In this document: positions 1 to 64,000 of the stretch, piece after piece | Layout: the number at the start of each line of letters is the position of its first letter | Position numbering within the stretch: the first letter of the stretch is position 1 | Virus record (IMG/VR): IMGVR_UViG_3300040801_001812 | Coordinates: 509-64,508 of that record | DNA: 64,000 bases | Strand: one strand, 5' to 3' | DNA from: a virus | Notes under the pieces: model-generated | The model's database searches: none | Told to the model about the DNA's origin: nothing | What the model saw: only the letters and a program-made list of their open reading frames with translations | Made by a program: the position numbers and the translations under genes

Positions 1-23
1 GGCTTCAATCTGCTCATCCAGAC

Positions 24-380
24 TTACACGGCTTCGAGAGCCTCCACACGCGGGTGATAGAGGTGCGGCTTGCGCCCCTCACCCTGATCGACCTCAACGA
101 GGTAGTGGATACCATCGCGCCATGTCGGATCGAAACGGAGGCGGTACTTGTTCTTGAGCAGGTGGAAATGGCTGTTGCAGCGAGCCATGTCACGCGCCTT
201 GGACACGGTCATATCAGGATCGGTCTCACGGAGGATGTTGATCATGCTCTTCTGAGACAGCTCGATCCACTCGTTCCGACACACAGCGACGATAACGCCC
301 TGCTTCTCGACCTCATACCCGTTCGCCTGGGACGTCCACCGAACAGTCTGCCCCTCCTTGAATTGTGCCTTTGCTGCCAT
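24..380 (-). CDS. hypothetical phage protein
   Basis: ORF track 24..449; start trimmed to ATG at 380 (MAAKAQ) preceded by purine-rich RBS. Confidence 0.6.
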   Translation of the reverse strand: MAAKAQFKEGQTVRWTSQANGYEVEKQGVIVAVCRNEWIELSQKSMINILRETDPDMTVSKARDMARCNSHFHLLKNKYRLRFDPTWRDGIHYLVEVDQGEGRKPHLYHPRVEALEAV

Positions 381-384
381 TACG

Positions 385-855
385 CTACCCCTTTCTTCTA
401 GGTGTGTAATACCGGTTGAATTTGCCGTCGTCCACGAGCCACACCTCACCTAGCGGACTACGGACTACCCAGTCTCCGTCATTCATGTACCGCTTGCCAC
501 CCCAATGGGTCTCAAGCAAGTACCTCTCTCCTACTTTCTTGATCTGGGCAACACAATCGCACATCGTGTGATCCCACTTGAACGCGCACACGGCGGTTGG
601 CTTGTGAACCCACTCCTCCCAGGGAGGTTCCCCAACAAATATGACAGCCACCTTGTCCTCCGATTCCTTCTCCTCCGGGAGCGCCTGCGCTATCTCCGAA
701 GCCAATTGGATCAACAGTTCATCCGAGACACCATGGTTATCTTTTTGATGCTCATGGAGGTGAACCATCAGGTCACCTTTGTCGTCGAACACCATATCGC
801 TCTTGGTACCATCCGGTGCTTCATTGTAGCAACACCGATGGCAGACCCAAATCAC
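385..855 (-). CDS. phage protein with C-terminal GDW(V/I)...GE...F..YY motif
   Basis: DGDWVVRSPLGEVWLVDDGKFNRYY resembles a common small phage domain; GTG start at 855 after GAAGG. Confidence 0.55.
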   Translation of the reverse strand: MIWVCHRCCYNEAPDGTKSDMVFDDKGDLMVHLHEHQKDNHGVSDELLIQLASEIAQALPEEKESEDKVAVIFVGEPPWEEWVHKPTAVCAFKWDHTMCDCVAQIKKVGERYLLETHWGGKRYMNDGDWVVRSPLGEVWLVDDGKFNRYYTPRRKG

Positions 856-942
856 ACCATCGCCTTCACCACGCCTCTTCTTGAAGGTGGTGTAGACGTA
901 AAGGAACGGAGTCGATACGAGGTAGTTACACATCTCGGTTAC

Positions 943-971
943 ACCCTACTCAAAAACGCCGACACTGTCAA
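943..971 (-). promoter_or_regulatory. sigma70-type promoter
   Basis: minus strand TTGACA-N17-TAGGGT, intergenic. Confidence 0.7.
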
Positions 972-1399
972 CCCTTTATCTCCTTATACTTCGCCTTGGC
1001 GAAGAGCGCTCTCCTCTTCCACATATCACGCTCTGCTCTTAAACGGGAAACCAACTCCCGCCTAGTCTCTTCCCTCTTGGGGGTAGGCCACCCAGGACGT
1101 TTATCTTTCCAATCATCCTTGGGAACGGCTTTGTGGATGTGTGCCGCACGACCAGAGCGCGTGGGCCGAGTATCCTTTGTACGAACAATTCGACCAAGAC
1201 GCACAAGCTCTGTTACCCGCGTCGTACAACTATTAGGGATACCTAGATGGACATTGATCTCATCAGAGGTTGCCCCGTAGTCCCCCTGGGATGCAATGAA
1301 GCGCCACACACGCTGCCGAAGATTCTTCGCAGGAGCTACCATGCTCTTAGCCGCAGCCTTACTGGTAACAGAACCCGGAGTGTACGGAAGCGTAGACAT
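968..1399 (-). CDS. winged-helix DNA-binding protein
   Basis: RVWRFIASQGDYGATSDEINVHLGIPNSCTTRVTELVRLGRIVRTKDTRPTRSGRAA is a typical phage wHTH pattern; start MSTLPY at 1399. Confidence 0.65.
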   Translation of the reverse strand: MSTLPYTPGSVTSKAAAKSMVAPAKNLRQRVWRFIASQGDYGATSDEINVHLGIPNSCTTRVTELVRLGRIVRTKDTRPTRSGRAAHIHKAVPKDDWKDKRPGWPTPKREETRRELVSRLRAERDMWKRRALFAKAKYKEIKG

Positions 1400-1401
1400 C
1401 G

Positions 1402-1575
1402 TCAACCCTTCCTCACACGGTAGCCCTGCTTCTCCCACCAGACCCAAGGCTTCTCCTCTCCAGTCATGCCCTTCTGACGTTTCATAAAGCACTCCTGTGC
1501 TTCAGTCTTCGACTTCCCCCTGGTAGCGGGGACTTCCTCGTTCGAGGACGGCTCAGAGACGAACCATTTCTTCAC
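1402..1575 (-). CDS. small hypothetical protein
   Basis: GTG start overlapping upstream TGA (GTGA coupling). Confidence 0.4.
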   Translation of the reverse strand: MKKWFVSEPSSNEEVPATRGKSKTEAQECFMKRQKGMTGEEKPWVWWEKQGYRVRKG

Positions 1576-1787
1576 GAGACCTGCTCCTCGTCCAGCTTGT
1601 GATCGCCACACCAGTCATTTACATACACCACAGGGAACCCGCTCATGGTTGGCGCGTGCCTACGGCAGCGACCCACGATTGACGCCTCTTTCCCATCCTG
1701 CAACTTCACTATCTTTGGTACAAACCACATGCAGGTGTTACAGCGCATCCCGGCTGAACGATGTTTCCACGGATCTTTGTCAGTCAT
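1572..1787 (-). CDS. small Cys-rich protein (CxxC...GxCRxxxP...WCG family)
   Basis: RCNTCMWF...GRCRRHAP...FPVVYVNDWCGDH; start MTDKDP at 1787. Confidence 0.6.
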   Translation of the reverse strand: MTDKDPWKHRSAGMRCNTCMWFVPKIVKLQDGKEASIVGRCRRHAPTMSGFPVVYVNDWCGDHKLDEEQVS

Positions 1788-2069
1788 CTGATCTGTCCTT
1801 TTCTTCTTTTCCCTTGCCATTTTCGTCTTCAAGTAGACTACATCTTCGTCAACCACACTAGGTTCCTTGAGACCGACCATCTTTAGAAAACAGGGCCATG
1901 CTACGCTACTCATCGCCATTTTGACTTACGACCCTTCTTAGCCTTACGGGCCTTTAATGCCCTTGCTATCAGCCATTTCCTATACTCGAATTGGTCAATA
2001 AAGACGACCATCCCAAACCGCATCGTCGGATGCCGTAACAAAAACAGTTCCGGTATAGAGAGTACTGGC

Positions 2070-2492
2070 TTAGCATTCTTGGACTCGGTCACCTTTCACC
2101 TTCGACCCAATCACACCAATACTAAAGCTGTCGAGATCCCACCCAAGGTTGATCCAAAGCTGAAGGGCCTTGCGTAGTGCATACGCACGAAGAAGAGCAG
2201 TATGGCCCTGCACAGAAGGCACGAGAACGGTATCCCCGGCGTACCGAGAGCGGTCTACGATACTATCCGCAGCCTTTCGGCCCAGCGCCTTCTCAAAGCG
2301 ATCAGAGAACGAGCAAATAGCAATCGCCATAAGGGGCGAATTCTCGTGGGACACACGAATAGTGAACCCCCCGTTATGGATGTTCTTCTTGGCCTTCTCC
2401 CGCAGAGTAGCGGCCTGGGACCAACAAGAGAAGGTTAAGGGGCCGGTCAGGGCGGGTCCGTGAACATGGACGTAACGTACTTTGTTGCTCAT
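2070..2492 (-). CDS. hypothetical phage protein (A.CS..D.F....G...A motif)
   Basis: ORF track; AICSFSDRFEKALGRKAA motif seen in small phage proteins. Confidence 0.5.
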   Translation of the reverse strand: MSNKVRYVHVHGPALTGPLTFSCWSQAATLREKAKKNIHNGGFTIRVSHENSPLMAIAICSFSDRFEKALGRKAADSIVDRSRYAGDTVLVPSVQGHTALLRAYALRKALQLWINLGWDLDSFSIGVIGSKVKGDRVQEC

Positions 2493-2761
2493 CTGTCTCT
2501 CGCTCCCTTTCTGATTTGATCCATCGCGCCTTCATAGCCATGGCTCTTCCCATAGCGGTACTGGCGCATGAGCACGGCCTTTAAGCGGCGCATCTGTTGT
2601 ACTGGGTGACCGCTCCCACCAGCGAGGATGAAGTGGTACGTCCGCTCTAGGTCAAGTGAGAGATCGGGGTTGAGCTTGTCCAGCTTGTCCCCGAAGTCTT
2701 CACGCTCGGGCCACGAGGTGACCTTGAGTCGCTCTCCTTGGCCAAGATCGCCAGAACTCAT
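2489..2761 (-). CDS. hypothetical protein
   Basis: ORF track; 4-bp overlaps with neighbours. Confidence 0.5.
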   Translation of the reverse strand: MSSGDLGQGERLKVTSWPEREDFGDKLDKLNPDLSLDLERTYHFILAGGSGHPVQQMRRLKAVLMRQYRYGKSHGYEGAMDQIRKGARDR

Positions 2762-2961
2762 ACCCGCTCATCCCCAACTAGACATACGGCGTTGTAGTGG
2801 CGAAGGTACGACGGAGACTCGTCGTCTCCAACGAACGGGTTACCAACATCCTCCACCCGAGTGAGCTTGAAGTTGTGCGTGATGTTGGCGTCGGTGTGCA
2901 GGAGCACTTCCATCTGTCCATCATACCGATGCAGGATCTCGATCAACTCTTTAACGGTCAT
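2758..2961 (-). CDS. small phage protein (MTVKELIEIL..YD...EV family)
   Basis: start trimmed to ATG at 2961 after GGAGG. Confidence 0.55.
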   Translation of the reverse strand: MTVKELIEILHRYDGQMEVLLHTDANITHNFKLTRVEDVGNPFVGDDESPSYLRHYNAVCLVGDERV

Positions 2962-3004
2962 CTGTCCTCCAATTAAATTCCTCGATGTCGTCAGGGTTAT
3001 CATA

Positions 3005-3322
3005 TCACACGCGGTGGTTCCACGCACGACGAGCCATCTCCTGCGCCTTCTCGTGAGCCTCCCCCACGAACTTCCGGTACTCTCCCGTAGCAGGGGCGCT
3101 CGCATCTGCCTCGGCGTAGAGGGCATGAGGAACAAGAAGCCGTGCCCAATCCTCAACCTGCGCGTAGCAGTTCCGACACTGGCACACTGCCGTGACCTGA
3201 AGGGCCTTGGCCGTCTGATCGGCCTCCTCATCGGGGTAGATGTCGATGAACACTTCGCTCACCACGTGGACACCGATATGCTTAGACTCACCGCAAAACG
3301 GACAATGCCTCAACTCAACCAT
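3005..3322 (-). CDS. Lar-family restriction-alleviation-like zinc-binding protein
   Basis: LRHCPFCGES ... CQCRNCYA; start at 3322 after GGAGG. Confidence 0.55.
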   Translation of the reverse strand: MVELRHCPFCGESKHIGVHVVSEVFIDIYPDEEADQTAKALQVTAVCQCRNCYAQVEDWARLLVPHALYAEADASAPATGEYRKFVGEAHEKAQEMARRAWNHRV

Positions 3323-3490
3323 GTTACCTCCAGAGACGCACAAAAATGATGATCAGGATGATGAGCAACAGGACCGCTCCACACCCAGAGTCGATGAGAC
3401 CCACCACACCAATAAGCAGGAATATCCCGATAACAACAACGAAAACCTTGAACAACCAGCCGAGGATCTGCCCAATCTGCTCTAGCCAGT

Positions 3491-3718
3491 TCATAATACC
3501 TCCGTCAACTCAGAGTACTCCAACCGAGCAATCCCGAACTCCGGGTACTCCCGCTCCGGATCAACCCCTATAGTGAGCTTGACCTTGTCCCCCACCTTCA
3601 AATCTTTCGGGAAGCATCGAAATAGATAATCCATGCACACAGTGTCTATACGCACGTACCGTGAGCAATCAGACCGCTGGACATGCGTAACATGACTATT
3701 CCACGGTGTCTTATCCAC
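3491..3718 (-). CDS. hypothetical protein
   Basis: ORF track, overlaps upstream gene, RBS GAGG. Confidence 0.45.
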   Translation of the reverse strand: MDKTPWNSHVTHVQRSDCSRYVRIDTVCMDYLFRCFPKDLKVGDKVKLTIGVDPEREYPEFGIARLEYSELTEVL

Positions 3719-4094
3719 GGAGCCTCCTCGCTTTGATGGTGAAACGAGGCTTATCCTGCTTCATAGGGGAGGGTGCCTCAACGAGGTGGTACCTGCCGTC
3801 GTTGGGCGGCTCATCGAACCCATCGATGTACCGGCAGACGTGACCGACAACGCGCTTCGCACGCTCCAACTCGACCAAGACCATCTCCATGAAGTCCAAC
3901 TCCGAGTGCATCTCGAAGCGTCGTCCATAGATCCGGTCTTCGATCATGATACGCGCCTTGCCAATAGCGTCAAACGAGGCCATGACCTGCTGCTCGGCAG
4001 CACGCTTGTACGAACCATCCTTATTGCGGAAGTCCTTAATGACCGTTGGTTTCCCCTCGTGAAAAAACAGATCTTCAACCCGCATGTCATCCAT
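3711..4094 (-). CDS. hypothetical protein
   Basis: ORF track, packed between neighbours. Confidence 0.5.
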   Translation of the reverse strand: MDDMRVEDLFFHEGKPTVIKDFRNKDGSYKRAAEQQVMASFDAIGKARIMIEDRIYGRRFEMHSELDFMEMVLVELERAKRVVGHVCRYIDGFDEPPNDGRYHLVEAPSPMKQDKPRFTIKARRLRG

Positions 4095-4287
4095 TAAACA
4101 CCCCCCAGGCCATCAAAGCACCATACCCGAGGAACATAGCCCCCAACGCCCCAATGAAGCTATAGAGGATACTCAGGAGCAAAAACGAAGTGCCCCTGAT
4201 GAACCGCTCCTGTAGGTCCAGCTCTCTGTCGAACGAACTCCGGAACAGATAAAGCATGTAGTCTAGTGTTTCCTCAATCCACGGCAT
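4087..4287 (-). CDS. small membrane protein
   Basis: MPWIEE...; C-terminal hydrophobic segment FLLLSILYSFIGALGAMFLGYGALMAWGVF. Confidence 0.5.
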   Translation of the reverse strand: MPWIEETLDYMLYLFRSSFDRELDLQERFIRGTSFLLLSILYSFIGALGAMFLGYGALMAWGVFNG

Positions 4288-4582
4288 GTTCACTCCTCGG
4301 GACCATGTCGTCGTCCCCAACGATCTCCTCAATCAGGCGTGAGTACGTATGTGCAGGAACCGTGTGGCCAGCAGCCTCGTGCTCATGGAGATGACGTATC
4401 ACCTCAGCAATGGTGTCGAAGGACTGGTCCCTGTGGATGGAGAAGTTACCCTCCACGGCACCTGTCTTCACGTTGACGCGTTCCAAGGGGGCCAGCCTAC
4501 ATGCACAGCAGTGGAATCTATCGTCCAGCCCAGCATAAACGTACACGTCACTATCAGAACCGAATCGACAATAAGCCATCAC
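4274..4582 (-). CDS. conserved phage protein (YCRF..SDVYVY...CC.C motif)
   Basis: MAYCRFGSDSDVYVYAGLDDRFHCCACRL. Confidence 0.55.
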   Translation of the reverse strand: MMAYCRFGSDSDVYVYAGLDDRFHCCACRLAPLERVNVKTGAVEGNFSIHRDQSFDTIAEVIRHLHEHEAAGHTVPAHTYSRLIEEIVGDDDMVPRSEHAVD

Positions 4583-4905
4583 TTCTTCCCCGATCTCTTA
4601 GCCTTCTCGTAAGTCGCAATAGCCGCCCACGCCTCTTTTCCACCTGAAGTACTTGGGTGGGCACTGTGGAGAATCACATCATCCTTGTTAAGTGGACTAG
4701 GAGGTGGCTCCGGTAGCTCATCAGGATCCGTGATCAGCTCGTAACTGTTGTCCTCCAGGGCGGGGCCACCAATGCGGGTATAGGCATTACCACCATCCAC
4801 GAAGACGTTATGGCACAGGCACCACACGAAGTCGTGCCTGTGACGCGAGATAATGATCGACCCACACTTCTTGCAGCGGGCAGCGTTGACCTTAAGCTCA
4901 CTCAT
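4579..4905 (-). CDS. zinc-binding phage protein (NAA.CKKCG.II.S..RHDF..C.C..V.VDGG family)
   Basis: NAARCKKCGSIIISRHRHDFVWCLCHNVFVDGGNAY. Confidence 0.65.
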   Translation of the reverse strand: MSELKVNAARCKKCGSIIISRHRHDFVWCLCHNVFVDGGNAYTRIGGPALEDNSYELITDPDELPEPPPSPLNKDDVILHSAHPSTSGGKEAWAAIATYEKAKRSGKK

Positions 4906-5462
4906 AAGTCCTCCCTACCGAGAAACCACTCAACAACAGTTAACCCCACATCATCCAGGGCAACAAGACGCTCCAACAGCTCGGATACCAGTTGCATCTC
5001 GTGGTTACGGTAGAGTGAGTCCACGTAGACACGAGTTTCACCACGGTAGTTGTGGGCCATGTCTCGTTCATGCTGTTCTGCTCCCTTGCGGGTGAAGAAC
5101 GCCTGCCTTGTCACCCACTTGTCGATGTAGAAGACCTTCTCCCACTGGTCCCAAACGATGGGGTCACCTTCTCCGTCATCCCAGTACTCTGGGTCCGAGT
5201 CGATCTCTGCCTGCTCCCCATAGCAATGGTCGTGGTCCAGCTCTTCGAGCTTGTCTACCAGATCACCATCCGCGATCCAGTTGTCGCACTCCGCGTTCAT
5301 CCACACATAATTGTCATCCCCGTACTCGGGGTCCATACCCAAGATCCTCTCGCGCTCCTGCACGAGGAAGATGGGGTGGGCCGTACAGGCGTTGTCCTGA
5401 GTTGCGATAGACGCGAAGTGCTCCGCGATCTCCGCGAGCGGTGTTGGTACTTGATCAGACAT
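4902..5462 (-). CDS. phage protein, Ead/Eaa-type (DN..TA.PIF.VQ motif)
   Basis: QDNACTAHPIFLVQERERILGMDPEY...FFTRKGAEQH...VYVDSLYRNHEM. Confidence 0.55.
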   Translation of the reverse strand: MSDQVPTPLAEIAEHFASIATQDNACTAHPIFLVQERERILGMDPEYGDDNYVWMNAECDNWIADGDLVDKLEELDHDHCYGEQAEIDSDPEYWDDGEGDPIVWDQWEKVFYIDKWVTRQAFFTRKGAEQHERDMAHNYRGETRVYVDSLYRNHEMQLVSELLERLVALDDVGLTVVEWFLGREDL

Positions 5463-5476
5463 CTCACCTCCAAATG

Positions 5477-5502
5477 AAAAAAGCCAGTGTTATCCACTGG
5501 CT
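5477..5502 (-). terminator. rho-independent terminator
   Basis: minus strand AGCCAGTG-GATAA-CACTGGCT followed by a T-run. Confidence 0.6.
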
Positions 5503-5503
5503 G

Positions 5504-5532
5504 ATAGTATCACAGGTTTCGACGGTCTGCAA
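5504..5532 (-). promoter_or_regulatory. sigma70-type promoter with extended -10
   Basis: minus strand TTGCAG-N17-TACTAT with TGn before the -10. Confidence 0.6.
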
Positions 5533-5967
5533 CTAGACGAACTCGTGCCGCTCAGGGAGATCGGTAGGATCCGGTTCTTCCTCTTCCTGCTCTTCGCAGC
5601 ACACGTCGCACGTACAGACCTTCTCCGGAAGCTCCAGTTCCTCGCCCCACGCAGCAAGGGCATCGGTTACCAACTTCTCATCCGCCTCACGACGACGGCT
5701 ATCAAGCTCCATATACCGAAACCCGTGATCAGCTAGAGTCGCTATCCGCTTGATGTTGTCGATGTTCTTGTCGATGAGGCTGATCTGGCTTTCCCACAGC
5801 TTGATGCGCGTTCTCTGCGCGTCCTGCGCCATCCTGATGAAAATAGAAAGACGGTCGTTGAAGTACCGAACACCTATCGACAGGAACAGACACCAGAACA
5901 CCACCACCACGATCATAAATAGAACGAGCACACTCGCCAGGATACCTGCCATCACTTGGGGGTCCAC
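5533..5967 (-). CDS. membrane-anchored protein with acidic Cys-containing tail
   Basis: N-terminal TM helix ILASVLVLFMIVVVVFWCLFLSIGV; CTCDVCCEEQEEEE. Confidence 0.55.
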   Translation of the reverse strand: MDPQVMAGILASVLVLFMIVVVVFWCLFLSIGVRYFNDRLSIFIRMAQDAQRTRIKLWESQISLIDKNIDNIKRIATLADHGFRYMELDSRRREADEKLVTDALAAWGEELELPEKVCTCDVCCEEQEEEEPDPTDLPERHEFV

Positions 5968-5968
5968 A

Positions 5969-6205
5969 CTACACCTCCTTCATCGCCTTCTCGGCACGAC
6001 GAGCACTCACCCAATCCATCTCGTACTCGCCGTAGATGCCAACCTGCGCCAGTCCACATCGCTGACACGTACGGCGCAGGATAGGGATACTAGTCCCAGC
6101 GTAATTCCGATCATAGTCCTTGTACTCGAACCAGTCATGACCGTCCTTGTGGAACCAACAGGCTAACCTGCGCCCCACTCTACGGAGCCACATCCGAACT
6201 CTCAC
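5969..6205 (-). CDS. small Cys/His protein
   Basis: CWFHKDGHDW...RRTCQRCG. Confidence 0.5.
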   Translation of the reverse strand: MRVRMWLRRVGRRLACWFHKDGHDWFEYKDYDRNYAGTSIPILRRTCQRCGLAQVGIYGEYEMDWVSARRAEKAMKEV

Positions 6206-6411
6206 ACGATCTCCTCGTCCAGCTCAGACATAGCTCGGTCCAACTCGTGTACTGCGTCTTCGAGGTCCACGTAGGCTTCCTCACACGTCTCTGAGACTCC
6301 CTCGCCCTTGCTCTGGAGCAGACCGACCACACGCTCTTCCGCGTCAACGATCTTCTCTTTCGCCGTGTTGATAGCGGTGGTGATACGCACGATCTTCGGT
6401 GCACCAATCAT
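6202..6411 (-). CDS. small helical protein
   Basis: ORF track; ATGA-type overlaps. Confidence 0.5.
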   Translation of the reverse strand: MIGAPKIVRITTAINTAKEKIVDAEERVVGLLQSKGEGVSETCEEAYVDLEDAVHELDRAMSELDEEIV

Positions 6412-6794
6412 CAGAAGTCCCCTTCCACCTTCATAGGCTCATGATCTGGAGAGGCCCAATTACCCTCCTCCACACTGACCTGAGGCTCATTGGTGGGGAT
6501 GCTTGGGTCGAGCATCGTCCTAGTGATCTCCTCGAAATAGAAACCCCCCTCAGGCTCGTCTGCGTCACCGTACGGCTCGATCCAGTTGACCTGCGCACCC
6601 TCGATGAAGGTGTAGTCCCACCCGTCTCTTGGGGTTCCGATACGCATCACAACGCCTGTGGGCGTATTGAGGAACTCGTGGTGGACCTCAATCCCGGAGT
6701 CCGGGTCTCGGGCTAGCACGCCATCCCACGCAACAGCAGGGTACTTCGCTCGCATCACACGCACCTGTTTTTCTGTCATCTCTCCCATGATCAT
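6411..6794 (-). CDS. hypothetical protein
   Basis: start at 6794 after GGAGG. Confidence 0.5.
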   Translation of the reverse strand: MIMGEMTEKQVRVMRAKYPAVAWDGVLARDPDSGIEVHHEFLNTPTGVVMRIGTPRDGWDYTFIEGAQVNWIEPYGDADEPEGGFYFEEITRTMLDPSIPTNEPQVSVEEGNWASPDHEPMKVEGDF

Positions 6795-7009
6795 TCCTCC
6801 GATTCTGCTATAAATTTTTCGAACCGCATACACGCCTCCGGGCACGGCACCAGGAGACCGCCCTCATCGACGTTAACCCCCCGGATAACGTCCAAGAACG
6901 CGTCGATGGTGAACCTCGGTTCTTTAGACGGGTGGCCACCGTATACCACCACGCAGTCATCATAGTTCTTGAACTGAAGACGCTCGTTGTACTTGACCTC
7001 TTTAGGCAT
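6791..7009 (-). CDS. hypothetical protein
   Basis: start MPKEVK at 7009 after GAGG. Confidence 0.45.
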   Translation of the reverse strand: MPKEVKYNERLQFKNYDDCVVVYGGHPSKEPRFTIDAFLDVIRGVNVDEGGLLVPCPEACMRFEKFIAESEE

Positions 7010-7583
7010 CCTCGCCCCCTTTCGGTTCATGGACACACTTGATACACCTAACGACCTCTTCGACGAAACCATCCCAATTATGCGCCCACCCCAGCTCTCC
7101 TCCCCAGAGGGCATCGCTGATGGAGCACAGCCCATCTTGGATCTTACCCATGTCAGGCTCCATTGACCCTCCCCGGATCCTCTCTAACCGGGCGAGTACC
7201 TCTTCAGGGGTCATACGAATCAACTCCGTGTCGATGTCCTTACCCATCGGGATATCCTCAATGGTCATGTCCAGGCCACGGCGCTTATGCTTCACCACCC
7301 CGCGCTCGTCAGGCTCACCCCACTCGCGCTTCTTGTTGATGATGAGCTTGGCCTTCACACCTGTCAGGATCTCGTCCATGGTGAACCCCGCAAGACGCGA
7401 TGCACCCATGAACAGCATCATAATATCGGCCCATTCGAGCAGATCACCTGGGGCCTTACGGGCTTCCTCAATCTCGTCCACCATATGGTGGAGCTTCGAG
7501 CCCACCGAACCGTGGATAAACGTGACATCCTGCCACGCACCCACCTCTTCCTGCACACGGGTGTACTTACTCTTCGACATCAC
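7002..7583 (-). CDS. DUF550-family dATP/dGTP pyrophosphohydrolase-like protein with C-terminal extension
   Basis: KLHHMVDEIEEARKAPGDLLEWADIMMLFMGASRLAGFTMDEILTGVKAKLIINKKREWGEPDERGVVKH matches the MazG-like DUF550 pattern. Confidence 0.75.
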   Translation of the reverse strand: MMSKSKYTRVQEEVGAWQDVTFIHGSVGSKLHHMVDEIEEARKAPGDLLEWADIMMLFMGASRLAGFTMDEILTGVKAKLIINKKREWGEPDERGVVKHKRRGLDMTIEDIPMGKDIDTELIRMTPEEVLARLERIRGGSMEPDMGKIQDGLCSISDALWGGELGWAHNWDGFVEEVVRCIKCVHEPKGGEDA

Positions 7584-7906
7584 TTATCCCCCCGGTTACA
7601 GAACTCCTGGTAGGCGTTATCGGCCTCCATCTTCGAGTCATAGAAGGAGAAGTCCTCCACCATGTGCACCAAAGGGACTACGTTCATGTGCTTGGGGTAT
7701 GACGCTTTCATACCCTTGTTATCGAAGTTGTAGTACTCCACCAGATAGATGTCAGGAAGGAGCTGGCGAACAACCTGCCCTATGACGATAGGCGTTCGAG
7801 GGAGTTGCGTCTTCTCGATAGACGTCCACTTGATGAACCACACCCCCGTAAGGGTCTTAGGATCCTCGTGCTCAACCACGTCGTACTTCGGCTCTTTAGC
7901 TAGCAT
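7580..7906 (-). CDS. hypothetical protein
   Basis: start MLAKEP at 7906. Confidence 0.5.
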   Translation of the reverse strand: MLAKEPKYDVVEHEDPKTLTGVWFIKWTSIEKTQLPRTPIVIGQVVRQLLPDIYLVEYYNFDNKGMKASYPKHMNVVPLVHMVEDFSFYDSKMEADNAYQEFCNRGDK

Positions 7907-8118
7907 CACCAATCCCCGTCGAACTCGCCACACCAGTTGTCCTCATGAACAAGTGGCCCCTGGTCGGGCAACATGTGGTAGTTATCAGGTGCCGGGAGAG
8001 GGGGGAACCGCTGACAGATCCCCTTATCAGCAAGCCCCACGTCACCAAAGAACCAACACTCACCACACCGCTCATCGCCCCGGTCGCGTTTTGCGAACTT
8101 AGACTCGCTCATCGTCAT
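7906..8118 (-). CDS. small Cys-rich protein, paralog of 1572..1787
   Basis: RCGECWFF...GICQRFPP...GPLVHEDNWCGEF. Confidence 0.6.
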   Translation of the reverse strand: MTMSESKFAKRDRGDERCGECWFFGDVGLADKGICQRFPPLPAPDNYHMLPDQGPLVHEDNWCGEFDGDW

Positions 8119-8320
8119 CTCCTCCCAGGTCTAGTACTGCCGGGTTTCCTGTAGGCGTCCACCCACCTCCCTTGAACACGACGCTCGTAGGATAGATCTT
8201 CTCGATAGGGTAGGAAGCGCCCACGCACCTCTTGCACATCACGAACTCAGGCATGGCAGAGGTGGGACGCCACTCGTCCTGCACGTGACCACACAGAGCG
8301 CACTTGTATTCCTTAATCAT
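8099..8320 (-). CDS. FmdB-family zinc-ribbon protein
   Basis: MIKEYKCALCGH...CKRC...KIYPTSVVFKGGGW. Confidence 0.7.
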   Translation of the reverse strand: MIKEYKCALCGHVQDEWRPTSAMPEFVMCKRCVGASYPIEKIYPTSVVFKGGGWTPTGNPAVLDLGGDDDERV

Positions 8321-8580
8321 CCCCAAGAATCCTGTCCAGCTTGAATAAGCCCTGCAAGAAATTCTTCGTAAGATGTCGATGGAACGGCTCGCACCGTGCT
8401 CCAAGAACGTTAGGGGCCACGATGCCTTGTGGGTCGTCCGGGTCGTCATACTTGAAGAAGCACTTGGGCGTCCCACAAACACGATGGTAATGACGGCAAT
8501 CAGTGTGGCACTGAACACTGTCATCACCTACGGCCTCGGGCTGGATGGGGATCCCATCGGCGTATACCGAAATGACCTGC

Positions 8581-8769
8581 CTACGCTTCATGTCGCCGAT
8601 CCCCCAACGCATCCCTGACCTTATCCTCGATCAAGGTGATCATGTTGGCCCGCTCCTGCTCCTCTTCCTGGGTAAGCAGATGACCGACCTGATTCATCTC
8701 CCGCCACAGAGACGGAAGGACGGCGTGCATGAGCTTCGCCCACTCCTTACACTGTGCACAGTCGCTCAT
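8581..8769 (-). CDS. small hypothetical protein
   Basis: ORF track, coupled overlaps. Confidence 0.45.
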   Translation of the reverse strand: MSDCAQCKEWAKLMHAVLPSLWREMNQVGHLLTQEEEQERANMITLIEDKVRDALGDRRHEA

Positions 8770-9041
8770 TGACTAATCTCCCACATGTGCCGCTTCAAGC
8801 GTTCGAACCCCCGCTCTTCGGACTCCCGAGAAAACCCAGTATACTCACAGCGATCCACCCACACCCGGTGCACATCCCCGGTCTCTGAGTTGACAGCCAT
8901 GTTGATCACCCACCCGAAGAGGTGGAGCATACGGTTCACCCACCACAGTAGACCAGCCTCCTGAAACGCCTTCCACTTAGCTGCATCCTCAGCAGCCATG
9001 GGGATCTCGGGGAGCTGGTCCTGGTTGAAGACCACCATCAT
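8766..9041 (-). CDS. conserved phage protein (GLLW..N..LH.FGW motif)
   Basis: FQEAGLLWWVNRMLHLFGWVI. Confidence 0.55.
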   Translation of the reverse strand: MMVVFNQDQLPEIPMAAEDAAKWKAFQEAGLLWWVNRMLHLFGWVINMAVNSETGDVHRVWVDRCEYTGFSRESEERGFERLKRHMWEISQ

Positions 9042-9559
9042 TGGACCTCCGACACGTTGGTGATAGCCTGGAGGGCCAGCCTGAGGTCGCGAATATGACC
9101 ACTGAGCTGTTCGACCTGAAGGTGAGCGGCTCGGTTAGCCTGACGCTCATCCTCGATGACCCGCTGGAGAGTCTTGATGTCTGCCTCAAGAGACGCAATC
9201 TGGCTCATCCCCCGCTCCCTCTCCTGCTGAAAGGCAGCGATCTCAAGGTCTTTATAGGCGAGCTTCTCCTGGTACTCGTCCGTCAGAGTCGCTATATCCT
9301 CCTGGTGTGTTTCAACCAACTCCTCGTACGTAGTCTGGTCTTCCCTGGGCGGAAGAGACGTGTGGTTGGGGTTACCCGCAACGATATGGATCACCTGCCC
9401 AGGAATCGTGGTGATGTGATACTCAATCGGGTCAGACTCCGGGTCAAACTCCTCTAACAGCTCCTCGTCAATCATGAAGGGGTTGCGTTCCTCCATTTCT
9501 GGTGAAGAAGTCATCTCCTCAGCTCCAAGCGAACCACAACCACACCCATCCTTAATCAT
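9038..9559 (-). CDS. coiled-coil protein
   Basis: heptad-rich C-terminal half; start uncertain. Confidence 0.55.
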   Translation of the reverse strand: MIKDGCGCGSLGAEEMTSSPEMEERNPFMIDEELLEEFDPESDPIEYHITTIPGQVIHIVAGNPNHTSLPPREDQTTYEELVETHQEDIATLTDEYQEKLAYKDLEIAAFQQERERGMSQIASLEADIKTLQRVIEDERQANRAAHLQVEQLSGHIRDLRLALQAITNVSEVQ

Positions 9560-9599
9560 GATTTCTCCTCCTTTGTGTTCTTCATGTCATCCTCGTTCA

Positions 9600-10136
9600 T
9601 CACCTCGAAACCTCGAAGTCCTTAGCAAGCTGAGCGACACCATTACGCCACTCGGAGTCGGGCATCTCCAAGATGAGATCATGGATGGTGAGGGCTTCCT
9701 CGTTGTCGAAGTACTTGCGGAACATGGTGTGGATGCCCTCGGGCAGCAGCGTCCTGAAGTTCTCGTGCCACTGTTCATACTTACGGATGATCTCAAAGGC
9801 GTCAGTAAGCTCACCCTGAAGTCCGTCCAGAGCAGCCTGGTTACCGAGTGCCCACGACAAGAGCACGTTCACCATGTCGTGCATCCCCGCTGCCTCCTCG
9901 GGCACCATATCCTTGGGGATAGCATTCCGCAGGAGCTTGGTGGTCTTGCGGTTGGCGCTGATAATGGAACTCGTACGCCGGTCCAGATCAGCATACTCAC
10001 GGTCCCGTTGGGCGAGCTTCTCCTGTAGAAGCTCCACATCACTGTACTGCTCCATGGCAGAGTCGAGGATGTCGATGGCAGCAGCCAGGATCTGTTCGTT
10101 GTCGAATTCCTCGATGTACTGTTTCTTGTCACTCAT
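9600..10136 (-). CDS. coiled-coil protein
   Basis: ORF track, RBS GAAGG. Confidence 0.55.
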   Translation of the reverse strand: MSDKKQYIEEFDNEQILAAAIDILDSAMEQYSDVELLQEKLAQRDREYADLDRRTSSIISANRKTTKLLRNAIPKDMVPEEAAGMHDMVNVLLSWALGNQAALDGLQGELTDAFEIIRKYEQWHENFRTLLPEGIHTMFRKYFDNEEALTIHDLILEMPDSEWRNGVAQLAKDFEVSR

Positions 10137-10383
10137 CGAACACCTTCACTCCCCCGAACTCCACCTTGATGGGATGGGTGTTCGGGACCACAATCCCAGT
10201 AGTCGCTGTAAAGGTCTTGTGATCGATGAACCCAACAAGACCTGGGGAACGCCACCCGTTTGTACCAACGTGCGGCCTCTCCTCATCCTGATGGATGTAG
10301 ACTGTCTCCTCGGAGCCACAACCGGGGAGAGAACAACGATAGCTCTCTTGCTGAGTAACCCACCGCCACGTACGCTCACTCAT
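10129..10383 (-). CDS. hypothetical protein
   Basis: ORF track, RBS GGAG. Confidence 0.45.
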   Translation of the reverse strand: MSERTWRWVTQQESYRCSLPGCGSEETVYIHQDEERPHVGTNGWRSPGLVGFIDHKTFTATTGIVVPNTHPIKVEFGGVKVFDE

Positions 10384-10395
10384 ACTCCACTCCCT

Positions 10396-10617
10396 TCAGC
10401 AGAACGGCGACTCTTCGTTGAGCCAGTTCTCGAACCACTCCAACATATCACGCATGTTACGCCACGTGTTCTCGTCAGAGTCGCTATTGCCGGGTACGCC
10501 CAACCAGTCGGTCAGGGCACACGCAGCTCTGAGATGCCCATAGGCGATCTCCACCTCACGGTGGGCCATACGCCTAAGCATCACTCCCTCACTCATCGGA
10601 TCGCGCAGTGGGATCAT
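10396..10617 (-). CDS. hypothetical protein
   Basis: ORF track, RBS GGAGG. Confidence 0.45.
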   Translation of the reverse strand: MIPLRDPMSEGVMLRRMAHREVEIAYGHLRAACALTDWLGVPGNSDSDENTWRNMRDMLEWFENWLNEESPFC

Positions 10618-10651
10618 TAGTCCTCCAATCAGCCCGATGGTATCACAGTTA

Positions 10652-11002
10652 TCACTCGTTCACAAGCTGGAAGGACTGGTTGTCCTCGATAAACGTAGAG
10701 CCGACCTTCCCCTCTCCACAGGCGTACATGTGCACCACGTATTTGCCATCATAGCCTACGAAGACACCCGAGTCGATAGAACAGAGACCGGCGTAGCGTT
10801 CCGTCAACTGCCCATCGGTGAGGACCAGCAACACCTTGTCGTTCTCGCAGTCCTCTGCCTCCATGATCTGGGTAGCCTGGGGCTTGATAGTTACGCCCTC
10901 CTTCATCAAGTACGAAATGAAAACGACAAAAAGGATCGCCAAAACGACCGCGATCCAAACACCAACAACACCAACAACACCAATAAGATTTTCACGCGTC
11001 AT
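10652..11002 (-). CDS. N-terminally membrane-anchored protein
   Basis: LIGVVGVVGVWIAVVLAILFVVFISYLM TM segment. Confidence 0.55.
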   Translation of the reverse strand: MTRENLIGVVGVVGVWIAVVLAILFVVFISYLMKEGVTIKPQATQIMEAEDCENDKVLLVLTDGQLTERYAGLCSIDSGVFVGYDGKYVVHMYACGEGKVGSTFIEDNQSFQLVNE

Positions 11003-11018
11003 GACTCACTCCTCTTAG

Positions 11019-11306
11019 TCACAGTAGTTCTTTCTTGGCTTCTTCCAACATCTCGGCAGTAGCCTCGACATACGCCTCACGAGAACCACCGGGCCAAGGG
11101 GTGATCCTCACGTTATCCGCTTCCTTATCCCACGCACGCACCTTCGCACGCAAGTCAACGAGATCCTGTTGCGTAGTGAGGTGATCCATGGTCATGGCGT
11201 CCTTGAGGTCGTTGTTAATAGACCTGAGCACCTCCAACTTGTCGAGGAGTTCCAACACCTCTTCAGGTGTAGTGATGCCCCAACCCTCTAGCTCTGACCA
11301 CTTCAT
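11019..11306 (-). CDS. hypothetical protein
   Basis: ORF track, RBS GAGG. Confidence 0.5.
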   Translation of the reverse strand: MKWSELEGWGITTPEEVLELLDKLEVLRSINNDLKDAMTMDHLTTQQDLVDLRAKVRAWDKEADNVRITPWPGGSREAYVEATAEMLEEAKKELL

Positions 11307-11674
11307 TTGCCCTCCTCACTAGCTTGAAGGCTCTCCTCCAAGCACCTGAGAATCCACTCTGGTGTGAGCTGTGAATCCCCGCCCGCAATACCGCTGATAA
11401 TGATGGCACACAGGTTCCTGATGTCCTGCTGGAGATCCTCCAGCTTGTCGGTGAGCAGTTCCTCCTCGGTCGGAAAGCGGGAATCAATCATCTTTGATCT
11501 CCTCTACAAGAACATGAATCTTCCCGTCTTTGTGGTAAGGCACACCCACAATACCAACATTCTCCAAACGTGATCGAACCTCATTCAAATCCTCCCAAGG
11601 AACATCCTTGGCCCACTCCAACCACTGCTTCCACTCTTCAGGTGTACCGAATGCTTTCTCGGGGTGATCTTTGT

Positions 11675-12097
11675 CTATTGGTTGCATGAGCTTTTGTCCC
11701 TCTCCTTGCCCCACGACGTCTGCTTGTACGTCTCGACGAAATCCTCAATAGCCTTCTCAATATCCCCCCAAGACGCCTCCAACTGGTTGTTGGCCTGCTC
11801 CAACAGGTGAACAGCATCACGGAGCATATCCTCCATCATAGCCGCTCTGAGCGCATCTAATGACTCGGTCTTCTGGCAGAGGTGTTTCCACCAATCCCGC
11901 TCCTTAGCCTCCAAGGAGTAGGGATCCTGAGCCATCTTCTTCCAGTAGTCCCTCTCCTGGGCAGTGATGCGGTGCTCCTCCGTGAGCGCACTCTCAAGCG
12001 TGTCGATGTAGTTGGCCAGCTCAGTCTCCTGGCTCGGGCTGAGCGTTCGGTATGGGTCGTGCAGGATGGACTGCCACTTCTCTTCACTCATGCTCAT
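11675..12097 (-). CDS. hypothetical protein
   Basis: start MSMSEE at 12097 after GGAGG. Confidence 0.5.
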   Translation of the reverse strand: MSMSEEKWQSILHDPYRTLSPSQETELANYIDTLESALTEEHRITAQERDYWKKMAQDPYSLEAKERDWWKHLCQKTESLDALRAAMMEDMLRDAVHLLEQANNQLEASWGDIEKAIEDFVETYKQTSWGKERDKSSCNQ

Positions 12098-12449
12098 CCT
12101 CCTGGTGGAGCTTATCGTAGATCCGCTGAGCGGCCATGTAGAACTCATGGGCCTCTTTCTTCATGTCGTCACTCCAGTGAACGGCGTCCTCGTATCCGGG
12201 CCACCAGCCCAGCACGAAGCCGAGCACGTATCCCAGATCTTCACGGTTGACGGGCACTGTATCGCGCATCAGTCCTCCTCCACCCAGTCATTGGGGGAAC
12301 ATACTCTATCAAGATCTACGAGCACAGGCTTTGGGCGTATAAAGACTGCCCGTTGCACCGGAGGACCGCCTACCTCGGGCCACGATACCTCCACCCTGTA
12401 ACCAAGGGAGTACTTCATGAACAAGCTGGAATCCTGTGCGTCGAACGGG

Positions 12450-12632
12450 TCACTTAAGTAGCTCACGCTTCTTCTCCTCATAGAACTCGTCGTCAGGCCA
12501 TTCAGCAAACCCGTAGTGGTCATCCTCCCACGTGATCCAGCCGTACTTACCCCCATAGTAGAGGAAAGCCGCATAGCCTAACCCCATAAGTACGATGAAC
12601 AGGAAAACAGCGACGATGGCGGTATCAATCAT
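12450..12632 (-). CDS. small membrane protein
   Basis: TAIVAVFLFIVLMGLGYAAFLYY TM segment. Confidence 0.5.
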   Translation of the reverse strand: MIDTAIVAVFLFIVLMGLGYAAFLYYGGKYGWITWEDDHYGFAEWPDDEFYEEKKRELLK

Positions 12633-12934
12633 AGCATCCGACCAGTTATGGCGTAGTGACGTGCCTTGAGCTTCTCGATCTCCTCCATCAGGTCTGCGAC
12701 CTCTTCGAGACCCGGATCCTCATCGAAGAGTTTTGCTGAGATACGCTCGATATCCTTCAGCTTATCCTCGTGAGACGAAGTATGATCCCTACACGTGAGA
12801 GAGATGGAACACACCGCAGAACGGGCATTGCCCATACGCTTCTCTATGAGGTCGATGTAGTCGGCAATCTCGCACATCTGCCCCTCAGAGATGTAGCAAT
12901 TCGGATCACGAAGGCGGTCTTGCCAGTTCATCAT
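12629..12934 (-). CDS. hypothetical protein
   Basis: ORF track, RBS GGAG. Confidence 0.5.
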   Translation of the reverse strand: MMNWQDRLRDPNCYISEGQMCEIADYIDLIEKRMGNARSAVCSISLTCRDHTSSHEDKLKDIERISAKLFDEDPGLEEVADLMEEIEKLKARHYAITGRML

Positions 12935-13316
12935 CGCTCCCTTGCTGCGCGGAAGGTGAAGTCGTCCGCTGCGTAGTCGTACTCGTCCTCAGAGAGGTCA
13001 ATAATCTCGTCCATGCACCTGCCACAAAGCGCATACCGATTTCCATTATCGGCAACGTCGTCATGGTAGACCCCGCATCTTGGGCAGGCACGGAGCTTAC
13101 TCGTTGAGTTCGCATGAGCTGACATCGATGTCCTCCAGATCCGATTCATGGATCTCTTCCCAGGCAACGTTGTCTGTGTCGAGGCGTGAGAAGTCGCCTG
13201 CGATCTCCATGGCTTCCTCTTCGGTATCTGCCTGGATGCAGATGGTCCCACGGCTCCTGTATTCAGCGTCAAACATGTATTCAGGCATCTCTAGTCCTCC
13301 GATCTTTTTGATGGTA

Positions 13317-13724
13317 TCACGGTTTCTCAGGCTCTGCAACAGGCTTGAGGGAGATCGACGATCCACTCTTGGAGAACGACCACCAACCGTGAGCCATGCC
13401 ACCCTCTACCCGCCTCACGAACTCGACGATGTACTCCATGTTGAGGTAGTAACGTGGAGGGCGCTCTCTCCCTGTGCCCAGCCTCTCCAACTCGAAGTAG
13501 GCAGCACTACGCCCCCTGTGCCAGTCGGTCAGCCTGAATGACGCCTCAAACACGGCATCCGCACTCGCCCAGAGGAAACGGGTGGGGTCGTTCAACTCAT
13601 CGAATAGGTCGTCCGGGTCATAACCGTGGATATCCCTGACCATATCCCCCCTTCGCTTGCCATAGCGCTGGTCGGCGTTCTCGTCCATGATGTGAACGGG
13701 CACCATACGATTCCATTTCGCCAT
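13317..13724 (-). CDS. hypothetical protein
   Basis: ORF track, RBS GGAG. Confidence 0.5.
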   Translation of the reverse strand: MAKWNRMVPVHIMDENADQRYGKRRGDMVRDIHGYDPDDLFDELNDPTRFLWASADAVFEASFRLTDWHRGRSAAYFELERLGTGRERPPRYYLNMEYIVEFVRRVEGGMAHGWWSFSKSGSSISLKPVAEPEKP

Positions 13725-13745
13725 AATCTACACTCCCATTCCGCC

Positions 13746-14093
13746 TTAGCTCCCCACAGGTTCGAAGTTGTGGGCGTTCCACTTGTACACGTACATCGGG
13801 CAGTCATCCCCCCACTCCTCCATGAACTCCTGAGTGGGCTTAACCTCTACGATAAGCCCCAGGTCCAGCAGAATGTCGAAGTCCTCACAGAACCCGTCCT
13901 CTGGTGGGCACGCCTGCTCAAGGAACTTACGGTGGGCGATAAGCTCACTGTAAATCTGATCCGCCGTAGCGATGACGCGCACGTCGGTACCAGCAGAGCT
14001 GCACCACTCCTCCAAGACCGTGATGCAGGCGTTCTCCTCTTCCAGCTTGGTGTCATACCCATCGGCGTGGGCATCTACCAGAAACTTAGGCAT
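13746..14093 (-). CDS. hypothetical protein
   Basis: start MPKFLV at 14093 after GGAG. Confidence 0.5.
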   Translation of the reverse strand: MPKFLVDAHADGYDTKLEEENACITVLEEWCSSAGTDVRVIATADQIYSELIAHRKFLEQACPPEDGFCEDFDILLDLGLIVEVKPTQEFMEEWGDDCPMYVYKWNAHNFEPVGS

Positions 14094-14331
14094 CAGGGTC
14101 TCCTTCCGTGTTCTCCACATGGGCGAGGATGCTGTTGACCTCCTCCGTGGTCAGATTGACAGACCAAATGCCCGCGAAGGCATCATTCTGCACCCTGTCC
14201 TTAACCAGCCTCAAGAGACGCCTGGACTCATGCAGCTCCTCGGCAGCACGGCTGAGATGCTTAGCGGCCCACGGGCAGTCATCAGCCCCGTAGTCTCGGG
14301 CCTCTTCCCGCAAAAAGGTGACAACGTCCAT
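14086..14331 (-). CDS. hypothetical protein
   Basis: ORF track, RBS GAGG. Confidence 0.45.
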   Translation of the reverse strand: MDVVTFLREEARDYGADDCPWAAKHLSRAAEELHESRRLLRLVKDRVQNDAFAGIWSVNLTTEEVNSILAHVENTEGDPDA

Positions 14332-15038
14332 TATTCCTCCCCTTTAATGGCGGCGCGGAGCCGATCCGTCAAGCCCCCATACGAACCGCAGTTGTCCGGG
14401 TCCTGTTCTGCGTAGTCAACTGCCGGGAGGGACTCTTTAATGAGCCTCCGCGCCTCGGCAAGCTCGGCCTCAAGCTCCCGCACCTTCTCCTCGGCAGCTT
14501 CTTTCCGTTTCTTGATGATGGAGATGTAGGTGTAGAGATCGGTTGACTCTGCCGCCCGTTTATCAAATTTGCGGAGTATGGCGTTATCGTAGTCCGCTAT
14601 TTCGTCCCGCGCCTCGGCAAGCTCCTGTTCTAGCACGGCGATGTGGTCGTCCTTCTCCACCTCGGCCCGCGCGAAGTTGGCGATGGTTTCAGCGTCTTCC
14701 TCGCGCCACTGTTTCAGCTCTTTCACCCGCGCCTCAAGCTCCGCGATGCGGTGAGATCCAGTGTACCCGGACGGCGGGAGCGGGAGCAGGTCTTTCGCCC
14801 CGCGCAACAATGCGGCGATAGCGGCGAACGGAGTTGCGGATCCATCGGGCGCAACTGCAATCCCGAGAGCTTCGTCAATCCTCCACCTGATCCTCCTGAT
14901 GTCCTCCTCTAGCTCTTTCACCTGCGCCTCAAGCTCCCGCACCTGCTTTTTCAGTTCCTCCTCGCAACTGTGGTCACCCGGTTCATACATTTCCTTGCCA
15001 CATACCGGACAGTAAACATGCCCCGGCTGCACCATCAC
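14331..15038 (-). CDS. Ead/Ea22-like coiled-coil protein with N-terminal CxxC zinc knuckle
   Basis: YCPVCG...HSC; repeated (I/V)xELEA segments. Confidence 0.55.
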   Translation of the reverse strand: MMVQPGHVYCPVCGKEMYEPGDHSCEEELKKQVRELEAQVKELEEDIRRIRWRIDEALGIAVAPDGSATPFAAIAALLRGAKDLLPLPPSGYTGSHRIAELEARVKELKQWREEDAETIANFARAEVEKDDHIAVLEQELAEARDEIADYDNAILRKFDKRAAESTDLYTYISIIKKRKEAAEEKVRELEAELAEARRLIKESLPAVDYAEQDPDNCGSYGGLTDRLRAAIKGEE

Positions 15039-15223
15039 TCACCTCCGTCGATCTTCGCCAGCAGGGTGCAGATATCGTCTTCCAGCTTGATCGGCATGTC
15101 GGGACACGCGATCAGAAAACGACGCAACAACTCCACCGCCTCGTCGCGCTGGGCGCGGAGGCAGTCGATTTCGGACTCAAGACAACGCCTCAGTTCGATG
15201 CTGTTCATAGGTCGTCCCATCAC
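15035..15223 (-). CDS. small hypothetical protein
   Basis: ORF track; bounded by identical 18-bp junction sequences. Confidence 0.45.
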   Translation of the reverse strand: MMGRPMNSIELRRCLESEIDCLRAQRDEAVELLRRFLIACPDMPIKLEDDICTLLAKIDGGE

Positions 15224-15540
15224 TCACCTCCGTCCCCATCTTGGGTCTGATCGTTCCCGCCTGGGTAGCGGCGGAGTAGTTTCTCGGGGGCGATGTGCGG
15301 GTGGTGGTGATACATACATTCCATCCACTCCCGCGCCTCCTCAGCCCACGCCGCCATGCGTGCTGCCCAGACGGGGCAGAGGTCCGTGTGATCACGATTA
15401 ACCTGATCCCTGCGACAGAGCCAATCGACAGGGGTCTTGTCTGCCCACCGAAAAAAGTCATAGGCACACGGACACCCCGCATCGCAGTACGCAACCCCAT
15501 CCACCATCCTCGGTTTGATGTCTGGCAATTCATTGCTCAC
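15220..15540 (-). CDS. Cys-containing hypothetical protein
   Basis: GTG start at 15540; YCDAGCPC. Confidence 0.45.
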   Translation of the reverse strand: MSNELPDIKPRMVDGVAYCDAGCPCAYDFFRWADKTPVDWLCRRDQVNRDHTDLCPVWAARMAAWAEEAREWMECMYHHHPHIAPEKLLRRYPGGNDQTQDGDGGE

Positions 15541-15544
15541 GTCG

Positions 15545-15877
15545 TCACTCCTCCTCCTCTTCCTCATCATCATACGAACGCTCACGCATGGCGTCAATGC
15601 GCTCATCACCATACGGCTCCATCTTGAACTCGTGAAGCACGTGCTCGCCCTGCCAGCATGCCCGTGTGGCATCCTTCTCCTCCTGCGTCTCGGCTGTGAA
15701 AGCATAAGATTTCTTGTGGTCGTCCTCCAGGCTATAAGGGTCGATATCCCCGAAGGCATCAACGAAAGCCTTGTGTTGTTTGGACGTCAGACGGAGCTTG
15801 ATCTCCACCCCATCCGAACAGTCCGATACGGATCTCACGCAAGACCACAGCATACGGATCACGTCTTTGTCGGTCAC
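15545..15877 (-). CDS. hypothetical protein with acidic tail
   Basis: ORF track, RBS GGAGG. Confidence 0.5.
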   Translation of the reverse strand: MTDKDVIRMLWSCVRSVSDCSDGVEIKLRLTSKQHKAFVDAFGDIDPYSLEDDHKKSYAFTAETQEEKDATRACWQGEHVLHEFKMEPYGDERIDAMRERSYDDEEEEEE

Positions 15878-16058
15878 CGTAACCTCCTAGTGCTTGGGGG
15901 CGTCGTAGGGCGAAGGCCCCTCCAGCATCTTCTCCAAATCGATGAACTGTCGTTCCGTCAATGTGATGGACAATGTCACCATTTTCGGAGCACTAACATT
16001 ATTCCACTTCTTGGTTGAAAACGCAAGGAACCACTCCATCCACCGCCGCTCTCTACTC

Positions 16059-16268
16059 TTAGCCACACATCTCCTCCATTCCTTTCAGAATAGTGTCTAT
16101 GTCCTCCAACTCCAGATGGATGAACCAGTGCTCAGCCTCATCCGAAATGTGAGGAGCCAAGGACGGCACACCACTATACAAATCTGCCATGTGGAACTGG
16201 GTGCGCCAAAAGCAACAACGAATGAACTGTATACGCTCACGCGGGCTGAGCTGAGCAAAAGGCATCAT
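16059..16268 (-). CDS. small hypothetical protein
   Basis: ORF track. Confidence 0.45.
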   Translation of the reverse strand: MMPFAQLSPRERIQFIRCCFWRTQFHMADLYSGVPSLAPHISDEAEHWFIHLELEDIDTILKGMEEMCG

Positions 16269-16642
16269 TTCTCGTGTGCCCCCTTCACCTGCTCAACAAC
16301 ATCCCCGAGCACCTCACTGAGGCAGGCACCCCCGTTGTAGAACTGCACAGCGTAGCTGATGCTGCCATCCTCGTTGAGCGTACCCTCCTCGAATCCCTCG
16401 TCACCCAGGTCTCGATCATCCAACAACCAGATATCATCTCCGATAACGACGTACTTGTCGCGAAAATGGTCATGCTCAAGGAAGGTATCCAACCACGTCA
16501 TCTTCTTCCCGTTGTAACTCCACTCCCCCTGCGGGAGATGGTGGACCTTACAGAGGTACTCTGCCTTCTTCTCCAACGTGTTGTGGACCTTACGGAAGGC
16601 CAGGGGCTTGATCGTACCGATGTGCGTCTCTGTGTGGCTCAT
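16265..16642 (-). CDS. conserved phage protein (FYNGG motif)
   Basis: MSHTETHIGTIK...YAVQFYNGGACLSEVL; start 16642 after GGAGG. Confidence 0.55.
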   Translation of the reverse strand: MSHTETHIGTIKPLAFRKVHNTLEKKAEYLCKVHHLPQGEWSYNGKKMTWLDTFLEHDHFRDKYVVIGDDIWLLDDRDLGDEGFEEGTLNEDGSISYAVQFYNGGACLSEVLGDVVEQVKGAHEK

Positions 16643-16839
16643 ACGTCCTCCTTGAACATGTTCTCTACCAGCTCCTCTGCACGCACAATCGTCTCCACGG
16701 CAGCGCGTAACGTAGGCATTGAGCACTGAGTCTCGAATGAGTTCACTGTGTACACCCTCTGACGCTGCCCATCGACCAGATCGTTGCTCACGTTCTCCCA
16801 ATGCTCCTCAAGCCAGTCGAGGATCTCCGTGTCGGTCAT
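16639..16839 (-). CDS. small phage protein (TD.E.LDWLE motif)
   Basis: MTDTEILDWLEEH...TLRAAVE. Confidence 0.5.
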   Translation of the reverse strand: MTDTEILDWLEEHWENVSNDLVDGQRQRVYTVNSFETQCSMPTLRAAVETIVRAEELVENMFKEDV

Positions 16840-17189
16840 ATCAGCACCCAGTCCTTTCCTGTGCACATTACGGTCACCGCCTCGTGTGAACAGTTCTTGA
16901 TGGTGATGCACCTACGACGATCCCACTCATGCGCGGGTGGAAGAGTAACGGCCCTATCGGTGATGACCACGTCGGTCATGATAGGTACTTCGTCTCCCTC
17001 CAAGTGGAGGAGTTCGTTCACGTCTGCCGAGGAGCACGTCCAGAGCGGTTCACCACCCAACAGCTCGGGGCTGACCTCTGTCTGGAGAGGTTGCTTACCG
17101 GCTGGGGGACTGAGCTTATCCAGCTCAATACCCGCCACAGCAGCAGCGGGCACACCAACGAGCGCCTGAAGGAATCCTCTACGGTTCAT
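16836..17189 (-). CDS. protein with twin-arginine (Tat)-like N-terminus
   Basis: MNRRGFLQALVGVPAAAVAG. Confidence 0.55.
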   Translation of the reverse strand: MNRRGFLQALVGVPAAAVAGIELDKLSPPAGKQPLQTEVSPELLGGEPLWTCSSADVNELLHLEGDEVPIMTDVVITDRAVTLPPAHEWDRRRCITIKNCSHEAVTVMCTGKDWVLI

Positions 17190-17192
17190 CGT

Positions 17193-17393
17193 CTACTCCC
17201 ACTTGTCGAGGTACAGCTCACACGCTTCCTCGAAAGTATCCCTCCACACAAAGGCAACACGATCTCCTCCATCGGGGATACACACCCACCACTCAAGATC
17301 CAAGTAGTAGATCTTCCGGTTCATGAACGCGGCTAAGAGCTTACGCAGGACGTTGATCTCGCTCTCTGCATCGTTGAAGTACTCGTTGAACAT
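17193..17393 (-). CDS. small hypothetical protein
   Basis: ORF track, RBS GAGG. Confidence 0.45.
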   Translation of the reverse strand: MFNEYFNDAESEINVLRKLLAAFMNRKIYYLDLEWWVCIPDGGDRVAFVWRDTFEEACELYLDKWE

Positions 17394-17785
17394 CAGACCT
17401 CTCTCCCTTCCATGTCATCGGTGATCGTATCGTCTACGTAGATAACCTCTGCCTTCTCGAAGAAGGGACAGTGATAGTCCGATGGGATGTTGAACACGAA
17501 CAGGTTGTCGGGTATACGTGATGTACATGCTCCCCTGAGCACGATAGGTCCTACGTAGATGGGTTCATTGTCTTCGTTGTGCTCGATGGGGTCTGTCTCC
17601 TGGTCATAAACACTGTAATGACTACAGTTAGCACAAGACTCTCCTGGGGTCGTGGAACGGGCGGCTAGCTTAAAGTCTTTGTTATCAACTACTTTGATCG
17701 GACCTATGTGAACAAGCACGGGGATGTCTGCTAATGGGTTATCCATGATGGTATCCTCGTATTCTTCATTTGGTTGTAGGTACAT
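17393..17785 (-). CDS. Cys-rich hypothetical protein
   Basis: CANCSHY...GACT...YHCPFFE. Confidence 0.5.
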   Translation of the reverse strand: MYLQPNEEYEDTIMDNPLADIPVLVHIGPIKVVDNKDFKLAARSTTPGESCANCSHYSVYDQETDPIEHNEDNEPIYVGPIVLRGACTSRIPDNLFVFNIPSDYHCPFFEKAEVIYVDDTITDDMEGREV

Positions 17786-17985
17786 GCAATATTAGTTGTA
17801 GATCCATATAAAATGAACTGGGCGTGAATCCAAGTGTTTGAGTAACCCTGGTTGGGGATTTGGTGGGTTGGGTTTTGGCTGACTTGGTGGTGGGGTGTGA
17901 TGATGAGATGCGGTTGGTCCCCCTTAACGGGGGATTATCTTGATGCCAACCGGGGTTTTCGTTGTTATATCTCATGGTGTGCCCC

Positions 17986-18014
17986 ACTATGGTGTATTTC
18001 TGGGGGTTTGTCAA
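17986..18014 (-). promoter_or_regulatory. sigma70-type promoter just beyond the distal end of the repeat array
   Basis: minus strand TTGACA-N17-CATAGT. Confidence 0.6.
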
Positions 18015-18018
18015 CTGT

Positions 18019-18676
18019 TAGGGCACTCGGGGGGCATGTTCTTCGCTGATCTTGGTTCACTCGTCGAAGCTGCTCTTTTGGGACGTTGGTTCGCTCTATT
18101 CATTTGCTCTTCCAAGATCGTGGTTCACTCCTCAACAGGTGCTCTTCCTCTATTATGGTTCACTCCCACGCGCTGCTCTTCGATGTGTGTGGTCCACTCC
18201 GTACCTATGCTCTTCGGATGTGATGGTTCACTCGGTGGTATTGCTATTCACTTGCCGTGGTTCACTCTCTCCAGTCTTGCTCATCGGTCGATTTGGTTCA
18301 CTCTACCATTGTGCTATTCGTAAACCTTGGTTCACTCCGAGGAAGTGCTCTTCCTTTATTGTGGTTCACTCACTGAGGATGCTCTTCAGGGGTGATGATT
18401 CACTCTTGTACATTGCTACTCCCACGTCGGTGGTTCACTCCCGTAGTATGTAATTTCCCAACACAATGGTTCACTCCGGCTGGGTGCTCTTTTGGTTTTG
18501 TGGTTCACTCAGGTATCACGCTCTTCCTCGATTATGGTTCACTTGCCGTGAATGCTCTTCCACTCTACTGGTTCACTCGTCTACCGTGCTCTTCGCGCTC
18601 CGCTGGTTCACTCAAAAGAACTGCTCTACTCGAACCTTGGTTCACTCTTCATTGGTGCTCTACTCAATCCGTGGTT
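18019..18676 (-). ncRNA. TIGR-like dual-repeat guide-RNA array (19 units of ~34 nt)
   Basis: sense (minus) unit GAGTGAACCA-N8-GAAGAGCA-N8; 18 copies of the 10-nt repeat at 18053-18638 (14 exact) plus a partial copy at 18672 and a degenerate copy at 18019; spacing mostly 34 nt (34-36); spacers non-repeating; abuts a Nop-domain gene. Confidence 0.88.
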
Positions 18677-27038: not shown

Positions 27039-28165
27039 TCGTCGTCTCCCAGCATCTGGCGAACGAAGTCTTTGCCGAGCACGGTCAGCTCCCTCGCCCT
27101 GTCCTCGTTATCCACGTGCATATGCGCGTACGCCTCAATGGTGTCGTCGAGAGTCACTTGCCGGTCGTTCCCATCCTCATCCTCCAGATCACCGAGTACT
27201 TCCTCGACCCGGCTACGGAGCTGGCTATCAAGCGGGATAGGCTTGACCACCACGTTGGTGAGCTGGTCCTTAAGTTCTTGAATCTCCTTGGGATCTACGT
27301 CTGCGGGCAGGTCGATCCGGTAGTAGTCGGTGTCCTTGTTACCGGGGATACCATCAGGCGGAACGTCCCAATCTAGAATCTCGAAACGCGGAGCCACAGA
27401 GCGGGGAGTTTCGTGGAACGACTCCTCGTAGTAGCCGTGCTCATCGAAGTCGATGATCGTAACGCCTGGGGTGTAGGTCGCCTCACCAAAATCGTGTTGC
27501 AGGGGCGCACCGATGTAGGTGATGTCCGCTCCCTTTATCTCTTGGCGCTTGTGGTAGTGCCCGGAGAAGACCGTGATGCCGTCTGGGATATCCTCTGGTT
27601 TAATCCCTCCGGGCGGCTCGAACTCATGGGCACCATGGACGGCCCCCTGGAATGAGTGGTGCATCAGGAAGATCCTGTTGATCACCTCATCCGATACGCG
27701 ACGGTTCTTCATGTCACGTAGAATGGTATCGACAGGAACGCCATAGGAACACATCCAGAGAGCCGTGTGCTGTTTGATCCTGCGGTATCCCAACCCCTCC
27801 ACAAGAGAAAGGTTGGGACCGCCGAACCGCTGAGCCTCTCCACCCACAAACGGAACGATGGAATACTCGTTCCCGTCCATGTCGTGGTTGCCTGACAGGA
27901 CGCCCACGAACCGCTTACCGCCCATGAGGTCGATCAGCGCCAGCTCAATCTGACCAGCGATGGGGGGAGTCAGAGTGCCGTGGTAGTGGGTGATATCGCC
28001 CAAGATAAAGATCTGAGACACCTCCAACTCATCTGCCTTGGTGGCCCAGTACTGGAGGGTCTTCGTCACATACTCGCAACGGGAGTTCACGCCTGGGGTG
28101 TTCGTGGGCTTCCCAAATATCTTGTGATTGGCGAAGTGCGGATCCCCGATCAGCATGAGTTTCAT
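27035..28165 (-). CDS. sbcD: SbcD/Mre11/gp47-like metallophosphoesterase nuclease
   Basis: GDPH, LGDI.H, GNHD, HH, SGHYH motifs. Confidence 0.9.
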   Translation of the reverse strand: MKLMLIGDPHFANHKIFGKPTNTPGVNSRCEYVTKTLQYWATKADELEVSQIFILGDITHYHGTLTPPIAGQIELALIDLMGGKRFVGVLSGNHDMDGNEYSIVPFVGGEAQRFGGPNLSLVEGLGYRRIKQHTALWMCSYGVPVDTILRDMKNRRVSDEVINRIFLMHHSFQGAVHGAHEFEPPGGIKPEDIPDGITVFSGHYHKRQEIKGADITYIGAPLQHDFGEATYTPGVTIIDFDEHGYYEESFHETPRSVAPRFEILDWDVPPDGIPGNKDTDYYRIDLPADVDPKEIQELKDQLTNVVVKPIPLDSQLRSRVEEVLGDLEDEDGNDRQVTLDDTIEAYAHMHVDNEDRARELTVLGKDFVRQMLGDDE

Positions 28166-28177
28166 ATCGCGTCCTTT

Positions 28178-29269
28178 CTACTCGAAGAACTCCTCGATGG
28201 TAGCACGATCAATGTATCGCTCTTCGAGTTTCTTGATGAGTCGTTCGCGGTCAGGCTTATCCATCGCCTTAAATGCCGCAGGGAAGCCCTTCTGCTGGAA
28301 CGACTTGTCTGCACCCTCCATCTCGTAGTACGCGCCCTTCTGCGTAATCCACTCGATTTTCAGGAGGAGATCGAACAGAGACTTCCAACGGTCCCAGCCC
28401 GTATCGAAGATGAGAGGTACCACAGCCTTTTGGAACGGAGCAGCCAACCGGGACTTCTCCATCTCCATCGTGACCAGAAAGCCCTTACGGACAGTTCCGG
28501 TCTTCAACCATGAACCCTTCCCCCGGTAGAGAACCAGACGGCATCCAGCGTAGTATTTGATGGCGATGCCACCCGTGCTGGTCTGCTTCTCACCGAACAT
28601 CACGCCGATGTTAGTGCGGGTCTGGTTGATCATGACGACGTAACACTCGGACTTGGCGATGGCGTCCTTCAACTTTTTGATGTTGACGCTCCACGCCCGT
28701 GCGCCAGAGGCAACCTGGATCTCGCCATAGTCAGCCTCGTACTCAGCCTTGCTCGGTGAGGCAGCGATGCTATCCCACACGATAAGGACCTTGTCGCCCT
28801 TCTCTGGGTGCTTCTTGAGGTACTTCAAGGTGCTGTCGATAATCTGGCACCCACCCTCAATATGCTGAGGCTCAACCCAGACAACCTTGTCGGGGTTCAC
28901 CCCAAACTCACGGAGTCGTTGCTCTGTGAAACCATGCTCGGTGTCCATCAGGACAACCGTTCCTCCTCGGGACTGCATCTCAGCCATCAGGCGAGCCGCC
29001 AGCGATGACTTACCCATGCCCTCACCCTTGGAGAACAGCTCGGTGATACGGCCAGCGGGGATGCCCCCGCCCAACATATCATCGATGTTAGGGAGTCCCG
29101 TGGGCAGGAACTTGGGAACCGTCACGACCGAACCAGCGTCGGTCATTTTGCTCACGTGAGACTCATTAATGCCTTGTAGATGTCCGATGATATCTACGGT
29201 GAAATCAGTATCTTGGGAAGAAACGGGGGCAGTGTTACCTGCCCCCTTTCCCGACTTCGCACTAGCCAC
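28178..29269 (-). CDS. recA: RecA/UvsX recombinase
   Basis: PTGLPNIDDMLGGGIPAGRITE, GMGKSS, DTEHG, VWDSIAA, INQTR, GGIAIKYYA. Confidence 0.92.
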   Translation of the reverse strand: MASAKSGKGAGNTAPVSSQDTDFTVDIIGHLQGINESHVSKMTDAGSVVTVPKFLPTGLPNIDDMLGGGIPAGRITELFSKGEGMGKSSLAARLMAEMQSRGGTVVLMDTEHGFTEQRLREFGVNPDKVVWVEPQHIEGGCQIIDSTLKYLKKHPEKGDKVLIVWDSIAASPSKAEYEADYGEIQVASGARAWSVNIKKLKDAIAKSECYVVMINQTRTNIGVMFGEKQTSTGGIAIKYYAGCRLVLYRGKGSWLKTGTVRKGFLVTMEMEKSRLAAPFQKAVVPLIFDTGWDRWKSLFDLLLKIEWITQKGAYYEMEGADKSFQQKGFPAAFKAMDKPDRERLIKKLEERYIDRATIEEFFE

Positions 29270-29288
29270 GAAATCTTACCTCCTTGGC

Positions 29289-30308
29289 CTACTTCTTGAC
29301 GCGGGCCTTCCCACGCCGTTTCTTCTTCTCGACCACCGGGGCATCGTCGTCCTTGAGGGCCTCTTCGAGGTCATCAGTCAGACCGTCGTCGTCCGCGTCC
29401 TTCGCACGGTCGGCCTTAACCATGGCGGTAACGTCCACGATGTCGTCATCGTCGTCGTCATCCATCCACGAGTCATCGTCCTCATCATCGTCATCAGACG
29501 ACACCGTCGAGGTGTCTTCCTCGGTGTCGTCCTCATCGAAAGGGACATCGTCACCCACATCGTCGTCATCATCCGAAACTTCGAAATCGGTCTCGTCATC
29601 GAGCATGTCGTCCGACAGGAGATCGTCGTCATCAGCGGCATCGCCGAAATCATCAGCGACATAGCCCAGCCGGTCTTGGATGAGCTTGGTCAGCTCTTCC
29701 GCGCTCGGCACCTGAACAAGATCGAGGATCGGAGTCAGCTCGCCCAGCATGTCCTTGATGGCCTGAACTTTATCAAGCACCTTACGTGGCTTGGGAAGAG
29801 GCATGGCCGAGTAGGTCGTACTGAGACCCTGGCCGGTCTTGGTGACGCGGATATCCCGGCCCTTAACAGGATGGAGGATGTTCCCGAACGCCTCGGTATC
29901 AGCAACGATAGTACCGACAGCGGTGAACAGAGTGGAGGGGAGACGAACGACCTGAGGGCCTTTCTCCTCTTCCCCGCGCACGATGGCGCGGACAAGGAAC
30001 TGACGGCGAACAGAGACCTTCTGGGCCTCCTCGTTCATGCCGTTGGCGCGGAGTTCACTGACCATCTCACAGATGGGACAGTCGTCCTCGGCCCAATTGG
30101 TCTCGAAGGGGCAAAACACCGGACGCTTCTCCTCGACGTTGTAGTGGAACCCCACAGGGAGGAACCAGTCTTCAGAGTCGTCACCCGCCTTGGTAGCAGC
30201 GGGGAGGATCCGGATGTCGCACTTGCCATCAGGGAACTTGAACAGGGGAAGGAAGTTGGACTGTTGACGTTCACGGGTTCTACGCAGCGCTTCGGTGAGC
30301 TTACTCAT
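29289..30308 (-). CDS. single-stranded DNA-binding protein (gp32-like) with long acidic tail
   Basis: IRILPA...FHY...CP...CPICE...GRDIRVTKTGQGLSTTYS; D/E-rich C-terminus; next to recA. Confidence 0.75.
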   Translation of the reverse strand: MSKLTEALRRTRERQQSNFLPLFKFPDGKCDIRILPAATKAGDDSEDWFLPVGFHYNVEEKRPVFCPFETNWAEDDCPICEMVSELRANGMNEEAQKVSVRRQFLVRAIVRGEEEKGPQVVRLPSTLFTAVGTIVADTEAFGNILHPVKGRDIRVTKTGQGLSTTYSAMPLPKPRKVLDKVQAIKDMLGELTPILDLVQVPSAEELTKLIQDRLGYVADDFGDAADDDDLLSDDMLDDETDFEVSDDDDDVGDDVPFDEDDTEEDTSTVSSDDDDEDDDSWMDDDDDDDIVDVTAMVKADRAKDADDDGLTDDLEEALKDDDAPVVEKKKRRGKARVKK

Positions 30309-30387
30309 GGTACATTTCTCCTTGTACTGTTACGGGTTACTAATCGAGCTACAGGTTACGTGTTACTGATAGTTGTACAACGCCATC

Positions 30388-30416
30388 ACTATACCACAGG
30401 GGCTAAACCGTGTCTA
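30388..30416 (-). promoter_or_regulatory. sigma70-type promoter for the ssb/recA block
   Basis: TAGACA-N17-TATAGT with TGn extended -10. Confidence 0.65.
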
Positions 30417-30419
30417 CCC

Positions 30420-30890
30420 CTATTTCGATTCTTTCGAGGTGCTTTTCACCATAGAGCGGAGACGGGCTTCGAGTTCTGCTCGCTGAGCAGACCCGGAGGT
30501 GGCGAGGAGCGCGGATCGATCCTTGAAAGCCATCGCCATGGCCTTGAGGAACCCCACGTCGCGTTTCAACTTGTTGATTTTCAAAGATCCATTATGAATC
30601 TCGTCGTTCTGAGCGATCATGGACTTGATCGCTGTCTCGGTCACCTTCGTTCCCGTATCCACTGCCTGTGCGCGGATAGCAGTATCGACCTCGGCAGTGC
30701 GGCGCTCGTGCCTCACCTGCTCATCAGCCAACTCTTGCTCCTTCATAACCACGAGAGACGACCACCACGCGAGCTTGGACGCCTGCTCCCCGATCACGTC
30801 GAACACATGCTCGGGGTCGAAGTAGAGTTCGTCGTGGACATCGTACTTGACATCCATGGCCCCAACCTTCATTTTCACTTTCAGTCCCAT
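30420..30890 (-). CDS. UvsY-like recombination mediator
   Basis: helical 156 aa, TKVTETAIKSMI...KAMAMAFKDRSALL; synteny with ssb/recA. Confidence 0.55.
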   Translation of the reverse strand: MGLKVKMKVGAMDVKYDVHDELYFDPEHVFDVIGEQASKLAWWSSLVVMKEQELADEQVRHERRTAEVDTAIRAQAVDTGTKVTETAIKSMIAQNDEIHNGSLKINKLKRDVGFLKAMAMAFKDRSALLATSGSAQRAELEARLRSMVKSTSKESK

Positions 30891-30916
30891 TCTGACCTCC
30901 TGACCTTACCGTAGCA

Positions 30917-31174
30917 CTACTGAGAGAGCGCGTCAAGCAAATTGGGATGTTGTCGGTATTTTCGAAGGTATGCTGTCACCTTACCGACGTTCAGAGCGAG
31001 CAGCGGTGAAGTCCTCACACCCTCGAAATGGCCGTCTCGGATCTCCTCCGCGATATGACCCAGCTTACGCACCAGCTTCCGCTCCTCCTCGTGCTTCCGC
31101 CTGCGTGCAGCTCTCCGCTTATCCGCTCGAATAGTCTTCTGGGCCACGTTACGATGCTTGCGATGCTTCTTCAT
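30917..31174 (-). CDS. small basic protein
   Basis: K/R-rich N-terminus, RBS GGAGG. Confidence 0.45.
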   Translation of the reverse strand: MKKHRKHRNVAQKTIRADKRRAARRRKHEEERKLVRKLGHIAEEIRDGHFEGVRTSPLLALNVGKVTAYLRKYRQHPNLLDALSQ

Positions 31175-31229
31175 CTATCCTCCAGTGTGGGACGACCCGA
31201 TCTGGCGCTCATGCACGATCATAGTCTCC

Positions 31230-32717
31230 TCACATCACGTACTGTTCGTATTCGATCTCACCAGCAAGAACGACCTCCCGTGGCAATTCAACCATATCCT
31301 TGAAGTTAGCCCCGATATCAGCTCCCACGCTCAGAGGTACGGGCGACTCGTCGAGCAGCCACTCCAGTCCAGGCGGGCGCTCCATGAGCAGGGTAACCGC
31401 AGGAATAACCGTGTTGACCTCTGCGGGCGGCACGCTGAAGATGATCGAATCATGGATGGTACCCAGGATTTTGGTCTGGTATCTGTTCTCGTGTAGCCAC
31501 TGCCACACACGCGCAATCCCATAGAGAGTGATGTCAGCCGCTGCGCTCTGCACCGGAGTGTTCACCCCAATACGAGACTCACGGCCATCCTGTGAGGCAA
31601 AACCCTTCAACGTGATCGTGCGCCTGCGCCCGAATAGAGTCGTCACGCTGCCGGTCTGCTCGGCGTAGTCGATCATGTCCTCTCGCCATGCTGCGAACTG
31701 AGGGAAGGTGGCGAAGTAGTCCTCCATAAACTGCTCACCTTCCTCCTCTGTGAGACCAGCCTGTCGCGTGAGGCTAAGAAGGCCCATACCGAACATCAGG
31801 CCAAAAGTGAAGGTCTTCGCTGCGGACCTCTTGCTCTTGTACTCTCCGTACTTCGGATGGTCGGTGTCAGCCAGCGCCTCAGCCATGTCATCATAATCGA
31901 GCTTAAAGACTGACGCTGCGACCTGGGTGTGGAAGTCCCTACCCGACTTGAAGAACTCACCCATCTTTTCGTCTTTGGCATACATCCCCGCGACCCGGAC
32001 CTCAACCTGGCTCTGGTCAAGCTCGAACAAGATGTGCCCAGGAAGAGGAACGAACGACCGGCGAACGTCACTGCCAGCCAGACCAAGACCTCTCTTATCC
32101 TTGTCTCGCTTCGGGATCTGCTGAAGGTTGGGGTTCTTACAGGAGAGCCTGCCAGTTGCCGTGCCTCCCGACACACCAGCCGTATCCACGACCTTAGCCA
32201 AGAAGTAGCTCGGGTGGACGCAGCCAGTGTGGGGAGAGTAGAACTTCAACATCGGTTCCCCGAACGAACTCAGCATCTTCTGGAAGTTACGGAGCACGAG
32301 CAGGTCATCACAGAACTGCACGCCCTCGTCTGCGAAATGCTGTAAGGACTCTCGATCTGTGCTCGGGGCATCAGTGGTTTTAGAACGCTTAAATGGTTCC
32401 AACGACAGCCCTTTATCAGTCTGGATACCGAACAGGAACGCACCAAGCTGCTTCGTCGAGCCGAGGTTAAACGCCCCCTTACCCTCCAGCGGGATCTCGT
32501 GATGAGCCATGAAGTCCACCAGCTCGGGAGTTCCCATCAGCTTGTCCTTGTATTCGTTGAAGATACGCTCGGCGTCTGAGATGAAGACCCGGTGCTGCAT
32601 CGGATCAAAGGGGAAGCCGGTGTCCTCGATCTCGACAAAGGCGTTTACCAACACCCGTTGATAATCTGCGAGCCAACGAAGACTGCCCCCCTCTGCCGTT
32701 GTGTCAAAACCTATCAT
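31230..32717 (-). CDS. polA: family A DNA polymerase, polymerase domain only (split gene, C-terminal part)
   Basis: TATGRLSCKNPNLQQIP, motif A DQSQVEVR, DFH, motif B RSAAKTFTFGLMFG, NTPVQSAAAD, motif C HDSI. Confidence 0.92.
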   Translation of the reverse strand: MIGFDTTAEGGSLRWLADYQRVLVNAFVEIEDTGFPFDPMQHRVFISDAERIFNEYKDKLMGTPELVDFMAHHEIPLEGKGAFNLGSTKQLGAFLFGIQTDKGLSLEPFKRSKTTDAPSTDRESLQHFADEGVQFCDDLLVLRNFQKMLSSFGEPMLKFYSPHTGCVHPSYFLAKVVDTAGVSGGTATGRLSCKNPNLQQIPKRDKDKRGLGLAGSDVRRSFVPLPGHILFELDQSQVEVRVAGMYAKDEKMGEFFKSGRDFHTQVAASVFKLDYDDMAEALADTDHPKYGEYKSKRSAAKTFTFGLMFGMGLLSLTRQAGLTEEEGEQFMEDYFATFPQFAAWREDMIDYAEQTGSVTTLFGRRRTITLKGFASQDGRESRIGVNTPVQSAAADITLYGIARVWQWLHENRYQTKILGTIHDSIIFSVPPAEVNTVIPAVTLLMERPPGLEWLLDESPVPLSVGADIGANFKDMVELPREVVLAGEIEYEQYVM

Positions 32718-32732
32718 AGCCTACTCACCCTC

Positions 32733-32939
32733 TCACGCACAGTATAGCGGGATATCGATGAGCTTAGTCAGCAGAGCACATGCAGCAAGATTCTGGTCCT
32801 CTTCACTCTTACCGTGAGTGGCTAAGTAGGCTAGCACGTCTTCCCACAAATCATCCCTCTCAGCGTGTGCCGCCTCATAGTCTGTTTTTGCCAAAGACCT
32901 GATCCTGGCTATTCTATCGCCAATATCTTTAGGTGTCAT
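32733..32939 (-). CDS. small protein inserted between the two polA halves
   Basis: 68 aa, ATGA overlap with upstream gene; DYEAAHAERDDLW. Confidence 0.55.
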   Translation of the reverse strand: MTPKDIGDRIARIRSLAKTDYEAAHAERDDLWEDVLAYLATHGKSEEDQNLAACALLTKLIDIPLYCA

Positions 32940-34186
32940 GGGGCCTTAACCTCCTGCATAGCATCGCTGTGGAACGCCTCCCTGAACAGATGGCGCGTGA
33001 CCACGATGTCCAAACAGCCGTAGGTGGTGAGTAGCTCGGGTGGCGCGTCATACGTCCCGTGCTCCTCGAAGTAGTCGTCCATTTTCTTCTCGTACCCGCC
33101 CAAGTCAGTGATCTGGTAGGCGATCTCCTTCAACGACAGCGGGGACTCCCCATGGATGTTCGCCCACAGCATCATAGTGTCTCGGTCGAGCATACATTTG
33201 TCAACCCCAATTCTCCTAAGTCCTTTGAGGTCATACTTTCCGTTATGCGCGACGATCTTGAAGTACCGAGGGTGGAGCAGCTCGTTGAGCATATCCCGCA
33301 TCTTACCCAGCCAGTTTGGGTCCGATCCGCCTGACCAGTGCTCGGACTGAAGGGGAAGAAGGTAGACGGGGTTGGTGTCGTTGGGGCTATTGGGTCCGCT
33401 TCCTTCGAGATCAACGATACCGAACTGGATACAGTAGACCTTGAAGTCGGCAGTGTACATCTCATCGTCCAGGGAAGAAGCCTCGATGTCGATGGCGAGG
33501 TACTCACCCTTATGATCCCTGGTAAGCAGGCGTGCTACCTCCTTGAATTGGCGTGCGCTCTCGATCACGCGGAAGTCGAAGCGGTCCATCTTGGAGTCGT
33601 CCCAGTACGGCGAGCCTTCACTGGAGAAGACTGCCTTGGCACGACGGATGTCGGCTACCCAAGGATCCAACTTCGAGGGGGTGGATAGAACAGAGAAGGG
33701 GTGGTCTATTGCCATCACCTGCGCGGACCAGCCGTCTCCCTCGAACTCCTGCAACTTACCGTGCGTCTTAGCGATAGAGGCGTTGTTGCGGGTCACGGCG
33801 ATCTGGGCGTTCTTCCCGAGCACGATGATAAGACGGGGCTTAAAACGGTTCAGCTCCTCCATCAAGTACCGGTCGGCGCACGTTTTCATGTCCTTCACCT
33901 TGATTTTGCCAGCCGGGTAGCACTTCACGGCGTTGGTAGCGAAAACGTCTCCGGTATTTCCGACAGAGAAACCCGCGTCCTTAAGAGCTTCGATCACCAG
34001 CCTCCCCTGCTCATCAGCGAAGGAGAAGCCTCGCGGTGCCTCATCACGCGAGGGAGCGTCACCCACTATGACAACTCCCCCAGTTTTGTTCAGGTTGCCC
34101 CGACCCGAGATGCAGGTCACACCGTCCGTCTCGTGCAGTGGGCAGAGCGAGCAAGACCTGTTGTAGATTCCCTTCAGAAGACTCAT
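32936..34186 (-). CDS. family-4 UDG-like domain fused to PolA 3'-5' exonuclease (split polA, N-terminal part)
   Basis: CSLCPL, GDAPS, TNAVKCYP, C, HPF (UDG4 Fe-S pattern); Exo I DIE, Exo II HNGKYD, DT, Exo III YGCLD. Confidence 0.85.
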   Translation of the reverse strand: MSLLKGIYNRSCSLCPLHETDGVTCISGRGNLNKTGGVVIVGDAPSRDEAPRGFSFADEQGRLVIEALKDAGFSVGNTGDVFATNAVKCYPAGKIKVKDMKTCADRYLMEELNRFKPRLIIVLGKNAQIAVTRNNASIAKTHGKLQEFEGDGWSAQVMAIDHPFSVLSTPSKLDPWVADIRRAKAVFSSEGSPYWDDSKMDRFDFRVIESARQFKEVARLLTRDHKGEYLAIDIEASSLDDEMYTADFKVYCIQFGIVDLEGSGPNSPNDTNPVYLLPLQSEHWSGGSDPNWLGKMRDMLNELLHPRYFKIVAHNGKYDLKGLRRIGVDKCMLDRDTMMLWANIHGESPLSLKEIAYQITDLGGYEKKMDDYFEEHGTYDAPPELLTTYGCLDIVVTRHLFREAFHSDAMQEVKAP

Positions 34187-34207
34187 GAAACTAAGATATC
34201 ATCAGGG

Positions 34208-34528
34208 TTAGTCATTGTCAACGTCATCCCGCCAGTACTCGTCGTACTCGGCTTCAGACATCCGCTTGGGCTTCGTGAAGTCGTGACCGCACTCCGAACA
34301 GGTGAGCGGGGGATCCTTGGGGTAGAACCCCTCGGTGCAGCTCCAATCGACCATGGCACAGAACCCAAGGGGTTCGCCCTCATCATCCCAGTCCTCGACC
34401 TCGATAAGGGCTTCGATGGTGGCCCGAATGACGATGGCCTCACTGTTGCACTCAGGACAGACCCACATGGGGTCTGTGACCGCAAGCCGATACCGACCAC
34501 CACCGTAATGGAACGCCGGGGAACTCAC
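34208..34528 (-). CDS. zinc-ribbon protein (tandem paralog 1)
   Basis: WVCPECNS...TCSECGHDF. Confidence 0.55.
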   Translation of the reverse strand: MSSPAFHYGGGRYRLAVTDPMWVCPECNSEAIVIRATIEALIEVEDWDDEGEPLGFCAMVDWSCTEGFYPKDPPLTCSECGHDFTKPKRMSEAEYDEYWRDDVDND

Positions 34529-34827
34529 AGCATCATCTCCTCGTCGAAGTCGTGGAGATCGACGAACCCTTCGTCCTCTTCCTCGGGTTCCTCAACGATC
34601 TTAACCTCGGTGAACTGGTGCTCACAGTCTAAACACCGGAACAGATGTGACGCGTTAGCAGAGAAAACAGCAAAGTCCTCGTACGTAACGTCTCCCCAGC
34701 CCACGGGGTTCCCATCAGCGTCAAACGCCGTAACTGCCGCGTAGGAACTCAACATGAAATGTTGATCAATCATCTCAGAACCACACTCAGGGCACACAAA
34801 CGCGGGGTAGTTCTTGTACTCACCCAT
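34525..34827 (-). CDS. zinc-ribbon protein (tandem paralog 2)
   Basis: FVCPECGS...RCLDCEHQF. Confidence 0.55.
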   Translation of the reverse strand: MGEYKNYPAFVCPECGSEMIDQHFMLSSYAAVTAFDADGNPVGWGDVTYEDFAVFSANASHLFRCLDCEHQFTEVKIVEEPEEEDEGFVDLHDFDEEMML

Positions 34828-34828
34828 G

Positions 34829-35170
34829 TCACCGCTCCTCGTCGGTCGGGGGACCAAGCAACTCGGTGAGGTTATCCAGTTCGATAGCCTTGACCTCCTC
34901 CAACAGCTCCTCCACCGGCTTCGGCTCAAGGATGGCGTCGAGTTCTTCGTCGGTCATAACCAGCGGCTTTTTGAACTCAAAACCGCACTCCACACAGCAC
35001 AGGCGCAACGGCTTGACCTTGTAGTCTTCCCAAGAAACGTAAGATTCCCCAAACGCATTGGGTTCCAGGTTGTCATCAAAAGATGTCACATCAGTAGCAA
35101 CATCCACCTGTGCCAACTCTTGGATCCCATCAGCGTAGCAAGCAGGACACACGTAGTTCTTATTCGGCAT
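34829..35170 (-). CDS. zinc-ribbon protein (tandem paralog 3)
   Basis: YVCPACYA...CCVECGFEF. Confidence 0.55.
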   Translation of the reverse strand: MPNKNYVCPACYADGIQELAQVDVATDVTSFDDNLEPNAFGESYVSWEDYKVKPLRLCCVECGFEFKKPLVMTDEELDAILEPKPVEELLEEVKAIELDNLTELLGPPTDEER

Positions 35171-35171
35171 G

Positions 35172-35390
35172 TTAGTCCTTCCCTTTGAGGATCCGATCCA
35201 GTTCTTCGATAGCCTCATGATGAGGGGATAAAGCCCCCTTGGGGGGCTTCACAGCGGCGTACAGCTCCTGTTGGGTTTTCGCGACCCGCAACCCTGCTCG
35301 CATGATGTGAATGGTTGTCACGATGTCTTCAAGAGCATCCAACGCGTTCTCACGAGCCTCGTCGAGCTTCTTCGCGCTGACCTTCGGCAT
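35172..35390 (-). CDS. small helical protein
   Basis: ORF track, RBS GGAGG. Confidence 0.5.
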   Translation of the reverse strand: MPKVSAKKLDEARENALDALEDIVTTIHIMRAGLRVAKTQQELYAAVKPPKGALSPHHEAIEELDRILKGKD

Positions 35391-35890
35391 CAGTCCAATG
35401 CCTCCTTTATCTTCTTCGTGACCTTGGCTGAGACATCCAGATCCTCATCAGTGACACCCGAGGTATCCAGAGCCTTCTCCTTCCGAGTCTTGGGCTTCGG
35501 GGGTGCCTTCTTCTTCGGAGGTGCCTTCGTGGTCTTCATCTGCAAGGATGGCGTAGCCTTCTTGCTCTTACTGCGCTTCTTCTTACGGCTGAACACCGTG
35601 TCCCAAAACGCCATCGGTTGACCTTTCATGTCCTTGACTCCGTTGACGCACACCCACCGGAGAGGGCAGGTGAGTTCCACACCCTCGACCTCGAAGGTGA
35701 TATCCTTGTCCGTAAACTCGGGCCAGTTAGACTGCGCCCATTCCCACAACTCCGCGCCCATGTTGGCCTTGTTCGTGTACTCACCCGTCACAGTGAAATC
35801 ACGGTAGATCTTGAACTCCCCGTGAGACTGACCGGGGCCTTTGAGGTACACGGAACAGATGGCCTCCACGATGAACTTCTTCTTAGCCAT
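35390..35890 (-). CDS. hypothetical protein with Lys-rich tail
   Basis: ORF track, RBS GGAGG. Confidence 0.55.
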   Translation of the reverse strand: MAKKKFIVEAICSVYLKGPGQSHGEFKIYRDFTVTGEYTNKANMGAELWEWAQSNWPEFTDKDITFEVEGVELTCPLRWVCVNGVKDMKGQPMAFWDTVFSRKKKRSKSKKATPSLQMKTTKAPPKKKAPPKPKTRKEKALDTSGVTDEDLDVSAKVTKKIKEALD

Positions 35891-35902
35891 CGAACCTCCT
35901 GA

Positions 35903-36217
35903 CTACTCTAGTTGCGCCTGCCGTGCCAGAGCGATAAGGGTTGCGAGGTTGATTCGGTTAACCAACATCTTTCCTTCCATGTCACGACGCCTCAAGATAA
36001 CTACCAGCTCTTGGAAGCCGCCGTCAAGTGCTCGTTCGTCGATATGCTCACCAAATGCGTTGTCGAGCTTGGTCCCAACTACCTCGGCCTCAACATCCTG
36101 CTCATCGGGTTCGTGCATGTCCAGCCTACACCCCTCCGTAATCCTACGCAAGTTGTCCAGGTGCAGGCGAAGGTAGCCGAGCACCCGAGCACCATGCTCC
36201 GACTCCTTAACCGGCAT
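35903..36217 (-). CDS. conserved phage protein
   Basis: CRLDMHEPDEQDV...GTKLDNAFG...INLATLIALAR. Confidence 0.55.
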   Translation of the reverse strand: MPVKESEHGARVLGYLRLHLDNLRRITEGCRLDMHEPDEQDVEAEVVGTKLDNAFGEHIDERALDGGFQELVVILRRRDMEGKMLVNRINLATLIALARQAQLE

Positions 36218-36392
36218 CGCGTTCCTCCGTGATCGGGTCGAAGAACTCCCAGTCTTCCTCGAAGAGAGACTGATCTTCCTCGTAGTTCTTGAGGTTCATC
36301 TCGTAGACCACCCGGCACAGGTCATCCACACTCATAGCATCAACCACGATCTGAGCGAGCAACTTGCGGTTCTCGGCGTTGTACTCAGGCAT
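36207..36392 (-). CDS. small acidic protein
   Basis: ORF track, RBS GGAGG. Confidence 0.45.
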   Translation of the reverse strand: MPEYNAENRKLLAQIVVDAMSVDDLCRVVYEMNLKNYEEDQSLFEEDWEFFDPITEERDAG

Positions 36393-36474
36393 CAGAGCCT
36401 CCCTAGTGCGCCTGCGAGATCCAGACAGTATTCCGTCTCTTGCTCAAGGTACTCGTCCGAAAACGGATCCTGTG

Positions 36475-36693
36475 TCACCAGAAGTTCCCATTCTCACGGT
36501 TGATCTGACGAACCCGTTCGTTGACCTCGGACTCGCCCTGCGTGATCATGTCGGTGCCGATGTAGAGGGTGAGATATTCGTCCTCATAACAGACGTGCAT
36601 CTCCTCGCCCTCCTCGGCGCTGTCGTTCCACAAAGCCACTTGGTCCAGCAGTTCGGGACTGATCTGTTCGGGGTAGCTCTCTTCGTAGATCAC
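36475..36693 (-). CDS. small acidic protein
   Basis: ORF track, RBS GGAG. Confidence 0.45.
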   Translation of the reverse strand: MIYEESYPEQISPELLDQVALWNDSAEEGEEMHVCYEDEYLTLYIGTDMITQGESEVNERVRQINRENGNFW

Positions 36694-37100
36694 AGCATCT
36701 CCTCATCCCAGGCGTCGTCATCCACATCTTCGTCGGTGCAAAGCAAGTCTTCATCCTGGTAAGCCGGAAGGGCATCCTTCGGGATAGCCGCCATGACATC
36801 CGTCTTACTCGGATCCTTAACGAAATACGGCTCGATCTCGGTCGGGGACTCCTCGTCCTCGGGATCCTGCACCATCTTCAACGCCACATCCCACTGACCG
36901 ACAGTCGTGCCCAAAAAGGCAAAGGGTACGAAGACGCCCGGTGACGGAGACATCGCTACCGCCCACCGGTACTCGTCACTGCCACTGGTATTGATCACAG
37001 GAACGACACACATGGTATCAGTGAGACCACGTGCGCCCTTGGACTCCAAAAGCATGATCAGAGCCTCTAGCTCTGCCTTGATCTTCCTTGGAACTCTCAT
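36690..37100 (-). CDS. hypothetical protein
   Basis: ORF track, RBS GGAG. Confidence 0.5.
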   Translation of the reverse strand: MRVPRKIKAELEALIMLLESKGARGLTDTMCVVPVINTSGSDEYRWAVAMSPSPGVFVPFAFLGTTVGQWDVALKMVQDPEDEESPTEIEPYFVKDPSKTDVMAAIPKDALPAYQDEDLLCTDEDVDDDAWDEEML

Positions 37101-37804
37101 GCGATCATCTCCTCTCCTTCAGACGGCAAATCATCAGGTTGGAGGAACGAAGAACCACGAATGGCCTCTTCCCTCTCTGCACGTTGCGCTTCAAAGATAG
37201 CACGTTCACGACGACGTTTCCGGGTAGCGACACCCTTCTTGATCGCTTCGCGCTTCCGACGCTCTTTCTCCTTGGCACGCTGTTTCGCGAGCCTTACGGC
37301 TCGCGTTCTTCCCGGCGTCCGGATATCCTCGATCTTATCCCCCCACTTGGCATCAACCACTTCGTCTGTTTCCAGAGCAAAGAGGAACTTAGGGAGCTTC
37401 AGACCATCGGGAGCCAAACCCAGGTAAGACTGGAGGTTATGAACGTTACACCAGAAGGCTTCCTTTGAGAGTTCCTCATGCCGCTCCTCGCTGGAGAGAC
37501 GCTGCGCGTACTTGTACCGAATCAGGTACATATGGTGAGCAGTGTTCACACCCCAATCGTTCTTCCTCATGCAAAAACCGATAGTCGGGTGGTACACCGC
37601 GATCAGGGTCTCATAGCTGAAGAAAAAGATACCACCGAGGATTTTGATGCCCATGGTGTGGCACCCGTAGTTGTTCCGGGTGGACTGGCCGTTCTGCCAC
37701 ATCCCGTTGGAGCGATCTGCGTAGTCACCGTAGTTGAAGATCTCGATACCGCCGAACACCGAGCGTTCGAGCATACCAACGTCATACGTCTTATGGTAGG
37801 ACAT
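37097..37804 (-). CDS. hypothetical protein (FFSYET.IA motif) with basic tail
   Basis: IFFFSYETLIAVY; RBS GAGG. Confidence 0.55.
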   Translation of the reverse strand: MSYHKTYDVGMLERSVFGGIEIFNYGDYADRSNGMWQNGQSTRNNYGCHTMGIKILGGIFFFSYETLIAVYHPTIGFCMRKNDWGVNTAHHMYLIRYKYAQRLSSEERHEELSKEAFWCNVHNLQSYLGLAPDGLKLPKFLFALETDEVVDAKWGDKIEDIRTPGRTRAVRLAKQRAKEKERRKREAIKKGVATRKRRRERAIFEAQRAEREEAIRGSSFLQPDDLPSEGEEMIA

Positions 37805-37813
37805 AGTACCTCC

Positions 37814-38719
37814 TCAGCAGAACATGTCACCATCGACATCGTCAAGGGTCACGAGACCCTCGCTAATGCCGAAGACCCCACCAGCATCGACCTTGACGAG
37901 CTTGCCGTCATCGGTCACCCGGTTCTGGACGAGCAGGGTACCTGTGAAGAGATCGTTGCTCCTCGTGGTACCCGTTGCCCGTGACATGAAGTAGTTAGCG
38001 AAGTCGGCCCCGAGTTCTCTGTCCGGGTCAGGACCGAACCGGAGGATCCTCGGGTACTTCTCGTCCCCAGACCGGGCTAAGTGCCCGGAGATGAACGGGA
38101 TCGCGTTGGTTACCAAGAAGAACAGGTAGTTTTTCGGTTGTCCATCCAACGACGCCCGCTCAATATCCTGGGGGACACCTGGATGGATGATGTTCTTCGG
38201 CGACGTCACCCAGTGCATCCCCTGCGGGGCACACATCCAGGTGTTCCCTCCCTGATGGGGAGGGACGCCAGTCGCGAAGAGAACTGTGCGCTTGGTTGCA
38301 ACGTTAAGCTGGCGCATAACGATCTTGATGGCACTCGCACTCGGGGAGATACCACACCACTCAGTCACGAATCGCTTATCAGCGATCTTTTGGATACCGA
38401 GTTGACCGTAGACGGCCTCGCCCCGAGCCTCAACGGCCCGGAGCAGGTCATCGTTCGTCCGACCCAACTGACCAATCAGAAACGCGAACTGCTCGCGTTT
38501 GGAGAAGTAGTTATCCCCCTTGTTGATCCACGTTGGCGGGTTCCCTTTGTCCTCTCGGAAGACTGAAGGTGAGTTGACCTCGTACGTGGTGCGCTTAGCA
38601 CCTACTGAGGTCACGGTTCGTGCGTCCAGCAAAAACTGTTCTCGGGAACCACCCAGCACAAACAGGGCAGTAACCTCGTCCAGTTGACCAGACCGGGCAA
38701 ACACCACGGAACTACTCAT
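37814..38719 (-). CDS. uncharacterised 301-aa protein downstream of the VWA gene
   Basis: ORF track, RBS GAGGAGG. Confidence 0.65.
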   Translation of the reverse strand: MSSSVVFARSGQLDEVTALFVLGGSREQFLLDARTVTSVGAKRTTYEVNSPSVFREDKGNPPTWINKGDNYFSKREQFAFLIGQLGRTNDDLLRAVEARGEAVYGQLGIQKIADKRFVTEWCGISPSASAIKIVMRQLNVATKRTVLFATGVPPHQGGNTWMCAPQGMHWVTSPKNIIHPGVPQDIERASLDGQPKNYLFFLVTNAIPFISGHLARSGDEKYPRILRFGPDPDRELGADFANYFMSRATGTTRSNDLFTGTLLVQNRVTDDGKLVKVDAGGVFGISEGLVTLDDVDGDMFC

Positions 38720-38728
38720 GAAACCTCC

Positions 38729-40537
38729 TCACATCATCTCATCGTCTTCGGTGACGTCGAACAAGTTGACCATGTCCGCCTCATCCATGAGGCCCGCAGC
38801 CATCTTCTTGGCTGTGGTCTTGGTCACCTTCTCGAATGCTTCTGTCAGATCACGGGTGCTCTTCGAGCAGAACGCTTCCGTGAACTTGAAGTCGTGCAGG
38901 ATATCAGTCTGTTCGGGAAGCTCGTGAGCCGCTGCTGAGCTATGGAACGGAGCATCAGCCGGAGCCGCCAGACCGAAGAAGTTGGGCGTACCCTCGATGT
39001 CAAAAGCCAAGGACGACTGCACGTTGTGGATGGGAAGAACACCCGTGCTCGAACCGTTCCGAGTGGAACCCGAGTAATGGCTTGCCATCTTGTCGGCAAA
39101 CGACTCACGGGAGATCACACCAGGGATGCTGCCATCGCGCATATCCTCCGGGGTAACAGACTCCATTACCGATCCGTTGAGGAAGTCTGCGATGTTGCCG
39201 CTGTCGTCCTTTTCTCCGAAAAGGAACCGGAACATGGTCATGGCAGTCGGCAGGATGTTGCGCTCGGTTTCCGTCCCAAGGAACGATGGGGTCACATAGA
39301 CCATGCTGAGGGTCTCAACGTACTGTCCTTTTGCGTTCTGACTGTACTTCCGACCCTGACCGCGAACCGGAGCCGTAGGGAACCCCCCGAGGTTGAATCC
39401 CACGGGGAACGGGCCACCGTAGGAAGTGGTAAACATGGGGAAATCGCGTTCCCAAAGCATCGACATCCCATACATGTCATACTTGGAAGCGAAACGGTTA
39501 TGACCCCGGATACGCCGACCAGCACCGATGGGGTCCAAAGCAAACTCACCGACTCGGGTCGGCGGGATCTGTTCTCCAGCCTCACCGGCTTGGAAGTCGA
39601 ATTGAGTGTTCCAGGCACAGTACTGAGTCGCTTGCGACCACAGAGCCTTGAACACATCCGAGAGCGACCGAAGGATGTCCGGTGGCTTACCCCACCGGCT
39701 CACGGAAGTGAGCTTGTAGGGCTGACCGAAAGGCACCGTGCGCTTGTGGCGACTGCCGGTCGAGCGAAGTCGGATCTGGTACGACATCATCGTGGGCTGA
39801 GTGTTGCACACTGCGTGGCGGACATCCGACCCAAGACGCTTCTTCGTAACCTGGGTGCCAGCAGGAACCAGCACGGGCAGGAGGAAGCAGACCGGGGGCC
39901 AACCACTGAGGTTGGTCAACTCGTCCGAAGCCATGATGCCATAGGGCTTTTTGAAGGTGAAGACCACGGCCATCAGGGCGGCAACAGGGCCACCCTTGAG
40001 GAACCGCTTCTCGTTACGAATAAAGGTCTCTGGGATGTCCCCTGTTTTGTGATAGATATGGCGAAGAACGTCACCCTGGAAGGAAGAACGGTTCTTCACC
40101 GGGTTGCCGTGGTCCATGTTCAGGGTAAGATCCGGCATAACGTGGAGCAGGTTGCCCATCCCCTCGGGAGCGAGGAGACAGTTCGGGTCCACGTTGATGT
40201 GCTTGTTGGCGTTGAGGAAACGCATCACGTTGTCGAAGAACGCAGCGTTGTCACCGCCACCAGTCGGAGCCTTCCAAATCAAGGCATTGGCCAATTCGCT
40301 CTCACCCGTACCCAGCGTGAGCTGAGAGACGGGTCCGAAGACCGACATGGTCTCAGCGAAGTGACAGGCGTTAGTGAACGCCTGCTTGAACTTCGCCTCA
40401 CCGTGCAGGATGTCGAGGAACCCATCCTTCTCGATCTTCGTCTTGGTGTCTCCGGACTTTCGGATGCACCCGGACATCAGAATCGAGAACGGGTCGAGGA
40501 CGACTCCTGCGGTGGATTGCACCAATTGGGTGTTCAT
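38729..40537 (-). CDS. uncharacterised 602-aa protein downstream of the VWA gene
   Basis: ORF track, RBS GGAGG, strong codon bias. Confidence 0.7.
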   Translation of the reverse strand: MNTQLVQSTAGVVLDPFSILMSGCIRKSGDTKTKIEKDGFLDILHGEAKFKQAFTNACHFAETMSVFGPVSQLTLGTGESELANALIWKAPTGGGDNAAFFDNVMRFLNANKHINVDPNCLLAPEGMGNLLHVMPDLTLNMDHGNPVKNRSSFQGDVLRHIYHKTGDIPETFIRNEKRFLKGGPVAALMAVVFTFKKPYGIMASDELTNLSGWPPVCFLLPVLVPAGTQVTKKRLGSDVRHAVCNTQPTMMSYQIRLRSTGSRHKRTVPFGQPYKLTSVSRWGKPPDILRSLSDVFKALWSQATQYCAWNTQFDFQAGEAGEQIPPTRVGEFALDPIGAGRRIRGHNRFASKYDMYGMSMLWERDFPMFTTSYGGPFPVGFNLGGFPTAPVRGQGRKYSQNAKGQYVETLSMVYVTPSFLGTETERNILPTAMTMFRFLFGEKDDSGNIADFLNGSVMESVTPEDMRDGSIPGVISRESFADKMASHYSGSTRNGSSTGVLPIHNVQSSLAFDIEGTPNFFGLAAPADAPFHSSAAAHELPEQTDILHDFKFTEAFCSKSTRDLTEAFEKVTKTTAKKMAAGLMDEADMVNLFDVTEDDEMM

Positions 40538-40546
40538 ATGGTCCTC

Positions 40547-43162
40547 CTATTCGGACAGTCGGTCGATGAGGCCCAAGAGCTTCTCCTGAATGTAGAGAGG
40601 AGCTGTCAGCTCCGTACCGTGCCCCGGAGGGAACATGGAGAGCAGCTCGTACGTGTTGTAGTAGTGCTTCACACCCTCGTCGCCCAGCCCGAGACCACCA
40701 ATGTGAATCCCAGCCAATTCGATACGGCGGATGGCGTACTTCAAGAACCGAGACTGGAGATTCGGGTTACCGGCATACGGCAGACCGTCCGACAGCACGA
40801 TCATGACCTTCCGGTCTTCCTCACGTGCGATGATACGGCTCGCCGCCCAAAGGAGGGACTCACCGTCCGAGTTGGTATGCGGCTGGATGTTCTGTCCCTT
40901 GTAGGTGATGTTGGTGTGCTGGTTCATGGCGATCATCTGCGGCTCGGAACTCGTCCACGGATCGTCGAAGTCCTTGAAGAGGAAATTGACGATGTCGAAG
41001 CAACGAGAGTAGTCCCGCGAATAACTGCCCCAACCAAGGCCAGGGATGTCCTTGGTGGTGTAGCCCATCACCGAGAACGGCACCTTGATCGTCTGAAGCA
41101 GACGAGCAATCGAACGGGCAGCAGCGTGAGCCACGGCGAACTTCGTGGCCCACTGCTCGTTCTGCCTCTGGAACATGAGTCCATTGATATGCGACTCCAT
41201 AGACCCAGAGCAATCAATACAGAGCTGAACCACGACACCGTGACGGCTGGTCACTGTCTCGTTCCTACGGAGATAAAGTGGGCGACCGTGTGCCTTACCA
41301 GCCTTGATAGGCTGAAGCATCCGAGGGTTGACCCGGTTACCAGACCATGCCTTACCCGGTGCGCCCTGGAACTTCCCAACCAGCTTACGAGCAGCGGGAC
41401 CGAGGGACGAGGGCATAAGCGTCCGGATAAAATTATCGTAGCGGGTGAAGATCGTGCTCTCGCCGATGAGAGCATTGAGGTCCAGACCCGCGATGACGTG
41501 CGTAGCACACCCTGGTGTAAGTTTATCCAAGTACTCATCGGGCATACCCATGATGTCCTTGGCGTGCTCAATGACCGGAGAAGCACCACCGGAACTGTTG
41601 CCCCCACCAGGGGCAGCGGGGCTGTCGGAGGGGTCACCCTCTTCATCCAGGCCCCCGCCCTCGCGCATCAGCTCAGACATGTCAACCTTGGCGTCATCTA
41701 CCCAGTCCATCACCTGATCGAGCGCGGCATTCCGCTTGTCGGTAGAATCAGACGCCTGACCTTCCTGGCCAGCCCCTCGGGAATCGCCTACGGCGTCTTC
41801 ATCGTCGGCGTCCTCGCTACCTGAAGAAGACTCTCCGTGAGAGCTTCCGTTCGAGTGTCCTGGAGCCGGATCATCTCCTCCGGTCTCATCAGTGTCACCC
41901 GCTCCTGAGCCTCCTCCAGAGCATTGATCACCGTCCTCGCCATCAGATTCGGAAGATCCGTCTTCTTCATCATCGTCGCAATCGTCTCCGTCCAGAGGAT
42001 CATCTCCTTCGTCGTCTTCGTCATCCTCGTCGTCGCGTCCTGCGCCTCCAGAGTCAGAGTCTTGTTCCTCCTCATCGTCTTCTCCAGAGCCGCCTGAAGG
42101 ATCCTGATCCTCATCTGATCCCTCATCTTCGTCGAAGGGATCAAACTCGCCATCGTCATCTTCAGGTTCGTCATCGTCATCGTGATCGAATTCATCGTCG
42201 TCCTCGTCCTCCTCCTCATCATCGCGGTAGTCGTCGTACTTCGACTCCTGAGGGGTATCGCTGGGGGTAAAGTCGTCATCGAAGGGACTGAACCCATTGC
42301 TGTCGCCCTGGCTCTGGTCCTCCGGTTGCTGCTGGCCTTCACCCTCACCGTCCTCGCCCTGTTCCTCATCGTCCTCCTGGGGAGCGTTGAGGTCGGGAAG
42401 AACCTTGTCAAGGATGCGGGTCATCGCCTCGTCGGTCAAACGACCCAGCTCTTCAGACGACATGGCGCAGACATCCGTGATGTCACCAAAGACATCATCC
42501 GCAACATCACAAGCCCACTCAACGTGATCCGGAACCTGCGTACGGACGTAGTTCCGGTCCCGTGTGCCGTGCGTCCCACCAAGAAGGTGGTGCGCGTGCA
42601 TCTCACAGACCCAGAAGGGGCTAAGCGGGATCTTATCCTGACCCCGCTCTTCTGCGAGATCCTTAGCCTGCTCGATGGTATCGACCACGAGCGTGTCGCA
42701 CCCAGCGGCAATCGGACCACCGATGAAGTGCTTCTTCGAGCCAGGGAACTTGCGGACCATGAGTTGCTCAATCCGAGCGTCCTCAAGGAGGTTATGGAAG
42801 AACTTAGCCGCTTCGAGGATCTTGTCGGGCAGACCCCCGTAGCCACGCTCTTCGCACAGTTCCTTCATCTTGCTGTTATTGACGAAATCCCTGATCATAG
42901 GCTGAAGGGAAGGCGTGTAGATCAGGTGACCGGCCTCGTGGTCAACGTGCCACGAGACAATCAAGAGTGCTCGTGCGGACTTCACCGAGGAGGGAAGAAC
43001 GATTTTCTTCTCCTCCATGACCGCATAGGGGTAAGGGGTGTTGGGGTCGATCACGACGGTGACACCGCAATCGGCCATGCCTGTCGCCACACCCTGAAGA
43101 ACCTGAGCGGTGGGAATCTTATCCCCAAACAAATCACGTAAGTGTTTAACACTCAGGCTCAT
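40547..43162 (-). CDS. CobT-like protein: N-terminal HExxH metallopeptidase-like domain, acidic linker, C-terminal VWA domain
   Basis: HEAGH, LEDARIE; long D/E/G/S linker; MIDAS DCSGSM, VLSDGLP. Confidence 0.85.
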   Translation of the reverse strand: MSLSVKHLRDLFGDKIPTAQVLQGVATGMADCGVTVVIDPNTPYPYAVMEEKKIVLPSSVKSARALLIVSWHVDHEAGHLIYTPSLQPMIRDFVNNSKMKELCEERGYGGLPDKILEAAKFFHNLLEDARIEQLMVRKFPGSKKHFIGGPIAAGCDTLVVDTIEQAKDLAEERGQDKIPLSPFWVCEMHAHHLLGGTHGTRDRNYVRTQVPDHVEWACDVADDVFGDITDVCAMSSEELGRLTDEAMTRILDKVLPDLNAPQEDDEEQGEDGEGEGQQQPEDQSQGDSNGFSPFDDDFTPSDTPQESKYDDYRDDEEEDEDDDEFDHDDDDEPEDDDGEFDPFDEDEGSDEDQDPSGGSGEDDEEEQDSDSGGAGRDDEDDEDDEGDDPLDGDDCDDDEEDGSSESDGEDGDQCSGGGSGAGDTDETGGDDPAPGHSNGSSHGESSSGSEDADDEDAVGDSRGAGQEGQASDSTDKRNAALDQVMDWVDDAKVDMSELMREGGGLDEEGDPSDSPAAPGGGNSSGGASPVIEHAKDIMGMPDEYLDKLTPGCATHVIAGLDLNALIGESTIFTRYDNFIRTLMPSSLGPAARKLVGKFQGAPGKAWSGNRVNPRMLQPIKAGKAHGRPLYLRRNETVTSRHGVVVQLCIDCSGSMESHINGLMFQRQNEQWATKFAVAHAAARSIARLLQTIKVPFSVMGYTTKDIPGLGWGSYSRDYSRCFDIVNFLFKDFDDPWTSSEPQMIAMNQHTNITYKGQNIQPHTNSDGESLLWAASRIIAREEDRKVMIVLSDGLPYAGNPNLQSRFLKYAIRRIELAGIHIGGLGLGDEGVKHYYNTYELLSMFPPGHGTELTAPLYIQEKLLGLIDRLSE

Positions 43163-43649
43163 CTACCCACCTCCAGGTCTTGCCGCGTTTGATGTCAAAT
43201 ATGACATACTTCGATACTCCAAACATCCGACCAATCTCGGTCTGGGCATAGTGACCCTCACTTAACATGCGTTTTATCACCCACACAGCGAACTGCGTAA
43301 GGACCGAACCGTGGCCATAGGCATTGCCGTGCCTGACCCTATCGCGCATGTTGTCTTTTGGGGTTCCCCAGTAGAGGTTGCTCAGACAGTTATTCGAAAC
43401 GTCGCCGTCCCGGTGACAAGCGAGCTTGTCACTGGGTCCGACGAACGCTTCGAGGACCAGACGATGGCCACGTACGCTCTTACGTACACCATCGACGCAG
43501 AGCACATAAGACGCATAGCCATCCTTGTCGCGCTTAGGCTTTAGGATGCCTCCTGCTGTAGCGTGGCGTGTGATACTTTTCACATGCCCCTGGTTGCTGA
43601 CTTCATAATACCCCTCGAAATTTACGACGGGTTGCCACAAGATTTTCAT
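43146..43649 (-). mobile_element. NUMOD4-HNH homing endonuclease gene inserted between AAA+ and VWA genes
   Basis: WQPVVNFEGYYEVSNQG (NUMOD4); HRLVLEAF...HRDGDVSNNCLSNL..N (HNH); C-terminal HTH. Confidence 0.88.
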
Positions 43650-43713
43650 TTTTGCCTCCTTAGGCTACGAACAGGTCCCTCAGGTGTTTGACGCTCAGTC
43701 CCATAAGAACCTC

Positions 43714-44694
43714 CTAAGCGTTCGCCTTTCGTGCCGGGTCGGCCAGAGCCTGCCTGTCGGCCAGCTCTTCCACAACGACCTTGTCCTTGTCGGTCGGGAG
43801 CTTCTGGAGGATGGTAGCCTCCAATGCCTGCGGCCCGAGGATCTGGAAGTACTTCGCGAAGTGAAGCACCATCCTAACGGACAGCGGAGCCGTCAGTTCA
43901 TCCTGCCTCCACGCTGACAGCGTGGAATCGTAGAAGTTGACCACGGCTTCGACAAACTCGTCCTTGAGCTTGCGACCGCTGAACTCCACCTTAGAGAGAA
44001 TCACTTTCATGTTCTTCGCGGGCAGCGGGTTCATCGGAAGAACGAGGTGGAACCTGTTGAGCTGGGCGAAGTTCTGCGAACCCGTACCAGCGTACAGCCC
44101 AGTGTCGTCACCCAACCCTCTGGTGTTGGCTGTTGCCACCACGATGCAGTCGGGGTGCCGGGGGATGAACTCATCCCTCTCTGAGAGGAAGAGACCGGGG
44201 TCGTGGTCCTCAAGAAGCCTCTGAAGGCCGATAGCCATCTCAGCCCTTGCGGCGTCCCACTCATCCAACACCACCAAACCGGGGCGTTGGATCGCGTTGA
44301 CGAGAGCCGTCCACTTCCAGCCATCGTCGTCCGGGTCGTTCTCGTTGATGAGACCGAAGTACCCGAACACCTCCGGTGAGCCAAGCTCACCATGGAAGTT
44401 GATCCTGGTGACGGGAAGGTGGAGCTTCGCAGCCAACTGGGTCGGCAACATGGTCTTGCCAACCCCGGTCGGCCCCACCAAGAGGGCGTTGTCCCTCTCC
44501 TGAAGAACCAGGAGGAGGGAGATCACGTGCTCGGACGGGAACCTGTAGTACGGGTCCACGGCGGGCACAAGAGACCGGAGTCTCACATCCTCGGGGTCGC
44601 TCTCATCGAACGATCCCACGGGGATCTGGAGTTTCGCTGCGTTCTTCTTGAGAGCCTTGAAGACGGTGCCAGCGGCTACGGTTTTGACTTCCAC
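43714..44694 (-). CDS. MoxR/CobS-like AAA+ ATPase
   Basis: GPTGVGKT, Walker B VLDEWD, TANT, FAQLNRF, SVRMV. Confidence 0.88.
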   Translation of the reverse strand: MEVKTVAAGTVFKALKKNAAKLQIPVGSFDESDPEDVRLRSLVPAVDPYYRFPSEHVISLLLVLQERDNALLVGPTGVGKTMLPTQLAAKLHLPVTRINFHGELGSPEVFGYFGLINENDPDDDGWKWTALVNAIQRPGLVVLDEWDAARAEMAIGLQRLLEDHDPGLFLSERDEFIPRHPDCIVVATANTRGLGDDTGLYAGTGSQNFAQLNRFHLVLPMNPLPAKNMKVILSKVEFSGRKLKDEFVEAVVNFYDSTLSAWRQDELTAPLSVRMVLHFAKYFQILGPQALEATILQKLPTDKDKVVVEELADRQALADPARKANA

Positions 44695-44722
44695 GGTATG
44701 CTCCTATCGTTGGTTATCCGTG

Positions 44723-44751
44723 ATGTTATCCCAAGTTTCGATGCTTGTCAA
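44723..44751 (-). promoter_or_regulatory. sigma70-type promoter for the AAA+/VWA operon
   Basis: TTGACA-N17-TAACAT. Confidence 0.65.
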
Positions 44752-44792
44752 GAATCCGGGGCGCACTCATTCGCGCAGATGATGACTGCCGA

Positions 44793-45038
44793 TCAGTCTT
44801 CCTCCCGGCTTACCGCCTCCTGTCTCCTCCGGTCCATGTTCACCATGGCCTGATCGAGCATGTCGAAGACTTCGTCCTTGGTGTAAGTACGCTCAGCCGC
44901 CCTCGTGTCCTTCTCAGACAAACGCTTGGCGTGAGACTTGCCAAGGCTTATCTCTCTGTTCTGCGTTCGGATGTCGTGTCGGAACCACAGATACAAGCAC
45001 AGGGTAAGGGCGGCTACTAGCGCCGCAACCTCAATCAA
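44793..45038 (-). CDS. small membrane-anchored protein
   Basis: MIEVAALVAALTLCLYLWF. Confidence 0.5.
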   Translation of the reverse strand: MIEVAALVAALTLCLYLWFRHDIRTQNREISLGKSHAKRLSEKDTRAAERTYTKDEVFDMLDQAMVNMDRRRQEAVSREED

Positions 45039-45466
45039 AGGTTGCTCCGGAGGTACTCATTCAAGTCCTCGGAGGACGGGGCGCAGGAGCAGCAGCACTC
45101 CTCATACGGGTCTTCTTCCGTGAAGGGGAACGCCTGCCGGATGCACTCACCGGCTTCCTCGATGAGAACACGATCCTCTTCGGCAAGAGGTTTCGTCTCC
45201 TTAAGGATCGGGGCACGGTCCATGAGGAGCTGCTCGCAGCCACCAGTGTACTCGTTCCAGTTAAGGACGAGTTCGGCGTCGGACATTGCCCATGCCTCAA
45301 ACCGACCCTTCTCGGACTGCACGATATCCAGTGCCTTACACTCGATGACGGCCCGGTTCTCAGAGATGTACACATCCGTCCCGTACTCACCACGGTAGAT
45401 CAGACACCACATGTATTCGATCATTCGGCCCTCCTTATAAGATAGAGAAACGTTCTCGATGGGCAT
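45035..45466 (-). CDS. hypothetical protein
   Basis: start MPIENV at 45466 after GGAGG. Confidence 0.45.
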   Translation of the reverse strand: MPIENVSLSYKEGRMIEYMWCLIYRGEYGTDVYISENRAVIECKALDIVQSEKGRFEAWAMSDAELVLNWNEYTGGCEQLLMDRAPILKETKPLAEEDRVLIEEAGECIRQAFPFTEEDPYEECCCSCAPSSEDLNEYLRSNL

Positions 45467-45972
45467 TAAAACCTCCCTGTCGTCGTGCATTGCTCGTCAT
45501 CCTCCGGGGTGCAGTAGCCCAGGTCCGGAGGAGTGTCCCTGGTCCCGATCCAGTTGAGGAGGTTCTCCCTCACCGGACGGAGCCAGGAGTTAGTTGTATG
45601 TACATCAAAATTCTCGTGGGTCACCACCATCGCTGCTCCGGAAAACCCACCGGGTTCCATCTTCTCGGACCACGAGGCCCACTCAAACCCGATGACGTCA
45701 TCGGGTCGGAACTTGGCCAGGAAGTCCATGAGGAGGGATCCAAGGTTGTCCGGGTCGAACCCGTGTTCGATAACCACCGTGATATCCGCGATGATATCGT
45801 CGATTTCCGGGGGTTCGCCCTTGATGTCGGTGACCTCTGGGCGGAAGATCCAACCGGTCTCGTTGCACGTCTCCCGTGCCTCAATCCGCTTGGTCTCCTC
45901 CAAGAGCCAGTTGTACTCGTGATTGTGGATGTCCTTGAGGACGAAGCACGTGCGGGTGAAGCTATTCGCCAT
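45466..45972 (-). CDS. conserved phage protein (F..EWA...K....GFSG.A motif)
   Basis: MANSFTRTCF...IGFEWASWSEKMEPGGFSGAAMVVT. Confidence 0.55.
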   Translation of the reverse strand: MANSFTRTCFVLKDIHNHEYNWLLEETKRIEARETCNETGWIFRPEVTDIKGEPPEIDDIIADITVVIEHGFDPDNLGSLLMDFLAKFRPDDVIGFEWASWSEKMEPGGFSGAAMVVTHENFDVHTTNSWLRPVRENLLNWIGTRDTPPDLGYCTPEDDEQCTTTGRF

Positions 45973-46192
45973 CGTAACCCTCGATGAGGAACGCAGGGTC
46001 GCTACCCTGGGCCATAAGTGCCTCGGCGCACTGCTCCTCCGTGAGAGGAATGCAGCCACGGCACTCCACCTCACCAGAGCAATCACCTATGGTGATGGCC
46101 TCGTGGACGGCCTTGAGGTCATCGAAAATCGGGGGCTTGTCCCCCTCACTCAAGATCGAGACGCTCATGCGCGTCTTCCAGTACTTGGGCAT
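45962..46192 (-). CDS. conserved small phage protein
   Basis: DLKAVHEAITIGDCSG...EALMAQGSDPAF. Confidence 0.5.
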   Translation of the reverse strand: MPKYWKTRMSVSILSEGDKPPIFDDLKAVHEAITIGDCSGEVECRGCIPLTEEQCAEALMAQGSDPAFLIEGYDGE

Positions 46193-46431
46193 CAGTCCTC
46201 CTCGGGAACGATGTAGTCCTCTTCGACAAAGTAGTAGCCCTCCAGCCTGTGACGGTCCTGCCACTCGCTACCGCAGATCGTGCACTGCACGTTCTGGTAG
46301 ATGAACTCGCCGCAGCGATCCAGGTTACTGAGAGCCGTAACCCCGTCCCGCTCCCCACACACGGGGCACCGAAGCCCCCCGGACTCAAGGTACTCCTTCT
46401 CGGTCAGCCCGACGACTCGACGACCAGCCAT
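46192..46431 (-). CDS. zinc-ribbon protein
   Basis: YLESGGLRCPVCG...VQCTICGSEW. Confidence 0.55.
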   Translation of the reverse strand: MAGRRVVGLTEKEYLESGGLRCPVCGERDGVTALSNLDRCGEFIYQNVQCTICGSEWQDRHRLEGYYFVEEDYIVPEED

Positions 46432-47477
46432 CAGAGCTTGTCCTCTTTGAGACTCGAAGACAGCTCAGCGTTGGCGTGATCGGCGATCATCAGGAAGCGT
46501 TTCCGCTGACGAGAACGGAACTTGCTCTGGTCGATGGTCGCGCTGAAGGGGTTGTCTTGGATGGTCTGGGCGTAGTAACCACCCAAGAGGTGGGCCACCG
46601 CTGCCGAGTAGCGATAGACGAAGGTCTGAAGGATCTCAACCCGCTGCTCCCACGGCAGCTCAGCGAACCTGTCGAACAGCTTGACGTACATTTCGGTACG
46701 ACGACGGTCCCACGCTCTCCACGACCGATGAATACTGCCCGACTTGGTGTATTTCTCCGGAGCCGGGGGAATGGTGATGTTGAACGCCTCTTCCATCTCA
46801 GGCATGATGCTCTTGTCGAGCAAGAGCTTCATGGAGAAGTTCCGAGAATCAACCTGCGACAACGTCGAAAAGTCATCGTAAGCCTCGGCAAGACCATAGA
46901 TCGCAGCATTCGGAACGCTGTACTCTCGGGAATACCTTCCGCAGAAGTGGTCCTTCCAACTGTGGTCGTCCGAAGTCACACATCGGGTCAGGTTACCAAG
47001 GGTGATACCCGAGTAGACCTTCCGGCGACAGCCGTATCGGGACACCTCGTCCAGCTCGACGACATGGCTGGTGACCATGTAGGCGAGAGCAGCGAAATAG
47101 TCCACGAACCGCTGGGAAGTGATCTTCCGGTGGGCGTGCTCACGAGCACGTTGAACCTCTTCCTCCCAATCGCAGAGACAATCACTCGCCATCACGAGGG
47201 TCTCTTTACATACAGCGCCATCGTTGATGGCAGCGTCCAGGTCTTCGGCGAACATGTGGGTCGGATCCACGTTGACCACCAGAGCCTTGAACCGGGTCTG
47301 ATTGATGACGCTCTGCCGACCACACGAGTCCACACGGACCTTCGGGACAGCGACCCGCTCAATGATGCGGACAGGCTTCGCCGCCTCGATGGTAGCCCCA
47401 CAGGACTGCCCGTTGTTGGGGTTGTATCCCTTGATGTAGGCGTAGGTCTCACCGGCTTTGACTTGATTGACGTACAT
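46431..47477 (-). CDS. hypothetical 348-aa protein
   Basis: ORF track, translational coupling. Confidence 0.6.
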   Translation of the reverse strand: MYVNQVKAGETYAYIKGYNPNNGQSCGATIEAAKPVRIIERVAVPKVRVDSCGRQSVINQTRFKALVVNVDPTHMFAEDLDAAINDGAVCKETLVMASDCLCDWEEEVQRAREHAHRKITSQRFVDYFAALAYMVTSHVVELDEVSRYGCRRKVYSGITLGNLTRCVTSDDHSWKDHFCGRYSREYSVPNAAIYGLAEAYDDFSTLSQVDSRNFSMKLLLDKSIMPEMEEAFNITIPPAPEKYTKSGSIHRSWRAWDRRRTEMYVKLFDRFAELPWEQRVEILQTFVYRYSAAVAHLLGGYYAQTIQDNPFSATIDQSKFRSRQRKRFLMIADHANAELSSSLKEDKL

Positions 47478-47995
47478 TAGTGCCTCCAGTATTCGGGCGG
47501 GTTGACGTTTCGGATGAAATTGCCACAGACATCTGCGATAGCTTCCTGCGGTATGTCGGAGAGGTCTTCGAGATCCGGGTCATCCGTCCGGATAAGCTCA
47601 ACGACCCAGGAGTGCAGACCGGTGCCGATGGTTGGCTTTTCCAAGAACACGGTCTTCATCACACGGTTCGTGTACCGGTCGTCCTGCACGCGCTCCGTCT
47701 TCGGACGACGAACCTTGAACCAGAACGTCCGTGACTCCCCGAGATCCTCTCGGGACATGGTGAACCAGAACTTCGACCCGAGTCGAATGGTTCCCGGCTG
47801 CGTCTCAAACTTAATCTTCGGGTTCTCAGGCTTACCCGTTTCCGGGTTCTTGGTCTGATAGCCTTTGGGCCAGAAGCACATGAAGTGGAGGACCCTCTTG
47901 AGTTCATCCTCCGTCTTACGGAGTTGCTCACGCTTCTCCTCCAACTCTTTGTAGAGGACTAACGTGTCGAGCATCTTCTGCCGTTCTGCGTCCAT
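47477..47995 (-). CDS. hypothetical protein
   Basis: ORF track, RBS GGAGG. Confidence 0.55.
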   Translation of the reverse strand: MDAERQKMLDTLVLYKELEEKREQLRKTEDELKRVLHFMCFWPKGYQTKNPETGKPENPKIKFETQPGTIRLGSKFWFTMSREDLGESRTFWFKVRRPKTERVQDDRYTNRVMKTVFLEKPTIGTGLHSWVVELIRTDDPDLEDLSDIPQEAIADVCGNFIRNVNPPEYWRH

Positions 47996-48176
47996 CAGTC
48001 GTCCTCCGTCAAAACCCCAATCATGTCCGAAATTTGCTGGTACTGTTCCGACCCCTCAGCATAGCTGTTTTCCATGTAAGCAAAAAGCGCGTCTACAACA
48101 TACGCAGCCTCAAGCTGCGTAAAACGAACTGTTTGCGCCCCATTCGACTCTACTTTGAGTGCTTCCATATGACCTC

Positions 48177-48704
48177 CTAGTTACAGTAGGCTACAGCCCT
48201 ACTGATCGCGTTCCCAGCCCCGATCAGCGAAAACGTGAAATAGGCAGTACCCCCCGAAAAGTAGTCCAATTCAATAGTCATGGATTCAAGGTTCATAACC
48301 CGATCTATGAAATCGCCCTGATCCAGAGGGATCAGCATCCGCTCACCCTTGGGCTGGGCGAAAGACATTTCGATCACCTCACTACCACCATAGTCCCACC
48401 GAACCCTCGTCTCCAGCCTGTAATCCGTGGCGTTGACAGAATACGTATCCTTGAGGGTAAGCCCCCCGTCGAAGTACAGCATGACCATCGGTTCGTAACC
48501 CGGATCCTTCCGGACGATGATCATAGCCTTAACATTTCTGTAGATGCCCTGAGTCAGTGAGGTCGGAGCGAAGGGTGACGCAGCGTAACACTGCTTCTCA
48601 TTGGTCATGGGATCCTTCGATTCCTCAAAGGTCCACTGCGCGGAAGCGGTCGGGGTGATAGCGAGCAGGGCGAACAAAACGAGAACGAAACCGAACTTTT
48701 TCAT
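48177..48704 (-). CDS. secreted/periplasmic protein
   Basis: Sec signal MKKFGFVLVLFALLAITPTASA-QW; W...DPMT..K...A motif. Confidence 0.65.
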   Translation of the reverse strand: MKKFGFVLVLFALLAITPTASAQWTFEESKDPMTNEKQCYAASPFAPTSLTQGIYRNVKAMIIVRKDPGYEPMVMLYFDGGLTLKDTYSVNATDYRLETRVRWDYGGSEVIEMSFAQPKGERMLIPLDQGDFIDRVMNLESMTIELDYFSGGTAYFTFSLIGAGNAISRAVAYCN

Positions 48705-48721
48705 GCTACCTCCAGGTAGAG

Positions 48722-48751
48722 AAAAGGGGGCTATCCCGATGGATAGCCCCC
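48722..48751 (-). terminator. rho-independent terminator
   Basis: GGGGGCTATCC-ATCG-GGATAGCCCCC followed by TTTT on the minus strand. Confidence 0.75.
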
Positions 48752-48779
48752 TGGTTGATGTTGCGCGACAGGCTACGAC

Positions 48780-49346
48780 CTACAGGTCGAAGTCGTCATC
48801 CTCGTCGAGCATCTCGTCGTCCTCTTCCTCGTCGTCGTCCGAGGAGTCGTCCTCGTCGGTGACGGTGAAGACGTTGAGCCACTCGTCCCGGTCGCCCCAG
48901 TTGTTGTCGATCTGGTCGAAGGTGGTGAGGAGGAAGGACTTGCCCTTCTCCTTGGCGAAGGTGAGACCCTTGAGGGTCAAGCTCGACAGGAAGTCGAGCT
49001 GCTCCTCGGTCGGGACGTCGAGGTAGTAGTACACCGCGTAGCACTCGTTGTCGTTGCCGCTCACGGGGTGGACGTTCTTCTTCTTGTCGGTCCACTCGGC
49101 GGGACGGCGACGGGCAGCGAAGCCCAGAGCCGTGAGCTTGTCGTGGACCTTCTTGGTCGGCACGCCACCGAACAACACGTAGGTGTTGATGATGGTACCG
49201 TCGCTCTTGGTCTCGATCATGAAGTACCGGGTGTCCAAGATGAACGGACGAGGGTTCTGACCCGCGAACTTCGCACCCGCGATGGCCTTCTGGACCCACT
49301 CGTTCACGTAGCGGACGGTGTACTTGCGATTTTTCTTCTCAGCCAT
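48780..49346 (-). CDS. probably highly expressed hypothetical protein with acidic tail
   Basis: strong codon bias, RBS GGAGG, own terminator. Confidence 0.65.
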   Translation of the reverse strand: MAEKKNRKYTVRYVNEWVQKAIAGAKFAGQNPRPFILDTRYFMIETKSDGTIINTYVLFGGVPTKKVHDKLTALGFAARRRPAEWTDKKKNVHPVSGNDNECYAVYYYLDVPTEEQLDFLSSLTLKGLTFAKEKGKSFLLTTFDQIDNNWGDRDEWLNVFTVTDEDDSSDDDEEEDDEMLDEDDDFDL

Positions 49347-49406
49347 GGTGACCTCCTGGTCTGGTTCGTATGGTTGACAACCGGTTGCATCAAGACCACT
49401 GACGGC

Positions 49407-49682
49407 TCACTGCTTGAAGCGAGTCGTCAGAGCGATGGTGACGTTGTCACCAATATCCTGCTCGGGCTTGTCCCGATCCGGGTAGATCTCGTCGAGTTCC
49501 CGTTCGAGCATCTCTTCGAGACAGTCGGCGATGTCCGCGTTGTCACGGGTGAGGACCGCACCCAGGGGGATGCGGAAGGTGACCTGCACGACGCCATCCT
49601 TGATGGATTCGAGAGCTTCGAACTTCTCCAGGTTGAGGGCGATCTCTTCGTCGGTCAAGTTGTGGGTCAGATTGACAGGCAT
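49407..49682 (-). CDS. small acidic protein
   Basis: start MPVNLT at 49682 after GAAGGA. Confidence 0.5.
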   Translation of the reverse strand: MPVNLTHNLTDEEIALNLEKFEALESIKDGVVQVTFRIPLGAVLTRDNADIADCLEEMLERELDEIYPDRDKPEQDIGDNVTIALTTRFKQ

Positions 49683-49692
49683 ATCCTTCTCC

Positions 49693-50523
49693 TTAAGCGC
49701 AGTTCGCGGCCACACGGATGTCCAACGCCTCAGCCTCCTCCTCCAGCACACGCTGGCGGGGGAAATACCGACGAGTGGGGTCGTTCTCGAAGTAGATCTG
49801 ACGACGCAGCTCCAAGATGCGATCAAGGAGCTTCGCTTCCAAATCGGTGAGGACCGTCGCTGGTGGGTGGTTCTTGAGACTGTCGATCATCTCGGTGGCA
49901 CCCGCGATGACGTCGGTCATCCCGTAGAAACCGAAGCACGATTCGAGATGGTTACCCCGGTCGTCCTCGATCACGTAGCCGTAGACCTCTCCTCGGATGT
50001 ACCGGTCGTAGATGTCCACCTCGGTCTGAAGCTGCATCTCAGCGCAGACCACCAACTCCTCATCGGAAACCCCGTGCTCAGAGGGGATACCAGCTTGCTC
50101 CGGGGTCATGAAGATGAACCCGACCTGCCCACTGTCCCACGGACAGGAGAAGCCTCCGGTGTTCATGGTGATACCGGAGTGGTCGTAGAGGTAGAGCGGG
50201 AGGACGATGAAGTTGCACTTCTGGGCATACTGGTACAGCTCCCCAGGAGTGGCGTAATCGAGATCCCAGCGGTCATCGGCCTTCGGGGAGGACCAGATAG
50301 CCTCCTTGAGAACCTGGACACCGTCCTTGTCCCCCAGGTTGTACCTGGAGTGCCAGCACACCATCGTGCCCATCGGTTCCCAGTCTCGGGGAGACTCGGG
50401 ATCCTCATCGCGGGTGATCCGGACCTTGACCTTCAGGTCCTTCAGGTACGTATCCCCGAAGTCCAGATTGTACGGGTTGGGGTCCAGATTGTACGGGTTG
50501 GGGTTCTCAGGATTGCGAGCCAC
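49693..50523 (-). CDS. conserved mobile-element protein (LYDHSG...CPWDSGQVG motif)
   Basis: DEDPESPRDW...LPLYLYDHSGITMNTGGFSCPWDSGQVGFI...YIRGEVYGY...SCFGFYG. Confidence 0.65.
   Translation of the reverse strand: MARNPENPNPYNLDPNPYNLDFGDTYLKDLKVKVRITRDEDPESPRDWEPMGTMVCWHSRYNLGDKDGVQVLKEAIWSSPKADDRWDLDYATPGELYQYAQKCNFIVLPLYLYDHSGITMNTGGFSCPWDSGQVGFIFMTPEQAGIPSEHGVSDEELVVCAEMQLQTEVDIYDRYIRGEVYGYVIEDDRGNHLESCFGFYGMTDVIAGATEMIDSLKNHPPATVLTDLEAKLLDRILELRRQIYFENDPTRRYFPRQRVLEEEAEALDIRVAANCA
50461..50502. repeat. exact 21-bp tandem duplication (PNPYNLD x2)
   Basis: GTCCAGATTGTACGGGTTGGG twice in tandem. Confidence 0.85.
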
Positions 50524-50526
50524 AGG

Positions 50527-50841
50527 TCACCAGCCCTTCTGGTCGGAGTAGACCCAGTACACACCCGTGGCGATGGAGCGGACGGCCCAGGCGACGGTCT
50601 CGTAGACCTCTTTCGCCTTGTTGTAGGTGCAGAGACGGAACAGCTCCTGGCTCTCCGAGAGGTTCGGGGGGCGCGACTCGGCGCGCACGATGGAGAGCCT
50701 ACGACGCTCGATAGCCCCACGGCGCATCTGCGCTCGGTACGGCTTACCGTTGAGCCACTCAGGTGCGATCCCCAGCTTGTCGCGGAGCTTCGCCACCTCG
50801 TGAGTCGTCAGTACGGCGGTTCCCTTGGTCATCTTCTTCAT
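50527..50841 (-). CDS. basic hypothetical protein
   Basis: RBS GAAAGGA. Confidence 0.55.
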   Translation of the reverse strand: MKKMTKGTAVLTTHEVAKLRDKLGIAPEWLNGKPYRAQMRRGAIERRRLSIVRAESRPPNLSESQELFRLCTYNKAKEVYETVAWAVRSIATGVYWVYSDQKGW

Positions 50842-50931
50842 GGTGTTGTCCTTTCAAGGTTTTCTTATTGGTTGCTTGATCGGCTCTTTGACTCTCGGGC
50901 AAGACGAAGCCGAACCCTCCGTCTTCAGTCA

Positions 50932-51315
50932 TCACACAGGGCGTGTGACGCCACCGCACTTCGGGCAGACACCCGAAGGCATAGTCATCAGCTTGGACAG
51001 CGACTCCAGGTCGATATCCGGAAGCATCTCCGGACGACCGCAGATCGTGTCGCAGTCCTCACAGAAGTGGAACTCCTGGTCGGCATCGAAGTCGTCGGCC
51101 TCTGGATCGATGACATCCATGAACATCTCAGGGGCTTCACCATTGGTGATCCGAAGACCGTTGTGCGCCCAGAACATGGAACTGAAAACGTGACCAGTGA
51201 CCACGCCATCGTTCTCATGCCACTGCGTGATGAAGTCCTCACGCTCTGGGTGCCAGTTGTAGGTCAGCAGGCTGTCCACAGCCGCGAAAAACTGGATCAT
51301 TCCGACATCAACCAT
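50932..51315 (-). CDS. Cys-containing hypothetical protein
   Basis: FCEDCD...VCPKCGG; RBS AAGGAGG. Confidence 0.55.
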   Translation of the reverse strand: MVDVGMIQFFAAVDSLLTYNWHPEREDFITQWHENDGVVTGHVFSSMFWAHNGLRITNGEAPEMFMDVIDPEADDFDADQEFHFCEDCDTICGRPEMLPDIDLESLSKLMTMPSGVCPKCGGVTRPV

Positions 51316-51326
51316 CGTAATCCTCC

Positions 51327-52073
51327 TTATCGAGTCACAACGTTAGTCAAGACCATCCGGTCGTGCTCATCACTGTACACCCATGCCTGCCCATCCCTCA
51401 CGGGTTCCAACATGCAGTGTAGCTCCCGTACATCACCGAGATGCCACTCGGTTCTTCCACAGCGGTTGTAGCCTTTCTGAAAGACAGAACGTACGTAAAA
51501 TTTCGGGGGGAATTCCTCCATCAGCGCCAGCCACGGTACGTCGAGTTCATAGAACTCCCGGCTGAAGGGGACCGTATCATAGGCCGTGTACCGATCTTCA
51601 TCCCAAAACCAGACCTCCAGGTACCAGTTCTCCGGCTCAGGGAAATTCGCAGTTTCCCAGTGGAAGGTGACCTGAGTCTCTTTCATCCCGCTGTACAGGA
51701 TATGATCGGGGATAGTGTAGACCTCCATGTCCACGGTGCCCTCGTTGGGGCAGATCGGGACAGGGTACACGTCGTCGGCGGCATAGACGACACCGAAAGA
51801 CAGAAGCAAGGCAAGGATGAAGCAGACGAAAGCGGAACGGCGCATGTTGACCTCCTCGTAGGACGGTTCGGGTGCTCGCTCATCGAGCACCATCAGTACA
51901 TCTTGGACAGCGATGGTACCGTCAATCAGGTTCTCTTCGATGGCGTCACGGAGAACCTGATTGGACTCCCACCGATAGGTGGCGAACCCGTACAGACCAA
52001 GTACCTTGTCACACTCCTCACGGTGGAGTTGGGAAACGATCTCACGGGCGTCCTCTCGGTGCATAACGTTCAT
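51327..52073 (-). CDS. ORF with internal signal-peptide start (possible two in-frame products)
   Basis: internal GAGGAGG-N5-ATG at 51845 begins MRRSAFVCFILALLLSFGVVYA. Confidence 0.55.
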   Translation of the reverse strand: MNVMHREDAREIVSQLHREECDKVLGLYGFATYRWESNQVLRDAIEENLIDGTIAVQDVLMVLDERAPEPSYEEVNMRRSAFVCFILALLLSFGVVYAADDVYPVPICPNEGTVDMEVYTIPDHILYSGMKETQVTFHWETANFPEPENWYLEVWFWDEDRYTAYDTVPFSREFYELDVPWLALMEEFPPKFYVRSVFQKGYNRCGRTEWHLGDVRELHCMLEPVRDGQAWVYSDEHDRMVLTNVVTR

Positions 52074-52306
52074 TTGGCCTCCTTCTCACCTGAAGAACGG
52101 TTGGCGAACGTCTCACGGTACCAGTTCAGAGCCGCGACCAGCCACTTGTCTTCAGCGTAGAAGACATCTGGGTGTTCCTCACTGGGTCCGTGCGATCCTC
52201 CGTAGGACGTCACGGCGTTCTCGATGATCTGCCCCACCCGGAGCATGGGGAAGTCGTAACACGCCTCTGTAAGAGCCGCGATGACTTCCAGGTGATCGGA
52301 TTTCAT
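52070..52306 (-). CDS. conserved phage protein (P.LR.GQ.I.N...D.FY.ED motif)
   Basis: FPMLRVGQIIENAV...DVFYAEDKWLVAAL. Confidence 0.6.
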   Translation of the reverse strand: MKSDHLEVIAALTEACYDFPMLRVGQIIENAVTSYGGSHGPSEEHPDVFYAEDKWLVAALNWYRETFANRSSGEKEAK

Positions 52307-52330
52307 GGTGGGTGCACCCATACAGACCTC

Positions 52331-53080
52331 CTAGTCTTCGTCAAGGAAGGCGTCGAACTCCATCTCCACGAACTCGTCGCTACCGACGATGGAGTCCTCG
52401 GGGGAGAGCAGCTTGCAGGTCAGCGTACCGGCACGCGCACGCTTCTCGTACTCCTTGACGAGGGATTCGGCCTCCTCCTCAAAGTAACCCAGGTTGCCCA
52501 TGATGGAGTGTACGGCCTCCTGCCGTCGATTCACCACGTGGGACATCGCATCCCACGGCGGAAGAGCACTGTTGATGGCTCGCTTCTCAGCGGGCGTGAG
52601 GAGATCCTCGGGGATCTCGTCCTCCTTCATCCAGCGGGGACGCTGGTCTTGCGCCAGAGCGGGGACTTCTCCTCTCTTGAAAGCGTCGATGTACGTCTCG
52701 ACGTACTCCTTGGCCTCCTTGAGGCCCATGGTGTAGCCAAACCGCTCAGCGGACTCAGCGCGACACCACTTGATCGCCTGGATCGTCTTGACGTCCCCCA
52801 AAGGGTTGCTTTGGGTCCTGACGCCCTGAAGCCACTGCTTCACCTCGTCGGAGAACCAGTCCTCAGCGTTACCGAACGTCTTATCCCGCTTCTCGTCGAG
52901 ACGCTCGATCAGGACCTCGATGTTGCCCCTCAGCGTGTCGAGCTGATGCCGGGTCATCCGGTAGATGAGGACATCGCGGATGAAGGCGTACACCTCCGTG
53001 CTGCTCATCCCCATGCCCTCTTTTTCGAGACGACTTCCGGTGTCCGTTCCACGGATCTCAAACGTCGTCGAGTCGATCAT
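52331..53080 (-). CDS. protein containing a ribosomal L7/L12 C-terminal-like motif
   Basis: DVKTIQAIKWCRAESAERFGYTMGLKEAKEYVE; RBS GAAAGGAG. Confidence 0.6.
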   Translation of the reverse strand: MIDSTTFEIRGTDTGSRLEKEGMGMSSTEVYAFIRDVLIYRMTRHQLDTLRGNIEVLIERLDEKRDKTFGNAEDWFSDEVKQWLQGVRTQSNPLGDVKTIQAIKWCRAESAERFGYTMGLKEAKEYVETYIDAFKRGEVPALAQDQRPRWMKEDEIPEDLLTPAEKRAINSALPPWDAMSHVVNRRQEAVHSIMGNLGYFEEEAESLVKEYEKRARAGTLTCKLLSPEDSIVGSDEFVEMEFDAFLDED

Positions 53081-53399
53081 CCTAAGCTCCTTTCTGGACG
53101 CACTCCGACGCGCAACTCCTGAGTACAGTAGAGGCTTCGCCTCGGATCAGCACATCCTGAATCTTCTGCTGCGCGGCAGCATCTGCTCCTACAGCGGGGT
53201 CAACGAGCAGTACTTGAGTGGACGAGTCGCGCCCTCCTTTCTGGCCGAGTAGAAATCGGATCATCCTCTCGCAGTCTTTCCAACACACGCAGTGCCTCCT
53301 TCAGAGTCTCGCGTTTCAGGACGCTACGAGAGGGGAGAGTGCGCCTCACACATTCGCCTTCTCGGGATTTCCGACGACGCTTGCTTCGCTGCTGAACGG

Positions 53400-53825
53400 T
53401 CACCAGCCGATGGTTCCACCGAAGCTGATGTACCCACTGGAGCCTCCAGCCCCAACAGGGTACACCACAGCGCCACCAGTCACGAAACCCCCACCGAAGG
53501 GTCTTCGAGCGATGTACGCACCCCCGTAGTACGGTACCGGCCTCGGACCACAGGGTGGTCCAACAATCGGGCCGGTTGCCCGAACGGGTCCAGTTCCCCA
53601 GCGCATGGGGAGCCTGGAGTAATGGCGGGTGTCAACACCCACGTAGCTGTTGTAGTCGTGCCGAATGGTCCCATTCGGAATGGGACCGGGCTGAGCCGGG
53701 ATGCCGTAGACCGGCGCGTCGATGACCATGTGGGTCTGACCCACTACGACCTGAGCTTCGGCCTCGGGGGCTGAGATGATGGCCAGAGCCATCACGACGA
53801 ACAGAACGGACCAGAGTTTCTTCAT
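53400..53825 (-). CDS. secreted Gly/Pro/Tyr-rich low-complexity protein
   Basis: signal MKKLWSVLFVVMALAIISAPEAEA-Q. Confidence 0.6.
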   Translation of the reverse strand: MKKLWSVLFVVMALAIISAPEAEAQVVVGQTHMVIDAPVYGIPAQPGPIPNGTIRHDYNSYVGVDTRHYSRLPMRWGTGPVRATGPIVGPPCGPRPVPYYGGAYIARRPFGGGFVTGGAVVYPVGAGGSSGYISFGGTIGW

Positions 53826-53851
53826 GCGGGTTCCTTCCTTGTGAGTCTAGC

Positions 53852-54109
53852 TCACCACTTGCGGAGTTTGTATTCACCGGGGCCTCTGCCATCAATCTGA
53901 CGATTGATCTCATGACAGAGGTACTCCAGCTCGCGGATGTCCTCGTCGAGACGTTTCACGTCTTCTTCCTCGACGGCGTCTTGCCGGGTATCCAGCATCG
54001 CGTTGTGGGTACGCGTTATGGCACCGACGAGCGTGTTGAGCGTCTCGTGGTCGATCCTGAGGATGAACGATTGCCCTTTTGGGGCTTGGGTCAGGAACGT
54101 GAAGTCCAT
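53852..54109 (-). CDS. small hypothetical protein
   Basis: RBS AAAGGAG. Confidence 0.5.
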   Translation of the reverse strand: MDFTFLTQAPKGQSFILRIDHETLNTLVGAITRTHNAMLDTRQDAVEEEDVKRLDEDIRELEYLCHEINRQIDGRGPGEYKLRKW

Positions 54110-54110
54110 A

Positions 54111-54401
54111 CTACTCCTTTCTGTCCTTCTTCAGGGCCTCATTGAACCCACCCCGAGATCCGGGGCACCCGCACCCACAGAAGTTGGGTGCCCCACAAGT
54201 GTGGCAGTAGCCACACGAATCGTGACCCGGACGTCCTTCCTGCCAGCAGAGGATACGCTCGATGTTATCCTGATAGTCCAGGGGACCGAACTCAGGATGC
54301 TGGGCGTACCACTCCACGACAATCTGGGGAACATCCGAGATGTTGAACAGCGGATCAATCACTTTCGTCACAGCTACGCCTCCGTGTCGCAGATGGGGCA
54401 C
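54111..54401 (-). CDS. small Cys/His protein
   Basis: GHDSCGYCHTCGAPNFCGCGC; true start probably the GTG near 54371. Confidence 0.5.
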   Translation of the reverse strand: MPHLRHGGVAVTKVIDPLFNISDVPQIVVEWYAQHPEFGPLDYQDNIERILCWQEGRPGHDSCGYCHTCGAPNFCGCGCPGSRGGFNEALKKDRKE

Positions 54402-54607
54402 GGCTCATCGTCGAGCCACTCGTCGATGAAGTCGTTGAAACGAACCATCGCCCCGGTTCTGGAGTCGCGGTACTCCATTGCGGTTTCGGTGGAGAAGCGC
54501 ACGTTCCAGAAACACGTGCACTCCTGGCAGTGGACGCGGACCACGGTGTCCAGCGTTCCGTCGTCGATGAGAGTGTACTCCCGGTCCTTGGTAACCACGT
54601 GTGCCAT
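54374..54607 (-). CDS. small zinc-binding protein
   Basis: HCQEC...PCPIC; start MAHVVT after GAAAGGA. Confidence 0.5.
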   Translation of the reverse strand: MAHVVTKDREYTLIDDGTLDTVVRVHCQECTCFWNVRFSTETAMEYRDSRTGAMVRFNDFIDEWLDDEPCPICDTEA

Positions 54608-54649
54608 ATGCAAGATCCTTTCCGAAACCCTCCATGCAGGAGGGCTTCG

Positions 54650-54678
54650 AAAAAGAGGAAGGGGCCGAAGCCCCTTCC
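54650..54678 (-). terminator. rho-independent terminator (UUCG loop)
   Basis: GGAAGGGGC-TTCG-GCCCCTTCC-TCTTTTT on the minus strand. Confidence 0.8.
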
Positions 54679-54691
54679 ATCGTATCATCGA

Positions 54692-55507
54692 CTAGAAGTC
54701 GAGGATGTCGTCGAAGGCGTTCTGCGAAGCGACCTTGGCGTTCGCGGCCTTGGACAGCTCCTGCTTCTCCTCGACCTTCTCGGTCCAGATCGGCACCGCC
54801 GACTCGGGGCAGTTGGTGGCGTCGGCGAGGCGACGAACCGGCGATCCCTCGTCGGTGGTCTCACCGGCCCAGACGATGGCGTCGGTCAGAGCAACGCTGT
54901 GCTCGCCGTAGACACCGAGCACGAGGAACTGGAACCGCGACCACTGGTGGCGGGTCTCGCCGTTCTCGGGCTTGCGGCCCTTCTTGACCACGATGCCGAC
55001 ACCCTTGGGCTGGAACTCGGGACGGTCGTCGGCGTACTTGCCCTTGACGACGGGCGGGAACTTCGCCGAGATGTCCTTCTGCATTTCGGGGTTGATGTGC
55101 TCCCACGGGAGGACGTACACCGACTCGTCGGCGATGTTCGGGCCGAGCACCTCGGCCCGGTGGGCACGGAACGCCTCCAGGGTGAACATCCGGCAGCACC
55201 GGGTCGGGAAGCGGAAGACCGGCTTTCCGTCCTTCTGGATGGGCTTACCGTTCTTCCCGAACTTCACGAGGTTGGCCTTGGTGCAGCCTTCGTCGGCGAG
55301 CTGCTTCCGGCTCCCCTTGGAGCTGATGACGGGACCGTACCCCGAGAGCTTCGCGGTCGCCCGCAGGATGCTCGTGAACTCCTCGACGGAGTCGGGGTTG
55401 CAGATGTAGTTCCGCTTCACGGAGGTGCAGAAGCCCTTCAGGGTCTTCTCGACGTGCTTGCGGAAGGTCTCGAAAATGGCGATCTGGGTCTTGGTGAGCT
55501 TGGTCAT
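54692..55507 (-). CDS. probably highly expressed early protein of unknown function
   Basis: start MTKLTK at 55507 after GAAAGGAG; very strong C/G third-position bias; followed by a terminator. Confidence 0.7.
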   Translation of the reverse strand: MTKLTKTQIAIFETFRKHVEKTLKGFCTSVKRNYICNPDSVEEFTSILRATAKLSGYGPVISSKGSRKQLADEGCTKANLVKFGKNGKPIQKDGKPVFRFPTRCCRMFTLEAFRAHRAEVLGPNIADESVYVLPWEHINPEMQKDISAKFPPVVKGKYADDRPEFQPKGVGIVVKKGRKPENGETRHQWSRFQFLVLGVYGEHSVALTDAIVWAGETTDEGSPVRRLADATNCPESAVPIWTEKVEEKQELSKAANAKVASQNAFDDILDF

Positions 55508-55588
55508 ATCAGTGCTCCTTTCAAGAGCGGTTCGTTCGTCAGTAAGCATTGCGGAGAAACTGTGGATAAGGTCCGCGTTAACCGACGC

Positions 55589-55858
55589 CTAGGACAAGGT
55601 CATTGCGATCTTGCCATCGGGGTGCTTCCAGAGCATCAGCTCTCTCTGCGACCCCTTGTCACCGTAGATCACGGTGACGACATGATCGAAGGTGATGGGA
55701 TATCTGGACACACTCAGACGCGCAGATCCTTGGGCCAAGACATAGGTCCGGACGACTTCAGTGTCCTCCATGACCTGCCCGTGCGCTTGAGCGATCTCCG
55801 TGAGTCGGTCGATGAGGTCTGAGGGGGTGAATGAGCCGACTTCCTTCAGGAAGTCCAT
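55589..55858 (-). CDS. small hypothetical protein
   Basis: ORF track, TAGATG coupling. Confidence 0.5.
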   Translation of the reverse strand: MDFLKEVGSFTPSDLIDRLTEIAQAHGQVMEDTEVVRTYVLAQGSARLSVSRYPITFDHVVTVIYGDKGSQRELMLWKHPDGKIAMTLS

Positions 55859-55966
55859 CTACTCACCCAGCACCGCGTTGGCGAGCTTGCTGTAGAGGTC
55901 GATGGCGTACCAGAGGCCCACCCAGTAGATCACTACACGAAACACGTTCTTTGCGAGGTCGTCCAT
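55859..55966 (-). CDS. 35-aa hydrophobic peptide (not in ORF track)
   Basis: MDDLAKNVFRVVIYWVGLWYAIDLYSKLANAVLGE after GAAAGGAG. Confidence 0.5.
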   Translation of the reverse strand: MDDLAKNVFRVVIYWVGLWYAIDLYSKLANAVLGE

Positions 55967-56011
55967 ATGTGGCTCCTTTCAAGAGCAGGTTACGGTTAAC
56001 GATAAGCGAGC

Positions 56012-56329
56012 GACACCTATGCTGCCCTCCCGCAGGAGGGCTTAAAGGAGGCTCTACTTGAGGAGCGAGGGGTGGACGGTCTTCGGCACCCGGAGGACCG
56101 GCTTGCCATCGGTGGCGATGACGAGCACCGCGTTGGCTGCGGAGTTGAGTCGCTGGTTCTCGCCGCGCTGCATCGGGCGAACCTGCCCCACGGTCTCCTG
56201 GCCGTAACGATTCTGCGAAGCGAACACTTTACCCTTGAACATACCAAGTTCCTTTCTGGTTCGGTCGTTGACGATACGCGAAGGGACACCTAGCGAACCC
56301 TCCCGCAGGAGGGTTCAAAGGTGGCTCTA
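56012..56329 (-). repeat. two copies of an intergenic hairpin element (third, shorter copy at 54628-54644)
   Basis: GACACCTA..CCCTCC-CGCA-GGAGGG..AAAGG.GGCTCTA at 56012-56056 and 56285-56329. Confidence 0.75.
56054..56242 (-). CDS. small basic protein
   Basis: RBS GAAAGGA. Confidence 0.55.
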   Translation of the reverse strand: MFKGKVFASQNRYGQETVGQVRPMQRGENQRLNSAANAVLVIATDGKPVLRVPKTVHPSLLK

Positions 56330-56782
56330 GGCAAGAGCGAGCCGGATGCGAGCAATGCGCTTGGTGCGCTTGGGAGCCTTGGCAACGCACTCCCGAACGT
56401 GGGGGTCTTTCGACCACAGGATGTCGTCGTCGATCCAGCACTGGCAGAGCGCCTCGGTGAGCACGTGGTGGCACTCCTGGAGGCGCGTGAGCTTGTCGTT
56501 CGCCTCGGAGGCGAGCTTCGCTTCCTCGGGGCCTCCGGTGTTGTAGGCGGCGAGGTCAGCGCGAGCCGCGTTGATGGCGAGTTCGACCCGACCGTAGAGC
56601 TTGCTGAGCGCCTCACGGCTCAGGTAGCCGTTGGACTCGCGCTGGGCGAGGATGCAGCCGGTCCCCCGGCTCATCGAACGCTTGAACACCTCGCGGATTC
56701 CGGGGAGGTTGTGCCGTGCGCCCTCAACGATCTTTTTCGAACCCTTGACTTCGTAGAGTGCTTGAACGTAATACATGACCAA
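56327..56782 (-). CDS. hypothetical protein, first gene of the leftward block
   Basis: RBS GAAAGGA. Confidence 0.6.
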   Translation of the reverse strand: MVMYYVQALYEVKGSKKIVEGARHNLPGIREVFKRSMSRGTGCILAQRESNGYLSREALSKLYGRVELAINAARADLAAYNTGGPEEAKLASEANDKLTRLQECHHVLTEALCQCWIDDDILWSKDPHVRECVAKAPKRTKRIARIRLALA

Positions 56783-57027
56783 ATCCTTTCTGGTTTTGAG
56801 GGCGCACTTCTAGGCGCTCCAAGCCGCACAAGCGACGAGGGAATTCCCGGCGCAGGAGTAGCTGTGCCCTCTGTTGATAGGTAGACAGACGACGACGCGT
56901 AGAACTACCCTATAGGGGTAGTGAGACACACCCGGTACCGGGGTACAGGTACCCCGGATCTCCTCGGTGACGAGGTGTGGGCGTGACTCTCTCTGGAACT
57001 AGCTTACAAGATTTTCAGGTTTTTTTA

Positions 57028-57040
57028 TAAATCGTTGATT
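57028..57040 (-). promoter_or_regulatory. IHF-consensus site in AT-rich strand-switch region
   Basis: minus strand AATCAACGATTTA matches WATCAANNNNTTR. Confidence 0.4.
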
Positions 57041-57238
57041 TCAAAGGATTTAATCAGCCAAAAATACCCTTGTTGAGACGCTATCTCGCAACATTTTCGA
57101 GGGTATTTTCGATCAAATTCCCGAAAAATCCCTAGGAAAACCTTAGGGCATCTGTACCCGCGATTCCCAGAAACGACGTAATTTCCCGGCCAAAACAGTC
57201 CCAGGAGCTGTTCTGGGACTACCGGGATCACTCGCGGG

Positions 57239-58894
57239 ATGACGCATTTTGAGGCTCCCAGAAGAGTTATCGAGAAATCACCCCGAAAGCGGTTTATTAG
57301 ACAGGCGCTATCGCCCATAGGAGCATCTGTGACCCAGCCCGAGAACCACCTACGCAACTGGAGACACCAGACACTCGCGAATAGCGAGTATGACTACAGG
57401 TCTGAACAGCACCCAGTAAAGCGGCAAGTCAAACATTCAAAGCATTTAGCCAAGGATGCTGCCTTTAGAGGTATGGATCTCGTAACCGGAAATATCAGAA
57501 GCCGCATTTCAGGGGCTGTCGCGGATAAGGTCATTCATACTGGTGGTAAGGTCAAAGACCGACTCACCCCAAGGAGCAAGAAGAAGATGCAACACGACAA
57601 CGTTGAAGAAGGACTGGGCACTATTGCTGTGCAGGCTGGGCGCAGTATGCTGGCTTCCCGTGCTGGGCAACGCGCTGCTGCCTCCCGTGTGGGCCAGATG
57701 GTCAGCCGTACTCGCGCTGCCTACCAGAGGAACCCCGCTGCCTTCCGTCGTCTCGCCAAGATGAAGATCAAAGCCGCTCCCGGTGCCCTCCACAGGAAGT
57801 ACCGTGTAGGAAAAGTAGCCGTTAAACGGTCTGCTGTCGGTATGAAGGTCCGTGGAGCCAATCGGAAAGTTATGGGCACCCTTAACAGACGTCGTGCTGC
57901 GAAAGAAACTGCTCGTGCTGCACTCCGTAAAACGAACCCCGTACGCGCCGGGATAAATGACACAACTCGGGCTATCTCACGAGATATCGCTACCGGCGTT
58001 GCTACCGACACAGGCGTCCGGGTTGCCATGCACCACGTTCAAAAGAAGCTCCCCCAGGAGTCCTTCACCGAGATCATTCGCAATCACCTCTGGGAAGCGA
58101 ACAGTAACTTCACACCTGCTCAAATGGGCGCTGCCATGAAGAAGTACGCAGCCAGCAAGAACACACGCCCTGCCCGTAAGACCCAGTTCGGTAGCCACCA
58201 CATCGACAACGCGCATGTCGCGCATCTAAGGAGCGGTCACATGTCAGGTAAGAGTCACAACGCCCAGTCCTTCAAGATCAACCAGAAAACGAAAACCAAC
58301 GTCTCCGACAGTGTCAAAGAGATGGCGGCTACGATCTACGAGGATCAGGTCGTTAACGAGTGGGCACCTCTGGCTATTGGGGCTGCTCGGATGATCGGCA
58401 CTTCCGTCGCAACTGACGCTGTCATCAAGGGCGGGTCTAAGGTCGCTAATAAGCTAAAGAGAAAGCCCCGTGTCCGACGTATCGGAGAAGGGTGGGACGC
58501 CTTCGATCTCCGGGGCCACAAAACGCTTGGTAAGCCCCAACGCGCTATGGGCGGTGTGAAAGCCGGTCTCGCGATTGGTGGTACTCTTCTAGCGTCAAGG
58601 TATGCTGGTAAGAAAGTCGCTGGTGCCCTCATGAAGCGCGACAAAAAGCTCGCTGCGAACGCTGAGAAAAACCACGCCTCGAACGTGAAACGTATCGCCA
58701 AGAAGATCAAAGACAACCCCGACCAACCTATCCGAAATCGCATCCGCATGAAGGGCCTAAAGACCTCTGCAAAATACCGCGACTACTCTTCGAAGATGCT
58801 CGGGAAGGCTCAAAAACGATTAGATCGTAAAGCAGCGAAGGCCGCTCGTAAGAACGAGAAGCTGAAGAAGCGGCTCGCCAAACTCGGGGCCTAA
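57239..58894 (+). CDS. very basic K/R/A-rich protein (start uncertain, possibly 57473 or 57587)
   Basis: 551-aa ORF with coding-like codon bias in the downstream part; one of only two convincing plus-strand genes. Confidence 0.7.
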   Translation: MTHFEAPRRVIEKSPRKRFIRQALSPIGASVTQPENHLRNWRHQTLANSEYDYRSEQHPVKRQVKHSKHLAKDAAFRGMDLVTGNIRSRISGAVADKVIHTGGKVKDRLTPRSKKKMQHDNVEEGLGTIAVQAGRSMLASRAGQRAAASRVGQMVSRTRAAYQRNPAAFRRLAKMKIKAAPGALHRKYRVGKVAVKRSAVGMKVRGANRKVMGTLNRRRAAKETARAALRKTNPVRAGINDTTRAISRDIATGVATDTGVRVAMHHVQKKLPQESFTEIIRNHLWEANSNFTPAQMGAAMKKYAASKNTRPARKTQFGSHHIDNAHVAHLRSGHMSGKSHNAQSFKINQKTKTNVSDSVKEMAATIYEDQVVNEWAPLAIGAARMIGTSVATDAVIKGGSKVANKLKRKPRVRRIGEGWDAFDLRGHKTLGKPQRAMGGVKAGLAIGGTLLASRYAGKKVAGALMKRDKKLAANAEKNHASNVKRIAKKIKDNPDQPIRNRIRMKGLKTSAKYRDYSSKMLGKAQKRLDRKAAKAARKNEKLKKRLAKLGA

Positions 58895-58896
58895 TC

Positions 58897-59442
58897 ATGC
58901 GTACAGATAGTTCTGATGCCGTCTTCCGTGTCCTCGAAGAGGGGCGCGTGATTGGTACCTTGAGAACCGCCCACAAGGGCTACAAGGTCTTCTCCGGGCA
59001 CAAGGCCCAGGCAGCGAAGGCTGTTGCTGCTCTAGCGGCTACGAGGGCTGTCTACCGCTACGGCGAGAAGAAGGTCATGGTCCGCAACCCCGCTCTTGCT
59101 CGTGACCATGAAGCTACCGCCCGTGCGATGTCCAAGATCCACGCCGACAAAGCCCTCAAATCAAAGAACTTCATCAGCCGTAGGTTCCACGTGAAACGGG
59201 CTGGTGGGTACGCCAAGGGTGCTAAGAGATACGCCGGTATCGCGAAGCTCGGTGACAAGAAAGCCGCCTACCACAACGCGAAGATCCGTAAGGGCCTCAA
59301 GCGTTGGGCACACGTCAACGAGGGCGTGAGACTAAGACTAGCCAAATCCGCTATCTCTTCCTTGAACCCCGTTGCTCACCTCAGCTCAGCCAGAAAAATT
59401 GGCAAGAAAATCGGAGCTAAAGTTATTGGCAAAACGGTATAG
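58897..59442 (+). CDS. very basic K/R/A-rich protein
   Basis: 181-aa ORF starting 3 nt after the previous stop. Confidence 0.65.
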   Translation: MRTDSSDAVFRVLEEGRVIGTLRTAHKGYKVFSGHKAQAAKAVAALAATRAVYRYGEKKVMVRNPALARDHEATARAMSKIHADKALKSKNFISRRFHVKRAGGYAKGAKRYAGIAKLGDKKAAYHNAKIRKGLKRWAHVNEGVRLRLAKSAISSLNPVAHLSSARKIGKKIGAKVIGKTV

Positions 59443-60442
59443 GCCACTCCGGAACAGACACCGAGGCCGCATTTTCGAATGCGGCCTTTAGTGTTTCTGG
59501 AGACACGTCATTCGGATCCCCATCCTCCAGGTAGACATACCTCGCTGGCAACCCCGCCCCCATGCTAGCCATGGACGCCTTGGCATCAGCGTCCAAGCAG
59601 ATGTACACCTTCTCGATCTCGCGCTCCTTGATCACCGACCGGTGATACTTGTGCAAGTTCTTACCGAGAAGGGGAACCGCAGGGATCCCCGTGTGCTTCA
59701 TGATGGACCACGCATCGAAGGGTCCTTCACACAGGGCGATAGTTGTACCTACAACTAAATGCTCATTGATCATGGAGACCTTCGCCGAATATCTGGTGTA
59801 CCTCGACGATGAATGGAAACTCTTCGTCTGCGGGTTAGGTAGAATCGACCGTGTCGTCCAGAACGTGAGTTCCCTACCGAACCTTCCGAGACAAGGGATG
59901 AAGATATGCCCGTGGTATGGAGACCCAAGGTGGTAGCAGAAGTGCAGCCTATACCGATGGATATCCTTACGTGTCACGCCCCTGCCCTCAAGGTAGTCGT
60001 ACGCTCGGGCATAGAGCTTCTGTGCCATCTTGTTGGCCCACGGCTCAGGGTTCCCGTACAGAGGACGAACGCCTGTAGGGAACACACAGGGCTGCTCTGG
60101 GGTCCACAGATGATCCTGGGGCTTCTCCTTAGGCTTGACCACGGGTTCGAGGTCTGAGAGCGTAGGAGACTTGTCCTTGCCGATCAGAACGGCATCGATA
60201 TCCCGCTTCTTGATGGCCCCGATGTCCTTCAGGTGATAGAGGAACTTCGAAGTCGGTCCACGCTCCCCACAGACCCAGCACTGGAAGACGCCCTTATCCG
60301 GGTTGACAGCACACTTCTGCTTATCCGTCCCGCAGAAGGGACAGGGGACCATGAACTCGGATCCCCCGCTCACCACCTTCACGTCGGGCCATAGGCGCTC
60401 GACGAGCTGGGCCATGACTCTTGGTCTTGATGCTCTCGCCAT
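59423..60442 (-). CDS. DNA primase (zinc finger + Toprim)
   Basis: CPFC...GVFQCWVCGERG; ALCEGPFDAWS; ICLDADA; DPND. Confidence 0.88.
   Translation of the reverse strand: MARASRPRVMAQLVERLWPDVKVVSGGSEFMVPCPFCGTDKQKCAVNPDKGVFQCWVCGERGPTSKFLYHLKDIGAIKKRDIDAVLIGKDKSPTLSDLEPVVKPKEKPQDHLWTPEQPCVFPTGVRPLYGNPEPWANKMAQKLYARAYDYLEGRGVTRKDIHRYRLHFCYHLGSPYHGHIFIPCLGRFGRELTFWTTRSILPNPQTKSFHSSSRYTRYSAKVSMINEHLVVGTTIALCEGPFDAWSIMKHTGIPAVPLLGKNLHKYHRSVIKEREIEKVYICLDADAKASMASMGAGLPARYVYLEDGDPNDVSPETLKAAFENAASVSVPEWPIPFCQ
59464..59487. terminator. hairpin between convergent genes (probable terminator)
   Basis: AGGCCGCATT-TTCG-AATGCGGCCT followed by TTAGTGTTT on the plus strand. Confidence 0.65.
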
Positions 60443-61842
60443 TATGGACCCTGCGTTCCCATGGCACCCGTGAAGTTACCGCCCGAAGACCTACGTGTCT
60501 TCGTCTTGACGACGAGACCTTTGGCACGAGCCGTGTCCTCGTCAAACGCCTCGAACTGCATGATCCTGAAGTTCGGCTTGATCCAGACCTGTTTGTTGGC
60601 AGGTCCGAGACGTGTCTTAGCGATGTGGAGACGCATGATCTCCTTCTTCTTCTCAGCCTTGGTTTGGCTGATATTAACCATGAGATCGAGGGGAAAGACC
60701 TTACCGAAGGAACCGGAGATATCGTCCATATCGACTTCCTCCTTGTTCATACCTCCTCGGTTGGTCTGATCGGCAGTCCATATGGCCGTCTGGTACTCTC
60801 CAGCGAGACCACGAAGCATCGCGCAATTCTCTCCGAGGGCTTCCCACTGATCCTTGTAGTTGCCCACCATCTTGAGCAACCCGAAGTAGTCTACGAAGAG
60901 CGCATCGAGGGTCACACCTTCCTCCTCACGGAGACGGCGCATGTACTCCTCGATCTGGTGGATGCTGATGCTCTTGGTCGGATAGTACTGGACGTAGAGG
61001 GCACCCGGCTTGATGCCCGTGCGTTGGTACGCCTTCACGACGCCCTTAGCCACCTTCTTCGAGGCGACCGGGAGTACGTCAATAGGGATACTCGTATTAT
61101 GCGCGTCCATCCGGTCCATGATCTGATCCTCGTCCAACTCCAAGGTGATGAAGCCGACGTTGAATCCCTGCACGGACGCAGCCACAGCGAGCTGGCCCAA
61201 GAGAGCACTCTTCCCATGCCCTGACGCCCCCATGAGCATCGCCAGTGCCTTCGGGGGAACACCACCTCCAATGAGGTCGTCGAGAGCATCCATCCCCGTG
61301 GAAATCCGCATGTCCTGTCGTGCGGCCCGACGCTTGAGACGTTCGTTCGTGTCCGTCCAGTACTCGGTGAGGGGTGTCTGCTCACTGCCCGTGATCCTCG
61401 CCTTCGCGAAGAGTTGAACGACCTCGTCGTACTCACCCGCGTCCACGAGGCCACTCACCTGTGTGGCAGCGACGTACATGTGATGGACGGTGATGGCGTC
61501 GAAGAGCCGCTTCTTCACCCGCTTAGGGGAATACTTGTCGTGCTCCCACACCTCGTTGAGGGCATCGATCACGGCCTCGGTCTTCTCGTCATCGAGGTTC
61601 CCATCCTCACACGCGAGCTTGACCTCACTCTCCAACTCGTGAAACCGGGGGCGTTCCCCGAACTCTTCAATGAAATTCTTAAAGACCTGGAAAACCACGT
61701 CAGTGTCCGGGTCATTCTCGAAGAAGTCTTCGGGGATGTCAGCCACCACGGACTTGGCTGCGATCTTGTCCTTCAGCAGATAGGCGAAGGCGTCACGCTT
61801 AAAGTTGGGGTCAAGTAGTTTTAGGTTGTGTTGTTTGGCCAC
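60442..61842 (-). CDS. replicative helicase (DnaB/gp41-like SF4)
   Basis: STGMDALDDLIGGG, MGASGHGKS, ITLEL, FVDYFGLL, TADQTNR, KTR.G. Confidence 0.9.
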   Translation of the reverse strand: MAKQHNLKLLDPNFKRDAFAYLLKDKIAAKSVVADIPEDFFENDPDTDVVFQVFKNFIEEFGERPRFHELESEVKLACEDGNLDDEKTEAVIDALNEVWEHDKYSPKRVKKRLFDAITVHHMYVAATQVSGLVDAGEYDEVVQLFAKARITGSEQTPLTEYWTDTNERLKRRAARQDMRISTGMDALDDLIGGGVPPKALAMLMGASGHGKSALLGQLAVAASVQGFNVGFITLELDEDQIMDRMDAHNTSIPIDVLPVASKKVAKGVVKAYQRTGIKPGALYVQYYPTKSISIHQIEEYMRRLREEEGVTLDALFVDYFGLLKMVGNYKDQWEALGENCAMLRGLAGEYQTAIWTADQTNRGGMNKEEVDMDDISGSFGKVFPLDLMVNISQTKAEKKKEIMRLHIAKTRLGPANKQVWIKPNFRIMQFEAFDEDTARAKGLVVKTKTRRSSGGNFTGAMGTQGP

Positions 61843-61843
61843 T

Positions 61844-62992
61844 CTATCTCCTCCTTAAATCCCTCACGGGTACCTCGCTCCCATCCATACGTCGAGGAGC
61901 ACCTGTCCCGTACGTGAAGTACAGTAGCGTATCCGGATGCGCTTTGTCTATGGGGTTCACACGATCTTCGATGTCAGATATGACATGTTCGTCCAGGGGA
62001 TCCTTACCCTCGGCGATAGCCTTCCTGAACTCTTGCACGCGTTTGTAGTCCACATCCGACAACCAGTCGTAATCAGGGTCAGCGACCATAAGGGTCTTGT
62101 AGGGGGGTTTCATACCGCGATCCCGAAGACTCTGAAGCTGTTCCATAGACTCTTGGAATGTCTTCTCCCGCCCATCCTTGAGCGCGTCGTGGAGCGTCTC
62201 CAGGGCCGCGTACACCTCCTGCTTGGTTGCCCCTGCGTAGCCCCCACGCTCAGCCACAACAGCGTAGCAGCGAGCCAGGGACTCCGAGGTACGGATAGCT
62301 GACCGGCGCAGGTAGAACGGCCCCCAGTGTGCGGGATTCCCCCAGTACTGCTCTTCCGTCCTACGAGACCGTGCTGAACACCAACGGCCCACACGCCTGT
62401 CCACTGCTGCACCCGCGTCCCACGCACCCTGGTCCACCTTCCCCTGAAGGATGAAAGAAGAGGGCGTGAAGTCCAACTTCAGGAAGTCATCCAAGAACGC
62501 CTGACCGTGCTCACAGATGAACTTGAGGCTGGGGTAGCTCCACCCAGGTTGGGCCTGAACATCGCGCCACTTCCCTGTCTTCACACGGGCGATGGCACGA
62601 AGCGCACGCTGACCGGAGTCGGCATCCCCCTCGGCGATGAACATCTCGAAGATGAACGCCATGAAGTTCTCGGGATCCTCGACCTCCGAGAGCTGCTCAG
62701 CCAGATCATAGAACTCCTTGTAGTAGAACTTGGACTTCCGGAAGTCGGTCTTACCCGGCTTCATGTTGATCCGACGCATCCCACGTGGGTTCTTCTTGTA
62801 GTGGTAGTAAGGGGTGTCGTTGTACCGCTGGTAGACGATGTCGAAGTAGGTCTTCAGCAGCCGCAGGACGATGCACTCCGTCTCGTTCTTGCAGTAATCG
62901 TAGTCATCGTCCAGCAGCGCGTACGGTGGGGGATCGTAACCCCCGAACATCGTGCTAATCGACATGGTCAATCCTGTAGAAGAAGTTCTCAC
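61844..62992 (-). CDS. uncharacterised protein between the two helicases
   Basis: 382-aa ORF; start possibly at 62965 (MSISTM). Confidence 0.65.
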   Translation of the reverse strand: MRTSSTGLTMSISTMFGGYDPPPYALLDDDYDYCKNETECIVLRLLKTYFDIVYQRYNDTPYYHYKKNPRGMRRINMKPGKTDFRKSKFYYKEFYDLAEQLSEVEDPENFMAFIFEMFIAEGDADSGQRALRAIARVKTGKWRDVQAQPGWSYPSLKFICEHGQAFLDDFLKLDFTPSSFILQGKVDQGAWDAGAAVDRRVGRWCSARSRRTEEQYWGNPAHWGPFYLRRSAIRTSESLARCYAVVAERGGYAGATKQEVYAALETLHDALKDGREKTFQESMEQLQSLRDRGMKPPYKTLMVADPDYDWLSDVDYKRVQEFRKAIAEGKDPLDEHVISDIEDRVNPIDKAHPDTLLYFTYGTGAPRRMDGSEVPVRDLRRR

Positions 62993-64000
62993 CCTCGTAA
63001 ACCTTCAGACGCTGACGGTCATGACGCTCGGTGTACTTGTTGCCGTTGGTGAAGTAGTCACGGACGACTAGCTCACCATCGCCCTCCTTCCTCCGAAGCC
63101 CCCTGCCGATGCGCTGCACCGCAGCAACATACGCCTTCCCCCCGCCCACCAGGAAGAGGAGGTTAACGCTGGGGATATCGATGCCCTCGTCAGCGATCTT
63201 GGTCGTGATAACGCACTGAAGATCCCCACGACGGAGGCGTTCGAAGGAACGAGTGACTTTCTTGCTGGACGACTGCCCCGACACCACCTCAAACGGGCGG
63301 TACCCCAACTGGCGCTGGAGTGGACGAGTCAGCGCGTTCAGCTCCTCGTAGATGGACTCGGCCATCTCGACCGAGTTCCCCGTCAGCACGAGCATACGTG
63401 TGTTGGGTTCCATCAACGCGGCACGGATATCACTTGCGATTTCAACATGTCGATCTGTGTTTGAAACTAAAAGTTCTTTTCTCGCCGTTTGATAGTTCAT
63501 CTTGCGAGTTTTTTCTGATGTGAAGTCAAGTGTTTTGATTTCTAGTCTGGCTTTCGCGAGGTACGAGTGTTCCTGTAGCCACCGGGCGTTGAGGTCAAAG
63601 ACCACAGGCCCAACGAGACTGATCATGAGCATGTCTGAGAGTTCGTCGTGCTTCAGGGGTGTGCCGCTGAGACCTACACGGTAGTACGCCTCGGTGGCCT
63701 TGCCGATGTCCTGCCAGGAGTCGGCTGAGCCATGATGGCACTCGTCGAACATGAGCATATCTACTTCATTTTCAAGGTACTTGACAAATCGAGTCTTCTC
63801 TTTTTCGAACTTCTTGGGGTCCATGATCGGCACCCCTGTCTTCTTCTTGACCGGGACGCCCTTCTTGTTGAGGTAGAACGAGAAAGTATTGATAGAAGCG
63901 ATAGTTACGGTGCTGGGTTCAAACCCGTCCGGGGTGATGAACCCCACGTTCTCAGGACCGAGGAACCTCGCGAACTCCTGGTAGGTCTGCTCGATGAGGG
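62955..64000 (-). CDS. superfamily 2 DEAH helicase (UvsW-like), 5' part outside the window
   Basis: FDECHH, GLSGTP, TKIADEGIDIP, QRIGRGLR; frame stays open to the window edge. Confidence 0.88.
   Translation of the reverse strand, partial: LIEQTYQEFARFLGPENVGFITPDGFEPSTVTIASINTFSFYLNKKGVPVKKKTGVPIMDPKKFEKEKTRFVKYLENEVDMLMFDECHHGSADSWQDIGKATEAYYRVGLSGTPLKHDELSDMLMISLVGPVVFDLNARWLQEHSYLAKARLEIKTLDFTSEKTRKMNYQTARKELLVSNTDRHVEIASDIRAALMEPNTRMLVLTGNSVEMAESIYEELNALTRPLQRQLGYRPFEVVSGQSSSKKVTRSFERLRRGDLQCVITTKIADEGIDIPSVNLLFLVGGGKAYVAAVQRIGRGLRRKEGDGELVVRDYFTNGNKYTERHDRQRLKVYEGENFFYRIDHVD

Follow-up and report, generated by a model that had tools for sequence, protein, structure and literature searches.

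A 64,000-nt stretch of phage DNA (the window; positions 509 to 64,508 of IMG/VR record IMGVR_UViG_3300040801_001812) carries on its minus strand a dual-repeat TIGR array together with the gene for a nuclease-less TasA protein. This is a known kind of system, dual-repeat TIGR-TasA, whose loop repeat is here a minor variant in length. The array has 34-nt units, and this is due solely to a loop repeat of 8 nt, which is 2 nt under the usual 10; the guides are unshortened. The locus has the following features:

18664..19518, minus strand: tasA (P0001), encoding a Nop-domain protein of 284 aa without a nuclease (PDB sequence matches, Pfam, AF2 model, structure search)
18024..18678, minus strand: dual-repeat TIGR array of 19 units (motif parse, pattern matches against shuffles, lag-34 autocorrelation)
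18672..18678, minus strand: 5′-truncated first edge repeat TCAACCA (RNA UCAACCA), within the tasA coding sequence (read from the sequence)
18441..18476, minus strand: most degenerate unit, mid-array, 36 nt, loop GGAAAUUA with 4 mismatches (array parse)
18024..18028, minus strand: 3′-truncated last edge repeat GAGTG (RNA GAGUG) (read from the sequence)

Motif parsing resolves the array (window 18024-18678, minus strand) into 19 units, each consisting of an edge repeat GAGUGAACCA (10 nt), spacer A (8 nt), a loop repeat GAAGAGCA (8 nt) and spacer B (8 nt). Unit length is 34 nt in 14 of the 19 units, which is the mode, 35 nt in three and 36 nt in two. Seventeen units have a spacer A of 8 nt and two have one of 9 nt, and spacer B has 8 nt in 16 units, 9 nt in one and 10 nt in two. 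The 18 full-length edge repeats lie between a 5′-truncated first and a 3′-truncated last edge repeat, and truncated edge repeats at the start and end of the array are as published for TIGR. When the window was searched with the pattern GAGTGAACCA-N8-GAAGAGCA, allowing up to 3 mismatches, 15 matches were obtained, all of them on the minus strand between 18037 and 18647, whereas shuffles lead one to expect 0.10. Furthermore, the autocorrelation of the window is highest at lag 34, and mean column conservation in the array is 0.94 for the repeats as compared to 0.42 for the spacers. The array went unreported by Tandem Repeats Finder, since variable sequence makes up half of each unit. The array is a genuine dual-repeat TIGR guide-RNA array. 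A first-pass annotation of this DNA had proposed as much, with 8-nt spacers, a 34-nt unit, and alternating 10-nt and 8-nt repeats with a few spacers of 9-10 nt, and the full parse confirms this picture, with the earlier coordinates a few bases off. CRISPR arrays have a single repeat of about 25-36 nt that alternates with spacers of similar size, and they have cas genes close by. A CRISPR array was rejected here, the locus having two different repeats of 8-10 nt, spacers of 8 nt and a Tas protein as its neighbor gene.

Both repeats start with GA; the edge repeat ends in CCA and the loop repeat in GCA, and the bases bordering the repeats are variable. The edge repeat accordingly has GA(G) after one spacer and CCA before the next, and the loop repeat has GA(A) and GCA at these places, such that edge and loop have GA and CA in common and differ at the third position of box D and at the first of box C. 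TIGR nomenclature places box C (CCA) ahead of the spacer and box D behind it (PMC12045711), and the earlier assignment of GA to the box D position and of CCA/GCA to the box C position fits this definition. According to a published rule, the box motifs covary between edge and loop. The edge (CCA) and loop (GCA) of the window are less symmetric than this rule has it, and this counts against our best explanation. In the window loop, the positions equivalent to the pair between the G of box D and the C of box C are A3 and G6, and there is no G-C closing pair. The same holds for many 10-nt loops of relatives, for instance GACAGAAACA and GAAAGCAACA.

In five of the 19 units a spacer is 9 or 10 nt long or the loop is degenerate, and these units may be non-functional. 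The worst loop, GGAAATTA with 4 mismatches, belongs to the unit starting at 18476. Mismatches counted per unit revealed no gradient of degeneracy along the array, and the gene-distal unit has one loop mismatch and the usual truncated terminal edge. The gene-distal unit had been taken to be the most degenerate one and to indicate a polarity like that of a CRISPR trailer end; neither idea survives the count, since the worst unit lies mid-array and a 3′-truncated edge repeat is the standard end of a TIGR array. We detected no intrinsic minus-strand terminator after the array end, including the stretch up to the next gene. A few bases past the array end, on the minus strand at 17986-18014, there is a sigma-70-like promoter match (TTGACA, a 17-nt gap and CATAGT; 10 of 12 positions), and beyond it a CCCCC-TTAAC-GGGGG hairpin is found at 17918-17933.

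The 3′ end of tasA overlaps the first array unit by the last five codons and the stop codon, a TGA that falls within spacer A of this unit. The C-terminal tail of the protein, PSTTD, resembles read-through into the array. Similar junctions are seen in relatives: in the close relative P0003, the tas stop codon is a TAA directly ahead of the CCA in the first truncated edge repeat of its array, and the array of locus L105 likewise starts within the end of its tas gene. Among PDB sequences, the window protein matches TasR (9mty, 1.1e-13) and SpTasH (21kl, 1.6e-10), with a weaker match to the IS621 recombinase. These alignments begin at residue 154 of TasR and residue 135 of TasH, which is past their nuclease domains. 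The sole Pfam match is PF02371 (IS110-type; residues 97-137, 2e-5), and Pfam gave no match to HNH or RuvC in the protein. An AF2 model built on a 34-sequence alignment (pLDDT 88, pTM 0.85) is all-helical, with residues 1-18 unstructured and leading directly into the long coiled-coil helices 30-59 and 65-91. When this model was searched against the PDB, the best 11 matches were all TasH or TasR cryo-EM structures (E ~2e-7), followed by the IS621 and ISCro4 recombinases. The protein thus is of the TasA type, with neither room nor signal for an HNH or RuvC domain.

SpTasH processes its pre-tigRNA with a metal-independent catalytic pair, Y289/H296 (PMC13421893). The motif PY259VLEHVPGH267 of the window protein aligns with LY289VQEKLGH296 of SpTasH, and as a sequence motif the Tyr/His pair is conserved as Y259/H267. 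The 34-sequence alignment shows no variation at P256, P258 and H267, and 30 of its sequences have Tyr at position 259. Residues 261-267 are disordered in the AF2 model, and this predicted disorder agrees with the description of the C-terminal processing region of SpTasH as flexible. The Tyr-His loop of the window protein (EHVPGH) contains an extra proline; a correspondence between this proline and the 34-nt unit was considered and rejected, as P0005 (34 nt) is without it and L013 (36 nt) has it.

To place the unit length in context, 132 related loci were fetched, and the period and the consensus repeats were called in each of them. Among 82 distinct Tas proteins with an array, a set in which close relatives of the window are over-represented, the unit is 36 nt in 71 (10+8+10+8), 34 nt in six, 35 nt in three and 37 nt in two. 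The 36-nt unit hence dominates, with about 90% of sampled arrays. In the 80 loci of IMG/VR relatives, which are the less biased sample, the 34-nt unit occurs once (L077). The possibility that 34-nt units are already common among TIGR arrays, which the first-pass annotation had allowed for, is answered by this count: among the sampled loci they are confined to this one IMG/VR locus and the small clade of the window. Altogether, 34 nt is the modal unit in six independent arrays. We found no paper in a literature search pairing "tigRNA" with "34-nt".

In every array with parsed repeats, the edge repeat has 10 nt and the spacers have 8 nt, and it is the loop that varies, with 8, 9, 10 or 11 nt. 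Loops of 8 nt are GAAGAGCA or GAAACGCA in the window clade and GAACAUCA in L077; those of 9 nt are GAAAUCACA in L067 and GAUUGAACA in L105; and L026 has an 11-nt loop, GAGCGUAGCCA. In two further arrays, L099 (35 nt) and L124 (37 nt), only the period was called. The general form of the loop repeat is GA + N4-7 + CA, with N6 as the norm. Hence, the unit of the window is 34 nt rather than 36 nt because the linker between GA and CA in the loop is 4 nt long, not 6. Since the edge repeat and the spacers have the normal lengths of the clade, the geometry of the guide and of its processing should be unchanged: the distance from the box motif to the cleavage site would be the same, and the RNA connector on the far side alone would be shorter. 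The 34-nt unit had originally been interpreted as a compact variant with a target of about 16 bp. This does not hold, as SpTIGR already has 16 variable nt, about 60 distinct relatives share the 10+8+10+8 layout, and the loop alone is shorter. Of the earlier statement that characterized tigRNAs have 36 nt with 9-nt spacers, the length is right for published dual-repeat tigRNAs, and the spacer length is not general, given that SpTIGR and the clade use 8-nt spacers.

In a quick maximum-likelihood tree, the window protein groups with P0002, P0003, P0005 and P0006 in a clade of five that all have 34-nt units (aLRT 80). Their identity to the window protein is 83% for P0002, 80% for P0003, 68% for P0005 and about 67-70% for P0006. 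The sister of this clade, L013 (66% identity), has a 36-nt unit, and the six together have an aLRT of 99. L077 is placed elsewhere in the tree, away from the 34-nt clade, such that the 34-nt state needs at least two changes. The 34-nt units are rare, derived and recurrent. Hundreds of TasA homologues exist at 50-60% identity. No TIGR array was found on the contigs of P0008 and P0009. In L026 (positions 4-225), which has 37-nt units, a 111-nt block consisting of three whole units including their spacers occurs as a tandem duplication of 90% identity. This suggests that TIGR arrays can grow when segments are duplicated and their spacers then diverge, and it bears on the question of how arrays expand.

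On balance, we lean towards the view that loop length in dual-repeat TIGR arrays is not fixed, that this TasA clade has undergone repeated shifts within a range of 8-11 nt (units of 34-37 nt) in which 34 nt arose at least twice, and that functional 34-nt tigRNAs are made by the window clade, with a bare 4-nt linker for a loop and no box C/D closing pair. Other readings of the repeats, of the guide geometry and of the state of the locus have to be weighed against this. GUGA in the edge repeat had been taken as box C-like and as part of a kink-turn. A box C/D snoRNA-like repeat of this sort, in which the edge GUGA and the GA motifs form the kink-turn, would agree with the occurrence of GUGA in the edge repeat, with the GA at the start of both repeats and with the Nop fold of the protein. 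Edge covariation was examined in 59 correctly phased array consensuses. In 44 of the 59, one repeat or more is complementary at both 3/8 and 4/7. Across relatives, the pairs at position 3/8 are GC (41), AT (7), TA (3) and GT (1), and those at position 4/7 are CG (29), TA (18) and AT (5); the window edge repeat has the pairs G3-C8 and U4-A7. As judged from the consensuses, this covariation matches the 2-bp edge stem described for TasR. The flanking positions thus covary as Watson-Crick and not as sheared G-A pairs, and GUGA is unconserved: the inner sequence of the paired repeats is GUGA in just 13 of 52 and GCGA in 24 of 52, with ACGA, AUGA and UUGA making up the rest. Furthermore, the published TasR structure shows compact repeats without a K-turn, and K-turns with L7 are the stated point of difference between snoRNAs and tigRNAs. 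The same GUGA count and the same Watson-Crick covariation led us to reject a box C/D s(no)RNA identity, which entails RUGAUGA/CUGA boxes and tandem sheared G-A pairs. We give the snoRNA-like reading next to no credence, and the kink-turn proposal is abandoned.

The guide geometry could be the canonical 9+9 one, with the first G of each repeat being the ninth spacer position and pairing with a fixed target C. The repeats would then have 9 nt (AGUGAACCA) and 7 nt (AAGAGCA), and the target would be 18 bp long with two fixed bases. The 10-nt repeats can also be parsed as N + AG + NNNN + CCA, which fits the TasR-type parse (CCA + 9 + UG + 4 + ..., PMC12045711; TIGRFinder 14-nt intervals). In this parse the G3-C8 and 4/7 pairs match the TasR positions exactly, and the first repeat base falls into the ninth-spacer slot of the 9-nt TasR geometry. 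However, this base is a constant purine across the array consensuses (G 111, A 7) and hence carries no guide information, and the homologous SpTasH system has 16 variable nt (PMC12045711), with an 8-nt spacer A seen in the cryo-EM of the SpTasH complex (10.64898/2026.08.11.744272) and paired with DNA. Of the earlier idea that the first G acts as a ninth guide base, the position of the base is retained and its guiding role is not, and we consider the 9+9 geometry unlikely. Still less probable, and in our view very unlikely, is that the locus is a decaying relic, or that its 34-nt period reflects a deletion that left the array without function and no longer used by TasA. The five units with off-length spacers or degenerate loops and the missing canonical closing pair of the loop could be seen as signs of such decay. 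However, the repeat columns are far better conserved than the spacer columns, tasA is intact and keeps all family-invariant residues, the same 8-nt loop is kept across a clade of 67-83% protein identity in which each array has different spacers, and an 8-nt loop arose again in L077. The retention of the 8-nt loop across the clade and its reappearance in L077 indicate selection rather than decay. We thus keep to 8-nt guides and a shorter, functional loop.

It is very probable, in our view, that the locus is a phage-encoded dual-repeat TIGR-TasA system operating by a mechanism that we infer to be as follows. The array would be transcribed from the minus strand with or after tasA. Each unit would be bound by a TasA dimer, with one protomer on the edge-repeat ends and the other on the loop repeat, the dimer being proposed because the protein is homologous to the TasR and TasH dimers of solved structure. 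The C-terminal Y259/H267 of TasA would cut the precursor in the middle of the edge repeat and thereby release a tigRNA of about 34 nt, consisting of the 3′ half of one edge repeat, spacer A (8 nt), the loop (8 nt), spacer B (8 nt) and the 5′ half of the next edge repeat. The final edge repeat, truncated at its 3′ end, would be present because it is needed for the last guide to be cut out. The two 8-nt spacers would then base-pair within a contiguous target site of about 16 bp, one spacer on either strand. As TasA has no nuclease domain, the complex would bind and bend the DNA without cutting it, and with Y259/H267 conserved, 34-nt tigRNAs that guide DNA binding without cleavage are to be expected. 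The likely effect would be that transcription or replication is blocked, either in a competing mobile element or in host genes. There is a precedent in the nuclease-less TasA proteins of stem-loop arrays, which were shown experimentally to be RNA-guided repressors (10.64898/2026.09.09.750476). This precedent is limited to the TasA of stem-loop arrays, such that a repressor role in the dual-repeat clade would be an extension by analogy; a repression-type, non-cutting role has been proposed for TasA in general. No target for the 19 spacer pairs turned up in the 139.5-kb genome of the phage itself or in loci of relatives totaling 663 kb, with both tandem geometries and up to one mismatch allowed.

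Among the closest known systems is SpTIGR-TasH of the Salicola phage CGphi29 (NC_020844; 9w03, 9w04, 21kl), which is likewise dual-repeat and phage-encoded and has 8-nt spacers. Its edge repeat, AAGCGAGCCA, is nearly the same as that of the window, both being 10 nt long, and its array as we read it has the layout AAGCGAGCCA + 8 + AAGACAACCA + 8, which gives 36 nt, as compared to the 8-nt loop and 34-nt unit of the window. SpTasH and the window TasA share the Nop fold and the C-terminal Tyr...Gly-His motif. However, SpTasH carries an N-terminal HNH nuclease and cuts DNA, whereas the window protein has no nuclease. Another close system is the dual-repeat TIGR-TasA type (FpTasA of Flavonifractor plautii and a large phage TasA clade), in which, as in the window, a solo Nop effector stands beside a dual-repeat array bounded by truncated edges. 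The norm of the phage TasA clade is GA-N6-CA repeats and 8-nt spacers, from which the subclade of the window departs with a loop linker of 4 nt instead of 6. FpTIGR, unlike the window, has 9+9 variable nt and 36-nt tigRNAs. TaTasR (9mty) has in common with the window the Nop fold, a dimeric tandem-spacer guide, a CCA box C before the spacers and the covarying 2-bp edge stem; it differs in having a RuvC nuclease, 9-nt spacers, 9-nt repeats that start with UG, and a 36-nt tigRNA. Stem-loop TIGR-TasA (MbTasA, BlTasA; 10.64898/2026.09.09.750476) is nuclease-less like the window protein and is the source of the precedent for RNA-guided repression without cleavage. However, MbTasA and BlTasA go with hairpin-flanked units of variable length, have no Tyr/His loop and rely on CUU-motif processing, whereas the window is dual-repeat and has kept the Tyr/His pair.

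The phage genome is a single contig of 139.5 kb (55% G+C) in which there is one tas gene and a single array. The genes around the locus are those of phage replication and recombination, encoding an SbcCD-like nuclease, a UvsX-like recombinase, a gp32-like SSB, a split family-A DNA polymerase and a DnaB-like helicase. Parts of the window are present in three DNA runs, all from one microbial-mat study, and in no listed RNA run. Megablast of 20 kb around the locus against a phage collection gave no match, and tblastn against the same collection returned distant Tas homologues only (26-30% identity), mostly from mycobacteriophages. The split family-A DNA polymerase (window 31230-34186) consists of a polymerase part at 31230-32717 and an N-terminal part at 32936-34186, and both ORFs match phrog_17 at consecutive profile positions. 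The same split layout is found in the relatives L007 and L008, with a UDG-domain ORF, a 65-aa ORF and a 495-aa DNA_pol_A ORF. A Cys-rich ORF of 120-121 aa in the two closest relatives overlaps the start of tasA by 4 nt (L007:3642-4004, L010:3639-4004), and this overlap suggests that the two genes are translationally coupled in L007 and L010; such an ORF is also seen in L011 (645-1010). By eye, no counterpart of it is evident among the window ORFs listed upstream of tasA. Furthermore, short tandem repeats of the GGCAnGGCAn type, with a period of about 10 nt, are found just upstream of the tasA operon in L008 (3322-3643) and L009 (18-339), the contigs that encode P0002, where they are separate from the TIGR array.

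TIGR-Tas systems are under development as very small, PAM-free tools for DNA targeting, and current accounts take the dual-repeat guide to be a fixed 36-nt fold. Its length has been called "typically", "uniform" or "fixed" 36 nt (2026 preprint 10.64898/2026.09.09.750476); the original paper allowed for repeats of 8-12 nt (PMC12045711). Thus, 36 nt is a typical rather than a defining value for dual-repeat TIGR. The general picture of how TIGR systems work is unchanged by this, and a shorter unit does not mean shorter guides. If the window clade does make functional 34-nt tigRNAs, this would contradict the rule of a fixed 36 nt and would define a natural minimal tigRNA scaffold. The variation seen among the relatives suggests that the loop serves as a connector in which changes of length are tolerated, with the constraint falling on the edge repeat and the spacers, and it may be of use for guide design as well as for array-finding software that assumes gaps of 4-5 nt between the box motifs.
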